Shown here in pieces: positions 1 to 64,000 of a stretch of 64,000 nucleotides of DNA. The stretch comes from an uncultured cyanobacterium. GTDB taxonomy: Bacteria > Cyanobacteriota > Cyanobacteriia > CAKZMO01. The position numbers and the translations under genes were made by a program. The stretch spans positions 128,001-192,000 of the forward strand of contig CAVRCJ010000006.1 in the NCBI GenBank assembly GCA_963719515.1. Direction: 5' to 3'. Below the pieces are notes generated by a model that saw only the letters and a program-made list of their open reading frames with translations, did no database searches and had not been told where the DNA came from. The stretch's first letter is position 1; every line of letters starts with the position of its first letter.

Positions 1-346
1 AGGCAGGATGTTCGCTAAATAGCTCATCGATAATCTGGTTGATGATGCGGGCCTGCTGCCCAGCGGCCAAGCGGACTCCTGCAGCGTCGTACATGACGAT
101 GATGGCAAACACGCAGGCGATCGCAAATTCGGCGCTTTCCCAACCCTGAGTTTGCCCAACGCTGCAGGCGAGACCCGTAACTAGGGCTGAGTGAGAACTC
201 GGCATGCCGCCAGAGCTAAATAGGGTTTGGATATTAATGGTGCCTTTGACAGACAGCTCAACAAAGAGTTTGAGAAACTGAGCCGTGAAGCAGGCCAACA
301 GCGCTACCACCAGCACACGATTACTCAGAATATCAAGAACCTCCAT
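1..346 (-). CDS. Divergent PAP2 family (DUF212) membrane protein, 3' end runs off the window
   Basis: Manual translation from ATG at 346: MEVLDILSNRVLVVALLACFTAQFLK...SGGMPSSHSALV...IIVMYDAAGVR; lies directly downstream of crtE as usual in cyanobacteria. Confidence 0.88.
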   Translation of the reverse strand, partial: MEVLDILSNRVLVVALLACFTAQFLKLFVELSVKGTINIQTLFSSGGMPSSHSALVTGLACSVGQTQGWESAEFAIACVFAIIVMYDAAGVRLAAGQQARIINQIIDELFSEHPA

Positions 347-359
347 GGGTATTCCTGCA

Positions 360-1298
360 TTAGTGGGTGCGAGCCGTAATGAAATCGGCGAGGGCGACAA
401 GGGGTTGGGCAGCGGGGCCAAAAGGCGCTAGCGCCTGTTTGGCATCGACAACAAGCTGCTGAGCTTTTGCCCTCGACTCGTCGAGTCCCCACAGGCTAGG
501 ATAAGTCACTTTCTGTGACTGTAGATCTTTTCCGGCGGTTTTGCCCAGCTCATCCTGGGTTGCAGTAATGTCCAGAATGTCGTCGACGATCTGGAACGCA
601 AGACCAATGCACTGGGCGTAGTGGGACAGCCGCTGGATATCGCATCGGGGTGCCCCCGCCAGCACGGCTCCTGACACTACTGCTGCCTCCAGCAGCGCCG
701 CCGTTTTATGCTGATGGATAAATTCTAGAGTCTCAGCCGAGACGTCAGGCTTGCCTTCGCAGGCTAAATCAACGGACTGCCCCCCTACGAGTCCTGCGGC
801 CCCCAGCGCTCGGCCCAGCCGCGCCACCACATTCACCACTCGTTCTGCTGGCACCCCTTTGGTCGCCACCGCGACATGCTCAAAGGCGTAAGCCAATAGA
901 CCATCCCCTGCCAGAATAGCGATCGCGTCCCCGTAAATTTTGTGGTTAGTGAGCTTGCCGCGCCGGTAGTCGTCGTTGTCCATAGCGGGGAGGTCGTCGT
1001 GGATCAAAGACATCGTGTGAATCATTTCTAGGGCGCAGGCGGTGGGCATGGCCATGTCGAGGGTGCCCCCCGTCATCTCGCAAGTGGCTAAGCAGAGGAT
1101 AGGCCGCAGCCGCTTTCCTCCCGCCAGCAGGGAATAGCGCATTGAGTCGTAGATAGTCTCGGGATAGACCACTGCAATCGACTCGTCTAACGCCTGTTCG
1201 ACAATATCTTTTCGAGCGCTGAGGTAGCCCTGCAAATCAAATGAGGCTTCGTCTACGCGATCGCTGGCGGTAGCTGTGCCCGAATTCCTAGAAGTCAT
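360..1298 (-). CDS. crtE: Geranylgeranyl diphosphate synthase
   Basis: [25 protein letters not shown] and FQIVDDILD motifs; ATG at 1298 preferred over GTG at 1319. Confidence 0.93.
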
Positions 1299-1424
1299 AA
1301 TGTCACCGTTTATCTTCACCGTATTGCTGTTGTGCTGTTGTGCTGTGTAAGAGATCTCGACTTTGTCCTGCTGGCCCTATCTCGCCGGTCCTATCTCGCT
1401 AACCTGCAGGTCAGCCTCATCTTT

Positions 1425-1472
1425 TCTAGATGTTCGCCAGTCTAGATGTTCGCCAGTCTAGATGTTCGTCAG
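1425..1472. repeat. 16-bp tandem repeat x3 (TCTAGATGTTCGCCAG, third copy with 1 mismatch)
   Basis: Read directly in the folD-crtE spacer. Confidence 0.9.
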
Positions 1473-1484
1473 ACATAGGCCCCC

Positions 1485-2354
1485 TCAAAGCGAAAATCGC
1501 TGCCGATAGCTCACCAGCGTATTGCTGAGCAGCATGGTCACCGTCATCGGCCCGACCCCGCCAGGTACCGGGGTGATCCACTGGGCCACTTGCTCTACCG
1601 CCTGAAAATCGACATCTCCCACCAGCCGCGTCTCTCCTGAGCGGCTGGTGGTGCGGTTTATACCCACGTCGATGACGATAGCGCCGGGCTTGACCATATC
1701 CGCTGTGATGGCGTTGGGCACCCCCAGCGCGGCGACTAAAACATCGGCCATTTTTGTAATGGCGCTCAGATGTTGGGTCTTAGAGTGCGCCACGGTCACC
1801 GTTGCATTCTCGGCGAGCAGCATAAACGCGAGGGGTTTGCCCACCAAAATACTCCGCCCCACAACCACAGCCCGCTTTCCGGCCAAGGCAATGTCATAAG
1901 TCTTTAGCAGCTGCATTACTCCTGCCGGGGTACAGCTCCTTAGACCCACCTCTCCCCTCAGCAGCTGTCCAAGATTGTAGGGATGGAGTCCATCGACGTC
2001 TTTGTGGGGATCGATGCGGCGGAGGAGATCGACGCTATCGAGGTGGGCGGGCAACGGCAGTTGGATAAGAATGCCGTCGACACAGTCGTTTTGGTTGAGG
2101 GAGTCGATGGCGTGCTCTAGTTCGGCCTGAGTCGTTTCGGTAGGATAATGCTGCCCAAAAGAAGCCATCCCGAGGCGATCGCAGGCCCTTTCTTTACCGC
2201 GCACGTAGGCCGCGCTAGCCGGGTTGTCCCCCACCATAATTACCGCTAGCCCGGGGGGTCGACCCACATGGGCTAGCTGAGAAACTTGCTCAGCCATCTG
2301 CGTCTGCATCTGTTTGGCTAAGGCTTTACCGTCGAGTAACTCTGCCATGCACAT
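1485..2354 (-). CDS. folD: Bifunctional methylenetetrahydrofolate dehydrogenase/cyclohydrolase
   Basis: [22 protein letters not shown] and [11 protein letters not shown] motifs. Confidence 0.97.
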
Positions 2355-2640
2355 CGAGAGTAGTGAAAGACAAAAAGCAGCTAACTATACCACTGGTTGC
2401 TTTCATCTAGTGTCTCAGATTTAGCTCAGTTTTAGTGCGCGAGTGAGGCGACACCGATGAAGTCATATGTAGGGACAATCGAAAAATGCTGCATTTTCTA
2501 AGCAAAGCGGCAGCCCACCCCATAATGTGCGATCGCTGTACCGCGATGGCGGGGATGAGGGCTGCCGCTTTCGGAGGGAGCCTTGGACGACCTGCTACAG
2601 AAGGCGTCCAAGTCTAGGGAGTCGCTCGATAGTTCGGAAC

Positions 2641-3003
2641 CTAGTAGCGGTAGGAGCTGCCACTTGCGTAGGAATTGCCGCCGCCTGGCTTGTGGATGAT
2701 AAAGCCCATCACCTGACACTGCTTGATGTTGTCGAATCCAACGACGCGAACAAAGGACTCGCGGTATTCACTACGGCACTCGTTAGCCTCGTTGAGGACT
2801 TCCTGCACAGACCCGGCCCCAAACAGAGGCAGCTTCCACATCGTCCAGTAGGTTTCGGTAGGCTCTGCCGTTTCATTGAACTCAATGGCAGGAATGAAGC
2901 CCTGGTCGATGATGTACTGAATCTGTTTTGCGATCTGCTGATCGCTCAGTGGGGGCAGGTAAGATAGGGTTTCGTAACGGCGCTCTTTTGGTAATGTCTT
3001 CAT
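2641..3003 (-). CDS. rbcS: RuBisCO small subunit
   Basis: [19 protein letters not shown]...[10 protein letters not shown]. Confidence 0.98.
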
Positions 3004-3048
3004 GGTGGTTGATTCTTGGGTTAAATAGGGTGAATAAAAGCGGTCTGG

Positions 3049-3489
3049 CTATCCAGATGTTGGATATTCGCCGCCGCTGACGTCTGAGTCAGATGCTGCA
3101 CTATCCGACGGCGGCTCACCTTCCAATGGCTGATCGCGGGTGCTATCCGCATCGAGGCTGGTAATTCGCTCTAGATACTGACGGCGATGCTCCATGTTGG
3201 CCTGCTGAATCCCAGAGCACACCATTTCAGGCAAGAACTCCGTGATTTCTTCGGCTATATGGGCTCGGACCGTCATGATCCGAAAGGCTAGCGCCTGATT
3301 CTCTTTCAGCAGCTCCCGTAGATAGGCGTCTCCATCCTGAATTTTGTTCGTAGAGGAGAAGCCGTGGAGCCACATGGAGAGCGCTGGATTGGTCTCGCGG
3401 AGCTGAGCCACAACGGTGCGAATAGCGCGATAGGTTAAGTAGCTGGTAACGGTTTTAGCGGTGTCTTTAGCAATCTGCTTCAGATCCAT
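3049..3489 (-). CDS. rbcX: RuBisCO assembly chaperone RbcX
   Basis: MDLKQIAKDTAKTVTSYLTY; located between rbcL and rbcS. Confidence 0.97.
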   Translation of the reverse strand: MDLKQIAKDTAKTVTSYLTYRAIRTVVAQLRETNPALSMWLHGFSSTNKIQDGDAYLRELLKENQALAFRIMTVRAHIAEEITEFLPEMVCSGIQQANMEHRRQYLERITSLDADSTRDQPLEGEPPSDSAASDSDVSGGEYPTSG

Positions 3490-3591
3490 TGGGGACGTCA
3501 GTCCTGCTAAATGGAAGGATATGCGATGCCTACAGTAGGATCAGTAGGGTAAGCCTGTAAGCCTACCCCTACTACGCTTACCAAGACGGTA

Positions 3592-5022
3592 TCAGACGGT
3601 ATCAACAGTCTCGAATTCGAACTTGATTTCCTTCCAGACTTCGCAGGCCACGGCCAGCTCAGGGCACCACTTAGCCGCTTCGCGGATGATGTCGCCACCT
3701 TCGCGGTTGAGGTCGCGGCCTTCGTTACGGGCCTGAACGCAAGCTTCCAGCGCAACGCGGTTGGCGGTTGCACCAGGTGCATTACCCCAGGGGTGGCCCA
3801 GCGTACCACCACCGAACTGCAGCACGGAGTCGTCGCCGAAGATTTCTACTAGCGCGGGCATGTGCCACACGTGAATGCCACCGGAGGCTACGGCCATCAC
3901 GCCGGGCATGGAGGCCCAATCTTGGGTGAAGTAGATGCCGCGCTCGGGATCCTTCTCAACGTAGTTCTCACGCAGCAGGTCGACAAAGCCCATAGTGACG
4001 TTGCGATCGCCCTCGAGCTTACCCACAACCGTACCGGTGTGGATGTGGTCACCGCCGGACATCCGCAGGCACTTAGCCAGCGTCCGGAAGTGCATACCGT
4101 GGTTCTTCTGGCGGTCAATTACCGCGTGCATGGCCCGGTGGATGTGGAGCAGCATGCCGTTGTCGCGGCACCAGTGAGCAAGACTGGTGTTGGCGGTAAA
4201 GCCAGCGGTGATGAAGTCATGCATGATGATGGGCATTTCGAGTTCTTTGGCGTACTCGGCCCGCTTGAACATCTCCTCGCAGGTGGAGGCGGTGACGTTC
4301 AGGTAGTGACCCTTGATCTCACCGGTCTCAGCCTGGGCCTTGTGAATGGCGTCAGCCACAAACAAGAAGCGATCGCGCCAGCGCTGGAAAGGCTGGGAGT
4401 TGATGTTCTCGTCGTCTTTGGTGAAGTCAAGGCCGCCGCGCAGACACTCATAAACCGCCCGGCCGTAGTTCTTGGCGGATAGACCTAGCTTCGGCTTGAT
4501 GGTGCAGCCTAGTAGGGGACGACCGTACTTGTTGATCTTGTCGCGCTCGACGGTGATACCGTGGGGCGGGCCCTGGAAGGTCTTCAGGTAGGCAACGGGG
4601 ATACGTAGGTCTTCGAGACGCAGCGCCTTCAGGGCCTTAAAGCCAAACACGTTGCCCACGATGGAGGTGAGCAAGTTGGTAACTGAACCTTCCTCGAACA
4701 GGTCCAAAGGATAGGCGATGTAGGCGATGAACTGACTATCTTCGCCGCGAACTGGCTCAATATCGTAGCAGCGACCTTTGTAGCGATCTAGGTCGGTGAG
4801 TAGGTCGGTCCAAACGGTAGTCCAGGTACCGGTGGAGGACTCTGCCGCCACGGCTGCACCGGCCTCTTCTGGAGGAACCCCAGGCTGAGGGGTGACCCGA
4901 AACGCCGCCAGGATATCCGTATCCTTAGGCGTGTAGTCCGGCGTGTAATAGGTTAATTTGTAGTCCTTAACCCCAGCCTCGTACCCTGACTTGGACTGAG
5001 TTCTCGATTGAGAATATGACAT
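3592..5022 (-). CDS. rbcL: RuBisCO large subunit, form IB
   Basis: [17 protein letters not shown] catalytic motif, full length 476 aa. Confidence 0.99.
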
Positions 5023-5281
5023 ATCTCGCTTCTATCTCCCTTCGGTTAGATTAATCAACGTCCTACAACGCAAAACACTGTCAGAACAAATAGGCCGTCA
5101 CAAAGCAAAACGCCAGACGACATATATCTCAACACGTTATTGCCTGAAAATGGCAGCCCTTGCAGGAAAATTTAGGCCACCTAAATTTGAGTGAAACCAG
5201 CGCACCGTAATAGTTTTGTCTACGCTATTTCAGCGAGCCAGTCTACTCAAAAGCCTGCTTCTAAATTGCTGATTTAGAAAA

Positions 5282-5356
5282 ACTATATCAGGAATCGGAC
5301 GCAACTCTATAAGCTCAACTTCCAATCTTCTTTGAGTTCGTATAACCTATGTTTAT
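5282..5356 (-). promoter_or_regulatory. Candidate rbcL promoter: extended -10 (TGaTATAGT) plus upstream LysR-type ATAA-N7-TTAT palindrome
   Basis: Motifs at 5282-5290 (minus) and 5342-5356; RbcR-type LysR control of rbcL is known, but this assignment is inference. Confidence 0.35.
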
Positions 5357-5383
5357 GTTTTGAGTCGATTAGTAAAGAGATAT

Positions 5384-5439
5384 GACAAGGCATTAAAAAA
5401 GAGAGCATCTTATGAATGCCTCGTTTTTAATGTCTTGTC
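5384..5439. terminator. Long hairpin downstream of the lipoprotein gene
   Basis: GACAAGGCATTAAAAA...TTTTTAATGTCTTGTC inverted repeat. Confidence 0.55.
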
Positions 5440-5455
5440 GAGGCTTTAGCGATCC

Positions 5456-6901
5456 TTATTCTTCTGAAATTTCCGGGAGAGTCTCAGGACTAAAGCTCTT
5501 GGGGCTACCTGAGATTGAGTCAGGGCTCGCTAGCCGCGGCGGTGCGCTCTGTGCTGATTCGCCTAAATTCGGATCGCTAGCCTCTGCCGGGGACTTTATT
5601 GTTGGGGACGCGGCAGTTGGGATGAGGTCTGGCGCAGTCTTGCTGCTGGGCTCAACCTCGGGCTCAAGAGCCGGTAGCCGCTCGGGTAGGGTCTCTTCCA
5701 TCAAGATGCCCGGAGGGAAGGCCTCTGTCTTTGGCAGGCTAACCGGTTCGGGAACCGCTTCTGGCGTACTGTCTATTGCTTTAGCGCCAAGAGCCGCTGC
5801 TGGGCGATTTGATTTCGAGGTCTCTACGGCGGGAGTCTTTACCGGAGCCAGCAGAGGCTCTGGCTCTATAGGTTCTACAGATTCTGTTTCTAGGGCTCCT
5901 ACCGGAGGCTCATAGCCAGCAATGATGATTGAGCGGGCGTCTTGCAGCGATAGTTCACCGCGAACGAGCTTTGATAGCGTATCGTCGCCGCCCGGCTCCA
6001 GTGTGATCAGGCGGGCTGTGTTGTTGTAGGAGTTGCTGATAGGGGTATCGTTCTCGTCTAAGAGCTCAAGCTGAATCCAGTTCTTACCGGGCTTAAACCC
6101 CGTCAAATATAGGGGCTCCCAAGTATCGAAGGTGAAGACTTGGCCATTGATAGTGCAGCGAATTTTCCAATCGGACACCTCATCCGCCCCGTCTTCTTGA
6201 GCAACTAGGTGCAGCGGCGCGTTTTGAAGATAGAAATCAAGCAGGATCGGTTCAGCACCATATCCCCCTTTAGGCCGGCTGTAGGTCAGCATCGGCGCAC
6301 CTAGGTCAGGGCTGTCGGGGGTCTGCGTGAAGACGTAAAATTGCGTTTGAGCGTAGGCTTCAGCATTTTTGAAGCTCTCGTGCCAGGGCCTAGAAGCAAA
6401 GGCTCGAAGGGTATGAGTGCCCGGCTCTAGATCTTCTAAAACAAGGGGCTGGCTGGGATCATAGACTGCCCGGTAAGGCTCGTTGTCGAGGATCACATGG
6501 AGATGAGGTCCCATCGCCAGCGCCTCATCTTTAAAGGCGGGAAAATCGCTGACCTGGAACCGGACCGTGACTCGATCATCTTCAATGACCTCATCTTGCT
6601 TGGGGCTAGTGATGCTCAGCTGCGGCCGTACGTCGAGTTCTTGCTTGAGCGCCTGAATGACACCGGGAGTAGAAACTTCTTGGAGCGTTTTGGGGATTCC
6701 TATCAGGCTGTTAGGCCCGCCGGGGATGATGCGATCGCCCCCAGAACCACTACAACCAGTCAAGGCCGTCGCTGCAATTAAAAGGACTGCTGCAGTCCGA
6801 GCCAGCGATCTGAGCGCAGTGGACCGGAGTGTAACAAATCGTGACTTCCCCTTAGCCTGCTGTCCTGAAAGTCGCTGCAACATTTGATGCCAGTCATTCA
6901 C
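5456..6901 (-). CDS. Conserved cyanobacterial lipoprotein with Pro/Glu-rich C-terminal tail
   Basis: Lipobox LTGC; GPHLHVILDN and RAFASRPWHESFKN motifs; low-complexity C-terminus. Confidence 0.75.
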   Translation of the reverse strand: MNDWHQMLQRLSGQQAKGKSRFVTLRSTALRSLARTAAVLLIAATALTGCSGSGGDRIIPGGPNSLIGIPKTLQEVSTPGVIQALKQELDVRPQLSITSPKQDEVIEDDRVTVRFQVSDFPAFKDEALAMGPHLHVILDNEPYRAVYDPSQPLVLEDLEPGTHTLRAFASRPWHESFKNAEAYAQTQFYVFTQTPDSPDLGAPMLTYSRPKGGYGAEPILLDFYLQNAPLHLVAQEDGADEVSDWKIRCTINGQVFTFDTWEPLYLTGFKPGKNWIQLELLDENDTPISNSYNNTARLITLEPGGDDTLSKLVRGELSLQDARSIIIAGYEPPVGALETESVEPIEPEPLLAPVKTPAVETSKSNRPAAALGAKAIDSTPEAVPEPVSLPKTEAFPPGILMEETLPERLPALEPEVEPSSKTAPDLIPTAASPTIKSPAEASDPNLGESAQSAPPRLASPDSISGSPKSFSPETLPEISEE

Positions 6902-7567
6902 GGGTGAATTTCTCCTTTTTTTCTGCTATGCCGCTTTTCTTATGCCGCAGACCCCATAGTCAAACTCCATCACGGAGTATTGGATTCCACCACCATACCG
7001 CTTTGGCCGTAGGGTTGGACAATAGAATTTCGCGCTGTAGTTGCTTTGCAATCGCGCTGCAGGCGACCTTCCAGCTAAGGCAAGGATGGAATTACATAAC
7101 GCAATAGTTCGATAATGCCCAGCTATATTGAGTTTTGTGTAATTTTGATTCGGTAGGCACGATGTGCTAGGGGCTGCGAAACACACATGGTAGAAAAATC
7201 AACGCCTCCCGCTGTTTGAATTATTGTTAACTCCCGTCGAGGCGGCGGCGGATACGGCACTATAATGCTCGAAAGACCTGGCCCTGAAGTAGCCCAAAAC
7301 TTCGAGCACTGGCTAGTTCCAGACTTCGAAGTGCCGCTTCTTTAACTTGAGAAAATCTCAACCCACGTTGAATTTCGATGGTTTTAACGGCGGCGACGGC
7401 GCGATTGCCTCGGGTAACGGCACTACTAGCTCGGACGTCTTGTTATTTGATATTGCCCACCTGGTCATCATGCAAAGCAAGACTCAAGTCAGTGGCACCT
7501 TTACCCAACGCCAAACTCAGAGGTCAGGATTTCCATCGTTCCTTGTCTAAAGAGAGGAGAGTCTCTA

Positions 7568-9826
7568 ATGACAACTACCCCACGGGAGCGAGACGCGAAA
7601 GCTAAGATTCTCGTTGACAAAGATCCGGTTCCTACTTCCTTTGAGAAGTGGGCTAAGCCGGGCCACTTCGACAGAACTTTGGCTAAAGGTCCCAAAACCA
7701 CCACTTGGATTTGGAACCTTCACGCTGACGCTCATGACTTTGACAGTCATACCAGTGACCTAGAAGATATTTCTCGGAAAATCTTTAGCGCTCACTTCGG
7801 TCATTTGGCCATTGTGTTTATCTGGCTGAGCGGCATGTATTTCCATGGCGCTCGCTTTTCTAACTATGAAGCTTGGTTGACCAATCCCACTGGCATTAAG
7901 CCCAGTGCGCAGGTCGTTTGGCCTATTGTTGGTCAAGAAATTCTGAATGCAGACGTCGGTGGCGGTTTCCAGGGCATCCAGATCACCTCTGGGTTCTTTC
8001 AGCTCTGGCGCGCCTCCGGTATTACAAACTCAACTCAGCTCTACGCAACCGCTATCGGCGGCCTTGTGATGGCGGGTCTGATGCTGTTCGCCGGCTGGTT
8101 CCACTACCACAAGCGGGCTCCGAAGCTCGAGTGGTTCCAGAACGTCGAGTCCATGCTCAACCACCACCTAGCAGGTCTGCTGGGTCTAGGTTCTCTGAGC
8201 TGGGCCGGTCACCAGATCCACGTGGCGCTGCCCATCAACAAGCTGCTGGACGCAGGTGTATCTCCCGATGAGATCCCTCTGCCCCACGAGTTCATCTTGA
8301 ACTCCAGCTTGATGGCGGAGCTATACCCCAGTTTTGCAAAAGGTCTGACGCCTTTCTTTACCCTCAACTGGGGCGAGTATGCCGACTTCCTTACCTTCAA
8401 GGGTGGCCTCAACCCCGTCACTGGCGGGCTGTGGCTTTCGGATACAGCACACCATCACCTGGCGATCGCCGTGCTCTTCCTGGTTGCGGGCCATATGTAC
8501 CGCACCAACTGGGGCATTGGCCACAGCATCAAAGAGATTTTAGAAAATCATAAGGGTCCCTTTACGGGCGAAGGCCACAAGGGTCTATATGAAATTCTGA
8601 CCACCTCTTGGCATGCGCAGCTGTCGGTAAACCTGGCGCTGCTGGGCTCGCTCACGATCATCGTGGCGCAGCACATGTACGCGATGCCGCCGTATCCCTA
8701 TCTGGCTACGGACTACCCCACTCAGATTTCGCTGTTTACCCACCACATGTGGATTGGCGGCTTCCTGATTGTTGGGGCAGGTGCTCACGGTTCGATCTTC
8801 ATGGTGCGGGATTATGACCCGGCCAAGAACGTCAACAACCTGCTGGACCGGGTACTCCGTCAGCGGGACGCCATGATTTCCCACCTCAACTGGGTGTGTA
8901 TTTTCCTGGGCTTCCACAGCTTTGGTCTCTACATCCACAACGACACCATGCGGGCGTTGGGTCGTCCTCAGGACATGTTCTCTGATACAGCGATTCAGCT
9001 GCAGCCGGTGTTTGCCCAGTGGATTCAAAACCTGCATACGCTAGCCCCCGGTACTACGGCTCCTAACGCTCTGGCTCCCGTGAGCTACGTGTTTGGCGGC
9101 GACGTGGTGGCAGTGGGCGGCAAAGTGGCCATGATGCCTATGGCTCTGGGCACTGCGGACTTTATGGTGCACCATATCCACGCCTTCACCATCCACGTGA
9201 CGGTGCTGATTCTGCTGAAGGGCGTGCTCTATGCCCGCAGCTCTCGCCTGATTCCTGACAAAGCTGAACTGGGCTTCCGGTTCCCTTGTGACGGTCCGGG
9301 TCGAGGCGGCACCTGCCAGGTTTCCGGCTGGGACCACGTGTTCCTAGGCCTGTTCTGGATGTACAATTCCCTGTCGATTGCCATATTCCACTTCAGCTGG
9401 AAGATGCAGTCAGACGTCTGGGGAACAGTTGCACCGGACGGCTCGGTGTCCCACATCACGGCGGGTAACTTTGCCCAAAGCGCGATTTGCATTAACGGCT
9501 GGCTGCGAGACTTCCTGTGGGCTCAAGCGGTTAACGTAATTGGCTCCTACGGTTCGGCGCTGTCCGCCTACGGACTGCTGTTCCTGGGCGCTCACTTCGT
9601 CTGGGCATTCAGCCTCATGTTCCTTTTCAGCGGACGGGGCTACTGGCAAGAGCTTATTGAGTCTATTGTTTGGGCTCACAACAAGCTGAAGGTTGCGCCT
9701 GCAATTCAGCCTCGTGCTCTGAGCATTATTCAGGGCCGTGCAGTTGGTGTAGCACACTACCTCTTGGGGGGAATCGTCACCACGTGGGCGTTCTTCCTAG
9801 CCCGAATCATTGCTGTGTCTGGATAG
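7568..9826 (+). CDS. psaA: Photosystem I P700 apoprotein A1
   Basis: [14 protein letters not shown] motif, 752 aa, GAGGAG RBS. Confidence 0.99.
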
Positions 9827-9849
9827 GCATGAGGAGGACATAACTAACA

Positions 9850-12078
9850 ATGGCAACTAAATTTCCTAAGTTTAGCCAAGCGCTAGCGCAAGATCCGACG
9901 ACGCGTCGGATCTGGTACGGAATTGCCACGGCCCACGATTTTGAAAGCCATGACGGCATGACGGAGGAGAATCTTTACCAAAAGATCTTCGCCTCCCACT
10001 TCGGCCACATTGCAATCATCTTCCTCTGGACCTCGGGCAGCCTGTTCCACGTTGCTTGGCAAGGTAACTTCGAGCAGTGGATCCAAGATCCGCTCAACGT
10101 GCGTCCCATCGCCCATGCGATTTGGGATCCTCACTTTGGCCAGCCCGCTGTTGACGCCTTTACCCAAGGCGGCGCATCCGGTCCGGTCAACATCGCCTAC
10201 TCCGGTGTGTACCACTGGTGGTACACCATCGGAATGCGGACAAACACCGAGCTGTACAGCGGCGCAGTCTTCCTGCTGCTAATGTCTGCCGTGTTCCTGT
10301 TCGCGGGCTGGCTGCACCTGCAGCCTAAGTTCCGCCCCAGCTTGTCCTGGTTTAAGAACGCTGAATCTCGACTGAACCACCACTTGGCCGGTCTGTTTGG
10401 CGTTAGCTCTTTGGCTTGGACAGGTCACCTGGTGCATGTGGCTATTCCCGAGTCTCGGGGCCAGCACATCGGTTGGGATAACTTCCTGACCACGCCACCG
10501 CATCCGGCAGGTTTGGCACCTTTCTTTACTGGCAACTGGGGCGTGTACGCCCAGAACCCTGACACCGCTAACCACATCTTTGGTACGGCTCAGGGATCGG
10601 GTACCGCTATCCTCACGTTCTTGGGTGGCTTCCATCCCCAGACTGAGTCCCTGTGGCTGACGGACATGGCCCATCACCACCTGGCGATCGCGGTTCTGTT
10701 CATCATTGCCGGTCACATGTACCGCACCAACTTCGGCATTGGCCACAGCATCAAAGAGATGCTGAACTCCAAGTCGGGTCTGTTGGGTGGCAGCAGTGAG
10801 GGTCAGTTCAATCTGCCTCACCAGGGTCTGTACGACACGCTGAACAACTCGCTGCACTTCCAGCTCGCGCTGGCTTTGGCGGCGCTGGGTACGATTACGT
10901 CCCTCGTTGCTCAGCACATGTACGCCCTACCGCCTTACGCCTTCATTGGCCGGGACTACACCACCCAGGCGGCGCTGTATACGCACCACCAGTACATTGC
11001 GGGATTCCTGCTTGTCGGTGCGTTTGCTCACGGCGCGATCTTCCTAGTGCGGGACTACGACCCCGTGCAGAACAAAGGCAACGTGCTTGACCGCGTTCTG
11101 CAGCACAAAGAAGCAATCATCTCCCACCTCAGCTGGGTCTCTCTGTTCTTGGGTTTCCATACCCTAGGCATCTACGTCCACAACGACGTGATGAACGCCT
11201 TCGGTACGCCTGAGAAGCAGATCCTGGTTGAGCCGGTGTTTGCCCAGTTTGTGCAGGCGGCCTCCGGTAAGGCGCTCTACGGCTTCGACACTCTGCTGTC
11301 GAACCCCGATAGCATCGCCTCCACCGCTTGGCCCAACAATGGTGCAGTGTGGCTGCCAGGCTGGCTGGATGCCATCAACAGCGGCACCAACTCCCTGTTC
11401 CTCACCATTGGCCCTGGCGACTTCTTGGTCCACCACGCGATCGCTCTAGGTCTGCACACCACCACGTTGATTCTGGTGAAAGGTGCCCTAGACGCGCGCG
11501 GCTCCAAGCTGATGCCCGACAAAAAGGACTTTGGCTACAGCTTCCCCTGCGACGGCCCTGGCCGTGGCGGCACTTGCGACATCTCCGCGTGGGATTCTTT
11601 CTACCTGGCGATGTTCTGGATGCTGAATACCCTGGGATGGGTGACCTTCTACTGGCACTGGAAACATCTGGGCATTTGGCAAGGGAACGTGGCTCAGTTC
11701 AATGAGTCGTCCACATACCTGATGGGCTGGCTGCGCGATTACCTGTGGCTGAACTCAGCTCAGCTAATCAACGGCTACAACCCCTACGGTATGAACAACC
11801 TGGCGGTCTGGGCGTGGATGTTCTTGTTCGGCCACCTGGTCTGGGCAACGGGCTTCATGTTCTTGATCAGCTGGCGCGGTTACTGGCAAGAGCTGATTGA
11901 GACCCTAGTTTGGGCTCATGAGCGCACGCCTCTGGCGAACCTGGTTCGCTGGAAGGACAAGCCGGTTGCGATGTCCATCGTTCAAGGTCGTCTAATTGGT
12001 CTTGCTCACTTCACGGTGGGATATATCTTGACCTACGCGGCCTTCCTGATTGCCTCAACTGCGTCGCGATACGGTTGA
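9850..12078 (+). CDS. psaB: Photosystem I P700 apoprotein A2
   Basis: [10 protein letters not shown] start, [13 protein letters not shown] motif. Confidence 0.99.
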
Positions 12079-12106
12079 CGTTGTTGACGGGTAATTAACA
12101 GAAATT

Positions 12107-12137
12107 CTCCCCTGCCGAGAGGTGGGGGAGTTTTTTT
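12107..12137 (+). terminator. Rho-independent terminator of psaAB
   Basis: CTCCCCTGCC-GAGA-GGTGGGGGAG followed by T7. Confidence 0.9.
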
Positions 12138-12310
12138 GGTTGCGATGCCGGTTGTTTTCAAGGTTCCACTCGACAACCTAGTATATAGACTCTATCAGTG
12201 CTACAGGGTTAACGCGCTATCCACCGCACCACCGATATCCTCCATGTCAATGCTATGCAGAGAGATTTGAGCGGACCCAACCCTTCCCCTCCCAAACCCC
12301 CGGCGAATAC

Positions 12311-12591
12311 ATGAGCACCCTCAGTCGCCGCATTCGAATAGACCCGTTACTTATCTCGACTACCACGCCACAGGCGATCGCGCCGAAGCCGCCATCAAAG
12401 AAGCCACGGCCCACGTCGCCGCCCTAGTCGGAGCCGCTCCCCACAACATCATATTCACCTCCGGCGCTACCGAAAGCCTCAACCTCGCCATTCAAGACAC
12501 CGTGAAGACTCTAGAGCAGGTAGGTTCAAACCAAGCCGCCATCAAGCCCCGCGTCGCGATCGCCGCCGTCGAGTTCCCAACACCGCCGTAG
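12311..12591 (+). pseudogene. Truncated, internally deleted IscS/NifS-type cysteine desulfurase relic
   Basis: Frame reads YLDYHAT|GDRAEAAIKEATAHVAALVGAAPHNIIFTSGATESLNLAIQ...RVAIAAVE then stop; upstream ATG (12311) is out of frame. Confidence 0.8.
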
Positions 12592-12729
12592 ATCCGTTTG
12601 TGTCGCGCTTTTCCAAACGACAAAAGCCAGCAAAATCGAAGACAAGCCGGTGCCGCCAACCAACCGCAGTGGGCGGACGCGGCACTGAAATGCGCGGTTG
12701 AGCACTGATCATCCCCGCAATCCCGAGTC

Positions 12730-13584
12730 TTAAAGCTGAGTCGCCGCGAACGTATCGCACTGCGCTACATCTCCCGTCTCCAGCCCCGTCGTAAACCAGC
12801 GTACCCGCTGCTCTGAGCTACCGTGGGTGAAGGCGTCAGGCACTACGTAGCCTTGAGACTTACGCTGGAGGCGATCGTCCCCGATGGCGCTAGCGGCGTT
12901 GAGCCCTTCTTGAATATCTCCCCGCTCTAGCTCTACATTTTCAGACCGGCTCGTGGAGTTCGCCCAAATTCCGGCGAGGCAGTCCGCCTGCAGCTCAAGG
13001 CGCACCGACAGCTGATTGGCCTCAGTGCGGCTAGCCCGCTGCTGCGCCTGCCGCACCTGGTCTGAGATGCCGAGCTGATTTTGCACATGGTGCGCCACCT
13101 CATGGGCCACCACGTAGGCTTGAGCAAAATCTCCGGGGGCTCCTAGTTGAGCCTGCATAGCCTGGAGAAAGGTCAGGTCGATGTACAGCTTTTCATCCGC
13201 TGGGCAGTAGAACGGGCCGACTGCAGACTGAGCATAGCCACAGGCAGACTCAACACCATTAGAAAACAGCACGAGATTGGGCTCTTGATAGTCCCGCCCA
13301 ATCTCGCTGAACAGCTCGTTCCAGGTATCCTCCGTATCGGCTAGCACCACCGACACAAATTCGGCCAGCTCATCGTCTTCTGCGGAGGTCGTAGTGGGTG
13401 AGGACGACGGCCCTGTCCCAGTTGAGGTGCCCTGAAACACCACCGAGGGATCTCCCCCGAGCAGCATTATCACGACCGCCAAGACTAGAGCTCCGATGCC
13501 GCCACCGCCGACTAGAGCCGGTCCCGCTCCGCCGCCGCGCCTATCTTCTACATTGTTGCTTCGTCGTCCAAACTGCCAGCGCAT
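12730..13584 (-). CDS. Neutral zinc metallopeptidase (YpfJ-like)
   Basis: [38 protein letters not shown] and FTHGSSEQR motifs. Confidence 0.92.
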
Positions 13585-13694
13585 GGGTGCTCTCTCGTTA
13601 GGGGTATTGTCAAGAGAATCTTAGACCAAAACGCGATAGAGGCCCATAACTCCTACGGGATAATTGCGCGTAGGTTTGAAGTAAGACTTTAGCA

Positions 13695-14282
13695 TTACTG
13701 GCGACCCATCACCTGCACAAGCCAAAGCGAGATGGCAATGCCAAAGAAATGGGCCAAGGCGATATTGATGTTGGCCTGAATCACCCAAATATCCAAAGGC
13801 TGAATCGCTTGGGTAATGCGCTCAAAGATCGCGGCTCCGCCTTGAGGCTGGGACAGTGCTTTGCTCACCAGGGCTCCGATGAGGGCTTCTCCCCCCAGCA
13901 GCGTCAAAAACATGCCTGCCAGGTTGACAATCAGCCCAATTCTCAGCGATCGCACTACGTCGCTGGGCCGAGGCCGAGTCTCGCTGCTGGGCGATCGCAG
14001 CTGACGGGAGAGCCGGGTATAGCGAAAGGCCCAATACGCGCCACCGTAGAGGGCGACTAGCCCCAAACCCGCCAGCGCCAGCCCGACCCCTGCTCCTGGA
14101 TTATCGCGCGGGGCGTTGCTGACGCTTTGAAAATTGATCAGCACCGTCGCAAATATGAGCGTCAGCGAGGAGACGATCGCCAAAATGAGCTGAATCCAAA
14201 AGCTTGCCCAGCCGTACCAGCGAAACGAGCGGACAATGCGTTGAATAGCGGGAGAGAGCCTGGAGGAGTCTTTATCTAGCAT
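13695..14282 (-). CDS. DUF3611-like membrane protein
   Basis: GWASFWIQL and NLAGMFLTLLG...LVSKALSQPQG...IQPLD pattern; several TM segments. Confidence 0.75.
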   Translation of the reverse strand: MLDKDSSRLSPAIQRIVRSFRWYGWASFWIQLILAIVSSLTLIFATVLINFQSVSNAPRDNPGAGVGLALAGLGLVALYGGAYWAFRYTRLSRQLRSPSSETRPRPSDVVRSLRIGLIVNLAGMFLTLLGGEALIGALVSKALSQPQGGAAIFERITQAIQPLDIWVIQANINIALAHFFGIAISLWLVQVMGRQ

Positions 14283-14455
14283 CGAAAAGAGCTCAACGGA
14301 GCAGGAGTCTTGGTTATGTCTGCCCCGTCGCTTATATCAATGGTATCGGCTAAAAGCCTTACATTGCGTAGGCGATAGGGCGCACAAACGTCCCAACCAG
14401 TCAGGACATCTGCTATAAAAAGCGACCATGACTGTACGATAGCATTTGCCCGCCT

Positions 14456-15295
14456 TCAGTCGCGGCGCGATCGCACCCATAGGCCCAGCCCCGCCAAGCA
14501 CAATAGCCCTAGCCCCCCCGCCAAAGGGTTTTGGTCCACCCCCGACAGCCCCGCGGGGGCAGAGTCCTGATAAGTGAGTAGCTTGCCTACGGCGACCAGG
14601 TAATAGCTCCACACTAGCCCGGCGTGCAGCCCAATGGCCATGCCCAGCCGGCCGCAACACCTGCGCCGCGCCCATACCAGAACCAGGCCCAGCAGCACCA
14701 GCCCTGGAAACTGAGGCGCAGTGCGAATCATTTCGGAAACGGGCTTGATGAAATGGAGAGCCGCAAACCCTAAGCTGCTGCCCCATAGAGCAATCGGGCG
14801 AGAGTAATCTTCCTCTAATTCCCCTAGTAGCCAGCCCCGAAACACCAGCTCCTCCCCTAAGGCAATCCCCACCGCTACCAGCAGCCCCTCGAAGGCGATC
14901 ACCCCTATTTGCGTCCAGACCGCCCCGTCCCATACCACCCACCCCAAAAGCCCCTGCAGCCCAAACAGCAGCATCAGGCTGAGCGCCGCCGCCCCAAACC
15001 CTAAGGCAAACTCGCGGCGATTGTGCCTTGTCCAGGTCAGACCGTAGCGATCGCGCAGTTTAGACCGGTAGAGGGTGCGGCTCCAAACCCGCAGCAGACC
15101 CAAAAACCCGATGAGGACGGTGGCGGTGGCCAAGATGCTGATGGTGTTGCTGTCGGTGACCCGCCAAAGAATGAGGCCATAAACAGGAAGCCACAGCAGC
15201 AGCAGCAGCCCAATGAATAGAAAGATGCGCAGGGGGACAGGACGGTTGGCCAGGGCCGGACCGAAGCCTGATAAAAACCGTAGTGGCTTGGCCAT
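14456..15295 (-). CDS. CPBP (Abi/CAAX) family intramembrane metalloprotease
   Basis: EELVFRG, FAALH and AIGLH motifs; start uncertain (ORF is open to 15427). Confidence 0.88.
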   Translation of the reverse strand: MAKPLRFLSGFGPALANRPVPLRIFLFIGLLLLLWLPVYGLILWRVTDSNTISILATATVLIGFLGLLRVWSRTLYRSKLRDRYGLTWTRHNRREFALGFGAAALSLMLLFGLQGLLGWVVWDGAVWTQIGVIAFEGLLVAVGIALGEELVFRGWLLGELEEDYSRPIALWGSSLGFAALHFIKPVSEMIRTAPQFPGLVLLGLVLVWARRRCCGRLGMAIGLHAGLVWSYYLVAVGKLLTYQDSAPAGLSGVDQNPLAGGLGLLCLAGLGLWVRSRRD

Positions 15296-15440
15296 TGGAT
15301 TCACCTTAAGCGCCTTGAAAGCCTCTCTAAGGGCGATCGCTCCCGCGTCCCAAGTTATTTCAGACCGCAACAGCGGCAGGAATCTAGAAAAAAATAGTCG
15401 GCAGCCATCCACGACAGCTACCGACAATCCCTTTAACTGA

Positions 15441-15522
15441 TGCGGATGAAGGGACTTGAACCCCCACGTCCGAAGACACTAGAACCTAAATCTAGCGCGT
15501 CTACCAATTCCGCCACATCCGC
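15441..15522 (-). tRNA. trnL: tRNA-Leu(TAG)
   Basis: GCGGATGTGGCGGAATTGGTAGACGCG CTAGA-TT-TAG-GT-TCTAG, long variable arm, GGTTCAAGTCC T-loop; no encoded CCA. Confidence 0.97.
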
Positions 15523-15690
15523 ATATCCAGGTCTTCTATAGTAGCAAAGCGATCGCCATTTAGGACAACAAATTTTGGCAACGAGTCACCAAAATTTTGG
15601 CGGTGGGCGATCGCTTTGCATTTACGGTTGGGATGTTTGCACACAGAGCGTTTTCAGAGAACGCCGTAGGAGCACCTCAGCCCCGAACTG

Positions 15691-15749
15691 TTCGTGGAAG
15701 TCCCCGGCGCTGTATGCGCAGCATACAGCGCCGGGCTTCCACGAATTAG
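15691..15749 (-). mobile_element. Solo IS200/IS605-type left end (hairpin remnant)
   Basis: Minus strand TTTAG|CTAATTCGTGG-AAGC-CCGGCGCTGTATGC-TGC-GCATACAGCGCCGG; same layout as the left ends at 39899 and 41277. Confidence 0.65.
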
Positions 15750-17290
15750 CTAAAGAGGGTCGCAAACAGCGCCTCAGCGATGGGGGCCTCCAGCGGATTG
15801 CCGTCTACGACCGGGTCTCCCATGTCCGGTTCCTCTATCAGTTCTCCATCAGGCACAGGCTCCTCAACGACGGGGAGTTCTGCTGACGGCTCCGGTTCCT
15901 TGCCTTCTACAGGCGTTTCGTCAACTGGCTCTTCAACTATGGGGCCGTCGATAATAGGACCCTCAACTATAGGACCCTCAATCACAGGACCCTCAACTAC
16001 AGGGTCGTCAATCACAGGACCCTCAACTATAGGATCGTCGGTGACAGGAGCATCCACTACAGGCTCGTCGACCTCTATAAGCTCAAGGAAATCCAAGAAT
16101 CCTGCCGTTGCTGAGATATCCGCCGCCAGCTCAACTAGGTCCAGGTCTCCCGTCAAATCAACGTCATCGCTTGCCACATCGCTCACGGCAACGCCGTCGC
16201 TGAAGGTGACCGTGCCGGTCAAGCTTGCGAGGAAATCTGACGCGTCGCTCAGCAGCTGGGCGAAGTCAATAAAAACTGGAATGCCGGACTCTTCAGCTTC
16301 AGGCAGAGCTGGATCGACCGGTACCTCAGGAGACAGAACCGGGTCTACAGGGGCTTCAGGAACCATAGGATCCGTCGGCGCTTCAGGATCTATCATTTCG
16401 ACCAAGGCGATGTCTAAAACCCCTTCGAGCACACCCTCACTGAGGATGAATTCGCCGTCCGTTCCGGCAACGATGGGGGTGACGAGATTGCTGATGACGC
16501 TAGCGAAATCGAACGGTTCGCCGATCTGTCCAAACGGTTCAACCGCTACGGTGGCAAATCCATCATCCACAGTGAACGTCAGGGGAAGGTCTACGAGGTC
16601 TATATCGATCCCGTCGCCGACGTCATCGCTGAGAGTTACTATTCCGTTAGAGAGATCAAAGGTTGTTTCAAAACCGCCCAAAGGTATCGTAAACTCGGCA
16701 TCCTCGCCAAAGGAAAAACTTTCCTCGATGGAGCCAAATGGCGTATCGAGGTCAATGCCCAGCGCGCCGTCAAGAAGGCTGAATTCACCTTCAAACTCAC
16801 CGGCTTCGCTGCCGAAGTCGACCGCGATCACGCCTTCGTTGAGCGCAAATGTCCCCTCAATATCTGAGAGGAGAGGCAGCAAAACGGTTTCGGTCAGCTC
16901 ATTTAGGTCTAGGGTTCCCGTCAGGGGCTCTCCCTCTTCTAGAGTTAAGGCTGCGGTTGCCACCCCGCCTTCTAAACCCACAGACGCGGTAATTCCTGTG
17001 AGTTCGTCAATGAGTTCAGCAATCCCAGCGACGACGTCGACTTCCTCAGTGAAAGTACCTTCGGCACCGGTAAGGTCGGCGCTAATGACGCCGCCTGCAA
17101 AGGTAATGCTGCCAGCAAGGCTATCTGCAAACTGCGTTAGGTCAGTTTCAGCAAAGCTGTCGGGGAAGAATGCGGCTAGGTCGCTCAGCGCAGACTCGGC
17201 GGGCAAAATCGCGACAGCAGCCGTAATGGCGTCTGCGCCGGTCTCTACTGTTCTAGTAACGAGATCTGGTGTGGTTGCCGATTCAAGCAT
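15746..17290 (-). CDS. Hyperacidic repeat protein of unknown function
   Basis: 514 aa, AGGAG RBS, D/E/G/hydrophobic composition, C-terminal P-[IV]-[IV]-[DE]-[GD] pentapeptide repeats. Confidence 0.85.
   Translation of the reverse strand: MLESATTPDLVTRTVETGADAITAAVAILPAESALSDLAAFFPDSFAETDLTQFADSLAGSITFAGGVISADLTGAEGTFTEEVDVVAGIAELIDELTGITASVGLEGGVATAALTLEEGEPLTGTLDLNELTETVLLPLLSDIEGTFALNEGVIAVDFGSEAGEFEGEFSLLDGALGIDLDTPFGSIEESFSFGEDAEFTIPLGGFETTFDLSNGIVTLSDDVGDGIDIDLVDLPLTFTVDDGFATVAVEPFGQIGEPFDFASVISNLVTPIVAGTDGEFILSEGVLEGVLDIALVEMIDPEAPTDPMVPEAPVDPVLSPEVPVDPALPEAEESGIPVFIDFAQLLSDASDFLASLTGTVTFSDGVAVSDVASDDVDLTGDLDLVELAADISATAGFLDFLELIEVDEPVVDAPVTDDPIVEGPVIDDPVVEGPVIEGPIVEGPIIDGPIVEEPVDETPVEGKEPEPSAELPVVEEPVPDGELIEEPDMGDPVVDGNPLEAPIAEALFATLFS
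15926..16075 (-). repeat. 15-bp coding tandem repeats (~10 degenerate units, e.g. AGGACCCTCAACTAT)
   Basis: Seen directly; they encode PIVEG/PVIEG/PVIDD units. Confidence 0.85.
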
Positions 17291-17543
17291 GTAGTGACTC
17301 CTGATTCCTAAAACGTTGTGGTATTGATGCTTAGTCTTTAAGTAAGAGGTGTCTTGTTGCAGACGGGTAAGCGCCGCTCAAACAAGTCAGTTGACGTAAC
17401 TTGCTCCTGTATTGTGCCGCGAACTCCAAAATTCGATCCCGCCGCTACTGTAGCTTAGCCCAGCGGCTAAAGTCCTCTTGGGCGATCGCCTGCCGGAAGT
17501 GATACCGTAGATGGGCTAGGCCACGCTTGAGCACCGAACACCC

Positions 17544-18368
17544 ATGAACTTTTTGACAAACTTACTTCCCACACCGCTCAGTCTTCCGCGCCTGAATCGG
17601 AGTCGGCGAGGCCTGACTAAATCGGCGGCAGAGATTGCCACGATGCGTCAGGCTACCCGCATTGTGGCGACTGTGCTCAAAGAGATCTCGCAGCGGGTCC
17701 GGCCCGGCATGACCACGGCAGATTTGGACGCCTACGCTGAGCAGCGCATTCGCGAGATGGGAGCCACACCAAGCTTCAAAGGCTATTACGGCTTTCCTGG
17801 CTCTATCTGCGCCTGCATCAACGACGAAGTCGTCCACGGCATCCCCAGCGCCAAGAAGATTATCCACGCTGGCGATGTGCTCAAGGTGGACACTGGAGCT
17901 TACTACGACGGCTTTCACGGCGACTCCTGCATCACCATTGGCGTTGAAGCCGTGACCCCCGAGGCGGCTAGCCTTATCGAGGCGGCAGAGGCCACGCTAT
18001 ACAGAGGCATTGAGCAAGTCAAAGCGGGGGCTTACCTTTTAGATATTGCGGGTGCTATTCAAGATTACGCAGAGGAAGCAGGCTTCAAAATCGTTGAGGA
18101 GTTCACGGGCCACGGCGTGGGCCGCAACCTGCACGAGGAGCCGTCCGTGTTCAATATCCGCACGCGACAGCTGCCCAACGTTAAGCTCCAAGCCGGGATG
18201 ACGTTAGCCATTGAGCCGATTTTGAACGCCGGGTCTCGCCACACGCGCACCCTCCCGGACCGGTGGACGGTGGTAACCGTCGATCGCGCTTTGTCAGCGC
18301 AGTTTGAGCACACCGTACTGGTGACCGAGTCGGGATACGAAATTTTGACCGACCGGACGCAGGTATAG
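17544..18368 (+). CDS. map: Methionine aminopeptidase type I
   Basis: [30 protein letters not shown] and AQFEHT motifs. Confidence 0.96.
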
Positions 18369-18384
18369 CGGCAGTTGGGAGGCT

Positions 18385-19050
18385 CTAGCCGTCAGGGCCT
18401 GCAGCCAAGGCGATCGCCCGAGGGTAGAGTCTGTGCTCCTGCTGGTGGATTCGCTGCTGTAGGGTCTCAGGGGTATCGCCGGACAGTACCGGAACGGCGG
18501 CTTGAGCAATGATTGGGCCGCTGTCCACCTCAAGTACGACGTGGTGAACGGTACAGCCCGTAATCTTAACCCCTGCTGATAGAGCCTGCTCTACTGCATG
18601 TAGACCGGGAAAGCTGGGCAGCAGGCTCGGGTGAATATTGAGAATGCGGTTTGGAAAGGCCTGAATCAGTTCATTGGTGACGCAGCGCATCCACCCCGCC
18701 ATAATGACCCAGGCGACGCCGTGGTGCGTCAGCGTAGTGGCGATCGCCTGATCTAGCGCCTCGCGGCGCTTGAACTCGCGGTGGTTGAGCAGCACGGCGG
18801 GAACTTGTCGCCGCGCCGCCCGCTCAGCGACCCTGGCATCGGGGTTATTGTAGATAACGACGTCAATCTGGGCGTTGAGCTGTCGATTCTCAATAGCCTC
18901 TGCGATCGCCTCAAAATTGCTGCCGTTGCCTGAGGCCAGTACGCCTAGCTTCAGGGGAGGCTGACGGAAATTTTTTTCTAGGTCCTCGCTTGTCTCTGGA
19001 GGCGAATGAATGGCTTCATTAGCGGACGCGGTATAGGGAGTGATGGACAT
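18385..19050 (-). CDS. purN: Phosphoribosylglycinamide formyltransferase
   Basis: SGNGSNF, NIHPSLLPSFPG and DSGPII motifs. Confidence 0.96.
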   Translation of the reverse strand: MSITPYTASANEAIHSPPETSEDLEKNFRQPPLKLGVLASGNGSNFEAIAEAIENRQLNAQIDVVIYNNPDARVAERAARRQVPAVLLNHREFKRREALDQAIATTLTHHGVAWVIMAGWMRCVTNELIQAFPNRILNIHPSLLPSFPGLHAVEQALSAGVKITGCTVHHVVLEVDSGPIIAQAAVPVLSGDTPETLQQRIHQQEHRLYPRAIALAAGPDG

Positions 19051-19789
19051 TCTAATGGGTATAGAAGCTCATAGCCGATCATACAGGGCTCCGCTTCCTG
19101 CTCACCACTCCGCTGAAGACTCGCGGGAAAGTCTATCGTCGTGCAGCGATCGCTAGCTGGAGTCAGGTCTTGAAACGACTAGATAGGGAACCCCAAAAGC
19201 TGCAGTTCGCTAGGACTGCGTGAGCGCAACTTGAGCATGTCCTGTTGGCCACCAGCCTCTAATGAGAGTACGATGGAGGGCTAATATGGCTTGAGGGGCC
19301 AGCATGTAGCGAAAATACAGGTGGGAATTCTATAATGGTTAACTATAGATTACAAATTTATAATCTCTTCCTATGGTCGATTTGGCGAGAGTTACCGCTA
19401 TCGAGGACGAAGTGCTCCTCTATATTCCTCTAAACTTCACCTGCTGCCGCGCCTCTATGAGATTTCGAGCTTAAAGATATTAGGTATGTAGGCTAGACCT
19501 AGTATTTAGCCGCGAAGATAATTTCACCTAATCGTTCCACCTGCAAAGTGCGTGTCTTTTGCGCTTTGAAGTACAGCTTAAAGAAGCTTTTACGCTTGTC
19601 ATCCTTTGACAGTCGACGAGCGCAAGACAAACGCCGACAAAACTTGCTAGTTATCAAAAGCCCCTAAGCTTTCCCTATGCTGATCTCCGAGACAGCGCGA
19701 TGTCGGGGCATTATTCCTATAATTTTGCTAGCCTACGGCTAGCCTTTCTATATCGTTATACAAACCGATCTATTAGGTAAAAAATATAT

Positions 19790-20311
19790 ATGTATTCTAA
19801 AAGCCGTCTTTCGATCTTCGTAGACGGGAACAATATGTTCTATGCTCAGCAAAAGAACGGCTGGTTCTTCGATCCACGGCGGGTTTTACGCTACTTCACT
19901 GACGATTCCCATATTCGCTTAATCAACGCATTCTGGTACACCGGCCTCAAAGACTCTCAAGATCAGCGCGGGTTTAGAGATGCACTCATCAGCTTAGGCT
20001 ACACGGTGAGAACTAAAGTCCTCAAAGAATACTACGACGATTCGTCGGGACGCTACTCGCAAAAGGCCAATCTAGATATTGAAATCGTGGTGGATATGTT
20101 CAACACCGTTGAGCAATACGATCAGGTGGTGCTATTTAGCGGTGACGGTGACTTCGAGCGGGCGGTTGAGCTGCTGCGCTCAAAGAATACCCACATCACC
20201 GTGGTCTCAACGGAGGGGATGATCGCCCGGGAGCTGAGAAACGCCACCGACCGCTATATCGATCTCAACAGCATTCGTAGCCATATTGAGAAAAGCGACG
20301 GCTACAACTAG
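19790..20311 (+). CDS. labA: NYN-domain protein LabA
   Basis: IFVDGNNMFY, KANLDIEIVVDM and SGDGDF motifs. Confidence 0.88.
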   Translation: MYSKSRLSIFVDGNNMFYAQQKNGWFFDPRRVLRYFTDDSHIRLINAFWYTGLKDSQDQRGFRDALISLGYTVRTKVLKEYYDDSSGRYSQKANLDIEIVVDMFNTVEQYDQVVLFSGDGDFERAVELLRSKNTHITVVSTEGMIARELRNATDRYIDLNSIRSHIEKSDGYN

Positions 20312-20387
20312 TCAGGTACGAGGTTTACCAGTCAGAGGCGCTATCATCAGAGGATAGTTGTCCTAGCGACGAGGTCAGCCGCCTACT

Positions 20388-22046
20388 ATGACTACGCCCA
20401 AGCCCGCTACATCTCAGTTTGACGTCCCCACAAATTCTGAGTTACCGTCCGATCGCATCATCATTTTTGATACGACGCTGCGCGATGGGGAGCAGTCTCC
20501 CGGAGCGACGCTCAACGTCGACGAAAAGCTAGCGATCGCCCTGCAGCTAGCGCGCCTGCGGGTGGACATTATTGAGGCGGGGTTTCCGTTTGCCAGTCCG
20601 GGGGACTTCGACGCGGTGCGGAAAATCGCAGAGAAAGTGGGAACAGAGGACGGCCCAACGATTTGTGGGCTAGCCCGGGCTACTGAGCACGACATCAAAG
20701 CTGCGGCTGAGGCCTTAGCGCCTGCCGCTCATCGCCGCATTCACACGTTTATCGCCACCTCCGATATTCACCTCAAGCATAAGCTGCGCAAATCACGGGC
20801 CGAGGTGCTGGCGATCGTGCCAGAGATGGTGAGCTACGCCAAGTCGTTTGGGGATGATGTTGAGTTTTCCCCGGAGGATGCCGGACGCTCCGACCCTGAG
20901 TTTTTGTATCAGGTGCTAGAGCAGGCGATCGCGGCTGGGGCGACTACAGTCAACATTCCGGACACCGTTGGCTACACCATGCCCAGCGAGTTTGGCGGGC
21001 TGATTCGCGGCATTGTCGAAAACGTGCCGAATATCAGTCAGGCCGTGGTTTCAGTTCACGGTCACAACGACTTGGGTTTGGCGGTGGCCAACTTCTTAGA
21101 ATCGGTAAAACACGGAGCGCGGCAGCTCGAATGCACCATCAACGGTATCGGTGAGCGGGCAGGCAATGCGGCTTTAGAAGAGCTAGTGATGACGCTGCAC
21201 GTGCGGCGACAGTATTTCAACCCTTTCTTTGGGCGATCGCCTGAATCTGAGGCTCCGCTCCACGCAATTGACACTCAGCAAATCTACAAGACCTCACGCC
21301 TAGTCTCTAATCTGACGGGGATGTTTGTGCAGCCCAACAAAGCGATCGTTGGGGCGAATGCTTTTGCCCACGAGTCGGGCATTCACCAAGATGGGGTACT
21401 TAAGAACAAACTCACCTACGAAATTATGGACGCTGAGTCCATTGGGCTGACTAATAATCAAATTGTTCTGGGCAAGCATTCCGGGCGCAATGCCTTCCGC
21501 AGTCGGCTACAGGAGCTGGGCTACGACCTGTCGGATCAAGATTTGAACAAAGCGTTTTTGCGGTTCAAGGAGCTGGCCGATAAGAAAAAAGAAATCAGCG
21601 ATTGGGACCTAGAGGCAATCGTCAACGATGAGACCCAGCACACCCCCATCGCCTACACCCTGCAGCACGTGCAGGTCTCTTGCGGAGACCATGCGCGCCC
21701 CACGGCGACGGTGTGCATTCTCACCCCCGACGGCAAAGAGCTGATGGATGCGGCCATTGGGACAGGTCCGGTGGATGCTATATATAAAGCCATCAACCGC
21801 GTTATCGATCTGCCCAACCAGCTGATTGAATACACCGTCAAGTCAGTCACAGCAGGCATCGATGCTATCGGAGAGGTGACGATTCGACTCCGCTACGAGG
21901 GACGGCTGTTCTCCGGCCACGCCGCTAATACGGACGTTGTGGTGGCCTCCGCTCAGGCCTACGTCAATGCCCTGAACCGGCTCTATGCAGCGCAGCAGCA
22001 GGGGCAGACGCTGCACCCCCAGCGAGATAGCGCGGGCGTCTCTTGA
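20388..22046 (+). CDS. leuA: 2-isopropylmalate synthase
   Basis: [33 protein letters not shown]-terminal regulatory domain with GTGPVDA. Confidence 0.97.
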
Positions 22047-22066
22047 GAAAGGATTGATAGAACGTT

Positions 22067-22915
22067 ATGGCACCGCTCTTGCCGAACGCTGTGCAGCCGC
22101 TTTTGCGGCGGGCCGGTCTCTACCTCTTGCTGGGGGGCGTGGCTTTGCTCATGCTGCTGCCGCTGCTTTGGCTGCTCAGCACAGCATTCAAGTCGCCCGC
22201 AGAGAACATTGTTCAGTTCCCTCCGCAGTTTTGGCCTGAGTCACCAACGCTGCGGAACTTTGTGCAGGTGTGGCAGACCAACCCCATGGGACGCTACTTC
22301 TTCAACAGCACTCTAGTGGCAGTGGTGACTGTGCTGTTGAACCTACTGCTGTGCTCCCTAGCGGCTTATCCTTTGTCACGGCTTCAGTTTCCGGGAAGAG
22401 AGACCTTGCTGACCGTGATCATCAGCACGATTTTGATTCCATTTCAGGTGGTGATGATTCCGCTTCACATCCTGGCGGTGAATTTGGGGCTGCGCAATAC
22501 TTATTTGGGCCTCGTCTTTCCGGCGATCGCCTCGGCGTTTGGCATCTTCCTGCTGCGGCAGGCATTTTTAAGTGTCCCCAAAGAGCTAGAGGAAGCGGCC
22601 CGTATGGATGGTTGCTCAGAGCTAGGCATCTGGTGGTTTGTGATGCTGCCCGCCGTCCGACCGGCTCTAGCAACCCTATCTATCTTTGTCTTTATCGGCT
22701 CCTGGAGCGACTTTCTGTGGCCGCTAATCATTCTAGACGACCCGTCATACTACACCCTACCCCTAGGCGTTGCTAAGCTAGCGGGCGCATTCTCTCTAGA
22801 CTGGCGACTGATCGCAGCCGGGTCAATCCTGTCCATTGCCCCCATTCTCCTAGCGTTTTTATTCGCACAACGCTATATCGTACCCACGGATGCGGGTAGC
22901 GGTGTCAAGGGGTAG
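22067..22915 (+). CDS. Carbohydrate ABC transporter permease (MalG-like)
   Basis: EAA loop ELEEAARMDG; W.DFLWPL motif. Confidence 0.92.
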   Translation: MAPLLPNAVQPLLRRAGLYLLLGGVALLMLLPLLWLLSTAFKSPAENIVQFPPQFWPESPTLRNFVQVWQTNPMGRYFFNSTLVAVVTVLLNLLLCSLAAYPLSRLQFPGRETLLTVIISTILIPFQVVMIPLHILAVNLGLRNTYLGLVFPAIASAFGIFLLRQAFLSVPKELEEAARMDGCSELGIWWFVMLPAVRPALATLSIFVFIGSWSDFLWPLIILDDPSYYTLPLGVAKLAGAFSLDWRLIAAGSILSIAPILLAFLFAQRYIVPTDAGSGVKG

Positions 22916-23052
22916 GAGGAGCTGCAGATTGAAGTGCTCGCGAAAACGTTAAGAAATATGTCATACTAACTGCAAGAGACATAGGCGTGTTAGGGCGTTC
23001 GCCTGTGACCCAATTGATTGAAACGCCCAATTGATTTAAACAAGGTATATCT

Positions 23053-23526
23053 ATGACATCTTTAAATGCAGTTCCCGACGATGGCATTACCAAAAGCGCG
23101 CTTTTAGAAACCGTAAAGCGCAAGGCGGGGTTAGAAGACCTTTATGACGCACGCGACATCGCCGAGGTGGTCTTCCGGACGCTGCGGGATATGATGACAA
23201 CAGAGGCTGCCGATCGGGTTGCGGTAGAACTCGAAGGAAAGCTGCTGACGACGGGAGATAGCGCTAAAGATAGCCTTGTGGAAATTTGGAAAGACACCAA
23301 CTGGATCGTGCGTCTCTTGAGCCGCATTCGCCCGCCCCTCGAAATCGACACCGACACGTTCTTATTTAGAATTAGCCAAGAAGCGGGGCTATCCCGAGGG
23401 GTAACGCCTGAAGAGGCGACTGAAGCAGTATTTCTGGCGCTTAAACGAGAGCTCTCCGAAGACTGTCAAAAAGAAATCGCGTCTTTCCTTCCTGAGCCGC
23501 TGCGTGGGGCGTGGCAAGCCGCGTAG
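23053..23526 (+). CDS. DUF2267-like protein
   Basis: EVVFRTLRD, FL.RI..EAGL and AVF.ALK..LS pattern. Confidence 0.75.
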   Translation: MTSLNAVPDDGITKSALLETVKRKAGLEDLYDARDIAEVVFRTLRDMMTTEAADRVAVELEGKLLTTGDSAKDSLVEIWKDTNWIVRLLSRIRPPLEIDTDTFLFRISQEAGLSRGVTPEEATEAVFLALKRELSEDCQKEIASFLPEPLRGAWQAA

Positions 23527-23552
23527 GAGGCGTCGGGCTGATGGTTAACGGC

Positions 23553-23586
23553 GTACCGTAGGGGTTATTATTCACCCCTACGGTAC
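23553..23586. terminator. Hairpin between convergent DUF2267 gene and psbK
   Basis: GTACCGTAGGGGT...ACCCCTACGGTAC, 13-bp perfect stem. Confidence 0.7.
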
Positions 23587-23594
23587 AAATATGT

Positions 23595-23741
23595 TTAGCG
23601 GAATCCTACGGCAGCCTGCCAGACAAACGCGAGCAGCAGGAAGAATACGGGAATGATGGGGAGCACATCTACGAGCGGGTCGAAAATTTGATAGGCTTCC
23701 GGCAGTTCCGCAATCAGTAGCGCTGGCAGTAGTAGTGACAT
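23595..23741 (-). CDS. psbK: Photosystem II subunit K (missing from the ORF track)
   Basis: Manual translation [48 protein letters not shown]. Confidence 0.97.
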
Positions 23742-23916
23742 CCGTCGAGTAACCTCGTATGTAAAGCTAACATCTCATAATTCAGCAGTATTGTACCACG
23801 ACAGAGTTTAGTCCTACGGATAGACTTCGTTGCCAACCCCCGCTGCGGTACGCTTAGCTATGGTATATCGGCGCTGACACAGAAGTAAGTCTTTATTTGG
23901 ACAACTAATATATACT

Positions 23917-25413
23917 ATGCCCTTCCCTCGCACTAGCGGAGTTTTGCTACACCCCACCTCGCTGCCAAACCGTTTGGGCGTTGGTGATTTGGGACCGGAG
24001 GCCTTCGGATTTGTAGACTTTTTGCACGACTGCCATCAGAGCATCTGGCAGGTGCTGCCCCTCGGCCCCACGGGACACGGTAACTCGCCCTACATGTCCT
24101 ACTCTTCTATGGCGGGCAACCCCCTCCTCATCAGCTTGCAGTACCTGCAAGAGGCGGGACAGCTGTCCTATGAGGATGTTGCTGTGCCTGATCTTTCGAC
24201 TCCGGTCGTAGATTACGACGCAGCGACTCAGCTCAAGATGCCGCTGATGACGAAAGCCGCCGACCACTTTAGGGCCTATGCCCCTCCCGAGCAGCAGCAG
24301 GCCTTTGAGCAATTTTGCCACCAGCGGGAGTTTTGGCTTGACGGCTACGCGCTATTTATGGCGCTGAAGCAGGCCCATGGCGGCAAGTCTTGGACCCAAT
24401 GGGACCCGGCTATTGCCCACCGCGACCCAGATGCGATCGCCGCCTGGACGGAGAAGCTAGAGGCCCAGGTATTTCACCAAAAGTATTGGCAGTTTGAGTT
24501 CCACCGGCAGTGGTCTAACTTGCGGCAGTACGCCAACGAGCGCGGCGTCTCCATTATGGGAGATATGCCGTTTTACGTAGCCCACGACAGCGCGGATGTG
24601 TGGGAATTTCCTGACCGGTTTTGCCTCACTCCTGACGGAGAACCTGCCCTAATGGCGGGAGTCCCGCCTGATTACTTCAGCGCGACGGGGCAGCTGTGGG
24701 GCAATCCTATCTATAACTGGGAGCGCATCAAAGAGTTGAGATTCAAGTGGTGGATTCACCGGTTTGAATCCCTGCTCGAGTTTGTTGACGTCATTCGCAT
24801 CGACCACTTTAGGGGATTTCAGGCCTACTGGCAGGTTGAGGGGGGCGAAACTACAGCCATGAATGGCCAGTGGGTTGAAGCGCCCGGCGAAGCGCTGTTT
24901 GATCAGCTCAAGCAAGATATAGGCTTTTTGCCGATTATTGCGGAAGATTTGGGCGTGATTACCCCCGAGGTTGAGGCCCTGCGCGATCGCTATGAATTTC
25001 CGGGCATGAAGATTTTGCAGTTTGCCTTTGGGTCCGGTCCAGGCAATCTCTACTTGCCCTGCAACTACGTTCAAAACTGCTTGGTCTACACGGGCACCCA
25101 TGACAACGACACGACGGCAGGCTGGTTTGAGAGCGTAGACGATCACACCAGGCATTGCCTCACCGAGTATGTCGGTCAGCTCGGGCAAGATGGCATCCAC
25201 TGGGACATGATCAGACTGGCGCTCAGCTCTGTGGCCAACCAAGCCATCATCCCGCTGCAGGATCTGATGGGGCTGGGAACGGTCGATCGCATGAATACCC
25301 CCGGCTTGGGTGAGGGTAATTGGACCTGGCGGTACCACCCGGCAGACATTACTCCCGAGATCAAGGATCGACTGAGGTATTTGACGCAGCTCTATGGCCG
25401 GGCGCAAGTTTAG
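23917..25413 (+). CDS. malQ: 4-alpha-glucanotransferase (amylomaltase, GH77)
   Basis: GVLLHPTSLP, GVPPDYFSATGQLWGNP, RIDHFRG and YTGTHDNDT motifs. Confidence 0.97.
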   Translation: MPFPRTSGVLLHPTSLPNRLGVGDLGPEAFGFVDFLHDCHQSIWQVLPLGPTGHGNSPYMSYSSMAGNPLLISLQYLQEAGQLSYEDVAVPDLSTPVVDYDAATQLKMPLMTKAADHFRAYAPPEQQQAFEQFCHQREFWLDGYALFMALKQAHGGKSWTQWDPAIAHRDPDAIAAWTEKLEAQVFHQKYWQFEFHRQWSNLRQYANERGVSIMGDMPFYVAHDSADVWEFPDRFCLTPDGEPALMAGVPPDYFSATGQLWGNPIYNWERIKELRFKWWIHRFESLLEFVDVIRIDHFRGFQAYWQVEGGETTAMNGQWVEAPGEALFDQLKQDIGFLPIIAEDLGVITPEVEALRDRYEFPGMKILQFAFGSGPGNLYLPCNYVQNCLVYTGTHDNDTTAGWFESVDDHTRHCLTEYVGQLGQDGIHWDMIRLALSSVANQAIIPLQDLMGLGTVDRMNTPGLGEGNWTWRYHPADITPEIKDRLRYLTQLYGRAQV

Positions 25414-25441
25414 CAGCGCCTAGCAGAAACCTACACTTTAA

Positions 25442-25487
25442 CGCCGCAGCGAGTCAAGCATCGTCGAAACTCGCTGCGGCGCTTTTT
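25442..25487 (+). terminator. Rho-independent terminator after malQ
   Basis: CGCCGCAGCGAGT...ACTCGCTGCGGCG followed by CTTTTT. Confidence 0.8.
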
Positions 25488-25521
25488 AGTCTTGCGAGCT
25501 GTGGCGCTATGTCCTGTGGCG

Positions 25522-26412
25522 CTATTGGGGAGGCGCGACTTCCGCGTCAGAGGGGGCGTCAGTTGAAAAAGTCCGCTCTAGCACAGACCCCGGCTCTCCC
25601 ATAATCTCTGCCGGGCTATTGTTGATGGCGAGCAACACCCCACCGGCATTTCCGGCCCGCACCGTAACCTCGCTGTCAGCAGTCCAGGTTTGCTCACTGC
25701 CCTCCTGAAGCACACCCTCAAACTCTTCGTTACCGTCTACAATAACGCGCAGCCAAGACCGCTCCACCAGCTCTAGGGAAACCTGAACTGCGCTCTCCGC
25801 ACCCTCGCCTAGAGGAGCGATCGCAGCAGGCCCGGCGCTAGCGTCCGCGGCTGACGGCTCGCCGACGCCTGATACCTCCGGGCGCTGGACGGCAGCGCTA
25901 TCGGCAGTATCTCCCCCCGCCGTATCGCTGGAAGCCTGACTTTCAGCAGGGGGCTGCTGCAGCGTTGTCAATGTCGTGGGCGTCAGTACGCTGAGAAGAT
26001 AAGACACGCCGCTCACTGCAGCGACGATTAAAGCAACATAGGCCGCGTAGAGGTGGAGGGGCCTGAGCTGGGCTGCAGCGGAACTGTTCCAGGAGCTTTG
26101 AACCGGCTGGACCTCGACCTCAATGGGAAAAGAGGCCGCAATTTCGCTGCCGTTTAGCCCCAAGCTATCGGCATAGCGCTTGATAAAGCCCCGAATATAG
26201 ACTGCCTCGGGCAGGGTGCCCAAGTCTGCGCCCTCAATCGCCCGCAAAAGACGAGCCTGAATCAAAGTCTTTGCTGCAATCTGCTCAAGCGATAGGCCCT
26301 GCTGCTTGCGCACGTCCTGTAGGTGAGCCCCGATTATAGCGAGCTGCTCTCGCTGATCTGGCTTCTCACAAACCAAGTCTTGACTCACAACTCCAATCTC
26401 CTCAATTCTCAA
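25522..26412 (-). CDS. rodZ: RodZ-like HTH/TM/DUF4115 protein
   Basis: N-terminal HTH (YIRGFIKRYADSLGL), one TM helix, C-terminal SWLRV...RAGNAGGV. Confidence 0.85.
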   Translation of the reverse strand: MRIEEIGVVSQDLVCEKPDQREQLAIIGAHLQDVRKQQGLSLEQIAAKTLIQARLLRAIEGADLGTLPEAVYIRGFIKRYADSLGLNGSEIAASFPIEVEVQPVQSSWNSSAAAQLRPLHLYAAYVALIVAAVSGVSYLLSVLTPTTLTTLQQPPAESQASSDTAGGDTADSAAVQRPEVSGVGEPSAADASAGPAAIAPLGEGAESAVQVSLELVERSWLRVIVDGNEEFEGVLQEGSEQTWTADSEVTVRAGNAGGVLLAINNSPAEIMGEPGSVLERTFSTDAPSDAEVAPPQ

Positions 26413-26422
26413 CAGAGCTCAC

Positions 26423-27180
26423 TTAATTTGGATTATGGTGGGATACGTTCTGGCTGCTTTGAATCGCCAATAGCGACGTAATCGCGCCCAGACTTAGCTG
26501 ACGGTAGTGCCCTTGAGGTAGCTGGCCTAACTGGATTGAGCCAATCGCAACCCGATGTAGTGCGATAACAGGATAACCAAGCTGATCAGCGACGCGACGA
26601 ATCTGACGATTGCGTCCCTCCCATAAAACTACCTCTATTAGGGTGTTTTGAGAAGTAAACTCGATCACTGCGACCTGAGCAGGCAGCGTTTGCCGTCCGG
26701 ATAACATGACCCCTTGACGCCACAGCGCTAGAGCGCGATCGCTCGGGTGACCTGCAACGAGCACCCGGTAGGTTTTGCAGATGTGGTGTCTAGGATGGGT
26801 CAATTGGAATGTAAGCGCACCATCATTCGTTAAGAGTAATGCACCCGTCGAAGCGACGTCTAAACGCCCTACGGGATGAAGGCCCAAACTGCTGGCCCAC
26901 TTTGGCAACAAATCTAGCACGATTGGACGGTTTTGCGGATCCGTACAGGTTGACACAACGCCCTTGGGCTTGTTCAACAAGAAGTAAGCAGAGTCTGGTC
27001 GGGTTTGGGGGGCGATCGCCTTGCCGTCTACCTCAATGAGATCGCGCTGGGGGTCGGCCTTTTGCCCGAGATGAGCCGGCTGGCCGTTGACGCTGACGCG
27101 CCCCTGACTAATTAGCTGTTCGGCTTTGCGGCGCGAGGCGATGCCCCATTGAGAAATCAGCTTTTGCAGTCGTTTACCAT
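26423..27180 (-). CDS. RsuA/RluB-family pseudouridine synthase; start ATG is out of frame by 1 nt in this sequence
   Basis: S4 domain KRLQKLISQWGIASRRKAE in frame with LNKPKG, GRLD and EGRNRQIRR; GGAG-N8-ATG at 27180 is in another frame. Confidence 0.88.
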
Positions 27181-28838
27181 TGATGTTGCTCCGCAGGGAA
27201 AGACGGTTTGCGGGCCGCTAGCAGGTGATCCAGGACCTTATTGGCCGCTAAGCAGGGGAGCAAATTGAGGGCCAGCGTCTGGGCGTCGACCCCTAAAACG
27301 CTGTGCTCTTGAGCCAGGGTAATGCCTGCCTGGGCATGCCACCAAGCTCCGGCCCAGACCGCTGCTTCAGCGGACTCATCTCGGGCTAGTCGCCTGAGCC
27401 ATCAGCCCGCCAATCAGGCCAGTGAGAACGTCACCACTCCCCCCGCGAGCAAGGGCAGGCGTACTTTGGGGATGATCCAGACCCTACTGCTGGGCGAGGC
27501 GACAACTGGCCCGAGCGCCTTTTAGCAGCACGGTGCTACCGCAGTACTGGGCTGCTTGCTGGGCTTGAGCAATTCGATCTATTGGGGCGATCTTGGCGGC
27601 CTCCAGCATGTCTCGCCTCCTGGAAACAGGCGCTTGAATTCTCCTGAATGGGGCGTCAGCAGGGTGTAGGCATCTCGCTCAGAGAGCGCCGCTCGCACAT
27701 CCCTCTGGGCAACAAGATTGAGGGCGTCTGCATCGAGCAGCAGCGGCACCGCCGCCGCTAGCACCTGGGGCAAAATTGCGGCGCGTTGGGTCAGTCCCGG
27801 CCCGCAGGCAATTGCGTCGTAGCGGCCAAGATCCATCGTTTCGGGGAAGGCAGCGATCGCCCCGGCCTCTGTAAGGCACCCCACCGTAACGGCGTCTGGA
27901 ATCTGAGCCGCTACCAAGGGCTTGAGCCCCTGAGGAACAGCGAGGGTGAGCATGCCAACGCCGCTGGCTCTCGCGGCTAGCCCCGTCAGTATTGCCGCCC
28001 CCAGGTAAGTCTCAGACCCACAGACCAGCAGCAGATGCCCCTCCCGATACTTGTAGGTGGTGGGCGATCGCTTTAGGGGCAGCGCCTCGGCGACATCCTG
28101 CGGCGTAACGCGAATCAGCTGTGGCGCACCCAAAACCGCTTCAATATCTTTGACTGGAATGTCAAAGTCAATCAGCGCTGCTTCCCCTATATAGATCAGC
28201 GCCTCGTCCTGTAGGCAGGCGCGCTTCCAAAGCCCCAGGCAGAGCGTGTGGGTCGCTCGCACGGTCTCCCCCAAAGCTGCGCCAGTATCGGTGTGAACGC
28301 CGGAGGGCAGGTCGATGCTGACCACAGGAGAACTAAGCGCGTTAACGCTGCGCACAAGCTGTGCCAGGTTACCCTCGATGGGCCTAGAGAGACCGAAGCC
28401 AAACAGCCCGTCTATCACCAGCTCCGGAGCCAGCGTATCGAGCTGCTCTGCGGCAACAAACGGAATGCCCAAGTATCTGGCGTAGCGAGCGTGCTGCGCG
28501 GTCAACTCCTTTTGCTGGGCGATGGGGCTGCATACCGACAAGCAGTAGCCCCGATGATGCAGCTCCCGGGCCACTACGAGAGCATCGCCACCGTTGTGAC
28601 CCGGCCCGGCCAGGACGAGCACCCGCTTTACGTCGGGGTAGCGATCGGCAACCCAGGTAGCAATTCGCCCGGACACCTTTTCCATCAGCGCCGCCACCGA
28701 CAGTCCCGCCTCGAACAGCCGCGATTCGATGGCCTGCATTTCAGCGGCGCTGACAATCACGCGCTGCCGGAGTGCTTGAGATAGACCCGGCTGGGGCAGG
28801 CTGCTTTCAGAGTTACTGTAGCTAGAGCGGTTCGACAT
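27174..28838 (-). CDS. nnr: Bifunctional NAD(P)H-hydrate epimerase/dehydratase with a multiply frameshifted 3' end
   Basis: GPGHNGGD, DLPSG, GPGL, DADAL and TPHSGEF in the main ORF; VLLKGA, ARGGSGDVLTG and AWWHAQAG continue in shifted frames. Confidence 0.88.
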
Positions 28839-28852
28839 ATCACGCAGCCGCC

Positions 28853-29995
28853 CTAACGGCGATAGTAGACCCTAGAATCCATGCCGAAATCTCGCAGAAA
28901 CTGGTTCCATCGGGTTGCAGACTGGCGGTTGACAAATGGTCCGATGAGCAAGTGGGGGCCCAAGGGTTGGTCTCGCTGGGCGATCGCGTTGGGATTGGCC
29001 CCAAGAAGAGCAACTTGCCCCTGCAGTCGGTTGAGACTGTCAGCATCGCCCGGCACTACGATATAGTAGTCGCTGCCTATCGCATCTTGTGGGGCGGGGC
29101 TTTGGGCAACGGGAGCCGGAGCTACAGCCTCTGGCGCTAGGGCCGGGTCTGTAATCGTTGGTTCTGGAGTAAGCGGAGCGCTGAGTTCGGCGGGGGGAAG
29201 GGCCGCCACACCAGAGCCAATGCTAGAGCCTAGCTGGTCAAACTCGTCGTCGGGGGCTGTAGGCGCTGCCGCCACAGTAGCGGTAGCGCCTATGGCGGTA
29301 AATGGCTCGTCTATTGCTTCAGCCACTTCAGATTCTTCAGCGACCTCAGGCCCAGTCACCTCAGGCCCAGTCACCTCAGGCCCAGTTGCTTCACGTCCGG
29401 ACTCTTCCAAACCAACGGCAATCTCTGCGCCAATGCCTTGGTCGGCTAAAGCCTCAACCTGCTGCTGCGCAGGGGCAAGCTGGGCAAACTGCCCCGCCAA
29501 AATCACCGACTGCCCTTGGTACCGCTCAAACGCGGCGGCGGGCTCCACACGGCGAACCTGCTCCAGTAGAAAAGGACTATCGCTATTGATCAAGACGCGA
29601 TAGCGTTGGGCTGAATCTGCTGGCGCTGTAGGCACGACGTCTACAGGTTCCACTGCAGCAGGTTCTTCCACTGCAGTGGAACCTACCGCCGGTTCTGCCG
29701 CTGGGCTACCGGCCGCTGGCTCATTTGAGGGAGCTGGGGATTGAGGTTCAAGCTCAGGGATTGAGGGGGGCGGTGGTAAGCCATCAATTACGGTTTGGGC
29801 ACCTGCCGCCTGCGCTAGGATCAAGGTGAGTAGGTTGATGCCAATTACCCAGAGCGACGGCTTCCAGCGCTTTGACATCGTCGCCGCAGCGTCGCTTCTA
29901 CTGCCAGAGAGTCGGTTGTCAGGGTGGGGGCGGACAGAGGATTGATGAGATGATTCGGTGAGCTGGGGCTGGTGTGTCATCGCAACAAGAGGCAA
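28853..29995 (-). CDS. Cyanobacterial exported Pro/Ala-rich protein with two SPOR-like segments
   Basis: Hydrophobic signal-like segment; LEQVRRVEPAA and GPHLLIGPF...LRDFGMDSRVYY; internal TGPEV x3 repeat; start uncertain. Confidence 0.65.
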   Translation of the reverse strand: MPLVAMTHQPQLTESSHQSSVRPHPDNRLSGSRSDAAATMSKRWKPSLWVIGINLLTLILAQAAGAQTVIDGLPPPPSIPELEPQSPAPSNEPAAGSPAAEPAVGSTAVEEPAAVEPVDVVPTAPADSAQRYRVLINSDSPFLLEQVRRVEPAAAFERYQGQSVILAGQFAQLAPAQQQVEALADQGIGAEIAVGLEESGREATGPEVTGPEVTGPEVAEESEVAEAIDEPFTAIGATATVAAAPTAPDDEFDQLGSSIGSGVAALPPAELSAPLTPEPTITDPALAPEAVAPAPVAQSPAPQDAIGSDYYIVVPGDADSLNRLQGQVALLGANPNAIAQRDQPLGPHLLIGPFVNRQSATRWNQFLRDFGMDSRVYYRR

Positions 29996-30194
29996 GAAGG
30001 AGTACTGTGCGCGCTAAAACTGCGCGCGCTAAATGAGCATACTTGTGATCAGAGTGGAGATGCTGCCGACGTCAAGGCCTTGCCCACGAATGTTAACCTG
30101 AATAAGAGTCTTTCAATTTTACTAGCTACTGCTATCCGTGCGTAGCAGAATAGCGCATAAAGAACAGCGTACAAAGCCCTACGTGAGCTGCATC

Positions 30195-31316
30195 ATGGCC
30201 CAGAGCCCTAATTCTATGTCCACCGCCCCCGAAGCGATGCGTAAAACTCCACCCAAGAAGGCGATGCCCAAAATCGTCGTTGGTTTATCCGGCGGTGTCG
30301 ATAGCTCTGTTGCGGCGGCTACGCTACATCAGCAGGGTTACGAGGTCTTGGGATTAACGCTGTGGTTGATGAAGGGCAAAGGGCAATGCTGCTCAGAGGG
30401 AATGGTTGATGCCGCCCAGCTTTGCGAACAGCTGGGGATTCCCTACGAAGTGGTGGATAGCCGCGAGGTATTTCAGCAAGAAATCGTGGACTACCTAGTT
30501 GAGGGGTATGGGTCGGGGGTGACGCCTCTGCCCTGCTCCCAGTGCAACAAGGCCGTAAAGTTTGGCCCCATGCTCGCCTACGCGGCCAAACAAGGGTGCG
30601 ATCGCATTGCCACGGGCCATTACGCCCGGGTGACCCAAGATCTGACCGGGCGCTATCAGCTGCAGCGGGCCTGCGATCGCCGTAAGGACCAGTCCTACTT
30701 TCTCTACGACCTGTCTCAAGAAGTGCTGTCGCGAGTCCTGTTTCCTCTTGGCCACCAGACTAAAGACGAAACCCGCCGAGTTGCCGCCGAGCTGAGTCTG
30801 CATACGGCCAATAAGCCCGACAGCCAAGACCTTTGCCTCATTGAAGCCCACGGCTCCATGAAAGACTTTTTGGGGCAATACTTAGCCCCTACTCCCGGCA
30901 ACATCGTTGACCAAAGCGGGCGGGTGCTGGGCCGCCACGATGGCATCCACAACTATACTATCGGTCAGCGTAAAGGGCTGGGCGTTGCTGCCCCAAATCC
31001 CCTCTACGTCGTCGGAATTGACCCAGGCCGCAATCAAGTGGTAGTGGGTGAACGGCAAACCGCTTTTCAGCCTGGGTGCGAGGTAAGCCGCGTGAACTGG
31101 GCCTCTATCCCTGCCCCAAGCGGCCCCCTGCGGGCAGATGTGCAGGTGCGCTACCGAACGCCCCCCGTTCCCGCCACCATTATTCCGCTGGATGCCAAAT
31201 TCGAGCAGGCTCGTGTTCAATTCGATGAGCCTCAGTTTAGTATTTCTCCAGGCCAAGCCGCTGTCTGGTATCAGGGCGAAGTTTTGCTTGGCGGCGGCAT
31301 TATTCAAGCGCTCTGA
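30195..31316 (+). CDS. mnmA: tRNA 2-thiouridylase
   Basis: [35 protein letters not shown] and PGQAAV motifs; start uncertain. Confidence 0.96.
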
Positions 31317-31534
31317 GCAGTGAAGTGTTCTAAACGGCCACAAACTTTGCGTAGACAGTATATTTTGGGAAGAACTGTATAAAGAGACTGTGATTGGCGT
31401 CAATAGAATTGATATACGCCCTATTTCTCGTAATAGGATGTGAGCGAGCGGGCCCGTTCTGGGCTTAGACAACAGTGCGAAGGTTGCGCCTCAGTCGAGG
31501 CGGACAACGCAATTATTTCTATAGGAGTAAAACC

Positions 31535-32716
31535 TTGAGTCAAATCGATATTGCGCCTCCCCACGGCGGACAACTTATTAACCGAATTGCAGGAGCGGAG
31601 CAGCGTCAGGAGTTTTTGGCTAAGGCTGACTCTTTGCCGCGCCTGACCCTAGATGAGCGAGCCGAGTCGGATCTCGCTATGATTGCCATCGGCGGGTTCA
31701 GCCCATTGACTGGCTTTATGGAAGAGGCCGATTATATCTCGGTTGTAGATAAAATGCTGCTGGCCAACGGCCTGCCTTGGTCAGTTCCCGTCACGCTATC
31801 GGTCAGCGAAGAGCAGGCCGACAGTGTGACCGAAGGCAGTCTAGTGCGGCTTGACAGCGCTAACGGCGAATTCGTCGGCGTGCTGGAGCTGACTCAAAAG
31901 TACCGCTACGACAAAGCCCGCGAGGCGGTCAAGGTCTATAGGACTGACGAGGAGAAGCATCCCGGCGTCAAGGTAGTCTACGACCAGGGCCCCATCAACC
32001 TCGCAGGCCCGGTGTGGCTGCTAGAGCGCCATCCCCATCCGATGTTTCCGGCATACCAAATTGACCCTGCCGAGTCGCGGGCGATGTTCCGCGACAAGGG
32101 TTGGAAGACCGTCGTTGGGTTTCAGACCCGCAACCCCATCCACCGCGCCCATGAATATATTCAAAAGTGCGCCCTCGAAACGGTAGACGGTCTATTCTTA
32201 CATCCCTTAGTTGGCGCTACCAAGAAAGACGACATCCCGGCAGATGTCCGCATGCGCTGCTACGAGATCATGGTCGATAAATACTTCCCTCAAGATCGGG
32301 TTATTCTCGCGATCAATCCAGCGGCCATGCGGTATGCTGGTCCTCGAGAGGCTATTTTTCATGCGCTGGTTCGCAAGAACTACGGTTGCACCCATTTCAT
32401 TGTGGGCCGTGACCATGCAGGCGTTGGTGACTACTACGGTACTTACGACGCCCAGCATATCTTTGGCGAATTTGACGGCGATGCCCTCGGTATTACGCCC
32501 ATGAAGTTCGAGCATGCCTTCTACTGCACTCGGACAGAAACAATGGCAACAAGCAAAACCAGTCCCAGCACTAAGGAAGAGCGCATTCACCTGTCAGGAA
32601 CAAAGGTTCGTGAGATGCTGCGTCGTGGCGAGATGCCTCCTGCGCAGTTCTCTCGGCCTGAGGTGGCAGCTGAGTTAGTGCGGGCGATGCAGCAACAAGC
32701 GACGACAGGGGTCTAA
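31535..32716 (+). CDS. sat: Sulfate adenylyltransferase
   Basis: [11 protein letters not shown] and GRDHAG motifs; TTG start with AGGAG RBS. Confidence 0.96.
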
Positions 32717-32724
32717 CGCACACT

Positions 32725-35052
32725 GTGAAACCAACGCGACGAGCATTTTTGCAGCGGACAGCTTGGGGGCTGGCATCGCTAGGGATAAGTCAGTCTGCTC
32801 TGTCCCTAATAGCTCGTCGCTATCACAGCGCACTGGCCGCTCCATCTGCTCGAAAGATAGCCCTGCTGGTGGGGGTCAATCAGTACCCAGAAAACGTCTG
32901 CGACTGCCCCCTGTCCCGGGGCTCGGCCCTGCAGGGGGCGGTAACCGATGTTGAGCTGCAGCGCGAGCTGCTCATCCATCGCTTCGGCTTTCAGGCCAGT
33001 GACGTCATTACGGTGACGGACGCGCAGGCGACTCGAGATGGCATTGAATCCGCTTTTATGTCGCATCTAGTCGGCCAAGTTCGGCCCGGGGATGTTGCGG
33101 TATTTCATTTCAGTGGCTTCGGTAGTCAAATTAGGTTTGCCTCTTCCGGAGAAGCGGGCGGCAGGACACCGGTCAGAAATAGCTTGGTGCCTATCGACGG
33201 GACGCTTCCAACGCCAGGGGATCCGACCGTCAACGATTTGATGGAAAGTACCCTAGTGCTGATGCTGCGATCGCTGCAGACCCGGCAGATTACAACCGTG
33301 CTTGACCTCAGCCACGCTGAACCCGGAACCACACTCCTCGGCGGCATTCGTATTCGCTCTCGCCCCAGCGTGCCCAGCGGTGACCTGAACCCAAAAGAGC
33401 TAGCGTTTCAAGAGCAGCTCTCCGCGCGGCTTGGCATCGGCAGTCGCCCAGACCGTCAACCTCTCAGCCAAGCTCCAGGTCTCATCCTGGCAGCTACCGA
33501 CAAAAACCGATTTGCGGCAGAAGGATACTGGAATGGCTTTAGCGCCGGTCTATTCACCTATGCCCTGACTCAGCAGCTTTGGTACACCACCCAGGCCACC
33601 TCAATCTACGTGGACATGAGTCAGGCCGCGGGACGCGTCGAGCAAATTGTCGGTCGGCTGCAGCAGCCTGTCCTGCTCTCCCGCGCCAAGCCATCGGCGA
33701 TCAAGCCGCTGATGTCGTCGTATCCAACGGTGCCCACGCAGCCCAGCGCAGATGGTGTGGTATCAGCGATAGAGTCTGACGGTCAGGTTTCCCTATGGCT
33801 GGGAGGTCTTCCGGCACTGGTGCTGGCTAACTACAATCCAGGGTCTTTGATGGCTGTAGTCAAAGCGTCTGACGGTCAATTGAGCGATCGCGTCTGGCTA
33901 CAGATCAAATCGAGAGAGGGCCTAACGGCAAAAGCAAAGCCGTTTACTAGGACTCAGGCTATAGCTCAAGCTGAGCCTGCCCAATCCGGTCAGATTATTC
34001 AAGAGCGGCTACGGGTCATCCCTAAGAATACGCCGCTGATTGTGGCGCTTGACTTCAGCTTAGAGCGAATTGAGCGCGTCGACGCCACTAGCGCTTTGGC
34101 GGCGATTCCTCGGATATCGTCCGTTGTCGCCGGGGAGCAGCCCGCAGATTATATATTTGGTAAGGCAGTTTCCCCGGTGCAAACGACGGCGCTGTCCCTC
34201 GATGCCTCTAGTGGCAAAGTGGCTATTCAAGGGGGCAACGTCTCCAACCGCGCTTACGGTTTATTTTCTTTAGGGCGCACGGCAATTCCCAGCACCGTAC
34301 TCGATACCGAAGAGGCTGTTAAAACCGCCGTCAATCGCGTAGCGCCCCAGCTGCGCTCGCTGCAGGCCGCGAAACTGCTTCGGCTGACGGAGAACGAGGC
34401 CTCGGCCCGGCTCGGGGTGCGGGCCACGCTAGAAATAGTCTCCCCGGAGGAGCGCGTTGTGATGCAGCATACGGCTCAGCGATCGCCCTGGACTGCGCCC
34501 GAGAGCCGGCTGGTATCCCTGCTCACCGGGCAGGGGACAGTTCCCTCTATCCCCAGCGGCAGCAAGATTCAGTATCGACTGCAAAACTTCAGCGATCGCC
34601 CCGTGTACTGTGTCCTGCTGGGGGTCGACAGCGACGGCAACGCCATTGCCCTTTACCCCTCGACAGCTCAGCGCAACAGAGACTCCGGGCAGGACGCCAG
34701 TCTAGTTGGCCCCGGGGAAACGATTGCCGTGCCGCCCCCTGCTGCGTCAGCCGAATGGCGCATCGACTCCCCTCCTGGTCTCGCCGAAACCCACGTCGTG
34801 TTCAGCGCAACGCCGCTCACCAAAACCGCAGCAGCCTTTGATGAAACCGTGCGCCCTACGGGAAACATCCGCCAGGTGAGTTCGCTCTCCGATCCCCTCG
34901 CGATCGCTCAGGCCATTTTGAGCGATCTGCACCGGGCGAGCGCAGACAAGCGAGTCGCGGGGCTAGAGATCAGCAGCGATGCCTATGCCCTGCATGTAGA
35001 CCAGTGGGCGACGTTGAGCTTTTACTATCGCGTGGATGAGGCAGCGTCGTAA
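32725..35052 (+). CDS. Caspase-like (peptidase C14) protein with Tat-like leader and C-terminal DUF4384-like domain; catalytic dyad substituted
   Basis: RRAFL leader; KIALLVGVNQY; HFSGFG and VLDLSH where SGHG and DxCH are expected. Confidence 0.85.
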   Translation: MKPTRRAFLQRTAWGLASLGISQSALSLIARRYHSALAAPSARKIALLVGVNQYPENVCDCPLSRGSALQGAVTDVELQRELLIHRFGFQASDVITVTDAQATRDGIESAFMSHLVGQVRPGDVAVFHFSGFGSQIRFASSGEAGGRTPVRNSLVPIDGTLPTPGDPTVNDLMESTLVLMLRSLQTRQITTVLDLSHAEPGTTLLGGIRIRSRPSVPSGDLNPKELAFQEQLSARLGIGSRPDRQPLSQAPGLILAATDKNRFAAEGYWNGFSAGLFTYALTQQLWYTTQATSIYVDMSQAAGRVEQIVGRLQQPVLLSRAKPSAIKPLMSSYPTVPTQPSADGVVSAIESDGQVSLWLGGLPALVLANYNPGSLMAVVKASDGQLSDRVWLQIKSREGLTAKAKPFTRTQAIAQAEPAQSGQIIQERLRVIPKNTPLIVALDFSLERIERVDATSALAAIPRISSVVAGEQPADYIFGKAVSPVQTTALSLDASSGKVAIQGGNVSNRAYGLFSLGRTAIPSTVLDTEEAVKTAVNRVAPQLRSLQAAKLLRLTENEASARLGVRATLEIVSPEERVVMQHTAQRSPWTAPESRLVSLLTGQGTVPSIPSGSKIQYRLQNFSDRPVYCVLLGVDSDGNAIALYPSTAQRNRDSGQDASLVGPGETIAVPPPAASAEWRIDSPPGLAETHVVFSATPLTKTAAAFDETVRPTGNIRQVSSLSDPLAIAQAILSDLHRASADKRVAGLEISSDAYALHVDQWATLSFYYRVDEAAS

Positions 35053-35143
35053 GGACCGCTGCCTGATAAGATTTCCGTAGGGACACGCGCTGTGCCCCTG
35101 CGCCACGTTGCTTGCCCAGCTCACCTCCGGCCTCGCCACAGTC

Positions 35144-35875
35144 ATGAAAAAGCTAATCAAAGGACTCCGCCAGTTTCAGTCGAGCTACTACAGCGAGCAT
35201 GCTGATGTGTTTGAGCACCTCGCCCACGGCCAAACGCCGCGAGTGTTGTTCATCACCTGCTCCGACTCTCGCGTTGACCCCAACTTGATTACCCAGTCTC
35301 AGGTGGGCGACATTTTCGTGATTCGCAATGCGGGAAATATTATTCCCCCCTTTGGAGCCACTAACGGCGGTGAGGGAGCGGCAGTGGAATACGCCATTCA
35401 CGCCCTCAACATCGAGCATGTGGTGGTGTGCGGCCACTCCAACTGCGGCGCAATGAAAGGGCTGCTGAAGATGGATAAGCTGGAGAACGAAATGCCCCTG
35501 GTGTACGAGTGGCTCAAGCACGCGGAGACCACCCGCCGCCTAATTCGGGAAAACTACGCCGATCGCTCACCAGAAGAAACTATCGAAATTGCGATCGCTG
35601 AGAACGTGCTCACCCAAATCGAAAACCTGCGCACCTATCCCGTAATTCGCTCCCGCATCCACCAAAACCGCATGTCGCTGCACGGCTGGGTCTACAACAT
35701 TGAGTCGGGTGAGGTCCATGCCTACGACCCTGTCAGCCACTCTTACCTACCGCCTCAGGCGCAGCTCAGCACCTACAACCCCGACCCTGAGGAGATGCCG
35801 CCCATCCATTTCCCAGGGGCGCGGTGGCTCTCCCCCCAGCAGTCTGAGCGCATCTATCGGGGGTCATCGTCATAA
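35144..35875 (+). CDS. ccaA: Beta-class carbonic anhydrase (CcaA/IcfA-like)
   Basis: CSDSR, RNAGN and GHSNCG motifs; C-terminal WLSPQQSERIYRGS typical of CcaA. Confidence 0.9.
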   Translation: MKKLIKGLRQFQSSYYSEHADVFEHLAHGQTPRVLFITCSDSRVDPNLITQSQVGDIFVIRNAGNIIPPFGATNGGEGAAVEYAIHALNIEHVVVCGHSNCGAMKGLLKMDKLENEMPLVYEWLKHAETTRRLIRENYADRSPEETIEIAIAENVLTQIENLRTYPVIRSRIHQNRMSLHGWVYNIESGEVHAYDPVSHSYLPPQAQLSTYNPDPEEMPPIHFPGARWLSPQQSERIYRGSSS

Positions 35876-35907
35876 TTTTGGGCGCATCTGTGCCCCTACG
35901 GGCGAGT

Positions 35908-36477
35908 TTAGCAGTCGCGGTTATTGATGCGTCCGTCGGGCATGACGGTCCTACAAAGCTGGGCCGCGTTGAGCTGGGCCGGCAGAACTAGCGCATCGGT
36001 GAAGCGAGCCCGGGTCAGGTCAGCGCCGGATAGCGTGGCGCTGGCCATAAACGCGCCCTGGAGGTTTGCGCCGACTAGGCTCGCCCCCGATAGATTGGCC
36101 GAGTCCAGATTGGCCTCCTGTAGGCGAGCCCGATTGAGGTTGGCCTCACTCAGCCCGGCGCGATACAGCCGCGTGCGGCGCAGGTCGCTGCCCCGCAACG
36201 AGGCTCCCTCAAGGGTAGACCAGCTGAGGTCAGCGTCTCGCAGCGTCGCTTCGGTTAAGTTTGCGCCCCCAAGCTGGCTCGATTGCAGATCCGCACCCCT
36301 CAAATCGACCCGCTGCAGGTTGTGGCGGCTAAAGTCAGCCGTAACCAAGTTGCAGCCAATGCAGACGCCGGTATCTTCTAGCTGCTGGCGATCGCGGGGA
36401 GATTCTGCGGCGGCGGGCAGTCCGACGCTTGTCAATAGGGCCAAGAGTGGGAGGAACCGTAAGTTGAGGTTAAGCAA
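35908..36477 (-). CDS. Exported pentapeptide repeat protein
   Basis: Signal peptide, CxxC-L motif, A[DN]Lxx repeats. Confidence 0.9.
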   Translation of the reverse strand: MLNLNLRFLPLLALLTSVGLPAAAESPRDRQQLEDTGVCIGCNLVTADFSRHNLQRVDLRGADLQSSQLGGANLTEATLRDADLSWSTLEGASLRGSDLRRTRLYRAGLSEANLNRARLQEANLDSANLSGASLVGANLQGAFMASATLSGADLTRARFTDALVLPAQLNAAQLCRTVMPDGRINNRDC

Positions 36478-37327
36478 CAGCGTCTAAGGCCTCAGGCTGG
36501 GACGGGGAAACTGACGACTGCCCTGCAGGCATCAGCCGACCGTCTTCAAGATACACGACTTGGTCCGCCACTGACTGTAGCCTGGGGTCGTGGGTCACCA
36601 TTAGCACCGTGCGCCCTTTCTCCTTGGCCAGCTTGCGCAGCAGCTCAATCACGGTCTGACCGCTGTGGGAATCTAGCGCCGAGGTGGGTTCATCCGCCAT
36701 AATCAGCGGCGGGTTCCCGGCCAATGCCCGGGCGATCGCCACCCGCTGCTTTTGCCCGCCCGATAGGTCCCGAGGCAGGTGGTTGAGCTTGTCTCCTAGC
36801 CCCACTTCTTCTAGGAGCGTTTGGGCCTCTTGCCGCGCCGCTTGCTGCTTCCACCCCTTCATTTTGAGGATCACCTCAATATTTTCTGTGGCGGTCATCG
36901 CACCGAACAGGTTGAATCCCTGAAAGATGAAGCCGATATTGTGACGGCGAAAGCGGGCCAGCTCTTTGCGGTTGAGGCGCGTAATGTTGGTTCCCTGGAG
37001 GTAAACTTGCCCTTCGGTGGGCTGCAAAATCCCCCCCATAATTGACAGCAGGGTGGTCTTGCCTGAGCCAGAAGGCCCCATCAGCAGATGGATGTCGCCG
37101 GCCCTCACCGTCAGGTCAATGTTGTGGAGCACCTGAGTCGCCCGCGTCCCTGTGCCGTAGGTCATGCCCACCTGCTGCACCGCGATCGCTTGGGGCTCCG
37201 GCAGGGGCTCCTCGCCGCCTATGTTGCTACGGCCCGTGCGGGAAAACCGCTTCAAGCCAGCCTGCGTGGCTTGAGCTAGGGTATCGCTTACCGCTGACTT
37301 GCGCTTGAAGTTGAAGGTAGTGGTCAT
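36470..37327 (-). CDS. ABC transporter ATP-binding protein (LolD/DevA-like)
   Basis: GPSGSGKT, LSGGQKQR, ADEPT and VTHD motifs; start uncertain. Confidence 0.92.
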   Translation of the reverse strand: MTTTFNFKRKSAVSDTLAQATQAGLKRFSRTGRSNIGGEEPLPEPQAIAVQQVGMTYGTGTRATQVLHNIDLTVRAGDIHLLMGPSGSGKTTLLSIMGGILQPTEGQVYLQGTNITRLNRKELARFRRHNIGFIFQGFNLFGAMTATENIEVILKMKGWKQQAARQEAQTLLEEVGLGDKLNHLPRDLSGGQKQRVAIARALAGNPPLIMADEPTSALDSHSGQTVIELLRKLAKEKGRTVLMVTHDPRLQSVADQVVYLEDGRLMPAGQSSVSPSQPEALDAVA

Positions 37328-37575
37328 TAGCGTTCGCAGATCCAAACTTTGGTAAGGGGTGGATGAGGGCAGCGCGGAGTCGTCTCCCAACCGCTTTCCG
37401 GTTGCTATCACTGTACACAGGCTAGAGAATGAACCTGAGCGGACCCTATTCCAGAAATAAGATTGTCCCCACTGCGATGTGAGCGATCGCTGAGAAGACA
37501 AAGTCGATACGATGGGATTGACGCCGCATCGGACGGGCCAAAGTGCCTTGGCGAGTTCTTTTACTCGATTTACTA

Positions 37576-38483
37576 TGACCTTCGCTCAATCCCGCCTAGT
37601 TCTCAGTATTGCTAGACCACTCGCCGCAGCGGTCGCGCTAGGTGCCATACTCGCCGGAGGGTGCAGCAATTCTATTGGCCTAAACGATCTGCTGACGCTT
37701 CCGGATCAGGCCAATGCGTCGGAGCTCACCGTCGTTGGCTTTAATCTGGAGTCGGGAGATGCCGCCCCAGCCTATTTGGCGCGGGAATATATGGCTCCGC
37801 TGTCGGGTGTGGACCTGTGGGGCCTGTCTGAGGTGCAGAACGACAGCTGGGTGGAGGTGCTGGAGGCCGGCGCTGAGTCGGGAGAGCGAGCCGACTACAC
37901 CACTATCTTGGGCACAACGGGCGGCGGCGATCGCCTGGCAATTGTCTACAACGAGGCGCTGCTAGAGCTAATTGCGGTAGAGGAGCTGGCGGAGCTGAGC
38001 TTCGAGGGTCGGGTGCGGGCTCCTTTAGTCGCCCAGTTTCAGGTGCGCGATACGGCTCAGCAGTTTTTGTTTATGGTCAATCATCTCTATCGCTCAGACG
38101 CTGAAAAACGCCACCAGCAGGCCCGCTGGCTTAACCAGTGGGGGCGATCGCTGCCGCTGCCCATAGTCGCGGTGGGGGACTACAACTTTGATTTTGACGT
38201 GGTGAAGGGGGACGCCGGCAAGCGAGATTTGGGGTTCGACCTGATGACGGCGGAGGGAATATTTACCTGGGTGCGGCCCCAGCCCCTGAGCACGACCTAC
38301 TGCAGCGATCGCTATAACGGCATATTAGACTTCGTTTTTGTAGCCAACGAAGCGACCCAGTGGCCCGTGACCTCGACGACTATTCCCTATGCCGACACCG
38401 ACTACTGCCCCGACACGGCGGTGCAGAGCGACCACTTCCCGGTGATGGTGACGTTTGACCTGACGGATACAGTAGCGCCATAG
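37576..38483 (+). CDS. Endonuclease/exonuclease/phosphatase family lipoprotein
   Basis: Lipobox AGGC; GFN, LSE, NHL, GDYN, LDFVF and SDHFPV motifs. Confidence 0.85.
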
Positions 38484-38582
38484 ATCGGCTAAATGGGCGA
38501 TGTCTGAAGGTAAAGGCGACAGGCCCCACAACATTCAGATACTATGGGGCAAAACTCAGTTCATCATCCTAGAGTCTGCCCC

Positions 38583-39497
38583 ATGCACAGCTTTCTGCCT
38601 ATTGCCTACTTTGAGAACCAGTTCGTCCCCTTCGAAGAGGCCAATATCTCCATCGCCACCCACGCGCTGCACTACGGCACCGGCGCGTTTGGCGGCATGC
38701 GCGGCCTGCCTGACCCGCAAAACCCAGATAAAGCGCTGCTGTTTCGCCTCGACCGCCACTGCGATCGCCTCAGCACCAGCGCCCGCTTCTTGCACTACGA
38801 CCTGCCTGCCGACAAAATCCGCTCGGTGATTCTAGAGTTTGTGCAAAAGAACCAGCCTAAGACCTCGTTCTACATCCGTCCGTTCGTCTACACCTCAGAC
38901 CTGGGCATCGCTCCCAGACTGCACAACGTGCAGAAAAACTTCTTTATCTACGGCATCGAGCTAGGAGACTACCTCTCTCCCGACGGCGTCAGCTGCCGGA
39001 TTGCCTCCTGGTATCGGCAGGAAGACCGCAGCCTGCCCCTAAGAGGCAAAATTAGCGGAGCTTATATCACCTCATCGCTAGCCAAGACCGAGGCCGTTGA
39101 CTCGGGCTTCGACGAGGCGATCTTGCTCAACTCTCAGGGCAAGGTGAGTGAAGCTACGGGCATGAATATCTTCGTTGTGCGTAACGGCACGATCATTACC
39201 CCTGGGTTTGAGCAGGACATCTTGGAAGGAATCACCCGTGACAGCGTCTTGACCCTTGCCAAAAATTTGGGCATCCCCGTGCAGGAGCGTCCCATTGACA
39301 AATCCGAGCTGTTAATTGCCGACGAGGTTTTCCTCAGCGGCACTGCAGCAAAAATTACGCCCGTGAAGCGGGTTGAAAACTATAGGCTCCCTGAGGAGCG
39401 GCCCATCACCGAGCAGCTGCGGCAGACTCTCACCGCGATTACGGAGAACCGAGAGCCTGCATACCGAGACTGGATTACGTCCATCGAGCTAGCTTAA
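38583..39497 (+). CDS. ilvE: Branched-chain amino acid aminotransferase
   Basis: HALHYGT, KISGAY, ILEGITRD and SGTAA motifs. Confidence 0.95.
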   Translation: MHSFLPIAYFENQFVPFEEANISIATHALHYGTGAFGGMRGLPDPQNPDKALLFRLDRHCDRLSTSARFLHYDLPADKIRSVILEFVQKNQPKTSFYIRPFVYTSDLGIAPRLHNVQKNFFIYGIELGDYLSPDGVSCRIASWYRQEDRSLPLRGKISGAYITSSLAKTEAVDSGFDEAILLNSQGKVSEATGMNIFVVRNGTIITPGFEQDILEGITRDSVLTLAKNLGIPVQERPIDKSELLIADEVFLSGTAAKITPVKRVENYRLPEERPITEQLRQTLTAITENREPAYRDWITSIELA

Positions 39498-39507
39498 GCG
39501 CAGGGGG

Positions 39508-39760
39508 GTGACATCCTCCCGACGCTGACAGCAAGCTGTACAGCGCGGGCTTCCTCAGTGACTCCCAGCTATTGCCGAGACATATCCTGAGATAGGTTTA
39601 TACTCCGCCTGATGCCCCACGGCAGAGTTTTGAATTTTCATCTCCGCGAGGGAGGATACGCACTATGTGTCGCAGATACATTTGCAAACTGAGGAACGGG
39701 TGACTTGCAGCTTTCGCCTACGGGCCCGTCACACTCTTTGCGGGGTGTATCACCTTGCTA
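39508..39760 (-). ncRNA. Putative omegaRNA-like structured RNA inside element copy 1
   Basis: TG-G-TATGAT at 39774-39766; minus-strand stems with G-U pairs and GNRA loops; long-range TTCCTCAGT/ACTGAGGAA pairing; ends at the right end. Confidence 0.55.
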
Positions 39761-39899
39761 TCTCTATCATACCAACTGCTAGCCTCAGCGCTGAGCGCAC
39801 TATCCGCTGTGCATCATTTTGCGGGCGCACTTCGGCTAGCGCGACTCTCATCCCGACGCTCACCCTGACGGGTAGAGCGCGGGGCTTCCTGTCTAGTAG
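39508..39899 (-). mobile_element. Non-autonomous IS200/IS605-family element (392 bp), copy 1
   Basis: Subterminal bulged hairpins at both ends, right end TCAC, inserted 3' of TTTAG, no TIR or target duplication, no transposase; matches copy 2 except 39861/41239. Confidence 0.9.
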
Positions 39900-40856
39900 C
39901 TAAAGTGCAGCAGCTCGTTTCTGCACCTTCTCTATCGTCAATGGTCCAGCAATGCCGTTGACGACTAGATCGCTAGCCTCCTGAAATCGCTTTACGGCAG
40001 TTTCCGTAGCGCTGCCATAGTAGCCGGTCAGCTGCTGCTTGCTGTAATAGCCGATGTCAGCGAGCTGGGTTTGCAGGCTTAAAACTTCTTGGCCGCGATC
40101 GCCCAAGTAAAGCACATTCCCCACGGCAGCAGTTGTGGGCACGGTGACGGGGCGGACCGGGGCAGCTGCCGGCTGCGCGACGTTTAAGACTGCAGCTTGA
40201 GTCGTCGGCTGATCGACGGCTAGCTCCGCAAGGGTGACAGGTCCGGCAATGCCGTCCGCTGTTAGCCCATTTGCCTGCTGAAAGCTGATGACAGAGGCTT
40301 CGGTAAGGGTGCCGTAGTAGCCTGTAACCGGTCCGCTGTAGAATCCAGCGGTGGTCAGCGCGTTCTGCAGGTCGCTAACGGCGTTACCCTGATTGCCGCG
40401 GGCGAGAAATCCGGCGGTGGCATCAGCGGTGGGGGCTGGTGATGGCGCTGCGCCTGTGCCCTGAATAGCAGCTAGAGTGTTGGAGCCCGCCACGCCGTCT
40501 ACCGCCAATCCCCGGGATGACTGGAAATCTTGGACAGCCGCTTCGGTAAGCGAGCCATAGAAACCGGTGACGGGGCCGCTGTATGCGCCAGCGGCGGCCA
40601 AATCTTGCTGAAGCTGGGTGACGGTGACGCCAGAGTCTCCTCGCCGCAGCGCCGCGGCAGCGCTACCGGTGGCGAGAATGAGGGAGGCTCCGCAGGCAAG
40701 GGTGAGAGCATGACGAGACGCGCTGTTAATGACCTGTCTGGCGTCGTCGAATGAGGCAGAAAAATCGATGTTGTCGTCGATAGGGTTTGCTGCGGCTGAG
40801 ACAAGGGCGTCACAGTCCTGGGCAGCAAGACCGTAGAGATATCCAATTGATTCCAT
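39900..40856 (-). CDS. Peptidoglycan-binding domain protein (3 PG_binding_1 repeats)
   Basis: L.RG..G..V..LQ..L...G.Y.GPVTG.YG.LTE.AV..FQ...GL..DG.AG..T pattern repeated three times. Confidence 0.92.
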   Translation of the reverse strand: MESIGYLYGLAAQDCDALVSAAANPIDDNIDFSASFDDARQVINSASRHALTLACGASLILATGSAAAALRRGDSGVTVTQLQQDLAAAGAYSGPVTGFYGSLTEAAVQDFQSSRGLAVDGVAGSNTLAAIQGTGAAPSPAPTADATAGFLARGNQGNAVSDLQNALTTAGFYSGPVTGYYGTLTEASVISFQQANGLTADGIAGPVTLAELAVDQPTTQAAVLNVAQPAAAPVRPVTVPTTAAVGNVLYLGDRGQEVLSLQTQLADIGYYSKQQLTGYYGSATETAVKRFQEASDLVVNGIAGPLTIEKVQKRAAAL

Positions 40857-40885
40857 GGCTGACCTGACTGATAACGTCTATGTAT

Positions 40886-41138
40886 GTGACATCCTCCCGA
40901 CGCTGACAGCAAGCTGTACAGCGCGGGCTTCCTCAGTGACTCCCAGCTATTGCCGAGACATATCCTGAGATAGGTTTATACTCCGCCTGATGCCCCACGG
41001 CAGAGTTTTGAATTTTCATCTCCGCGAGGGAGGATACGCACTATGTGTCGCAGATACATTTGCAAACTGAGGAACGGGTGACTTGCAGCTTTCGCCTACG
41101 GGCCCGTCACACTCTTTGCGGGGTGTATCACCTTGCTA
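40886..41138 (-). ncRNA. Putative omegaRNA-like structured RNA inside element copy 2
   Basis: Identical to the copy 1 RNA; -10 element at 41152-41144. Confidence 0.55.
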
Positions 41139-41277
41139 TCTCTATCATACCAACTGCTAGCCTCAGCGCTGAGCGCACTATCCGCTGTGCATCATTTTGC
41201 GGGCGCACTTCGGCTAGCGCGACTCTCATCCCGACGCTTACCCTGACGGGTAGAGCGCGGGGCTTCCTGTCTAGTAG
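40886..41277 (-). mobile_element. Non-autonomous IS200/IS605-family element (392 bp), copy 2
   Basis: Direct repeat of copy 1 at offset 1378; same TTTAG target (41278-41282) and different outer flanks. Confidence 0.9.
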
Positions 41278-41308
41278 CTAAATCATAAATTAAGAATTTA
41301 TGATTTAG
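41278..41308. promoter_or_regulatory. AT-rich perfect palindrome (candidate operator)
   Basis: CTAAATCATAAATT-AAG-AATTTATGATTTAG between divergent genes. Confidence 0.5.
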
Positions 41309-41309
41309 G

Positions 41310-41867
41310 GTGTCAACCTATAATAGTGGTTCGAAGGGTGTCATAAGAAGAGCCAGAAGAGCCATATCGAGAGCGATCGCAATGAGTGTGATTGGGCTGC
41401 TGCGCGAGTATGGGGAGAGGCGAGATTTTGGCACCATAAGGCCCTATCGGACAAGCGACTTCGAGACCGTAATTCAGCTTTGGTGGACCTCTTGGCACTC
41501 TTCATCAGGTTACAAACACCACAGACCGATCGCCGATTGGAAGCGGCGCTGGCGTGATTTGGAACATACCCACACGATTGCTGTGGTAGAGCACCGAGGT
41601 AACATCATTGCCTTTGTGGCACTGAACGCTCAGACCTGCCTGCTCTCTCAGCTTTTTGTATCGCCCCTTTGGAAGCGAAAGGGTATTGGCAAGCAGCTAA
41701 TACGGTGGGCGGCGTCGCACTGCCCGAAGGGATTTAAGCTTGAGACCGCTGCTGACAATCGGGAGTCGAGAGCCTTTTATGAGGCATTGGGACTGGTGGA
41801 AATAGCCCGCAGCATCAACGACTTTAACGGTAGAGAGCAGGTCGAATACTCGACCCGTCAGCCGTAA
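41310..41867 (+). CDS. GNAT family N-acetyltransferase
   Basis: LFVSP.WKRKGIGKQL and N.ESRAFYE.LG motifs; start uncertain. Confidence 0.88.
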   Translation: MSTYNSGSKGVIRRARRAISRAIAMSVIGLLREYGERRDFGTIRPYRTSDFETVIQLWWTSWHSSSGYKHHRPIADWKRRWRDLEHTHTIAVVEHRGNIIAFVALNAQTCLLSQLFVSPLWKRKGIGKQLIRWAASHCPKGFKLETAADNRESRAFYEALGLVEIARSINDFNGREQVEYSTRQP

Positions 41868-41945
41868 TCATCCGAAACGGAGCTGCCTAGGGATGAATCT
41901 ATTGCTTAACCCCCCCCTTAAAGCAGCAGTGCTGCTCTCAAAGTT

Positions 41946-43016
41946 ATGAAGCCCTTACAGAACCGAATGCTTAACTTCGCTGTAGTATGCCTCTCTGCGG
42001 CGATCGCTACCGCCTGCAGCACAACCTCCACTTCTCCAGATTCAGCGCCAGAGGCTAGTCCCATCATGGCGGGTCCCGCTCCCGACGCCGCTGTAGACGG
42101 CCCGGCGCTAGACTGCGCCACTTGGCAAGACTACCGCGCCGGCACCGCTGATACCGCCTCGGGGCTTAACGCAGTTACCGCAGACCTAGGCAGCCTACCG
42201 CAGCTGCCCGCCGGATTTGAGCAGGGCTGCCTCTTCAGCATCGACAACAGCCGCAGCCGCTCCGCTAACCCTTCGCCTATCCATATCTTGCGCAACGGCA
42301 TCAGCCTCGAAGATGGCCTTGGCGCGAACGCCTTGCCATCGCCCGTGGTGTCATCACAGGGCTCAATTCCCCAAGTTCTGCTTCAAGACCTGCCCCAGGG
42401 CTTTCTTGAAAGCAGTGATGTGGTCACCTATCGACAGACCTGCGCGCTGCTAAACCCTAGCCGTAGCGGCGACTGCGCGACCATTCCCCCCTATGAGGCC
42501 TATATTCTTAGGCAGAGTAGCGTTTGGCAAAACAGCGTCTGTTTCCAAAACCACTGCCTTCAGAGCGCCCACTTTCCCCCCTTGGAGCTGCTTTCCCTCT
42601 GGGACAGCGACCTCCCGGAGCCAGCGCTGTCGGCCTACGGTGAGGATATTCCTCGCGAGCAGTACAGCCCCCGCCCGCTGGAAGCGATTCTGGCGGAGAT
42701 ATCTACTCCACCCGCAGAAACAGCTTCCGCTCCCCCAGGTGTGGCCTATAGCCCAGAGGCGATCGCCCTTCAGCTTTTTGGGCGCACTGCCCTAGAAGAA
42801 GGGCAGCAGCCAACGGTGGTCGCTTCCGCAGATACCCAAAGTCCAGTCGTCACCGTGACTAATTTCGGGGAGCTAGACGACTCAGTGGGCGGAAGTCGGT
42901 ATCGCTTGGAGTTCGAAACCCTAGACGGCAATCAGTATAAGCTCGTCTGGGCTGGCGCTCAGCGCTACTGCCGGCGCACAGCTCCGCCCCAGTGGACGAT
43001 GGAGCTGTGCCCTTAA
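41946..43016 (+). CDS. Hypothetical Cys-containing lipoprotein
   Basis: Lipobox IATAC; C-terminal DDSV.G.RYRLEF...W.G....C...W....CP domain. Confidence 0.7.
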   Translation: MKPLQNRMLNFAVVCLSAAIATACSTTSTSPDSAPEASPIMAGPAPDAAVDGPALDCATWQDYRAGTADTASGLNAVTADLGSLPQLPAGFEQGCLFSIDNSRSRSANPSPIHILRNGISLEDGLGANALPSPVVSSQGSIPQVLLQDLPQGFLESSDVVTYRQTCALLNPSRSGDCATIPPYEAYILRQSSVWQNSVCFQNHCLQSAHFPPLELLSLWDSDLPEPALSAYGEDIPREQYSPRPLEAILAEISTPPAETASAPPGVAYSPEAIALQLFGRTALEEGQQPTVVASADTQSPVVTVTNFGELDDSVGGSRYRLEFETLDGNQYKLVWAGAQRYCRRTAPPQWTMELCP

Positions 43017-43023
43017 AGCGCTG

Positions 43024-43302
43024 CTACTGCAACCCGCGCTGGCGCATTAGGTAGGCCAACACCTGCCCTTCTCGGCGGCTCAGCCGCACGCCGTCGGGCC
43101 TGATGGCCACCGGCCCGGTCCACAGGCCTTGCTCCACGTAGTAGCGGTTGATGTGCATGAGGTGGATGGTTTCGCGGATGCCCTCGCGGGAGCCGATGAG
43201 GATATGGCGCACCACCTCGCCGTCGGGGTGGGGTGGGGGCTCGGCCAGGCGAAGCAGTGCCGCCTCAGGGTTGAGGGGCTGCTCGGGGTATAAGAATGTC
43301 AT
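43024..43302 (-). CDS. Small cyanobacterial hypothetical protein (RHILIGS...TIH.MH family)
   Basis: VRHILIGSREGIRETIHLMH motif; ATG at 43302 with AAGGA upstream. Confidence 0.7.
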   Translation of the reverse strand: MTFLYPEQPLNPEAALLRLAEPPPHPDGEVVRHILIGSREGIRETIHLMHINRYYVEQGLWTGPVAIRPDGVRLSRREGQVLAYLMRQRGLQ

Positions 43303-43823
43303 GGGTTGGGTTCCTTTTTCTGTGTAGATGGGTAGGAAACCCAAGTTTGGCCATCCCTTTCGACGTTAACCGTTCGGGATGGCTATGGGACAATACCCAC
43401 AGCTTCCGGACAGGTCTGTTCTGTCTTGGGGGTCAGGCGGTGATCGTCAGTGTCAGTGGCGATCGCTGCCGTTATGACCAAATACTTGGGAGCCAAGCTG
43501 CGCGGAGCAGCTCTCAGGCATAGACTCTACACTATTGGCGGTGGGAGAGGCAAGCCCAAATTTTGCCTTCACTGACGCCAACGCGGTCAGCAATTGCCGG
43601 GTCTGAACCTTGGAGGGTCAGCGATGCCATCTCACGGAGCGATCGCGATATCTGAGGGGGCAGTGGTGGGACTTGGGCGATCGAGGGAGTGTGAGTGTCC
43701 GTGCCCACGAGTAAGAAACTGGGAGGCTGACCTGTAGGTAGGCCATCGAACTCTAGCCACTGCTCAGTCGCGTTTGAGGAATCGTTGCGATCGATGAGTA
43801 GTTGTGTTCCCGGAGCAGCTATA

Positions 43824-44870
43824 CTACGCTTCCAACTGGCTATCGTTATCACGAATTATCTTCAAAACTGTGTTCAGTACCCCAACATAGGCTTGCGCTA
43901 TTGTTAGGAGTGTATTGTCGCCTTCAACAATAGTTCTAAAGACGCCATCTCTAGAAGCCGTGTACCTACCAGACAGATGCGGAACACTAAATTCCAAGTG
44001 TACTGTTACAGTGTCTCGCTCAGTAGTTGTGTCTGATATCCGAAGATGGACATCACAGTCTTCAAAATTTATGTATTCCCTTAATGGATCTTCTATTGAC
44101 CTCAAAACAGCATCAATAGGACCGGTTTGCTCAGTATTTCCGTACAGCTTAGTGTCATCAAGCGTGAGGCACACGTTCGCACAACTTTTCTCAAGGTTAC
44201 ATGAAGAATTGAAATCAGTAAGTGACAGAATCCTTGTTCTATCAGTGTGATCTACGGTCATATGAGGATCGTATCTATTCAGCAGAATTGAGAATGCTTC
44301 AGGTGTAAATACCCAGACCTTAACTAAATCTTCATGTTCTTCTTCTTTCCCCCCAAACAATTCTGAAGAACCAATACAGATGTCAGCATACCCATACTTA
44401 AAAATATGTTCACGCTCATCAGAATTGTTCGTAAAGTATTCAGGTTCACAAGTTAGTATTGTGAGACCGTGTTGAAAAGCTGTTTCTATCCTACGTGCGT
44501 CATATAAAGGTAATATTTCTCTCTTCTTATTAGCTTCTTCCTCAACAGATTGACTGCACTTAAGCGTTTTCAAAGAGGCAACATATTCCTGTATCTTTTG
44601 AAATTCTTCAAATGTGACAAGTTTAGCTTTCTTCGCATTTGTAAGATTTCCTCTTACGATGTCTTCATCTATCTTTATTATATAGCTCTTTAGTAAATAG
44701 TCAGTTGCTCTGCCAAGGATACAGTGGACGGCACTGCTATATAGACTAGATCGACGTCCTTTCGATATCAAGCAGTCTATGAGTACGCTAGGAGTGCACA
44801 AAATGCCACCTAATTCAGTAACCAATTCGGTCATGTCATAGTCAGCGAACCGTATAAGTACATGTGGCAT
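43824..44870 (-). CDS. PIN-like N-terminal domain fused to a LeuA-type allosteric regulatory domain
   Basis: C-terminus aligns by eye with LeuA of this window ([42 protein letters not shown]); YDARRIETA...ILTCEPEYF resembles a PIN C-terminal motif. Confidence 0.65.
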   Translation of the reverse strand: MPHVLIRFADYDMTELVTELGGILCTPSVLIDCLISKGRRSSLYSSAVHCILGRATDYLLKSYIIKIDEDIVRGNLTNAKKAKLVTFEEFQKIQEYVASLKTLKCSQSVEEEANKKREILPLYDARRIETAFQHGLTILTCEPEYFTNNSDEREHIFKYGYADICIGSSELFGGKEEEHEDLVKVWVFTPEAFSILLNRYDPHMTVDHTDRTRILSLTDFNSSCNLEKSCANVCLTLDDTKLYGNTEQTGPIDAVLRSIEDPLREYINFEDCDVHLRISDTTTERDTVTVHLEFSVPHLSGRYTASRDGVFRTIVEGDNTLLTIAQAYVGVLNTVLKIIRDNDSQLEA

Positions 44871-44998
44871 TTTAGAAAATCTAGTAGCGTCAAAAACTTC
44901 TCAAGAACTAGCTAGAGTTTTTCAATAGCAACTGGAGCAACTGCTTGTCCTAACTAGACCAACCATTCATTTGTAGCCAATTCATTTAGACAAAATCG

Positions 44999-45265
44999 CT
45001 ATGATTCACGTGAGGTGGAGCAAGAGGCAAGCATGTCTCTCACCAACTCATTTTTTACTTCAATTTTTATCTTTTCTACAATATCAGCAAAATCACAGTC
45101 ACTTACTTCTTTATATCGCTTACCTCTAGGAGCGAGATCTAACCCCTCTGATAAAAGCTGATGTATCAATTCAGATATAGTGACATCTTCTTCATCAGCT
45201 CTACTCCTAAGCGCATCTAGGATGTTTATGTCAAGTCGAATGCTATATAACTTCTTTGTTGTCAT
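44999..45265 (-). CDS. Ribbon-helix-helix (CopG-like) DNA-binding protein
   Basis: MTTKKLYSIRLD...LDALRSRADEEDVTISELIHQLLSEGL fits a strand-helix-helix pattern. Confidence 0.75.
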   Translation of the reverse strand: MTTKKLYSIRLDINILDALRSRADEEDVTISELIHQLLSEGLDLAPRGKRYKEVSDCDFADIVEKIKIEVKNELVRDMLASCSTSRES

Positions 45266-45712
45266 TGGAATTAACTCAAAGCGTGAGATTGCGGCACGCA
45301 CAACATTGATCTGTCTACAGAATGTCATACGACTAGTGTTCTGTCAAGAATGAGCAGCGGATATAACCAATAGAGCGGCAGCTGAATCGCAATGTGCTTC
45401 TTGCAAGCCTTACAAGGAATAGCTTTCAAGAACTTTCTAGGAGAAACACATACAGTTTTTCGGAGGGTTTTTCATAGATCTAGGGGCTAAATCTATAGAA
45501 AATCTCGTATATATTCAAATCCGTACAGCTATTCTTCAGGTAGAAATTCTACTTGCGTCTTTGCGCAAACACCTTAAACTCTCATCTGCGAGTACTTTGC
45601 GCTTACTCTGCAAGCCTTGATATACAAGGCTTGCAGAGCAGGTAGAGATCTCTAGCAGTCAACACACTGGATAAGCCTTGACTTGTATACAATTGTATGA
45701 CAATATACTTGC

Positions 45713-45979
45713 ATGTGTATGACGCTATTGGCAGTGAACAGCATGAACTTAGCCTCTGATATACGTACCGACGCCAAATTTGGTAAGCAAGAAAGCTCTG
45801 CAAAGCCCACAAAAGAGCGTGTACGATGCCCAACCTGTGGAGAAATCGCTACTCGCAGACGTTATCTTCACGCAAAAGGGGGTTCAAATGAATTTATACG
45901 AAAGACGGAATGCTCTTCATGCGATTACTACCTTGAGATATGTGAATCAACAGGTAAAGTTTTGCATGCATATTTCTAG
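45713..45979 (+). CDS. Small zinc-ribbon protein
   Basis: VRCPTCG...TECSSCDY...C..TGKVLHAY; start uncertain. Confidence 0.7.
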   Translation: MCMTLLAVNSMNLASDIRTDAKFGKQESSAKPTKERVRCPTCGEIATRRRYLHAKGGSNEFIRKTECSSCDYYLEICESTGKVLHAYF

Positions 45980-46182
45980 AGAGAATGAACTTCCCAATCG
46001 CAGCAAACTGCGGAGTATCACTTCGCTACGCCTCGCTCGGCTCCGCTCGATAATGCCCAATTGAACGTTGCTCTACAGATCGAAGAAAGCTGCGGAGTAT
46101 ATGACTCAGAGAAACTAGATCAAGTATTGTGGTTCTCATTTTAGTGCATACGTAACAACAAATACCTGGTTTTTATAGATTT

Positions 46183-47034
46183 ATGATTTTAGAAAAGGTT
46201 AGTCGGATGTATCGGCATTTATTCTCTCAAAGGCGAACTGAGCTTCCATGGGAAATCAATTTGCGTACTCGTCCAATTCTTCATATCCAAAGAACACCGA
46301 TCTCAATACAACAGGCTATTAATGATCTGCAAATAAAGCTAATTGATAAAGGCTTCTTAAGTCAACATACTGGCATATTCGATAATGATACAAAAGATGC
46401 TGTTATGACGTTTCAGGAGCAACACTATCTACGTATTGATGGTGTTGTAGGTCCTCTCACCTGGGCAGCACTCTGCTATCCGACTTTATCCTTGTCGTAT
46501 GAAATTTCTGAAGACGAAAAGTATTTTGTTATAAAATTACAGAGATGCTTGCTTGATGAAGGATTTAGGTTGAAGGTCAACGGTAAATTCAACAATGAGA
46601 CTGATAGAGCATTGAGACGGTTTCAGCGCCGATATGAACTTCGTTCAGATGGAATCTGTGGGCCTCTAACTTGGATTACGTTATCTGGTCAGCGGCTTAC
46701 TCCAACTCAATCTACCTGGTCTCTGGGAATCATAGATCGTAAGATAGAGCATGCTCTTGAGCAAACATTAACCGTTTTTGCTATCTGGATTGGAATCACG
46801 TGGAATTCCATTCACTATCCGCAAGATGAAATATCCCATCCCGCAGCGATAGTTGTTGCTTATAGCCTCACTGCTTTTGGCTCACTTGTTCTGGAAAGAC
46901 TCTTTCCTGGAATCATCAACACATACGAAAGAAAACCACTTTTACGCTATGGACCGTATGTATTCGTTGGTTTGTTCTGGAAACAGATTATAACTAGGAT
47001 TTTGACAATTATGTCTCTAACCCCTTCTCTGTAG
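46183..47034 (+). CDS. Peptidoglycan-binding domain protein with C-terminal TM helices
   Basis: Two PG_binding_1 repeats (DGVVGPLTW, DGICGPLTW) plus 3 hydrophobic segments. Confidence 0.85.
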   Translation: MILEKVSRMYRHLFSQRRTELPWEINLRTRPILHIQRTPISIQQAINDLQIKLIDKGFLSQHTGIFDNDTKDAVMTFQEQHYLRIDGVVGPLTWAALCYPTLSLSYEISEDEKYFVIKLQRCLLDEGFRLKVNGKFNNETDRALRRFQRRYELRSDGICGPLTWITLSGQRLTPTQSTWSLGIIDRKIEHALEQTLTVFAIWIGITWNSIHYPQDEISHPAAIVVAYSLTAFGSLVLERLFPGIINTYERKPLLRYGPYVFVGLFWKQIITRILTIMSLTPSL

Positions 47035-47712
47035 TCATTAGCTGAGCAGCCCACACTCACGAAAACTTTACCTTATTTGTCACTCATTGCAAATGATGTC
47101 TTCCTGTCTCAGGTAGGCCTAGCTTATTTGCCGGTCGCTACAACTACTCAGCCCGCAGGTAAAGTCACAACACCTTGATATAGCCCTCATCCCCAGTAAG
47201 CGATCGCACTAGTACTCAACAGCGTAAATAAGCCAAGGGGTCACGATATGAGAGGTTTACCTGTATAGTTCCACTTGAACGGCTTGGCCATGGTGCGATT
47301 GAAACAATCAACTGACTAACCTCTCTAAATCCTCTCGCTCTGATTCGCTTAGAACGATTGGCGCTGCTGCTTGTTGTGGCACTCGCCTAGCTCCACCACT
47401 ACCTACTCCTAAACAGTAGCCCTATTTTTGCCAAGCAATACTAGCCACTCAACAATCAGCTCTACGAACCAGTGCTACGGCAAGATTCAAAATTGTGAAA
47501 GCCGCAGGGCGATATCATAATATTCACAGAACCGGCTCTCGCCAAGCAGGAGCAACTTGCGATCGCAGGAAAAAAGGGGTGGTTACCTAAGATCGGTTTT
47601 GGTGGACAATGCCCCACCCCACTCATCTTAGGAAGCGGTAAGGGATGAATCGGTCAATAGGCCAAAAATGCAGCTCGGTTAATCTAAGGCCGTTTAGCCA
47701 AGAAGGGGAATT

Positions 47713-48168
47713 ATGAATCGACGTGAGTTTGTCCACTGTATGGGCATTAGCGCGCTAGCAACGTCATTGCCCGTGGCGATCGCGGCGTGCCGCTCTGAGC
47801 CTACATCCACTGCAGAGGAAGACTCTGAAACCGACGCAACCGATGACCTCACAACTCGTGAGGATGGTTTTGCCGCAATCGGGACCGTTGCTGAGCTAGA
47901 TGCAGCCGGATTTATTGCCAACGTTCGATTTCAGGGTAGGCGGGTCATTGTCATCAAGGATCCTACCGAGGCATCAAGCGTCCTCGCCTTCGATGCGGTA
48001 TGCCCTCACGCTGCCTGCACCGTCGCTTGGAAAGAAAGTCTATTCGACTGCGATTGTCACGGTTCCCAGTTCAACGCCGACGGCACCGTGGCAGCAGGCC
48101 CAAGTACTGAACCCCTCGGTAATTTTGATGCCAAAATCGAAGACGAGCAGGTATGGGTTAAAGTCTAA
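47713..48168 (+). CDS. Tat-exported Rieske [2Fe-2S] lipoprotein (PetC3-like)
   Basis: NRREF Tat motif, IAAC lipobox, CPHAAC and CDCHGS boxes. Confidence 0.88.
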   Translation: MNRREFVHCMGISALATSLPVAIAACRSEPTSTAEEDSETDATDDLTTREDGFAAIGTVAELDAAGFIANVRFQGRRVIVIKDPTEASSVLAFDAVCPHAACTVAWKESLFDCDCHGSQFNADGTVAAGPSTEPLGNFDAKIEDEQVWVKV

Positions 48169-48284
48169 ACCAAAGCCTAGAGAAAAATACAGAAGATGCA
48201 GCTGGGGCATGCCTATGCAGCATATGGGTCAGCAAAATGATGCCTTATCCTCTATTTTTCGAGATGCCCTGCAGCAGTGCCTCA

Positions 48285-49271
48285 TTAGTCAGTCCTCGCA
48301 GCGTCTTCAAATGAAACCGGCATCACCTCATGAAACTGGGCGTAGTCAATGGCAAACTGCCCCGACTTCGTGTGGGTAAACAGGTCGCAAAACTGCATAT
48401 TCTCAATCACCTCCGCCGGAATATAGCTGTGGCGGGCATGAATCGTTTGAGAAAAGGTTTCATCTAGCCCCGTCAGCGTGACAATCAGCTCAACGTCGGC
48501 ATCCTCGTGGCGAAACAGATCGTAGTCGTACAGCGGACTACCGGGCACCAGCGGGTGCATTACCGTCCAAGACAGCGCAAAGATAGGACTCTGCGATCGC
48601 ACCAGCGGCAGGTCATAGAAGCGGCGCATGGAGCGGCCTTCGTGGGTGATCTCGTTACGCACCAGAGTTACCGTCACCTGAGCTTCTAGAATGCGATTGC
48701 GTCGCTGGTTGGCGCAGCGAAACATAAAGGTGGGCACCCCATCGTAGGGGGCAATTACCGCCACATCGCTGAACATGATTTTGGCCGTAGGCCGCGAGAA
48801 GCGAGCAAAGATTAAGCCTGTGGCGATCGCCAACCCCATGACCCCTACCAACGCCTCTACGGTGACGATCATATTGGCGTAGGGCGTTTGGGGGTACATG
48901 GCCCCGTAGCCAATGGAGGCCATAGTCTGAACGCTGAAGAAGAAGGCATCGGCAAAGGAGCCGGGGCGGGCGTTGGCGATGGGGTCGTCGCCAAGCAGAT
49001 AGGCCACCGCAAATCCGGCGTTGGTGAGTAGGTATACTAGCCCCACAATCCCAAAAAATACCGGTGTGGACTGCACCAGCATCCAGTGGTAAAGGTCGCT
49101 CCAAGGGGTGCCCGAAACGCCGAGACGGGCAATGTCGAAGCGGCCATCGGGGGTGACGATGCGAGGCTTACGGCGGGGTGAGATTGGGGTGAGGCCACGA
49201 CGCGCGGTAGCATTAGACGAGCGTTTGCGCAGTCCTGGATCAATGCGACCGGGTAGGGGGCGTTGGCTCAT
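48285..49271 (-). CDS. Inward-rectifier potassium channel (KirBac)
   Basis: FFFSVQTMASIGYG filter; FARFSRP, RCANQR and SWTVMHP motifs. Confidence 0.93.
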   Translation of the reverse strand: MSQRPLPGRIDPGLRKRSSNATARRGLTPISPRRKPRIVTPDGRFDIARLGVSGTPWSDLYHWMLVQSTPVFFGIVGLVYLLTNAGFAVAYLLGDDPIANARPGSFADAFFFSVQTMASIGYGAMYPQTPYANMIVTVEALVGVMGLAIATGLIFARFSRPTAKIMFSDVAVIAPYDGVPTFMFRCANQRRNRILEAQVTVTLVRNEITHEGRSMRRFYDLPLVRSQSPIFALSWTVMHPLVPGSPLYDYDLFRHEDADVELIVTLTGLDETFSQTIHARHSYIPAEVIENMQFCDLFTHTKSGQFAIDYAQFHEVMPVSFEDAARTD

Positions 49272-49278
49272 GTCTCCA

Positions 49279-50988
49279 TTAGAACAAAAAATACCGCTGG
49301 GCCATAGGCAGCACGTCAGCAGGCTCGCAGGTGAGCAGCTCCCCATCCGCCCGCACCTCGTAGGTCTCTGGGTCCACCTCCATACTCGGCAGGTAGTTAT
49401 TCAGCTTCATATCCTGCTTGCGCACCCGCCGCGTTCCCGTCACCGCCATTACCGGCTTCGCCAGCCCAATGCTCTCCGCAACGCCATCTTCGATCGCCGC
49501 TTGGGAGACAAAGGTGATAGACGTCGCCGCAATCGCTCCCCCATAGCTGCCGAACATAGGCCGCATATGCACCGGCTGCGGGGTGGGGATGCTGGCGTTG
49601 GGGTCGCCCATTTGCGCCCAGGCGATCGCTCCCCCTTTGATGACAATTTCGGGCTTGACGCCAAAAAATGCCGGTTTCCACAGGCACAGGTCCGCCAGCT
49701 TGCCCTCTTCTACCGAGCCAATTTGGGACGACATGCCGTGGGTGATGGCGGGGTTGATGGTGTATTTGGCCACGTAGCGCTTGGCCCGGTGGTTGTCATT
49801 GCGCGATGAGTCCTCCGGCAGGGGTCCCCGCTGCACCTTCATCTTGTGGGCCGTCTGCCAGGTGCGGATGATTACCTCGCCCACGCGGCCCATGGCCTGG
49901 GAATCGGAGGCGATCATGCTGAAGGCCCCTAGGTCGTGCAGGATATCCTCAGCGGCGATGGTCTCCCGGCGGATGCGAGATTCGGCAAAGGCCACGTCTT
50001 CGGGGATGCCCCGGTCTAGGTGGTGGCAGACCATGAGCATATCTAGGTGCTCTTCAAGGGTATTGGTGGTGTAGGGGCGGGTGGGGTTGGTGGAGGAGGG
50101 CAGCACATTGGCCTCGCCGCACACTTTAATGATGTCGGGGGCGTGGCCGCCGCCTGCCCCTTCGGTGTGGTAGGTGTGAATCGTTCGATCTTTGAAGGCC
50201 GCAACGGTCTGCTCGACAAACCCCGCTTCGTTGAGGGTATCGGTGTGGATTGAGGTCTGCACGTCGTACTCGTCGGCCACCGTGAGACAGGTGTCGATGG
50301 CGGCGGGGGTGGTGCCCCAGTCTTCGTGCAGCTTCAGCCCGACGACGCCCGCCCGCACCTGTTCCACAATGCCCTGAGGCTGGGCGCTATTGCCCTTGGC
50401 TGAAAACCCAAAGTTGAGGGGAAAGGCGTCCGCCGCCTGCAGCATGCGGTAGATGTGCCAGGGTCCGGGGGTACAGGTGGTGGCGTTGGTGCCGGTGGCC
50501 GGGCCGGTGCCGCCGCCGATCATCGTGGTGATGCCAGAGGCGATCGCCGTTTCGATTTGCTGAGGGCAGATAAAGTGAATGTGCGCGTCGATGCCCCCTG
50601 CGGTGAGGATCATCCCCTCCCCCGCTATAGCCTCGGTGCCGGGGCCAATAATAATGTCAATATTGTCTTGGATATAGGGGTTGCCCGCATTGCCGATTTT
50701 GGCGATACGGCCATCTTTGATGCCAATATCGGCCTTGACGATGCCCCACCAGTCCAAAATCAGGGCGTTGGTAATCACCGTATCGACTGCCCCATCGGCG
50801 TTGGCAATCGGAGACTGCCCCATGCCGTCGCGAATCACCTTACCGCCGCCGAATTTCACCTCATCGCCGTAAACGGTGTGGTCCGCCTCCACCTCAATAA
50901 TCAGCTCAGTGTCGGCCAGCCGGATGCGATCGCCTACGGTGGGCCCGTAGGTTTCGGCGTAGGCGCGGCGATTCATGCGGTAGCTCAT
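49279..50988 (-). CDS. ureC: Urease alpha subunit
   Basis: [21 protein letters not shown] and SDSQAMGR motifs. Confidence 0.98.
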
Positions 50989-51252
50989 GGAGATTCCTCT
51001 GCAATTTGCGGTCAAGGCTAGTGGGGAACACTGAGTTGCTCAGGCGAGTCCTAGAGAAAATACTGTTTAATTTGATACTCGCAATCGCTACAGTAGTACT
51101 CGAATGGGGGGTGGTCTTAATGCTTCAGCGTCAGCAGATCCAAATTCTGACGGGTTGAGCAGCAATGCCCGCTCATCTCGGCATCAGGAAAATGTATTAA
51201 AACTAAACATTTCTGGATTATATTCCCTCCATTGTGGTGTGGAATGCTTACA

Positions 51253-51266
51253 GTAAGGCAATTTAC
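51253..51266. promoter_or_regulatory. Possible NtcA site (GTA-N8-TAC)
   Basis: GTAAGGCAATTTAC in the ureC/kinase divergent region; spacing to -10 boxes is non-canonical. Confidence 0.3.
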
Positions 51267-51448
51267 ATCGTTATAGATAGCGCTGCAACCTATAACGACA
51301 GGGCCTGAGAACGCAGATCATCCCTTTTGCAGTACAAACTTCCGACGTCAGCCTTGCATTCAAGCACCTGTGCTGGACGCAACACCCGAGCAAAGACGCG
51401 ATCGCGATTCCATTTAGAGATACACTTCTTCACTCCAGTCAGAACCCC

Positions 51449-52642
51449 ATGCTCTGTTTCCTCGTCTATGCAGCCTCTCCCCAGGAGGGCTTTGGTCTAG
51501 CTATCACCCTAATCTCTCTGCTGGTTGCAGGCTACGCAAGCTACGCAAATGCTGCTTGGACAAGGGCATATACGGCCTCAGCGGGCAGCCCAGGCCTGAG
51601 CTTGGGCCTTTGGTCAAAGTCAGGTTTAATGAGGGCTGTGACTTGGGCTACCGGTACGGTAGCTCAGTACTTTGGCCTACAAATTATCTCAGCGAGCGAA
51701 CTTGAACGGCAGCAAATAGGACTGCGGAACGCCCTGGCAGTTCAGGCGACCCTAAGCACCACGGCTCAGCTACAGCAGCAGGCTTTAAACCAGACCAGGT
51801 TACAGCTGCAGGATATGGAGCGCCAGCTGGTTCAGGCCGAGAAGCTAGCGGGTCTAGGACAGCGCGTTGCCGAGGTTGCCCACGACATTAACAACCCTCT
51901 CGGCTTTGTCCATGGCAATCTGACGTTTATCGAGCAGTATGTCCAGAGCTTGACTGCGCTGATTGAGGTCTATCAACGGCACTGTCCTGCCCAATGTGCT
52001 CCAGTTGAGGCGCTGATCGACGAGATTGGGCTCCCGTTTATTCAGCAAGATCTGCCCGAAGCGTTGGCCTCTGTGCAAATCGGAGTTGAGCGCATTCGAG
52101 TTATCGCTCAGTCGCTAACGCGATACGCGCGTCGAGACGAAGCCGACCCAAAGCCAATTGACATCCAGGAAGGCATTGACACCGCATTGCTGATGCTACG
52201 TCACCGGTTTGTTAGCTCAGGATCCCACCATTGTCCGATCGCCCTCACCAAAACCTACGGCGATCTGCCTCCTGTCTACGGCTTTTCGAGTGAGATCACC
52301 CAAGTGATCACGAATATTGTCTCCAACGGCATCGACGCGCTTTGCGAATCGTCTCAGCCTACACCGGCCATTCACATCCAAACCCGCCAGCTTGATCCAG
52401 CCTGGATTCGAATCACGATTTCAGATAATGGTCCAGGCATGAGCTCAGAGACTCAAAGCAAGGTTTTTGAGCCGTTTTTCACGACCAAACCTGCGGGTCA
52501 GGGGACGGGACTGGGTCTGGCCATCAGCCGCCAAATTGTTGTAGAGCGGCATCGAGGAAGATTGTGTAGTCACTCTAGCCCGAACGGAACGGCCTTCGAC
52601 ATTGACTTACCCGTTCATCCTGCGGCTGCTCCGACCTCGTAA
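51449..52642 (+). CDS. Sensor histidine kinase (HisKA + HATPase)
   Basis: QAEKLAGLG, AHDINNP, N box, DNGPG and FFTTK..G.GTGLGL motifs. Confidence 0.92.
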   Translation: MLCFLVYAASPQEGFGLAITLISLLVAGYASYANAAWTRAYTASAGSPGLSLGLWSKSGLMRAVTWATGTVAQYFGLQIISASELERQQIGLRNALAVQATLSTTAQLQQQALNQTRLQLQDMERQLVQAEKLAGLGQRVAEVAHDINNPLGFVHGNLTFIEQYVQSLTALIEVYQRHCPAQCAPVEALIDEIGLPFIQQDLPEALASVQIGVERIRVIAQSLTRYARRDEADPKPIDIQEGIDTALLMLRHRFVSSGSHHCPIALTKTYGDLPPVYGFSSEITQVITNIVSNGIDALCESSQPTPAIHIQTRQLDPAWIRITISDNGPGMSSETQSKVFEPFFTTKPAGQGTGLGLAISRQIVVERHRGRLCSHSSPNGTAFDIDLPVHPAAAPTS

Positions 52643-52699
52643 CGGGACTGCGCCTCAGCAATACCGACGCTATATTACAAAGGTCGCGATCGCTCTAGC

Positions 52700-53686
52700 A
52701 TGTCCCATCCCCTTTCCGTTGCCGCAGTTTGGGTCACGGCGGCAGTCCTCGACTACGGCATTGGCGATCCCTGGAGCTGGCTGCACCCCGTCCAGGTGAT
52801 GGGTTGGCTCATTCAGCGATACGTAAACATAATTTTTGCCTTGACGCTGCCGCCCGCCGCGGAGCGCATTGCTGGGGTGGGGCTGGCGCTAGGGTTAGTT
52901 TTTGGCAGCGCTGCGGCAGGTTGGGGAATACACGTCTTGGCAGGGGCTCTTCATCCCGCTCTCGCCTTGGGCCTCGACAGCGTTTTACTGGCCAGCTGCC
53001 TTGCCGCCCGCAGCCTCAGGGACGCCGCCAACGACGTCCTCAAGCCCCTGGCCCAGAACGATCTTGCAGCCGCACGCGATCGCTTGAGCCGCTATGTCGG
53101 TCGAGACACAGCAGAGCTTTACGAGCCGGACATCCTGCGCGCCGTGCTAGAAACGGTGAGCGAAAATGCCACTGACGGCGTCATGGCTCCCCTGTTTTAC
53201 GGGCTAGTGGGTATGGCAACGCCCCTGGGAGGGGTATCGCTGGCGCTAGGCTATAAGGCTGCGAGTACTCTGGACTCGATGGTGGGCTATAAAAGGCCGC
53301 CCTTCACCTACATCGGCTGGGGCAGCGCCAGGCTAGAAGATGCCTTGACGTGGTTTCCCTGCCGGCTGACGGTGGTTACGGTTGGAATGCTGTCGGGCCA
53401 GCTGCGCCGCGTTGTGCAGTGCTGCCGTCGAGACGCCGTCCATGATCCCAGCCCCAACGCAGGCTGGAGCGAATGTGCCTATGCCGCCGCCCTCAACGTT
53501 CAGATGGGAGGCTTGAATTATTATCACGGCGTCGCCAAGGCAAAACCCCAGCTCGGTGATGCGCTACAGCCTATTGCGGGTGAGACCGTTTCCCAGGCGC
53601 TACAGCTGACGCGCTACAGCGTCCTGACCTGGCTAGCAGTGGCATTAGCAAGCTTGGCACTCTGGAGTATTGCTACGGCGGCGTAG
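52700..53686 (+). CDS. cbiB: Adenosylcobinamide-phosphate synthase (CbiB/CobD)
   Basis: GDP...HPV, VGRDT, SENATDG, STLDSMVGY and SPNAG motifs. Confidence 0.95.
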   Translation: MSHPLSVAAVWVTAAVLDYGIGDPWSWLHPVQVMGWLIQRYVNIIFALTLPPAAERIAGVGLALGLVFGSAAAGWGIHVLAGALHPALALGLDSVLLASCLAARSLRDAANDVLKPLAQNDLAAARDRLSRYVGRDTAELYEPDILRAVLETVSENATDGVMAPLFYGLVGMATPLGGVSLALGYKAASTLDSMVGYKRPPFTYIGWGSARLEDALTWFPCRLTVVTVGMLSGQLRRVVQCCRRDAVHDPSPNAGWSECAYAAALNVQMGGLNYYHGVAKAKPQLGDALQPIAGETVSQALQLTRYSVLTWLAVALASLALWSIATAA

Positions 53687-53695
53687 GGGCAAATG

Positions 53696-53914
53696 CTACT
53701 CGTCTTCCCAGGTGTCGACGGAGAGCAGGTCTGCGATGGGATCCTGCATGGCGAACCCAAACTCTAAAAGCTCGGCTTTCCAATGGGCCCAGTCGTCTCC
53801 ATACAGGAGCGCGATTTTCCACAGCTGGTCTGATCCTTTGACAGCGGTAGAGTCAACGAGTGACTTGACCTGCCGCTGGAACTTCACCATCGGGTGAATA
53901 ACCGGGTGGTTCAT
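53696..53914 (-). CDS. DUF4327-like small protein
   Basis: HPMVKFQRQVKSLV...LWKIALLYG..W..WK.EL..F.F..QDPI pattern. Confidence 0.8.
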   Translation of the reverse strand: MNHPVIHPMVKFQRQVKSLVDSTAVKGSDQLWKIALLYGDDWAHWKAELLEFGFAMQDPIADLLSVDTWEDE

Positions 53915-54240
53915 ATCTTGATAAGTATCCTAAGTGAACTTAAATTCTAAATGCGTCAACCATTACAGCTCGTCTGTTGACTCTAAAGCTGACGTTCATT
54001 ACGCCTTAGCAGCTTTGAAAATCGGACAAGACAGTGCAGCAATGCTTGAGCTGCTGAGCTACAATAACACACTGTGCTCGTTCTCTATCCTAACGATGTT
54101 TTAAGCGATTGGTATTGCTTAAGCTATTCGTCTTTTGTATAGAAGAACACACCTGAAATTAGAAAGTTCAATCTGTGACCCCATTGCTGTACCTTGTGTA
54201 TAATTAAGGTTTTGGGCTTGATTTTTAGAGAGGAAGGTTA

Positions 54241-54849
54241 ATGTCGCGATATCGAGGTCCCCGCCTCAGAGTAGTACGCCGGTTGGGAGAGCTTCCAGGG
54301 TTGACCCGCAAGAGCGCTCGCCGTGCGTATCCCCCTGGTCAACATGGTCAGGCTCGCCGTAAGCGCTCTGAATACGCGGTGAGATTGGAGGAAAAGCAAA
54401 AGCTTCGCTTCAACTACGGTCTGACTGAGCGTCAGCTGCTCCGCTATGTGAAGCGCGCCCGTCGCGCTACTGGTTCTACAGGTCAGGTGCTGCTGCAGCT
54501 TTTAGAGATGCGGTTGGACAACACCATTTTCCGGCTGGGCATGGCCCCAACGATTCCATCGGCTCGCCAGCTCGTCAACCACGGCCACATTATGGTGAAC
54601 GGTCGCCGGGTTGATATTCCCAGCTATCAGTGCCGCCCAGGTGACGTGGTCAACGTCCGCGATCGCGATCGCTCTAAGGAGCTGGTGGAGGCCAATCTAC
54701 AGTTTCCTGGTTTGGCTAACTTGCCCAACCACCTAGAGTTTGATAAGGCCAAGCTAGAGGGTAAGGTTAACGGGGTCATTGACCGCGAATGGATTGCCCT
54801 GCAGATTAACGAACTGCTGGTGGTTGAGTACTACTCCCGTCAAGCTTAG
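54241..54849 (+). CDS. rpsD: 30S ribosomal protein S4
   Basis: [16 protein letters not shown] and VVEYYSR motifs. Confidence 0.99.
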
Positions 54850-54932
54850 GATCGAATGGGCTGTGTGCTATTGTCCGCCACGCCTTGGCTGCGGGTGGGA
54901 TAGCCGCAGCGTCTATTCACTGGCTTGATCAA

Positions 54933-55919
54933 TTAACCCCCTATCTGCGACATGGTGCGGCCATATTGGCCGCTCGCCGTGCCGCTCTCCCGCTGCTTAA
55001 AGTTGATATCGGGCTTGATGTGGATGAGGTTCTGGACCTGCTCCCGTAGCTCGGCCATCGGCGCCCCCGCTCTGAGAGCCGACTTGAGGTCAAGTTGGTC
55101 TGTTTCATTGAGTAGGCAGGGCCGCAGCCAGCCGTCTGCGGAGAGCCGCATGCGGTTGCAGCGATCGCAAAAGCATTCCGACATTTGGCTGATAAACCCC
55201 ACGGTGCCCCGAGCGCCGGGAATTTGGAAGACGTCGGCGGGGCCATTTCCGGTGACCTGTCCTGTGGTCAGTCCCCACCGCTCCCGAATTTGCTGACGCA
55301 GGGTTTCAGAGGCGATCCACTGGCGATCGCCAAATAGCTCAGGGTTGCCGATGGGCATGAATTCAATAAATCTTACGTGCCACTCCTGCTCTAGGGTAAG
55401 GGCGGCGAGGTCGAGCACTTCACCGTCGTTGACCCCTGGGATCACGACCACGTTCAGCTTCAGCGGGTTGAACCCGACCTGATGGGCGACCTGAATGCCC
55501 TGCCACACCTGCTGCCAGCGCAGCGGGCTCTTGCCGCCGGTGATGCGAGTAAAGGTGTCGGGGTTAAGGGAATCCAGGCTGATGTTGAGGCGGCGCAGCC
55601 CAGCGGCGTAGAGGTCCGAGGCGACCTCCGCCAGGCGGAAGCCGTTGGTGGTCAGGGCGAGATCCTGGGTCTGGGGCAATTCGGCAATCTGCCGTACCAC
55701 CTCGACCACGTCGCGGCGCAGCAGGGGCTCGCCTCCGGTCAAGCGAAATCGGGTAAACCCACAGGGAATAAACACCTCTTTGAGCAGCCGCAGCAGCTCG
55801 CTCTGGCTCAGCCAGTCTTCGCGGGCGGCGTAGGTGATAGCCTCACCCTCAGGCATGCAGTACTGGCACCGGAAATTGCAGCGATCGATGAGGCTGACGC
55901 GCAGGTAGTCGATAGTCAT
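54933..55919 (-). CDS. moaA: GTP 3',8-cyclase
   Basis: CNFRCQYC radical SAM motif, FCDRCNR, C-terminal MSQIGG. Confidence 0.97.
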
Positions 55920-56062
55920 AAGCCGAGAACCAGGGAGAAGGGAACGCTGCCGCGACGGGGACCGCCACGCCGATAGAACTAGGGACTGCTAGAATACCGA
56001 TTTCCGATGATTGTAGCGTAGCCCTCTTTCTATCACTGCCGTCCTAGCACCGACAGTTCTCT

Positions 56063-57205
56063 ATGGTCAACCTCCCTCGCTCAGGCTATACCCTCCCCGT
56101 GTTCGCCTGCGGCGCAGCGGTTGCCGCCCTCAAATCGCTGCAGGCAACGCCAGGGGCGATCGCTTCTGAGCCCCTGCCCTCAGTCAGCATTGATCTCATC
56201 ACCCCCCCTCAAAGGGTTGATATTGCCGTCGAGCAGGTGGCGCGACTCGATAGCGACTCGGCCCTAGCTGTCACCCGCAGTCAGCCAGGGGACAACCTAG
56301 ACATCACCCGCGACACGCCAGTTTGGGCCTGGGTGCGCTGGGCCAGTTCAGCGCAAGTAGATCCCATTACAATCCTAGGCGGGGAGGGGCTGGGCCAGCA
56401 GGCCGACAGCGGAAAGCCCGCTATCTATCGCTACGCCCAGCAGCTCCTGCAGACCAATCTTTTAGGCCAGCTCCGGCCCGGCGAGCGGATTCAGGTCACC
56501 CTCATCCTGCCCGAAGGGCGGCAGCTCGCTGAGCGGACCTCCAACAGCGCCTTTGGCATCGTCGACGGACTTTCCCTGCTGGGCACCTCCGGCATCGCCC
56601 AGCCCCTCAGCGCCCCCCAGCAGTTGGATCAATATCGTCAGGCCCTGCAGCGATCGCCCTACCGAGACTGCTTGGTGCTGTGCATCGGGGAGAACGGCCT
56701 GGACCTCGCGCGGCAGATGGGTATAGACGCGGCGCGATCGCTCAAAACGGCGAACTGGATCGGCCCTATGCTGGTGGAAGCCGCTGCCCAAGGGGTTGAG
56801 TCGATTGTGCTGCTGGGCTATCACGGCAAGCTGCTGAAGCTGGCCGGAGGAATTTTTCATACCCACCACCATTTGGCCGATGGACGACAGGAGATTTTGG
56901 CAGCCTACAGCGCGGAGATGGGATTGCCCACCGCTGAGGTACGGGCCGTATTGGCTAGCCCTACGGCGGAAGCAGCGCTAGGGTATCTACGTGATTTGGG
57001 GTTACCCCCCGAAGCAGACCTTGCCCAAAGCTGGGCCGATGCCATCTATCAGCGAATTGCCGCCCGCATTGAGCAGCGCTCCCGCGACTATATCTATCAG
57101 CTCGCTCAGCGCCGAGTCTCCGTCGGGTGCTTGCTCTTTGATCGGCAGCGCCACACCGTAGTGAAGGGAGAAATTGCTGCCGCACTTCTTCCTCAAGTTT
57201 GCTAA
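56063..57205 (+). CDS. cbiD: Cobalt-precorrin-5B C1-methyltransferase
   Basis: SGYTLPV, RTSNSAFGIVDGLSLLGTSG and KLAGGIFHTH motifs. Confidence 0.95.
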   Translation: MVNLPRSGYTLPVFACGAAVAALKSLQATPGAIASEPLPSVSIDLITPPQRVDIAVEQVARLDSDSALAVTRSQPGDNLDITRDTPVWAWVRWASSAQVDPITILGGEGLGQQADSGKPAIYRYAQQLLQTNLLGQLRPGERIQVTLILPEGRQLAERTSNSAFGIVDGLSLLGTSGIAQPLSAPQQLDQYRQALQRSPYRDCLVLCIGENGLDLARQMGIDAARSLKTANWIGPMLVEAAAQGVESIVLLGYHGKLLKLAGGIFHTHHHLADGRQEILAAYSAEMGLPTAEVRAVLASPTAEAALGYLRDLGLPPEADLAQSWADAIYQRIAARIEQRSRDYIYQLAQRRVSVGCLLFDRQRHTVVKGEIAAALLPQVC

Positions 57206-57498
57206 GCTGATTTAATACATATTTATATTTGAAAGGCCTGCCGCTGAAGACTGCACTCACGCATTCGAGATAATGCGCCCAAGTCTGCCAGTTCAAGCCA
57301 GCTCACCTCACTTCACAGCCATTATCGAGGGTCTGCATCTCCGTTCAACGCAGACTTAAAGCCCCTCTAGCGATCCGCTAACCCATGAGCGATCGCCCAC
57401 AGTTGGGCTAACTCTCGTGTAGATCGATGAGTTAACTCCCCCCTTACCCCTATAGCCGCACCTACGGTTTAGCGCCCATCTACATAGCAGGTAACCCA

Positions 57499-59106
57499 GT
57501 GTCTCTACACACCGAACAATCGCCTTCCCAAGCGATCGCCACCGCCATCAACCGTCAGATGATCGTCATCTTGGATTTTGGCTCTCAGTATTCTGAGCTG
57601 ATCGCGCGTCGTATTCGGGAAACTCAAGTCTACTCAGAGGTTTTGTCCTACCGGACGTCGGCAGAGCAGCTGAGACAGCTCAGCCCCAGGGGCATTATTC
57701 TCTCTGGTGGACCTAGTTCGGTGTACGCGCCGGGTGCGCCCCACTGCGACCCTGAGATCTGGAACATGGGCCTCCCAATTCTGGGCGTGTGCTACGGCAT
57801 GCAGCTCATGGTTCAGCAGCTGGGCGGCGACGTCTGTCAGGCGGACCGGGGTGAATATGGCAAGGCATCCCTCTTCATTGACGACCCCACGGACCTGCTG
57901 ACCAACGTCGCTGAGGGGTCGACCATGTGGATGAGCCATGGAGATTCGGTAACGCGGTTGCCCGACGGGTTTGAACAGCTCGCCCACACCGATAACACCC
58001 CCTGTGCGGCGATCGCCCATCCCCAGCGGAAGCTATACGGCGTCCAGTTTCACCCAGAGGTGGTTCACTCTACCGGCGGCAGCGCGCTGATTCGTAACTT
58101 TGTCTACCACGTCTGCAGCTGCGAGCCGACTTGGACGACAGAAGCCTTTGTGGACGAGTCCATCCGTGAGATTCGGGCCAAGGTGGGAGACAAGCGAGTG
58201 CTGCTGGCTCTCTCGGGCGGCGTTGACTCTTCGACCCTGGCGTTTCTTTTGCACCGGGCCATCGGCGACCAGCTCACCTGCATGTTTATTGACCAAGGCT
58301 TTATGCGTAAGGACGAGCCCGAAAGGCTCGTAGAGCTCTTCGAGCGGCGATTCCATATTCCGGTGGTTCACGTCAAAGCTGGCGATCGCTTTCTCAAGCA
58401 AGTCGAGGGAATCACCGACCCAGAAGAAAAGCGCAAGCGCATCGGTCACGAGTTTATCCAGGTGTTTGAAGAGCAGTCGCGGGATTTGGGTCCCTTTGAC
58501 TATCTTGCTCAGGGTACCCTCTACCCCGACGTCATTGAGTCGGCTGACACCAACGTCGATCCAAAAACCGGCGAACGCGTCGCCGTCAAGATTAAGAGTC
58601 ATCACAACGTCGGCGGCTTGCCTAAAGACCTCAGATTTAAGCTGGTTGAACCTTTACGAAAGCTGTTCAAAGATGAGGTGCGCCGCGTCGGTCGCTCGAT
58701 TAGCCTGCCGGAGGAAATCGTGCGCCGTCATCCCTTCCCCGGACCGGGGCTGGCCATTCGCATTATCGGGGAAGTGACGGAAGAGCGCCTTGAAATTTTG
58801 CGGGAAGCAGATTACATTGTGCGAGAGGAAATCAGCAGCTGCGGCATGTACCATGACTTTTGGCAGGCCTTTGCCGTGCTGCTTCCCGTTCGCAGCGTTG
58901 GCGTCATGGGAGACCAGCGCACCTATGCCTATCCCATTGTGCTGCGGCTGATTTCTAGCGAGGATGGCATGACGGCGGACTGGTCTCGAGTTCCTTACGA
59001 CCTGCTAGAGCGGCTCTCGACGCGCATTGTCAATGAAGTCGCCGGAGTGAATCGCGTGGTCTATGACATCACGTCGAAGCCCCCCGGAACTATCGAGTGG
59101 GAGTAG
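57499..59106 (+). CDS. guaA: GMP synthase
   Basis: DFGSQY, GVCYG, FHPEV, SGGVDS and KPPGTIEWE motifs. Confidence 0.98.
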
Positions 59107-59170
59107 CTAAACTTCTTTCAGAAGCGTCGCGCGGATTTGCTATAAATCATTAGTTCAGCTGCAGGGTCAT

Positions 59171-59224
59171 CTGTGGAAAACTCCGCTTTGCCTGTGGAAA
59201 ACTCCGCTTTGCCTGTGGAAAACT
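59171..59224. repeat. 21-bp tandem repeat (2.6 units) with three TGTGGAAAA (TTTTCCACA) motifs
   Basis: CTGTGGAAAACTCCGCTTTGC x2 plus CTGTGGAAAACT. Confidence 0.9.
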
Positions 59225-59351
59225 TGTCTGGGACAAAGAAGTCGACGGGATAGGGCTCCGGTACGACGTTAGAATACGGGGTGTAAACCTCTGACAAAGT
59301 TTAACGCTGTCTTCGTTAGCCCTTGTTGTTGTCACCGTTGAGTTTAGTCAC

Positions 59352-60836
59352 ATGCCGGGACCGTTTGAGACCTCTGATCCAAGCCGTCAAACCGACGCCC
59401 CCTCCAATAGTGCAGCTGACGCAACGGACAACCCGTTCGAAGCAGGTTTGCCGGGTCGTCGTCGCAAAGCGGCTGTCACTTTAACGGCAGTGTGGAGCAG
59501 CACCATCGCCCTCCACATTATTCCGGGGGGAACTTGGATCGTGATCGGGCTAACGGCTCTAATCGGCGTTCACCTGGTGCGGGCTATGTTTGCCCCATTT
59601 CTGGTGGTGCCAAGACCTTTGGGGGAATCAGCGGACTATCCCTACATCTCGCTGCTCGTTGCCGCCAAGAATGAAGAGGCCGTCGTTGCCGATTTAATCA
59701 AGAATTTATGCAATTTAGACTATCCCGCTGAGCAATACGACGTCTGGCTCATCGACGATTACAGCACCGATCAAACGCCAGAGATTTTGGACCGCCTGTG
59801 TCAGGTTTATCCCAACCTCAATGTGATTCACCGGTCTGAGAACTCGGGGGGCGGCAAGTCAGGGGCGCTCAATCAGGTCTGGCCGCTAACGCAGGCCGAT
59901 ATCATGGCCGTGTTCGATGCTGATGCCCAGGTTCCCTCTGACCTGCTTCGCCGCGTCGTGCCGCTCTTTGACCAGTCCGAAGTGGGAGCGGTTCAGGTGC
60001 GAAAAGCGATCGCCAACTGGCCTACAAACTTTTGGACCCGAGCCCAAAGTGGGGAGATGCTGCTCGACAGCTACGTCCAAGAGCGGCGCATCGCCATCGG
60101 AGGGATGGGAGAGCTGCGGGGCAACGGGCAGTTCGTTCGCCGCGCCGCGATTGAGGACTGTCACGGCTGGAACGAAGAGACCATTACCGATGATCTTGAC
60201 CTCACCCTACGGCTGCACCTCAACCGCTGGGATATCTTGCACCTGCCCGATTCTGCTGTGGGGGAAGAAGGCGTTACGGATATTACGGGACTTTGGCACC
60301 AGCGCAACCGCTGGGCTGAGGGAGGATACCAGCGCTACTTGGACTACTGGCGACTGATTGTTCAAAATCGGTTGGGGACGCGAAAGACCCTCGACATGGC
60401 CGTGTTCTGGGTTATTCAGTATCTGATCCCCACCACAGTGCTGCCCGATGTGCTGATGGCGATCGCCCGAAATCGCCTGCCGGTCTTTAGCGCGCTGACT
60501 ACCCTGGCGACGAGCTTCTCTGTAGTCGGCGTAACCTTGCAGCAGTGGCGACTTCATCGCTCGGCCCGTGCTAGCCTGCAGCCTACCCTGGCTCCACAAG
60601 GGAAAGCGTCAGCCCCCACCCTATCCAAGCTGCCAGATTTGCCCGACCAGCGGCTGATTGCAGGGATAACGATTCTCTTTCGCAGCCTGCGAACAACCCT
60701 ATATATGCTGCACTGGATGGTAGTCATCGCAAGCACCTCGCTTCGAATCTCAATTCGGCCAAAGCGCTTAAAATGGATCAAAACGGTGCATCGGGGTAGT
60801 AGAGATGACGATAGCAGCGTTTTGATTAACCTATAG
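59352..60836 (+). CDS. mgdA: GT2 glycosyltransferase, monoglucosyldiacylglycerol synthase
   Basis: GRRRKAA, DDYSTD, GGKSGALN, FDAD, TDDLD and QRNRW motifs. Confidence 0.85.
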   Translation: MPGPFETSDPSRQTDAPSNSAADATDNPFEAGLPGRRRKAAVTLTAVWSSTIALHIIPGGTWIVIGLTALIGVHLVRAMFAPFLVVPRPLGESADYPYISLLVAAKNEEAVVADLIKNLCNLDYPAEQYDVWLIDDYSTDQTPEILDRLCQVYPNLNVIHRSENSGGGKSGALNQVWPLTQADIMAVFDADAQVPSDLLRRVVPLFDQSEVGAVQVRKAIANWPTNFWTRAQSGEMLLDSYVQERRIAIGGMGELRGNGQFVRRAAIEDCHGWNEETITDDLDLTLRLHLNRWDILHLPDSAVGEEGVTDITGLWHQRNRWAEGGYQRYLDYWRLIVQNRLGTRKTLDMAVFWVIQYLIPTTVLPDVLMAIARNRLPVFSALTTLATSFSVVGVTLQQWRLHRSARASLQPTLAPQGKASAPTLSKLPDLPDQRLIAGITILFRSLRTTLYMLHWMVVIASTSLRISIRPKRLKWIKTVHRGSRDDDSSVLINL

Positions 60837-60885
60837 AGACTGCCCCGCTGACGCTGCATGAGATTACCGCGCTATAGATCTGTTC

Positions 60886-61713
60886 TTGATGGGACGAACT
60901 GAATCCATAACCCAGACCTTCTCGGCCCTCTGCTTTCTTGCAGCTGGCCTACTGTTTGGCGGTCGCGTTTTCTCTAGCGTTTTCTCCTCTAGCCTGCCTG
61001 CTGAGGCGAGTGCCCGGGCAGATTTTTCTTCAAGGTTAGGGGCGTTGGATGGAGGCCAAGCCTTTCAAGAAGTGCGAGATACCTCTCAGTTTGACGAGAG
61101 CGCTTTTGCGGATAGCTCCGCGACAGCCCCGATACAGCATCAAGCGGCACGTCAGCCCGATGCAGTGTCCGCTGCGCTACCGGCGAGCAGCCCTGGGGAG
61201 GAGGCCAAATCTGCCGCCGCGCCTGAACAGCCGCTGCATTCTGGCATAGCTTCGGTATTGCCCCTAGCCCGCTCCGCCCTAGAGACGCTGCCCGCAACCG
61301 CTAGCGTTGCTGCGGGCGCTACTACGGCAGATTTGGCCGTGGTAGATTTGAGCGATCGCCGCGTCTATCTCTACCGCAATGATGAGATTTTGGCAGATTA
61401 TTCCATTGCCGTGGGCCGGACGCATTGGGAAACGCCAACGGGCGAATTTCGCGTCATTGAGAAGCAGGAAAATCCCGTATGGCGACATCCCTTTACCCGT
61501 GAGCTTGTGATGCCGGGTGCGGATAATCCGTTGGGCACGCACTGGGTCGGGTTTTGGAGCAATGGGACGCACCAGATTGGCTTTCACGGCACGAATCAGG
61601 TCGATGCTATCGGGCAGGCCATTTCCCACGGCTGCATTCGGATGCAAAACGCGGACGTTCAAACCCTCTACGCGCTCCTGCCGATGGGATCAGCGGTTAC
61701 CGTTCGCCAGTAG
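60886..61713 (+). CDS. L,D-transpeptidase (YkuD)
   Basis: TPTGEF, NPLG, GFHGT and SHGCIRM motifs. Confidence 0.93.
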   Translation: MMGRTESITQTFSALCFLAAGLLFGGRVFSSVFSSSLPAEASARADFSSRLGALDGGQAFQEVRDTSQFDESAFADSSATAPIQHQAARQPDAVSAALPASSPGEEAKSAAAPEQPLHSGIASVLPLARSALETLPATASVAAGATTADLAVVDLSDRRVYLYRNDEILADYSIAVGRTHWETPTGEFRVIEKQENPVWRHPFTRELVMPGADNPLGTHWVGFWSNGTHQIGFHGTNQVDAIGQAISHGCIRMQNADVQTLYALLPMGSAVTVRQ

Positions 61714-61734
61714 AGCCCTTAAACCAAGGCTTTG

Positions 61735-62589
61735 TCACTGCAGGTCATCGGGTTCCTCAAGGGGAAGCGCCTGCTTCTGAGGCTCGGCCTGAGGAATCTC
61801 GATCTCAATTGCCTCTTCGATAGCCTCCTCTGTCGGCAAAGCTCGTAGATCGGGAAGCTCGATCTTCTCTTGAGGCTTTTCCTTTAAGTTCAGCGGCACG
61901 GAGAGAGGCTGGTCGAGCCAGCAGCTTGCCGTCGGTAGGGTGTGCTCTAAGTCTTCTAGCGGCCTCGGAATGATCATTACGGAGTGAAGCTCGCCAATGC
62001 GCTCTGCCTCCTGCATCCCTCGCTCAATGGCAATGGTGACGTCAGCGACGTTGCCGCGAATGATAGCGGTGCATAGGCCCGATCCAATCAGCTCGTAGGA
62101 GGCGAGATGCACCTCAGCAGACTTAAGCATGGCATCGGCTGCGCCCACCATGGCCGGAAATCCTCGCGTTTCCAGCAGCCCCACGGCCTGCTTGCTGAGC
62201 CGGCTGTAGCCTCGATCTTCCACAAGCCTCGCTAGCTTGCTGCCAATAGGCAACACGGCGTCTAGGTTGGGCAAAGGGCGGGGAATCACTGATTTGGAGA
62301 CGAATTGACCAAACTGCTCTGCGATCTCTGCGCCGCTCTCTACCGCAATCTTGACGTCAGAAAAACGTCCTCGGACCACGGCAGTGCAGTATCCGCTGCC
62401 AATCTTTTCGTAGCCTAATAAAGTGACGCTGGCGGACTTGAGCATCATGTCCGCCGTACCGATGATGGCCGGGAAGCTACAGGTGGAAACAAGACCTAAG
62501 GCCATGTTGGCAAAGTCTGGACGACGCTGCGACGCATCCGACTGAGATGCTGCCCGAGACGCTATATTTTTAGACGCCATGTTTGCCAT
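61735..62589 (-). CDS. ccmO: Carboxysome shell protein CcmO (tandem BMC)
   Basis: Two BMC domains (ADMMLKSA, ADAMLKSA); downstream of ccmN. Confidence 0.93.
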   Translation of the reverse strand: MANMASKNIASRAASQSDASQRRPDFANMALGLVSTCSFPAIIGTADMMLKSASVTLLGYEKIGSGYCTAVVRGRFSDVKIAVESGAEIAEQFGQFVSKSVIPRPLPNLDAVLPIGSKLARLVEDRGYSRLSKQAVGLLETRGFPAMVGAADAMLKSAEVHLASYELIGSGLCTAIIRGNVADVTIAIERGMQEAERIGELHSVMIIPRPLEDLEHTLPTASCWLDQPLSVPLNLKEKPQEKIELPDLRALPTEEAIEEAIEIEIPQAEPQKQALPLEEPDDLQ

Positions 62590-62707
62590 AAATTTTCACC
62601 GTCAGTGCCATACACCAGTAGTGCTCTAGCGCGATCGCTTCCCAAATTCAGGGCCTGAGCTACCTAACCTTACCTTTTGAGAAATTTGACGAAAAGTCAG
62701 GAGAGGG

Positions 62708-63298
62708 CTAAGGATCTTCAGACTGCTGGGGGGACATCATGCGCCTAAGCCGCTCTACAACCACTCGCCCATACACCTGGGTCGGACGCATAGGGACTTT
62801 AGAGTTGGGGGGAGAAGATGTGTCTGGCGGCGCGGCCTCTGCCGCTGACTGACGCTCTTCAACGGCAGCTTTAGAGACCGTTTCTTCAACAAACGTTTCT
62901 TCAACAAACTGCTGCTGATCCGAGCGCTGCTCACCCCAGTGGCCGCCAAATTCTGGCTCACCAATAACGGTCCCAGGTTCAACAAGCTGTCCCGGCTCGA
63001 CTGACACTTTGAACAGCAGTGACGTATTTGCGCCCACGCAGGCCCCTGAGCCAACTCGGCCTTGTCCCATGATTAGAACGCCTGAACCCAGTGTAACCTG
63101 AGCAGCGAGGGATAGTACCCCACCTTGGGCATGAAGCAGCGCTCCCGAACCAATAGAGACGTTTGGCCCAACCACGAGGCGACTGTCAGAATCGGCCTGA
63201 AGAAATACGCCAGGGGCGATCGCGGCCGAGGGATGAACCTGGACATCGCCGCTAATGTAAAAGCAGGAGTCGCGTCTCAAGTTAGAAGGCACATCCAT
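62708..63298 (-). CDS. ccmN: Carboxysome assembly protein CcmN
   Basis: Hexapeptide repeats; C-terminal VYGR...RL encapsulation peptide. Confidence 0.9.
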   Translation of the reverse strand: MDVPSNLRRDSCFYISGDVQVHPSAAIAPGVFLQADSDSRLVVGPNVSIGSGALLHAQGGVLSLAAQVTLGSGVLIMGQGRVGSGACVGANTSLLFKVSVEPGQLVEPGTVIGEPEFGGHWGEQRSDQQQFVEETFVEETVSKAAVEERQSAAEAAPPDTSSPPNSKVPMRPTQVYGRVVVERLRRMMSPQQSEDP

Positions 63299-63376
63299 GA
63301 ACGAGGTGAGTTGAAGTTGGGGTGACTAGTCCTATTTGACGCAGCCGAGGGGGGCGCAGCCCACTCGACCACACAG

Positions 63377-64000
63377 CTAAGGGCGCTGGATAATAGTCTC
63401 TAGCACTCGGCGCTTCGCCTTGGGGTCTATCCCAATCAGCCGGACATACTCGCCGGTGTGCTCAGCCATACAGCCCTCCAGTTCGTTGACCACCTGCGGA
63501 AGCTGAGTGGCCTGAATGGGAGAGCAGCTCTTCCATGAGGAGGTTTGAAACCGGCGAGTGGTAGCATGCTCAGTGCCAATGCGATGGCCCTGGCGCAGGA
63601 GGTTTTTGATCTGATCGATAGTGTCTTGCTCGAGACTCTGGCTGCTCACAGAACCACTTTTGTAGGGAGCATTGTAGCCGTTCGAAGCTCCTTTCACGCC
63701 GCTCGTCGCAGTGGCCACGGGCCTCACCTGGGGTTGAGACGGCAGCGTTGAAGACCCGTCGGGACGCTGAACGATTGTTTCAAGGACCCGGCGTTTTGCC
63801 GCTGGATCAATGCCAATTAGACGGACGTACTCCCCCTGGTGCTCTGCTAAACAGCGCTCTAGGCCAGAGAACACGTCAGACTCTCGGCTGGAATCAATAG
63901 GCGGGCAGGTGTGCCAAGACGAAGTGCGAAACCGGCGCGTGTCGGCATGCTCCATCCCAATGCGGTAGCCCTGAGACAGCAACCCCCTGATCTGCTGCAC
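63377..64000 (-). CDS. ccmM: Carboxysome protein CcmM, C-terminal RbcS-like repeats (5' end beyond the window)
   Basis: Two SSUL domains EHA..RRF.TSSW...EYVRLIGIDP.AKRRVLETI.QRP. Confidence 0.96.
   Translation of the reverse strand: MQQIRGLLSQGYRIGMEHADTRRFRTSSWHTCPPIDSSRESDVFSGLERCLAEHQGEYVRLIGIDPAAKRRVLETIVQRPDGSSTLPSQPQVRPVATATSGVKGASNGYNAPYKSGSVSSQSLEQDTIDQIKNLLRQGHRIGTEHATTRRFQTSSWKSCSPIQATQLPQVVNELEGCMAEHTGEYVRLIGIDPKAKRRVLETIIQRP

What the first reader, a model, noticed from the sequence alone, without database searches (positions are those of the whole stretch)
39508..41282. Protein-free IS200/IS605 mini-element that appears to carry its own promoter and guide RNA (stand-alone omegaRNA-like), in two recent copies
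Seen: two 392-bp direct copies differing at one base, with no credible ORF. On the minus strand the left end is TTTAG|CTACTAGACAGG-AAGC-CCCGCGCTC-T-ACCC-GTCA-GGGT-GAGCG-T-CGGG and the right end is GAAG-CCCGCGCTG-T-ACAGC-TT-GCTGT-CAGCG-T-CGGG-AGGATG-TCAC. Known: HUH/Y1 TnpA picks cleavage sites by pairing the 4 nt 5' of each hairpin with the target (IS608: AAAG/TTAC and GAAT/TCAA). By that rule AAGC predicts TTxG and GAAG predicts TCxC, matching the observed TTAG and TCAC. The interior does not look like decayed coding sequence. It has an extended -10 (TGGTATGAT, 39774-39766) followed by ~250 nt of stems whose G-U pairs work only on the minus strand (CTCTGCC/GGCGGAG, GACGGG/CCCGTT, GTAGGC-GAAA-GCTGC), plus a long-range TTCCTCAGT/ACTGAGGAA stem closing next to the right-end hairpin. 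Inference: a non-autonomous element that kept only the RNA component. Each insertion would acquire a new guide from its flank (copy 1 CCCCCTGCGCTTAAGC..., copy 2 ATACATAGACGTTATC...) for a TnpB-type nuclease supplied in trans, with predicted TAM TTTAG.
Basis: partly seen in the sequence, partly recalled or inferred. Interest (0 to 1): 0.85.

Follow-up and report, generated by a model that had tools for sequence, protein, structure and literature searches.

The report
Gene-less transposon carrying TnpB guide RNA
This is a real, very abundant protein-less jumping element of a cyanobacterium that keeps a promoter and a complete guide-RNA scaffold for a DNA-cutting enzyme (TnpB) made by its larger sister elements; this kind of element is already described, so it is a clean new example with two small undescribed structural extras, not a new system.

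Summary
The two 392-bp copies are real, two of 53 in this cyanobacterial genome; all follow TTAG (47 TTTAG), end in TCAC and have unrelated 3' flanks. They share ends with 19 resident IS605 elements (15 with intact tnpB, 2 with intact tnpA). The last 120 nt form an ISDra2-type omegaRNA scaffold (stem 1, pseudoknot, stem 2, end hairpin) that covaries with TnpB-coding relatives. The extended -10 recurs in 12 of 12 gene-less elements examined, where tnpB-only elements have their tnpB promoter. Two of its stems are not supported, and expression is untested. The idea is in print (Meers 2023, Altae-Tran 2023, Fanzor ghost loci), and this scan found such elements before on other DNA (eight notes listed) and in this genome. 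Extras: a 130-nt 5' RNA domain that is not recognisable tnpB and is shared with another mini-family, a strongly covarying hairpin upstream of the promoter, and left-end exchange with the resident element. New member of a known kind; interest 0.3.

The parts
39508..39899 (-). Copy 1 of the 392-bp gene-less IS605 mini-element (family M1, 53 copies in the genome)
40886..41277 (-). Copy 2; one change (G to A at 41239) in the left-end hairpin; empty site in four congeners, no target duplication
39900..39904 (-). Target TTTAG of copy 1 (TnpA cleavage site, predicted TAM); its TAG is the stop codon of the peptidoglycan-binding gene
41278..41282 (-). Target TTTAG of copy 2, at the predicted start point of the host promoter (TTGACA 41316-41311, 18 nt, TAATTT 41292-41287)
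   Evidence: sequence; TTGACA kept in 4 of 4 congeners; start point inferred
39839..39899 (-). Left end: DNA guide AAGC (39887-39884) and subterminal hairpin (about 39883-39852); commonest form matches the left end of the resident arc-tnpB element over 60 nt
39778..39840 (-).
39766..39774 (-). Extended -10 TGGTATGAT (copy 2: 41152-41144); predicted start near 39759
   Evidence: activity inferred
39628..39759 (-). 5' RNA domain, about 130 nt; not recognisable as tnpB; changes in two relatives keep a long hairpin; related to the 5' domain of mini-family M3
39603..39627 (-). omegaRNA stem 1 (CTCTGCC/GGCGGAG); loop 39620-39610 can form the pseudoknot with the last bases of the element (GGCAUC with GAUGUC)
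39554..39602 (-). A-rich linker (TATAAAC), stem 2 (CTCAG 39591-39587 with CTGAG 39558-39554) and enclosed stem 3
39508..39553 (-). Right end: DNA guide GAAG (39553-39550), hairpin (= omegaRNA stem 4), cleavage site TCAC (39511-39508)
39488..39507 (-). Predicted RNA guide of copy 1 (flank; antisense across the stop of the aminotransferase gene)
   Evidence: sequence; role inferred from TnpB biology
40866..40885 (-). Predicted RNA guide of copy 2 (flank; 5' leader of the peptidoglycan-binding gene, ATG 29 nt from the element)
   Evidence: sequence; role inferred
39900..40856 (-). Host gene between the copies: 318-aa protein with PG_binding_1 domains; at the same place in congeners, not cargo

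Best explanation
A non-autonomous IS605-family mini-transposon (homogeneous PATE) that also is a stand-alone omegaRNA gene. Shown by sequence: IS605 ends, insertion 3' of (T)TTAG without duplication, 53 recent copies, a resident Y1 TnpA and catalytically intact TnpB on elements with the same ends, and an ISDra2-type scaffold in the last 120 nt. Inferred: TnpA from the two intact tnpA copies moves it in trans as single-stranded DNA; the tnpB-type extended -10 promoter makes an RNA of about 250 nt that runs on into the flank; the resident TnpB (family B1) binds it, trims the 5' part and uses the first 12-20 flank bases as guide next to a TTTAG TAM; after excision the re-joined empty site is cut and repaired from the sister chromosome, so the copy is kept. 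The element borrows both enzymes and pays for neither. Odds by step: PATE moved by resident TnpA 0.95; transcribed 0.8; works with resident TnpB 0.65.
For: 53 copies, TTAG 53 of 53, free 3' flanks; scarless empty site in congeners. 19 long elements with the same ends; 15 with full-length TnpB holding three RuvC motifs; tnpA intact in 2 of 3. DNA guide and target change together across families: AAGC/TTAG, AAGT/TTAA, CAGC/TGAG. Scaffold elements match ISDra2 as described in PMC10097598; 11 of 30 pairs change on both sides in 5 gene-less and 4 tnpB-coding ends, 0 of 500 shuffles; stem 1 differs in sequence from the parent's yet keeps all pairs, and the pseudoknot pairs 6 of 6 in both. -10 hexamer in 12 of 12 gene-less elements, TG extension in 10. 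Published statements that PATEs carry omegaRNAs needing TnpB in trans and that standalone omegaRNAs work in trans.
Against: No expression or binding data. The -10 has no -35 and is weak alone. Stem 1 and its linker are about 6 nt longer than in the resident tnpB element, so fit to that TnpB is not certain. 6 of 53 copies lie after GTTAG or CTTAG, among them the most diverged copy, so a strict TTTAG TAM is not needed to persist. One element (L031) breaks the guide-target rule (AAGT with TCAA). The nine rows were picked by hand and stem 3 was left out because its register shifts. The 130-nt 5' domain is not explained by this model.
Confidence: 0.65

Rival explanations
1. Plain DNA parasite: only the two ends matter for TnpA; promoter and scaffold are leftovers of a tnpB-only ancestor, and the RNA, if made, does nothing.
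For: The promoter sits where tnpB-only elements have theirs; the last 85 nt are 87-88% identical to the parent; the 5' domain is no more stable than shuffles (z -0.7) and its covariation in 3 sequences is not significant (145 of 500); copy number needs only TnpA.
Against: Stem 1, 95-120 nt from the end, was rebuilt with different bases and kept; unrelated gene-less families keep -10, a 105-152 nt spacer and a whole scaffold instead of collapsing to fused ends; the -10 changes only at free positions in two relatives.
Confidence: 0.18
2. The RNA is made and binds TnpB, but its main effect is different: a decoy that drains TnpB from the 19 parent elements, or a two-part RNA whose 5' domain has its own job (stabiliser, processing signal, switch or protein-binding module); or its partner is another TnpB family.
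For: 53 minis against 19 parents; 5' domain 93% and 88% identical in two congeners whose neighbouring genes are 69-78% identical, every change keeps the proposed fold; a related domain sits on a different scaffold in family M3/L031 (1 and 16 of 1000 shuffles); its TTCCTCAGT is invariant and complementary to the stem-2 strand, as an inhibitory segment could be (cf. AmaTnpB mRNA); the genome holds other TnpB families.
Against: High identity may reflect recent horizontal spread; ISDra2 has a dispensable, disordered 5' region of similar length; the alternative pairing is at most 10% populated in the model; stems 2-4 match the B1 lineage.
Confidence: 0.13
3. A host-domesticated guide repertoire used for defence or gene regulation.
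For: Many copies give many guides; copy 2 sits between a host promoter and its gene.
Against: Copies are young (96-100% identical), absent at these sites in congeners; no guide 16-mer occurs twice in the genome and 0 of 53 have a TTTAG+10-nt second site; TnpB is catalytically intact and mobile.
Confidence: 0.04

Closest known systems
PATEs (palindrome-associated transposable elements), Dyall-Smith et al. 2011 (PMC3119063, passages read) and the PATE-like minimal ISGst elements of Meers et al. 2023 (PMC10055086, passages read)
   Same: No terminal inverted repeats, near-terminal palindromes shared with IS605 elements, no target duplication, no transposase, expansion at over 90% identity; Meers et al. 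state that PATEs often encode omegaRNAs that need TnpB in trans.
   Different: Cyanobacterial; interior is not a plain deletion of the resident parent (67-277 has no counterpart there); conserved promoter, upstream hairpin and 5' RNA domain are not described in the passages read.
Standalone omegaRNAs of OMEGA systems (Altae-Tran et al. 2021, not held; as summarised in PMC10691335, passages read)
   Same: Mobilised omegaRNA locus without effector or transposase, in a genome with effector loci; guide taken from the flank.
   Different: Function in trans was shown there and is untested here; that the tested case was IscB is my recollection, not from a call.
ISDra2 TnpB omegaRNA (Nakagawa et al. 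2023, PMC10097598, passages read)
   Same: About 116-120 nt scaffold: stem 1, pseudoknot with the 3' end, linker, CUCA/UGAG stem 2, stem 3, end hairpin; preceded by 115-130 further nt.
   Different: ISDra2's RNA overlaps tnpB and is cut from the mRNA; here there is no ORF and the 5' part is non-coding.
Fanzor ghost loci (Saito et al. 2023, PMC10432273, passages read)
   Same: ORF-less copies outnumber full elements (134 against 42 there, 53 against 19 here), carry a conserved non-coding interior and a slightly altered scaffold that worked with the enzyme.
   Different: Eukaryotic, inverted-repeat ends, other transposase.

Membership tests
PATE (IS200/IS605 non-autonomous element) | Near-terminal palindromes related to those of IS605 elements, no terminal inverted repeats | tested here: met
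   Left end 92-96% and right end 87-88% identical to resident tnpA/tnpB elements
PATE (IS200/IS605 non-autonomous element) | Inserts 3' of a short target without duplication | tested here: met
   53 of 53 after TTAG; empty site 2 in congeners reads through TTTAG into the flank
PATE (IS200/IS605 non-autonomous element) | No transposase or nuclease ORF | tested here: met
PATE (IS200/IS605 non-autonomous element) | Cognate Y1 TnpA available in trans | tested here: met
   Y1_Tnp E=7e-41; intact in 2 of 3 elements with the same ends; mobilisation itself not assayed
IS608-type end recognition | 4-nt DNA guides predict the cleavage sites | tested here: met
   AAGC/TTAG and GAAG/TCAC here; AAGT/TTAA and CAGC/TGAG in related families; one exception, L031. 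The pairing rule itself is recalled.
TnpB omegaRNA (ISDra2 type) | Scaffold at the right end with stem 1, pseudoknot, stem 2, end hairpin | tested here: met
TnpB omegaRNA (ISDra2 type) | Triple helix between linker and stem 1 | tested here: inconclusive
   A-rich linker present but about 6 nt longer than in the parent; triples not modelled
Standalone omegaRNA | Expressed as an RNA that includes flank-derived guide | not testable with these tools
   Only the promoter motif and the lack of a minus-strand terminator match were examined
Standalone omegaRNA | Loaded by and active with an effector encoded elsewhere; TAM equals the target | not testable with these tools
   Candidate effector present: 398-aa TnpB with three RuvC motifs in 15 of 19 copies
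Simple deletion remnant of the resident tnpB element | Interior aligns to parent coding sequence | tested here: not met
   67-236 scores like shuffles against the parent (162 of 300); 140-312 borderline (21 of 300); 5' domain against a profile of 25 tnpB 3' coding ends 17 of 60. Only the last 120 nt are clearly homologous.
Curated Rfam RNA families | Match to an Rfam 15 model | tested here: not met
   No match in the element at E up to 10

The most novel reading that the evidence does not exclude
Cyanobacterial gene-less IS605 elements are an old, modular class of RNA genes, not fresh deletion products: an insulating hairpin, a promoter, an exchangeable structured 5' domain with a function of its own, and an omegaRNA core whose ends are refreshed by recombination with whichever TnpA/TnpB element is resident. 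At 53 copies against 19 parents they would take over the TnpB pool, a parasite of a selfish homing system whose 5' domain controls when the guide folds.
Probability: 0.15. Interest if true: 0.6.

Novelty: new member of a known kind. Interest (0 to 1): 0.3.

Why it matters
If the model holds, this genome is a convenient natural test of a claim that is mostly asserted for TnpB: that gene-less elements persist by lending guides to a nuclease made elsewhere. It has one candidate TnpB, one TnpA, 53 natural guides and at least two further mini-families. A scaffold freed from coding shows which features TnpB needs (longer stem 1, kept pseudoknot), which is of use for guide design. The class itself is known, so the gain is a test bed and two undescribed structural modules, not a new mechanism.

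Tried and rejected
Expression: no RNA holder listed; no evidence either way, so no reads were laid. Rfam: nothing in the element; in 11 related loci only a flanking tRNA and a weak RAGATH-18 match (E 0.63) on another family's core. More homologues of the 5' domain: metagenome pattern gave 3 loci that read as chance matches; viral contigs 0; plasmids 0; 3 of 17 and 3 of 401 genomes, always the same three (that pattern was too strict even for family M3). A tnpB-bearing parent with the same promoter module: not found with the M2 module as query in 301 genomes, a shallow search with 3 candidates scored per genome. Decayed tnpB in the 5' domain: not detected. Composite transposon around the peptidoglycan-binding gene: rejected, the gene lies at the same place in congeners without the elements. 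Self-targeting as a sign of TnpB activity: 0 of 53, but controls are as low; no perfect empty paralogous site for any of 72 elements, uninformative. Ribozyme, riboswitch or group II domain V likeness: judged by eye from recalled motifs only, not supported by Rfam. Two alternative folds of the outer 5' stem could not be told apart with three sequences. Literature: seven searches listed no paper on this family or on a 5' domain of gene-less TnpB elements; subscription journals, Altae-Tran 2021 and all supplements were not seen, and Extended Data Fig. 2e of Meers et al. may show comparable elements.

Full report
Observation. The window holds two direct copies of a 392-bp sequence, 39508-39899 and 40886-41277, that differ at one base; identity extends by the five bases TTTAG on one side and ends at TCAC on the other. 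The only ORF of 50 codons or more inside is a 78-codon frame on the opposite strand, and no frame matches a profile of the genome's TnpB proteins. Rfam has no match in the element.

Family in the genome. BLASTN of the 5.28-Mb assembly gives 53 full-length copies, 96-100% identical. All 53 follow TTAG (47 TTTAG, 3 GTTAG, 3 CTTAG; TTTAG is 34% of NTTAG sites in the genome, p=2e-16), all end in TCAC, and the first eight flank positions show no preference. Of 53 sites, 40 are intergenic or in short frames, 7 use the TAG of the target as a stop codon (as copy 1 does) and 6 interrupt frames of 200 codons or more, against 177 of 300 random TTTAG sites: harmful insertions are purged. Four congeners lack the element at site 2; one reads through TTTAG into the same flank with no duplication, and site 1 is empty in the three where it could be aligned. 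These are independent recent insertions around an ordinary host gene, not a composite transposon.

Parents. The same ends bound 19 longer elements: 16 of about 1,480 bp with tnpB and a divergent 60-codon ORF with weak ribbon-helix-helix matches, and 3 of about 1,800 bp with tnpA and tnpB. tnpA is a Y1 transposase, intact in 2 of 3; 15 of 19 carry a 398-aa TnpB with the three motifs that I read, from recall, as RuvC I-III (D205, E289, D368). The left end is 92-96% and the last 85 nt 87-88% identical between mini-element and parents. The commonest mini left end (24 of 53) is the same over 60 nt as the commonest parent left end (14 of 19), while the two congener minis differ there: ends appear to be exchanged with the resident element (inference).

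The guide scaffold. Nakagawa et al. (PMC10097598, passages) describe the ISDra2 scaffold as 116 nt with stem 1, a pseudoknot to the 3' end, a triple helix, stem 2 (positions -84 to -81 with -35 to -32) and further stems, preceded by a disordered, dispensable 5' region. The last 120 nt here have that plan: stem 1 at 39627-39603, a loop that pairs 6 of 6 with the element's last bases (also 6 of 6 in the parent), an A-rich linker, CTCAG/CTGAG as stem 2 (pair probability 0.9), stem 3 and the right-end hairpin. On an alignment of 5 gene-less and 4 tnpB-coding ends, picked by hand, 93% of cells pair, 11 of 30 pairs change on both sides (5 of 7 in stem 1), and 0 of 500 shuffles reach this (stem 3 left out; pseudoknot and stem 2 are conserved but show no two-sided change). 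The core folds better than shuffles on the minus strand only (z -3.1 against -1.1), though the whole 281 nt do not. Stem 1 and linker are about 6 nt longer than in the parent, as they are in two other minis against their nearest coding relatives.

Promoter. One TGnTAnnnT match is weak: 253 of 2000 shuffles have one, there is no -35, and the strict scan lists no minus-strand promoter. Conservation is the evidence. The two congeners have TGCTATACT and TGGTATAAT; all 12 gene-less elements examined have TAnnnT (10 with TG) 105-152 nt before stem 1 (five have further TAnnnT matches, and I chose by position). In the tnpB-only elements of this genome a like motif lies at a like distance from the left end, six bases before the tnpB start codon. 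So the promoter is most likely the inherited tnpB promoter, now driving a non-coding RNA of about 250 nt from near 39759. The scan finds no terminator on this strand, so the RNA would run into the flank, as a guide must. Expression itself was not testable.

The 5' domain. The 130 nt between promoter and stem 1 do not come from the resident parent in any detectable way: 67-236 scores like shuffles (162 of 300), 140-312 is borderline colinear with the tnpB 3' end (21 of 300), and a profile of 25 tnpB coding ends does not pick it out (17 of 60; nor any of 10 other spacers). An old coding origin is not excluded. In two congeners it differs at 9 and 17 of 137 columns; a long hairpin drawn from these sequences keeps all pairs, with one two-sided change, six one-sided changes over 44 pairs and a G-C pair inserted on both sides, but with three sequences the control is not significant (145 of 500) and the region is no more stable than shuffles (z -0.7). 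It resembles the 5' domain of family M3 and L031 (16 and 1 of 1000 shuffles; six other spacers 334-915; comparison made after seeing the likeness), which have a different, longer core. That suggests a module that moves between families; its function is open.

Upstream hairpin. Between left end and promoter (39840-39778) seven minis share a 22-pair hairpin with 10 two-sided changes (0 of 500 shuffles) and an invariant U-G pair, which points to a single-stranded structure on this strand. The parents have a different hairpin at the same place. It lies outside the predicted RNA; a barrier to read-through or a part of the left end are the likely roles (inference).

Wider class. The genome has two more gene-less families (17 and 6 copies) and several single elements with the same plan; four further distinct ones came from a scan of species genomes (five loci, one a duplicate). 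Family M1 itself was found only in 2 of 4 congeners, at 93% and 86% identity while neighbouring host genes are 69-78% identical, which fits horizontal spread.

Mechanism. Shown: anatomy, target rule, parents, scaffold conservation. Inferred: TnpA moves the element in trans; the RNA is made, loaded on the resident TnpB (which can trim extra 5' sequence in other systems, PMC10278001, passages) and guides cleavage of the re-joined empty site, so that repair restores the copy, the retention model of Meers et al. (PMC10055086, passages). Overall 0.65. Rivals: functionless leftover 0.18; decoy, 5'-domain function or another TnpB 0.13; domesticated repertoire 0.04. The six copies at non-TTTAG sites show that a strict TAM is not needed to persist, and the T preference may come from TnpA alone.

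Known. PATEs were defined in 2011 (PMC3119063, passages). Meers et al. write that PATEs often encode omegaRNAs that need TnpB from other elements. Altae-Tran et al. 2023 say that standalone omegaRNAs were shown to work in trans (PMC10691335, passages; the 2021 source was not held). Fanzor ghost scaffolds worked with the enzyme (PMC10432273, passages). The small ORF of the parents fits Arc (10.64898/2026.09.24.754181, abstract and passages). Passages of 10.1101/2023.11.20.567912 and PMC13565253 added nothing. This scan holds nine notes with the same key words, eight listed, all judged a known kind, and one on another mini-family of this genome; none matched this sequence. Seven searches listed no paper on this family or its 5' domain; supplements were not read.

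Verdict. Real, well supported, and a member of a described kind. The 5' domain, the upstream hairpin and the end exchange are modest extras. Interest 0.3; novel case probability 0.15, interest 0.6 if true.

Noticed in passing
window 41316-41278 (minus strand): Copy 2 is inserted at the predicted start point of a host promoter (TTGACA, 18 nt, TAATTT) whose -35 is kept in four congeners; the element's outward promoter now lies upstream of the peptidoglycan-binding gene, ATG 29 nt from the right end. It may have rewired that gene. 12 of 53 copies have a same-strand ATG of a long frame within 100 nt (no background computed).
   Followed up: partly
L070 (G000:C6:121876-123363) and 15 sister copies: tnpB elements with a divergent 60-codon ribbon-helix-helix-like ORF in place of tnpA; fits the Arc repressor of a 2026 preprint.
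   Followed up: partly
tnpB-only elements of G000: Extended -10 six bases before the tnpB start codon: probably leaderless tnpB mRNAs.
   Followed up: no
L071, L074, L075, L035: Mini-family M2 (17 copies) and relatives share a conserved 5' motif (TGACACARAC...CAG and GCTGGTGAACAGTGC) with no Rfam match, on a longer core; no tnpB element with that core was seen in the genome.
   Followed up: partly
L031:384-449: The longer core of the M2/M3-type minis gives a weak RAGATH-18 match (23.8 bits, below the 44.9 cut-off).
   Followed up: no
L025 / L034: The 5' domain of this mini holds GTACCTTGACAAC, which I recall as a boxA-like antitermination motif; not kept exactly in its relative L032.
   Followed up: no
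G000:C3:637171-637283 against C3:646795: An 84%-identical paralogue of a tnpB element's insertion site is empty and has TTTGG in place of TTTAG; both copies of another duplicated site (C9:14565, C10:707005) are occupied. Compatible with an active nuclease but anecdotal.
   Followed up: partly
window 47325-47383: 59 bases ending in TTTAG match the upstream flank of the copy at G000:C3:383396 at 97%, with a different sequence after the target: possibly a rearrangement at an element end.
   Followed up: partly
G000:C6:428062-428458: One mini-element copy sits inside a tnpB gene of another family.
   Followed up: no
window 46183-47034: A second ORF with peptidoglycan-binding-like repeats by eye lies 5 kb away; not searched.
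   Followed up: no
window 15909-16073 and 29338-29397: 15-nt tandem repeats, probably coding repeats.
   Followed up: no
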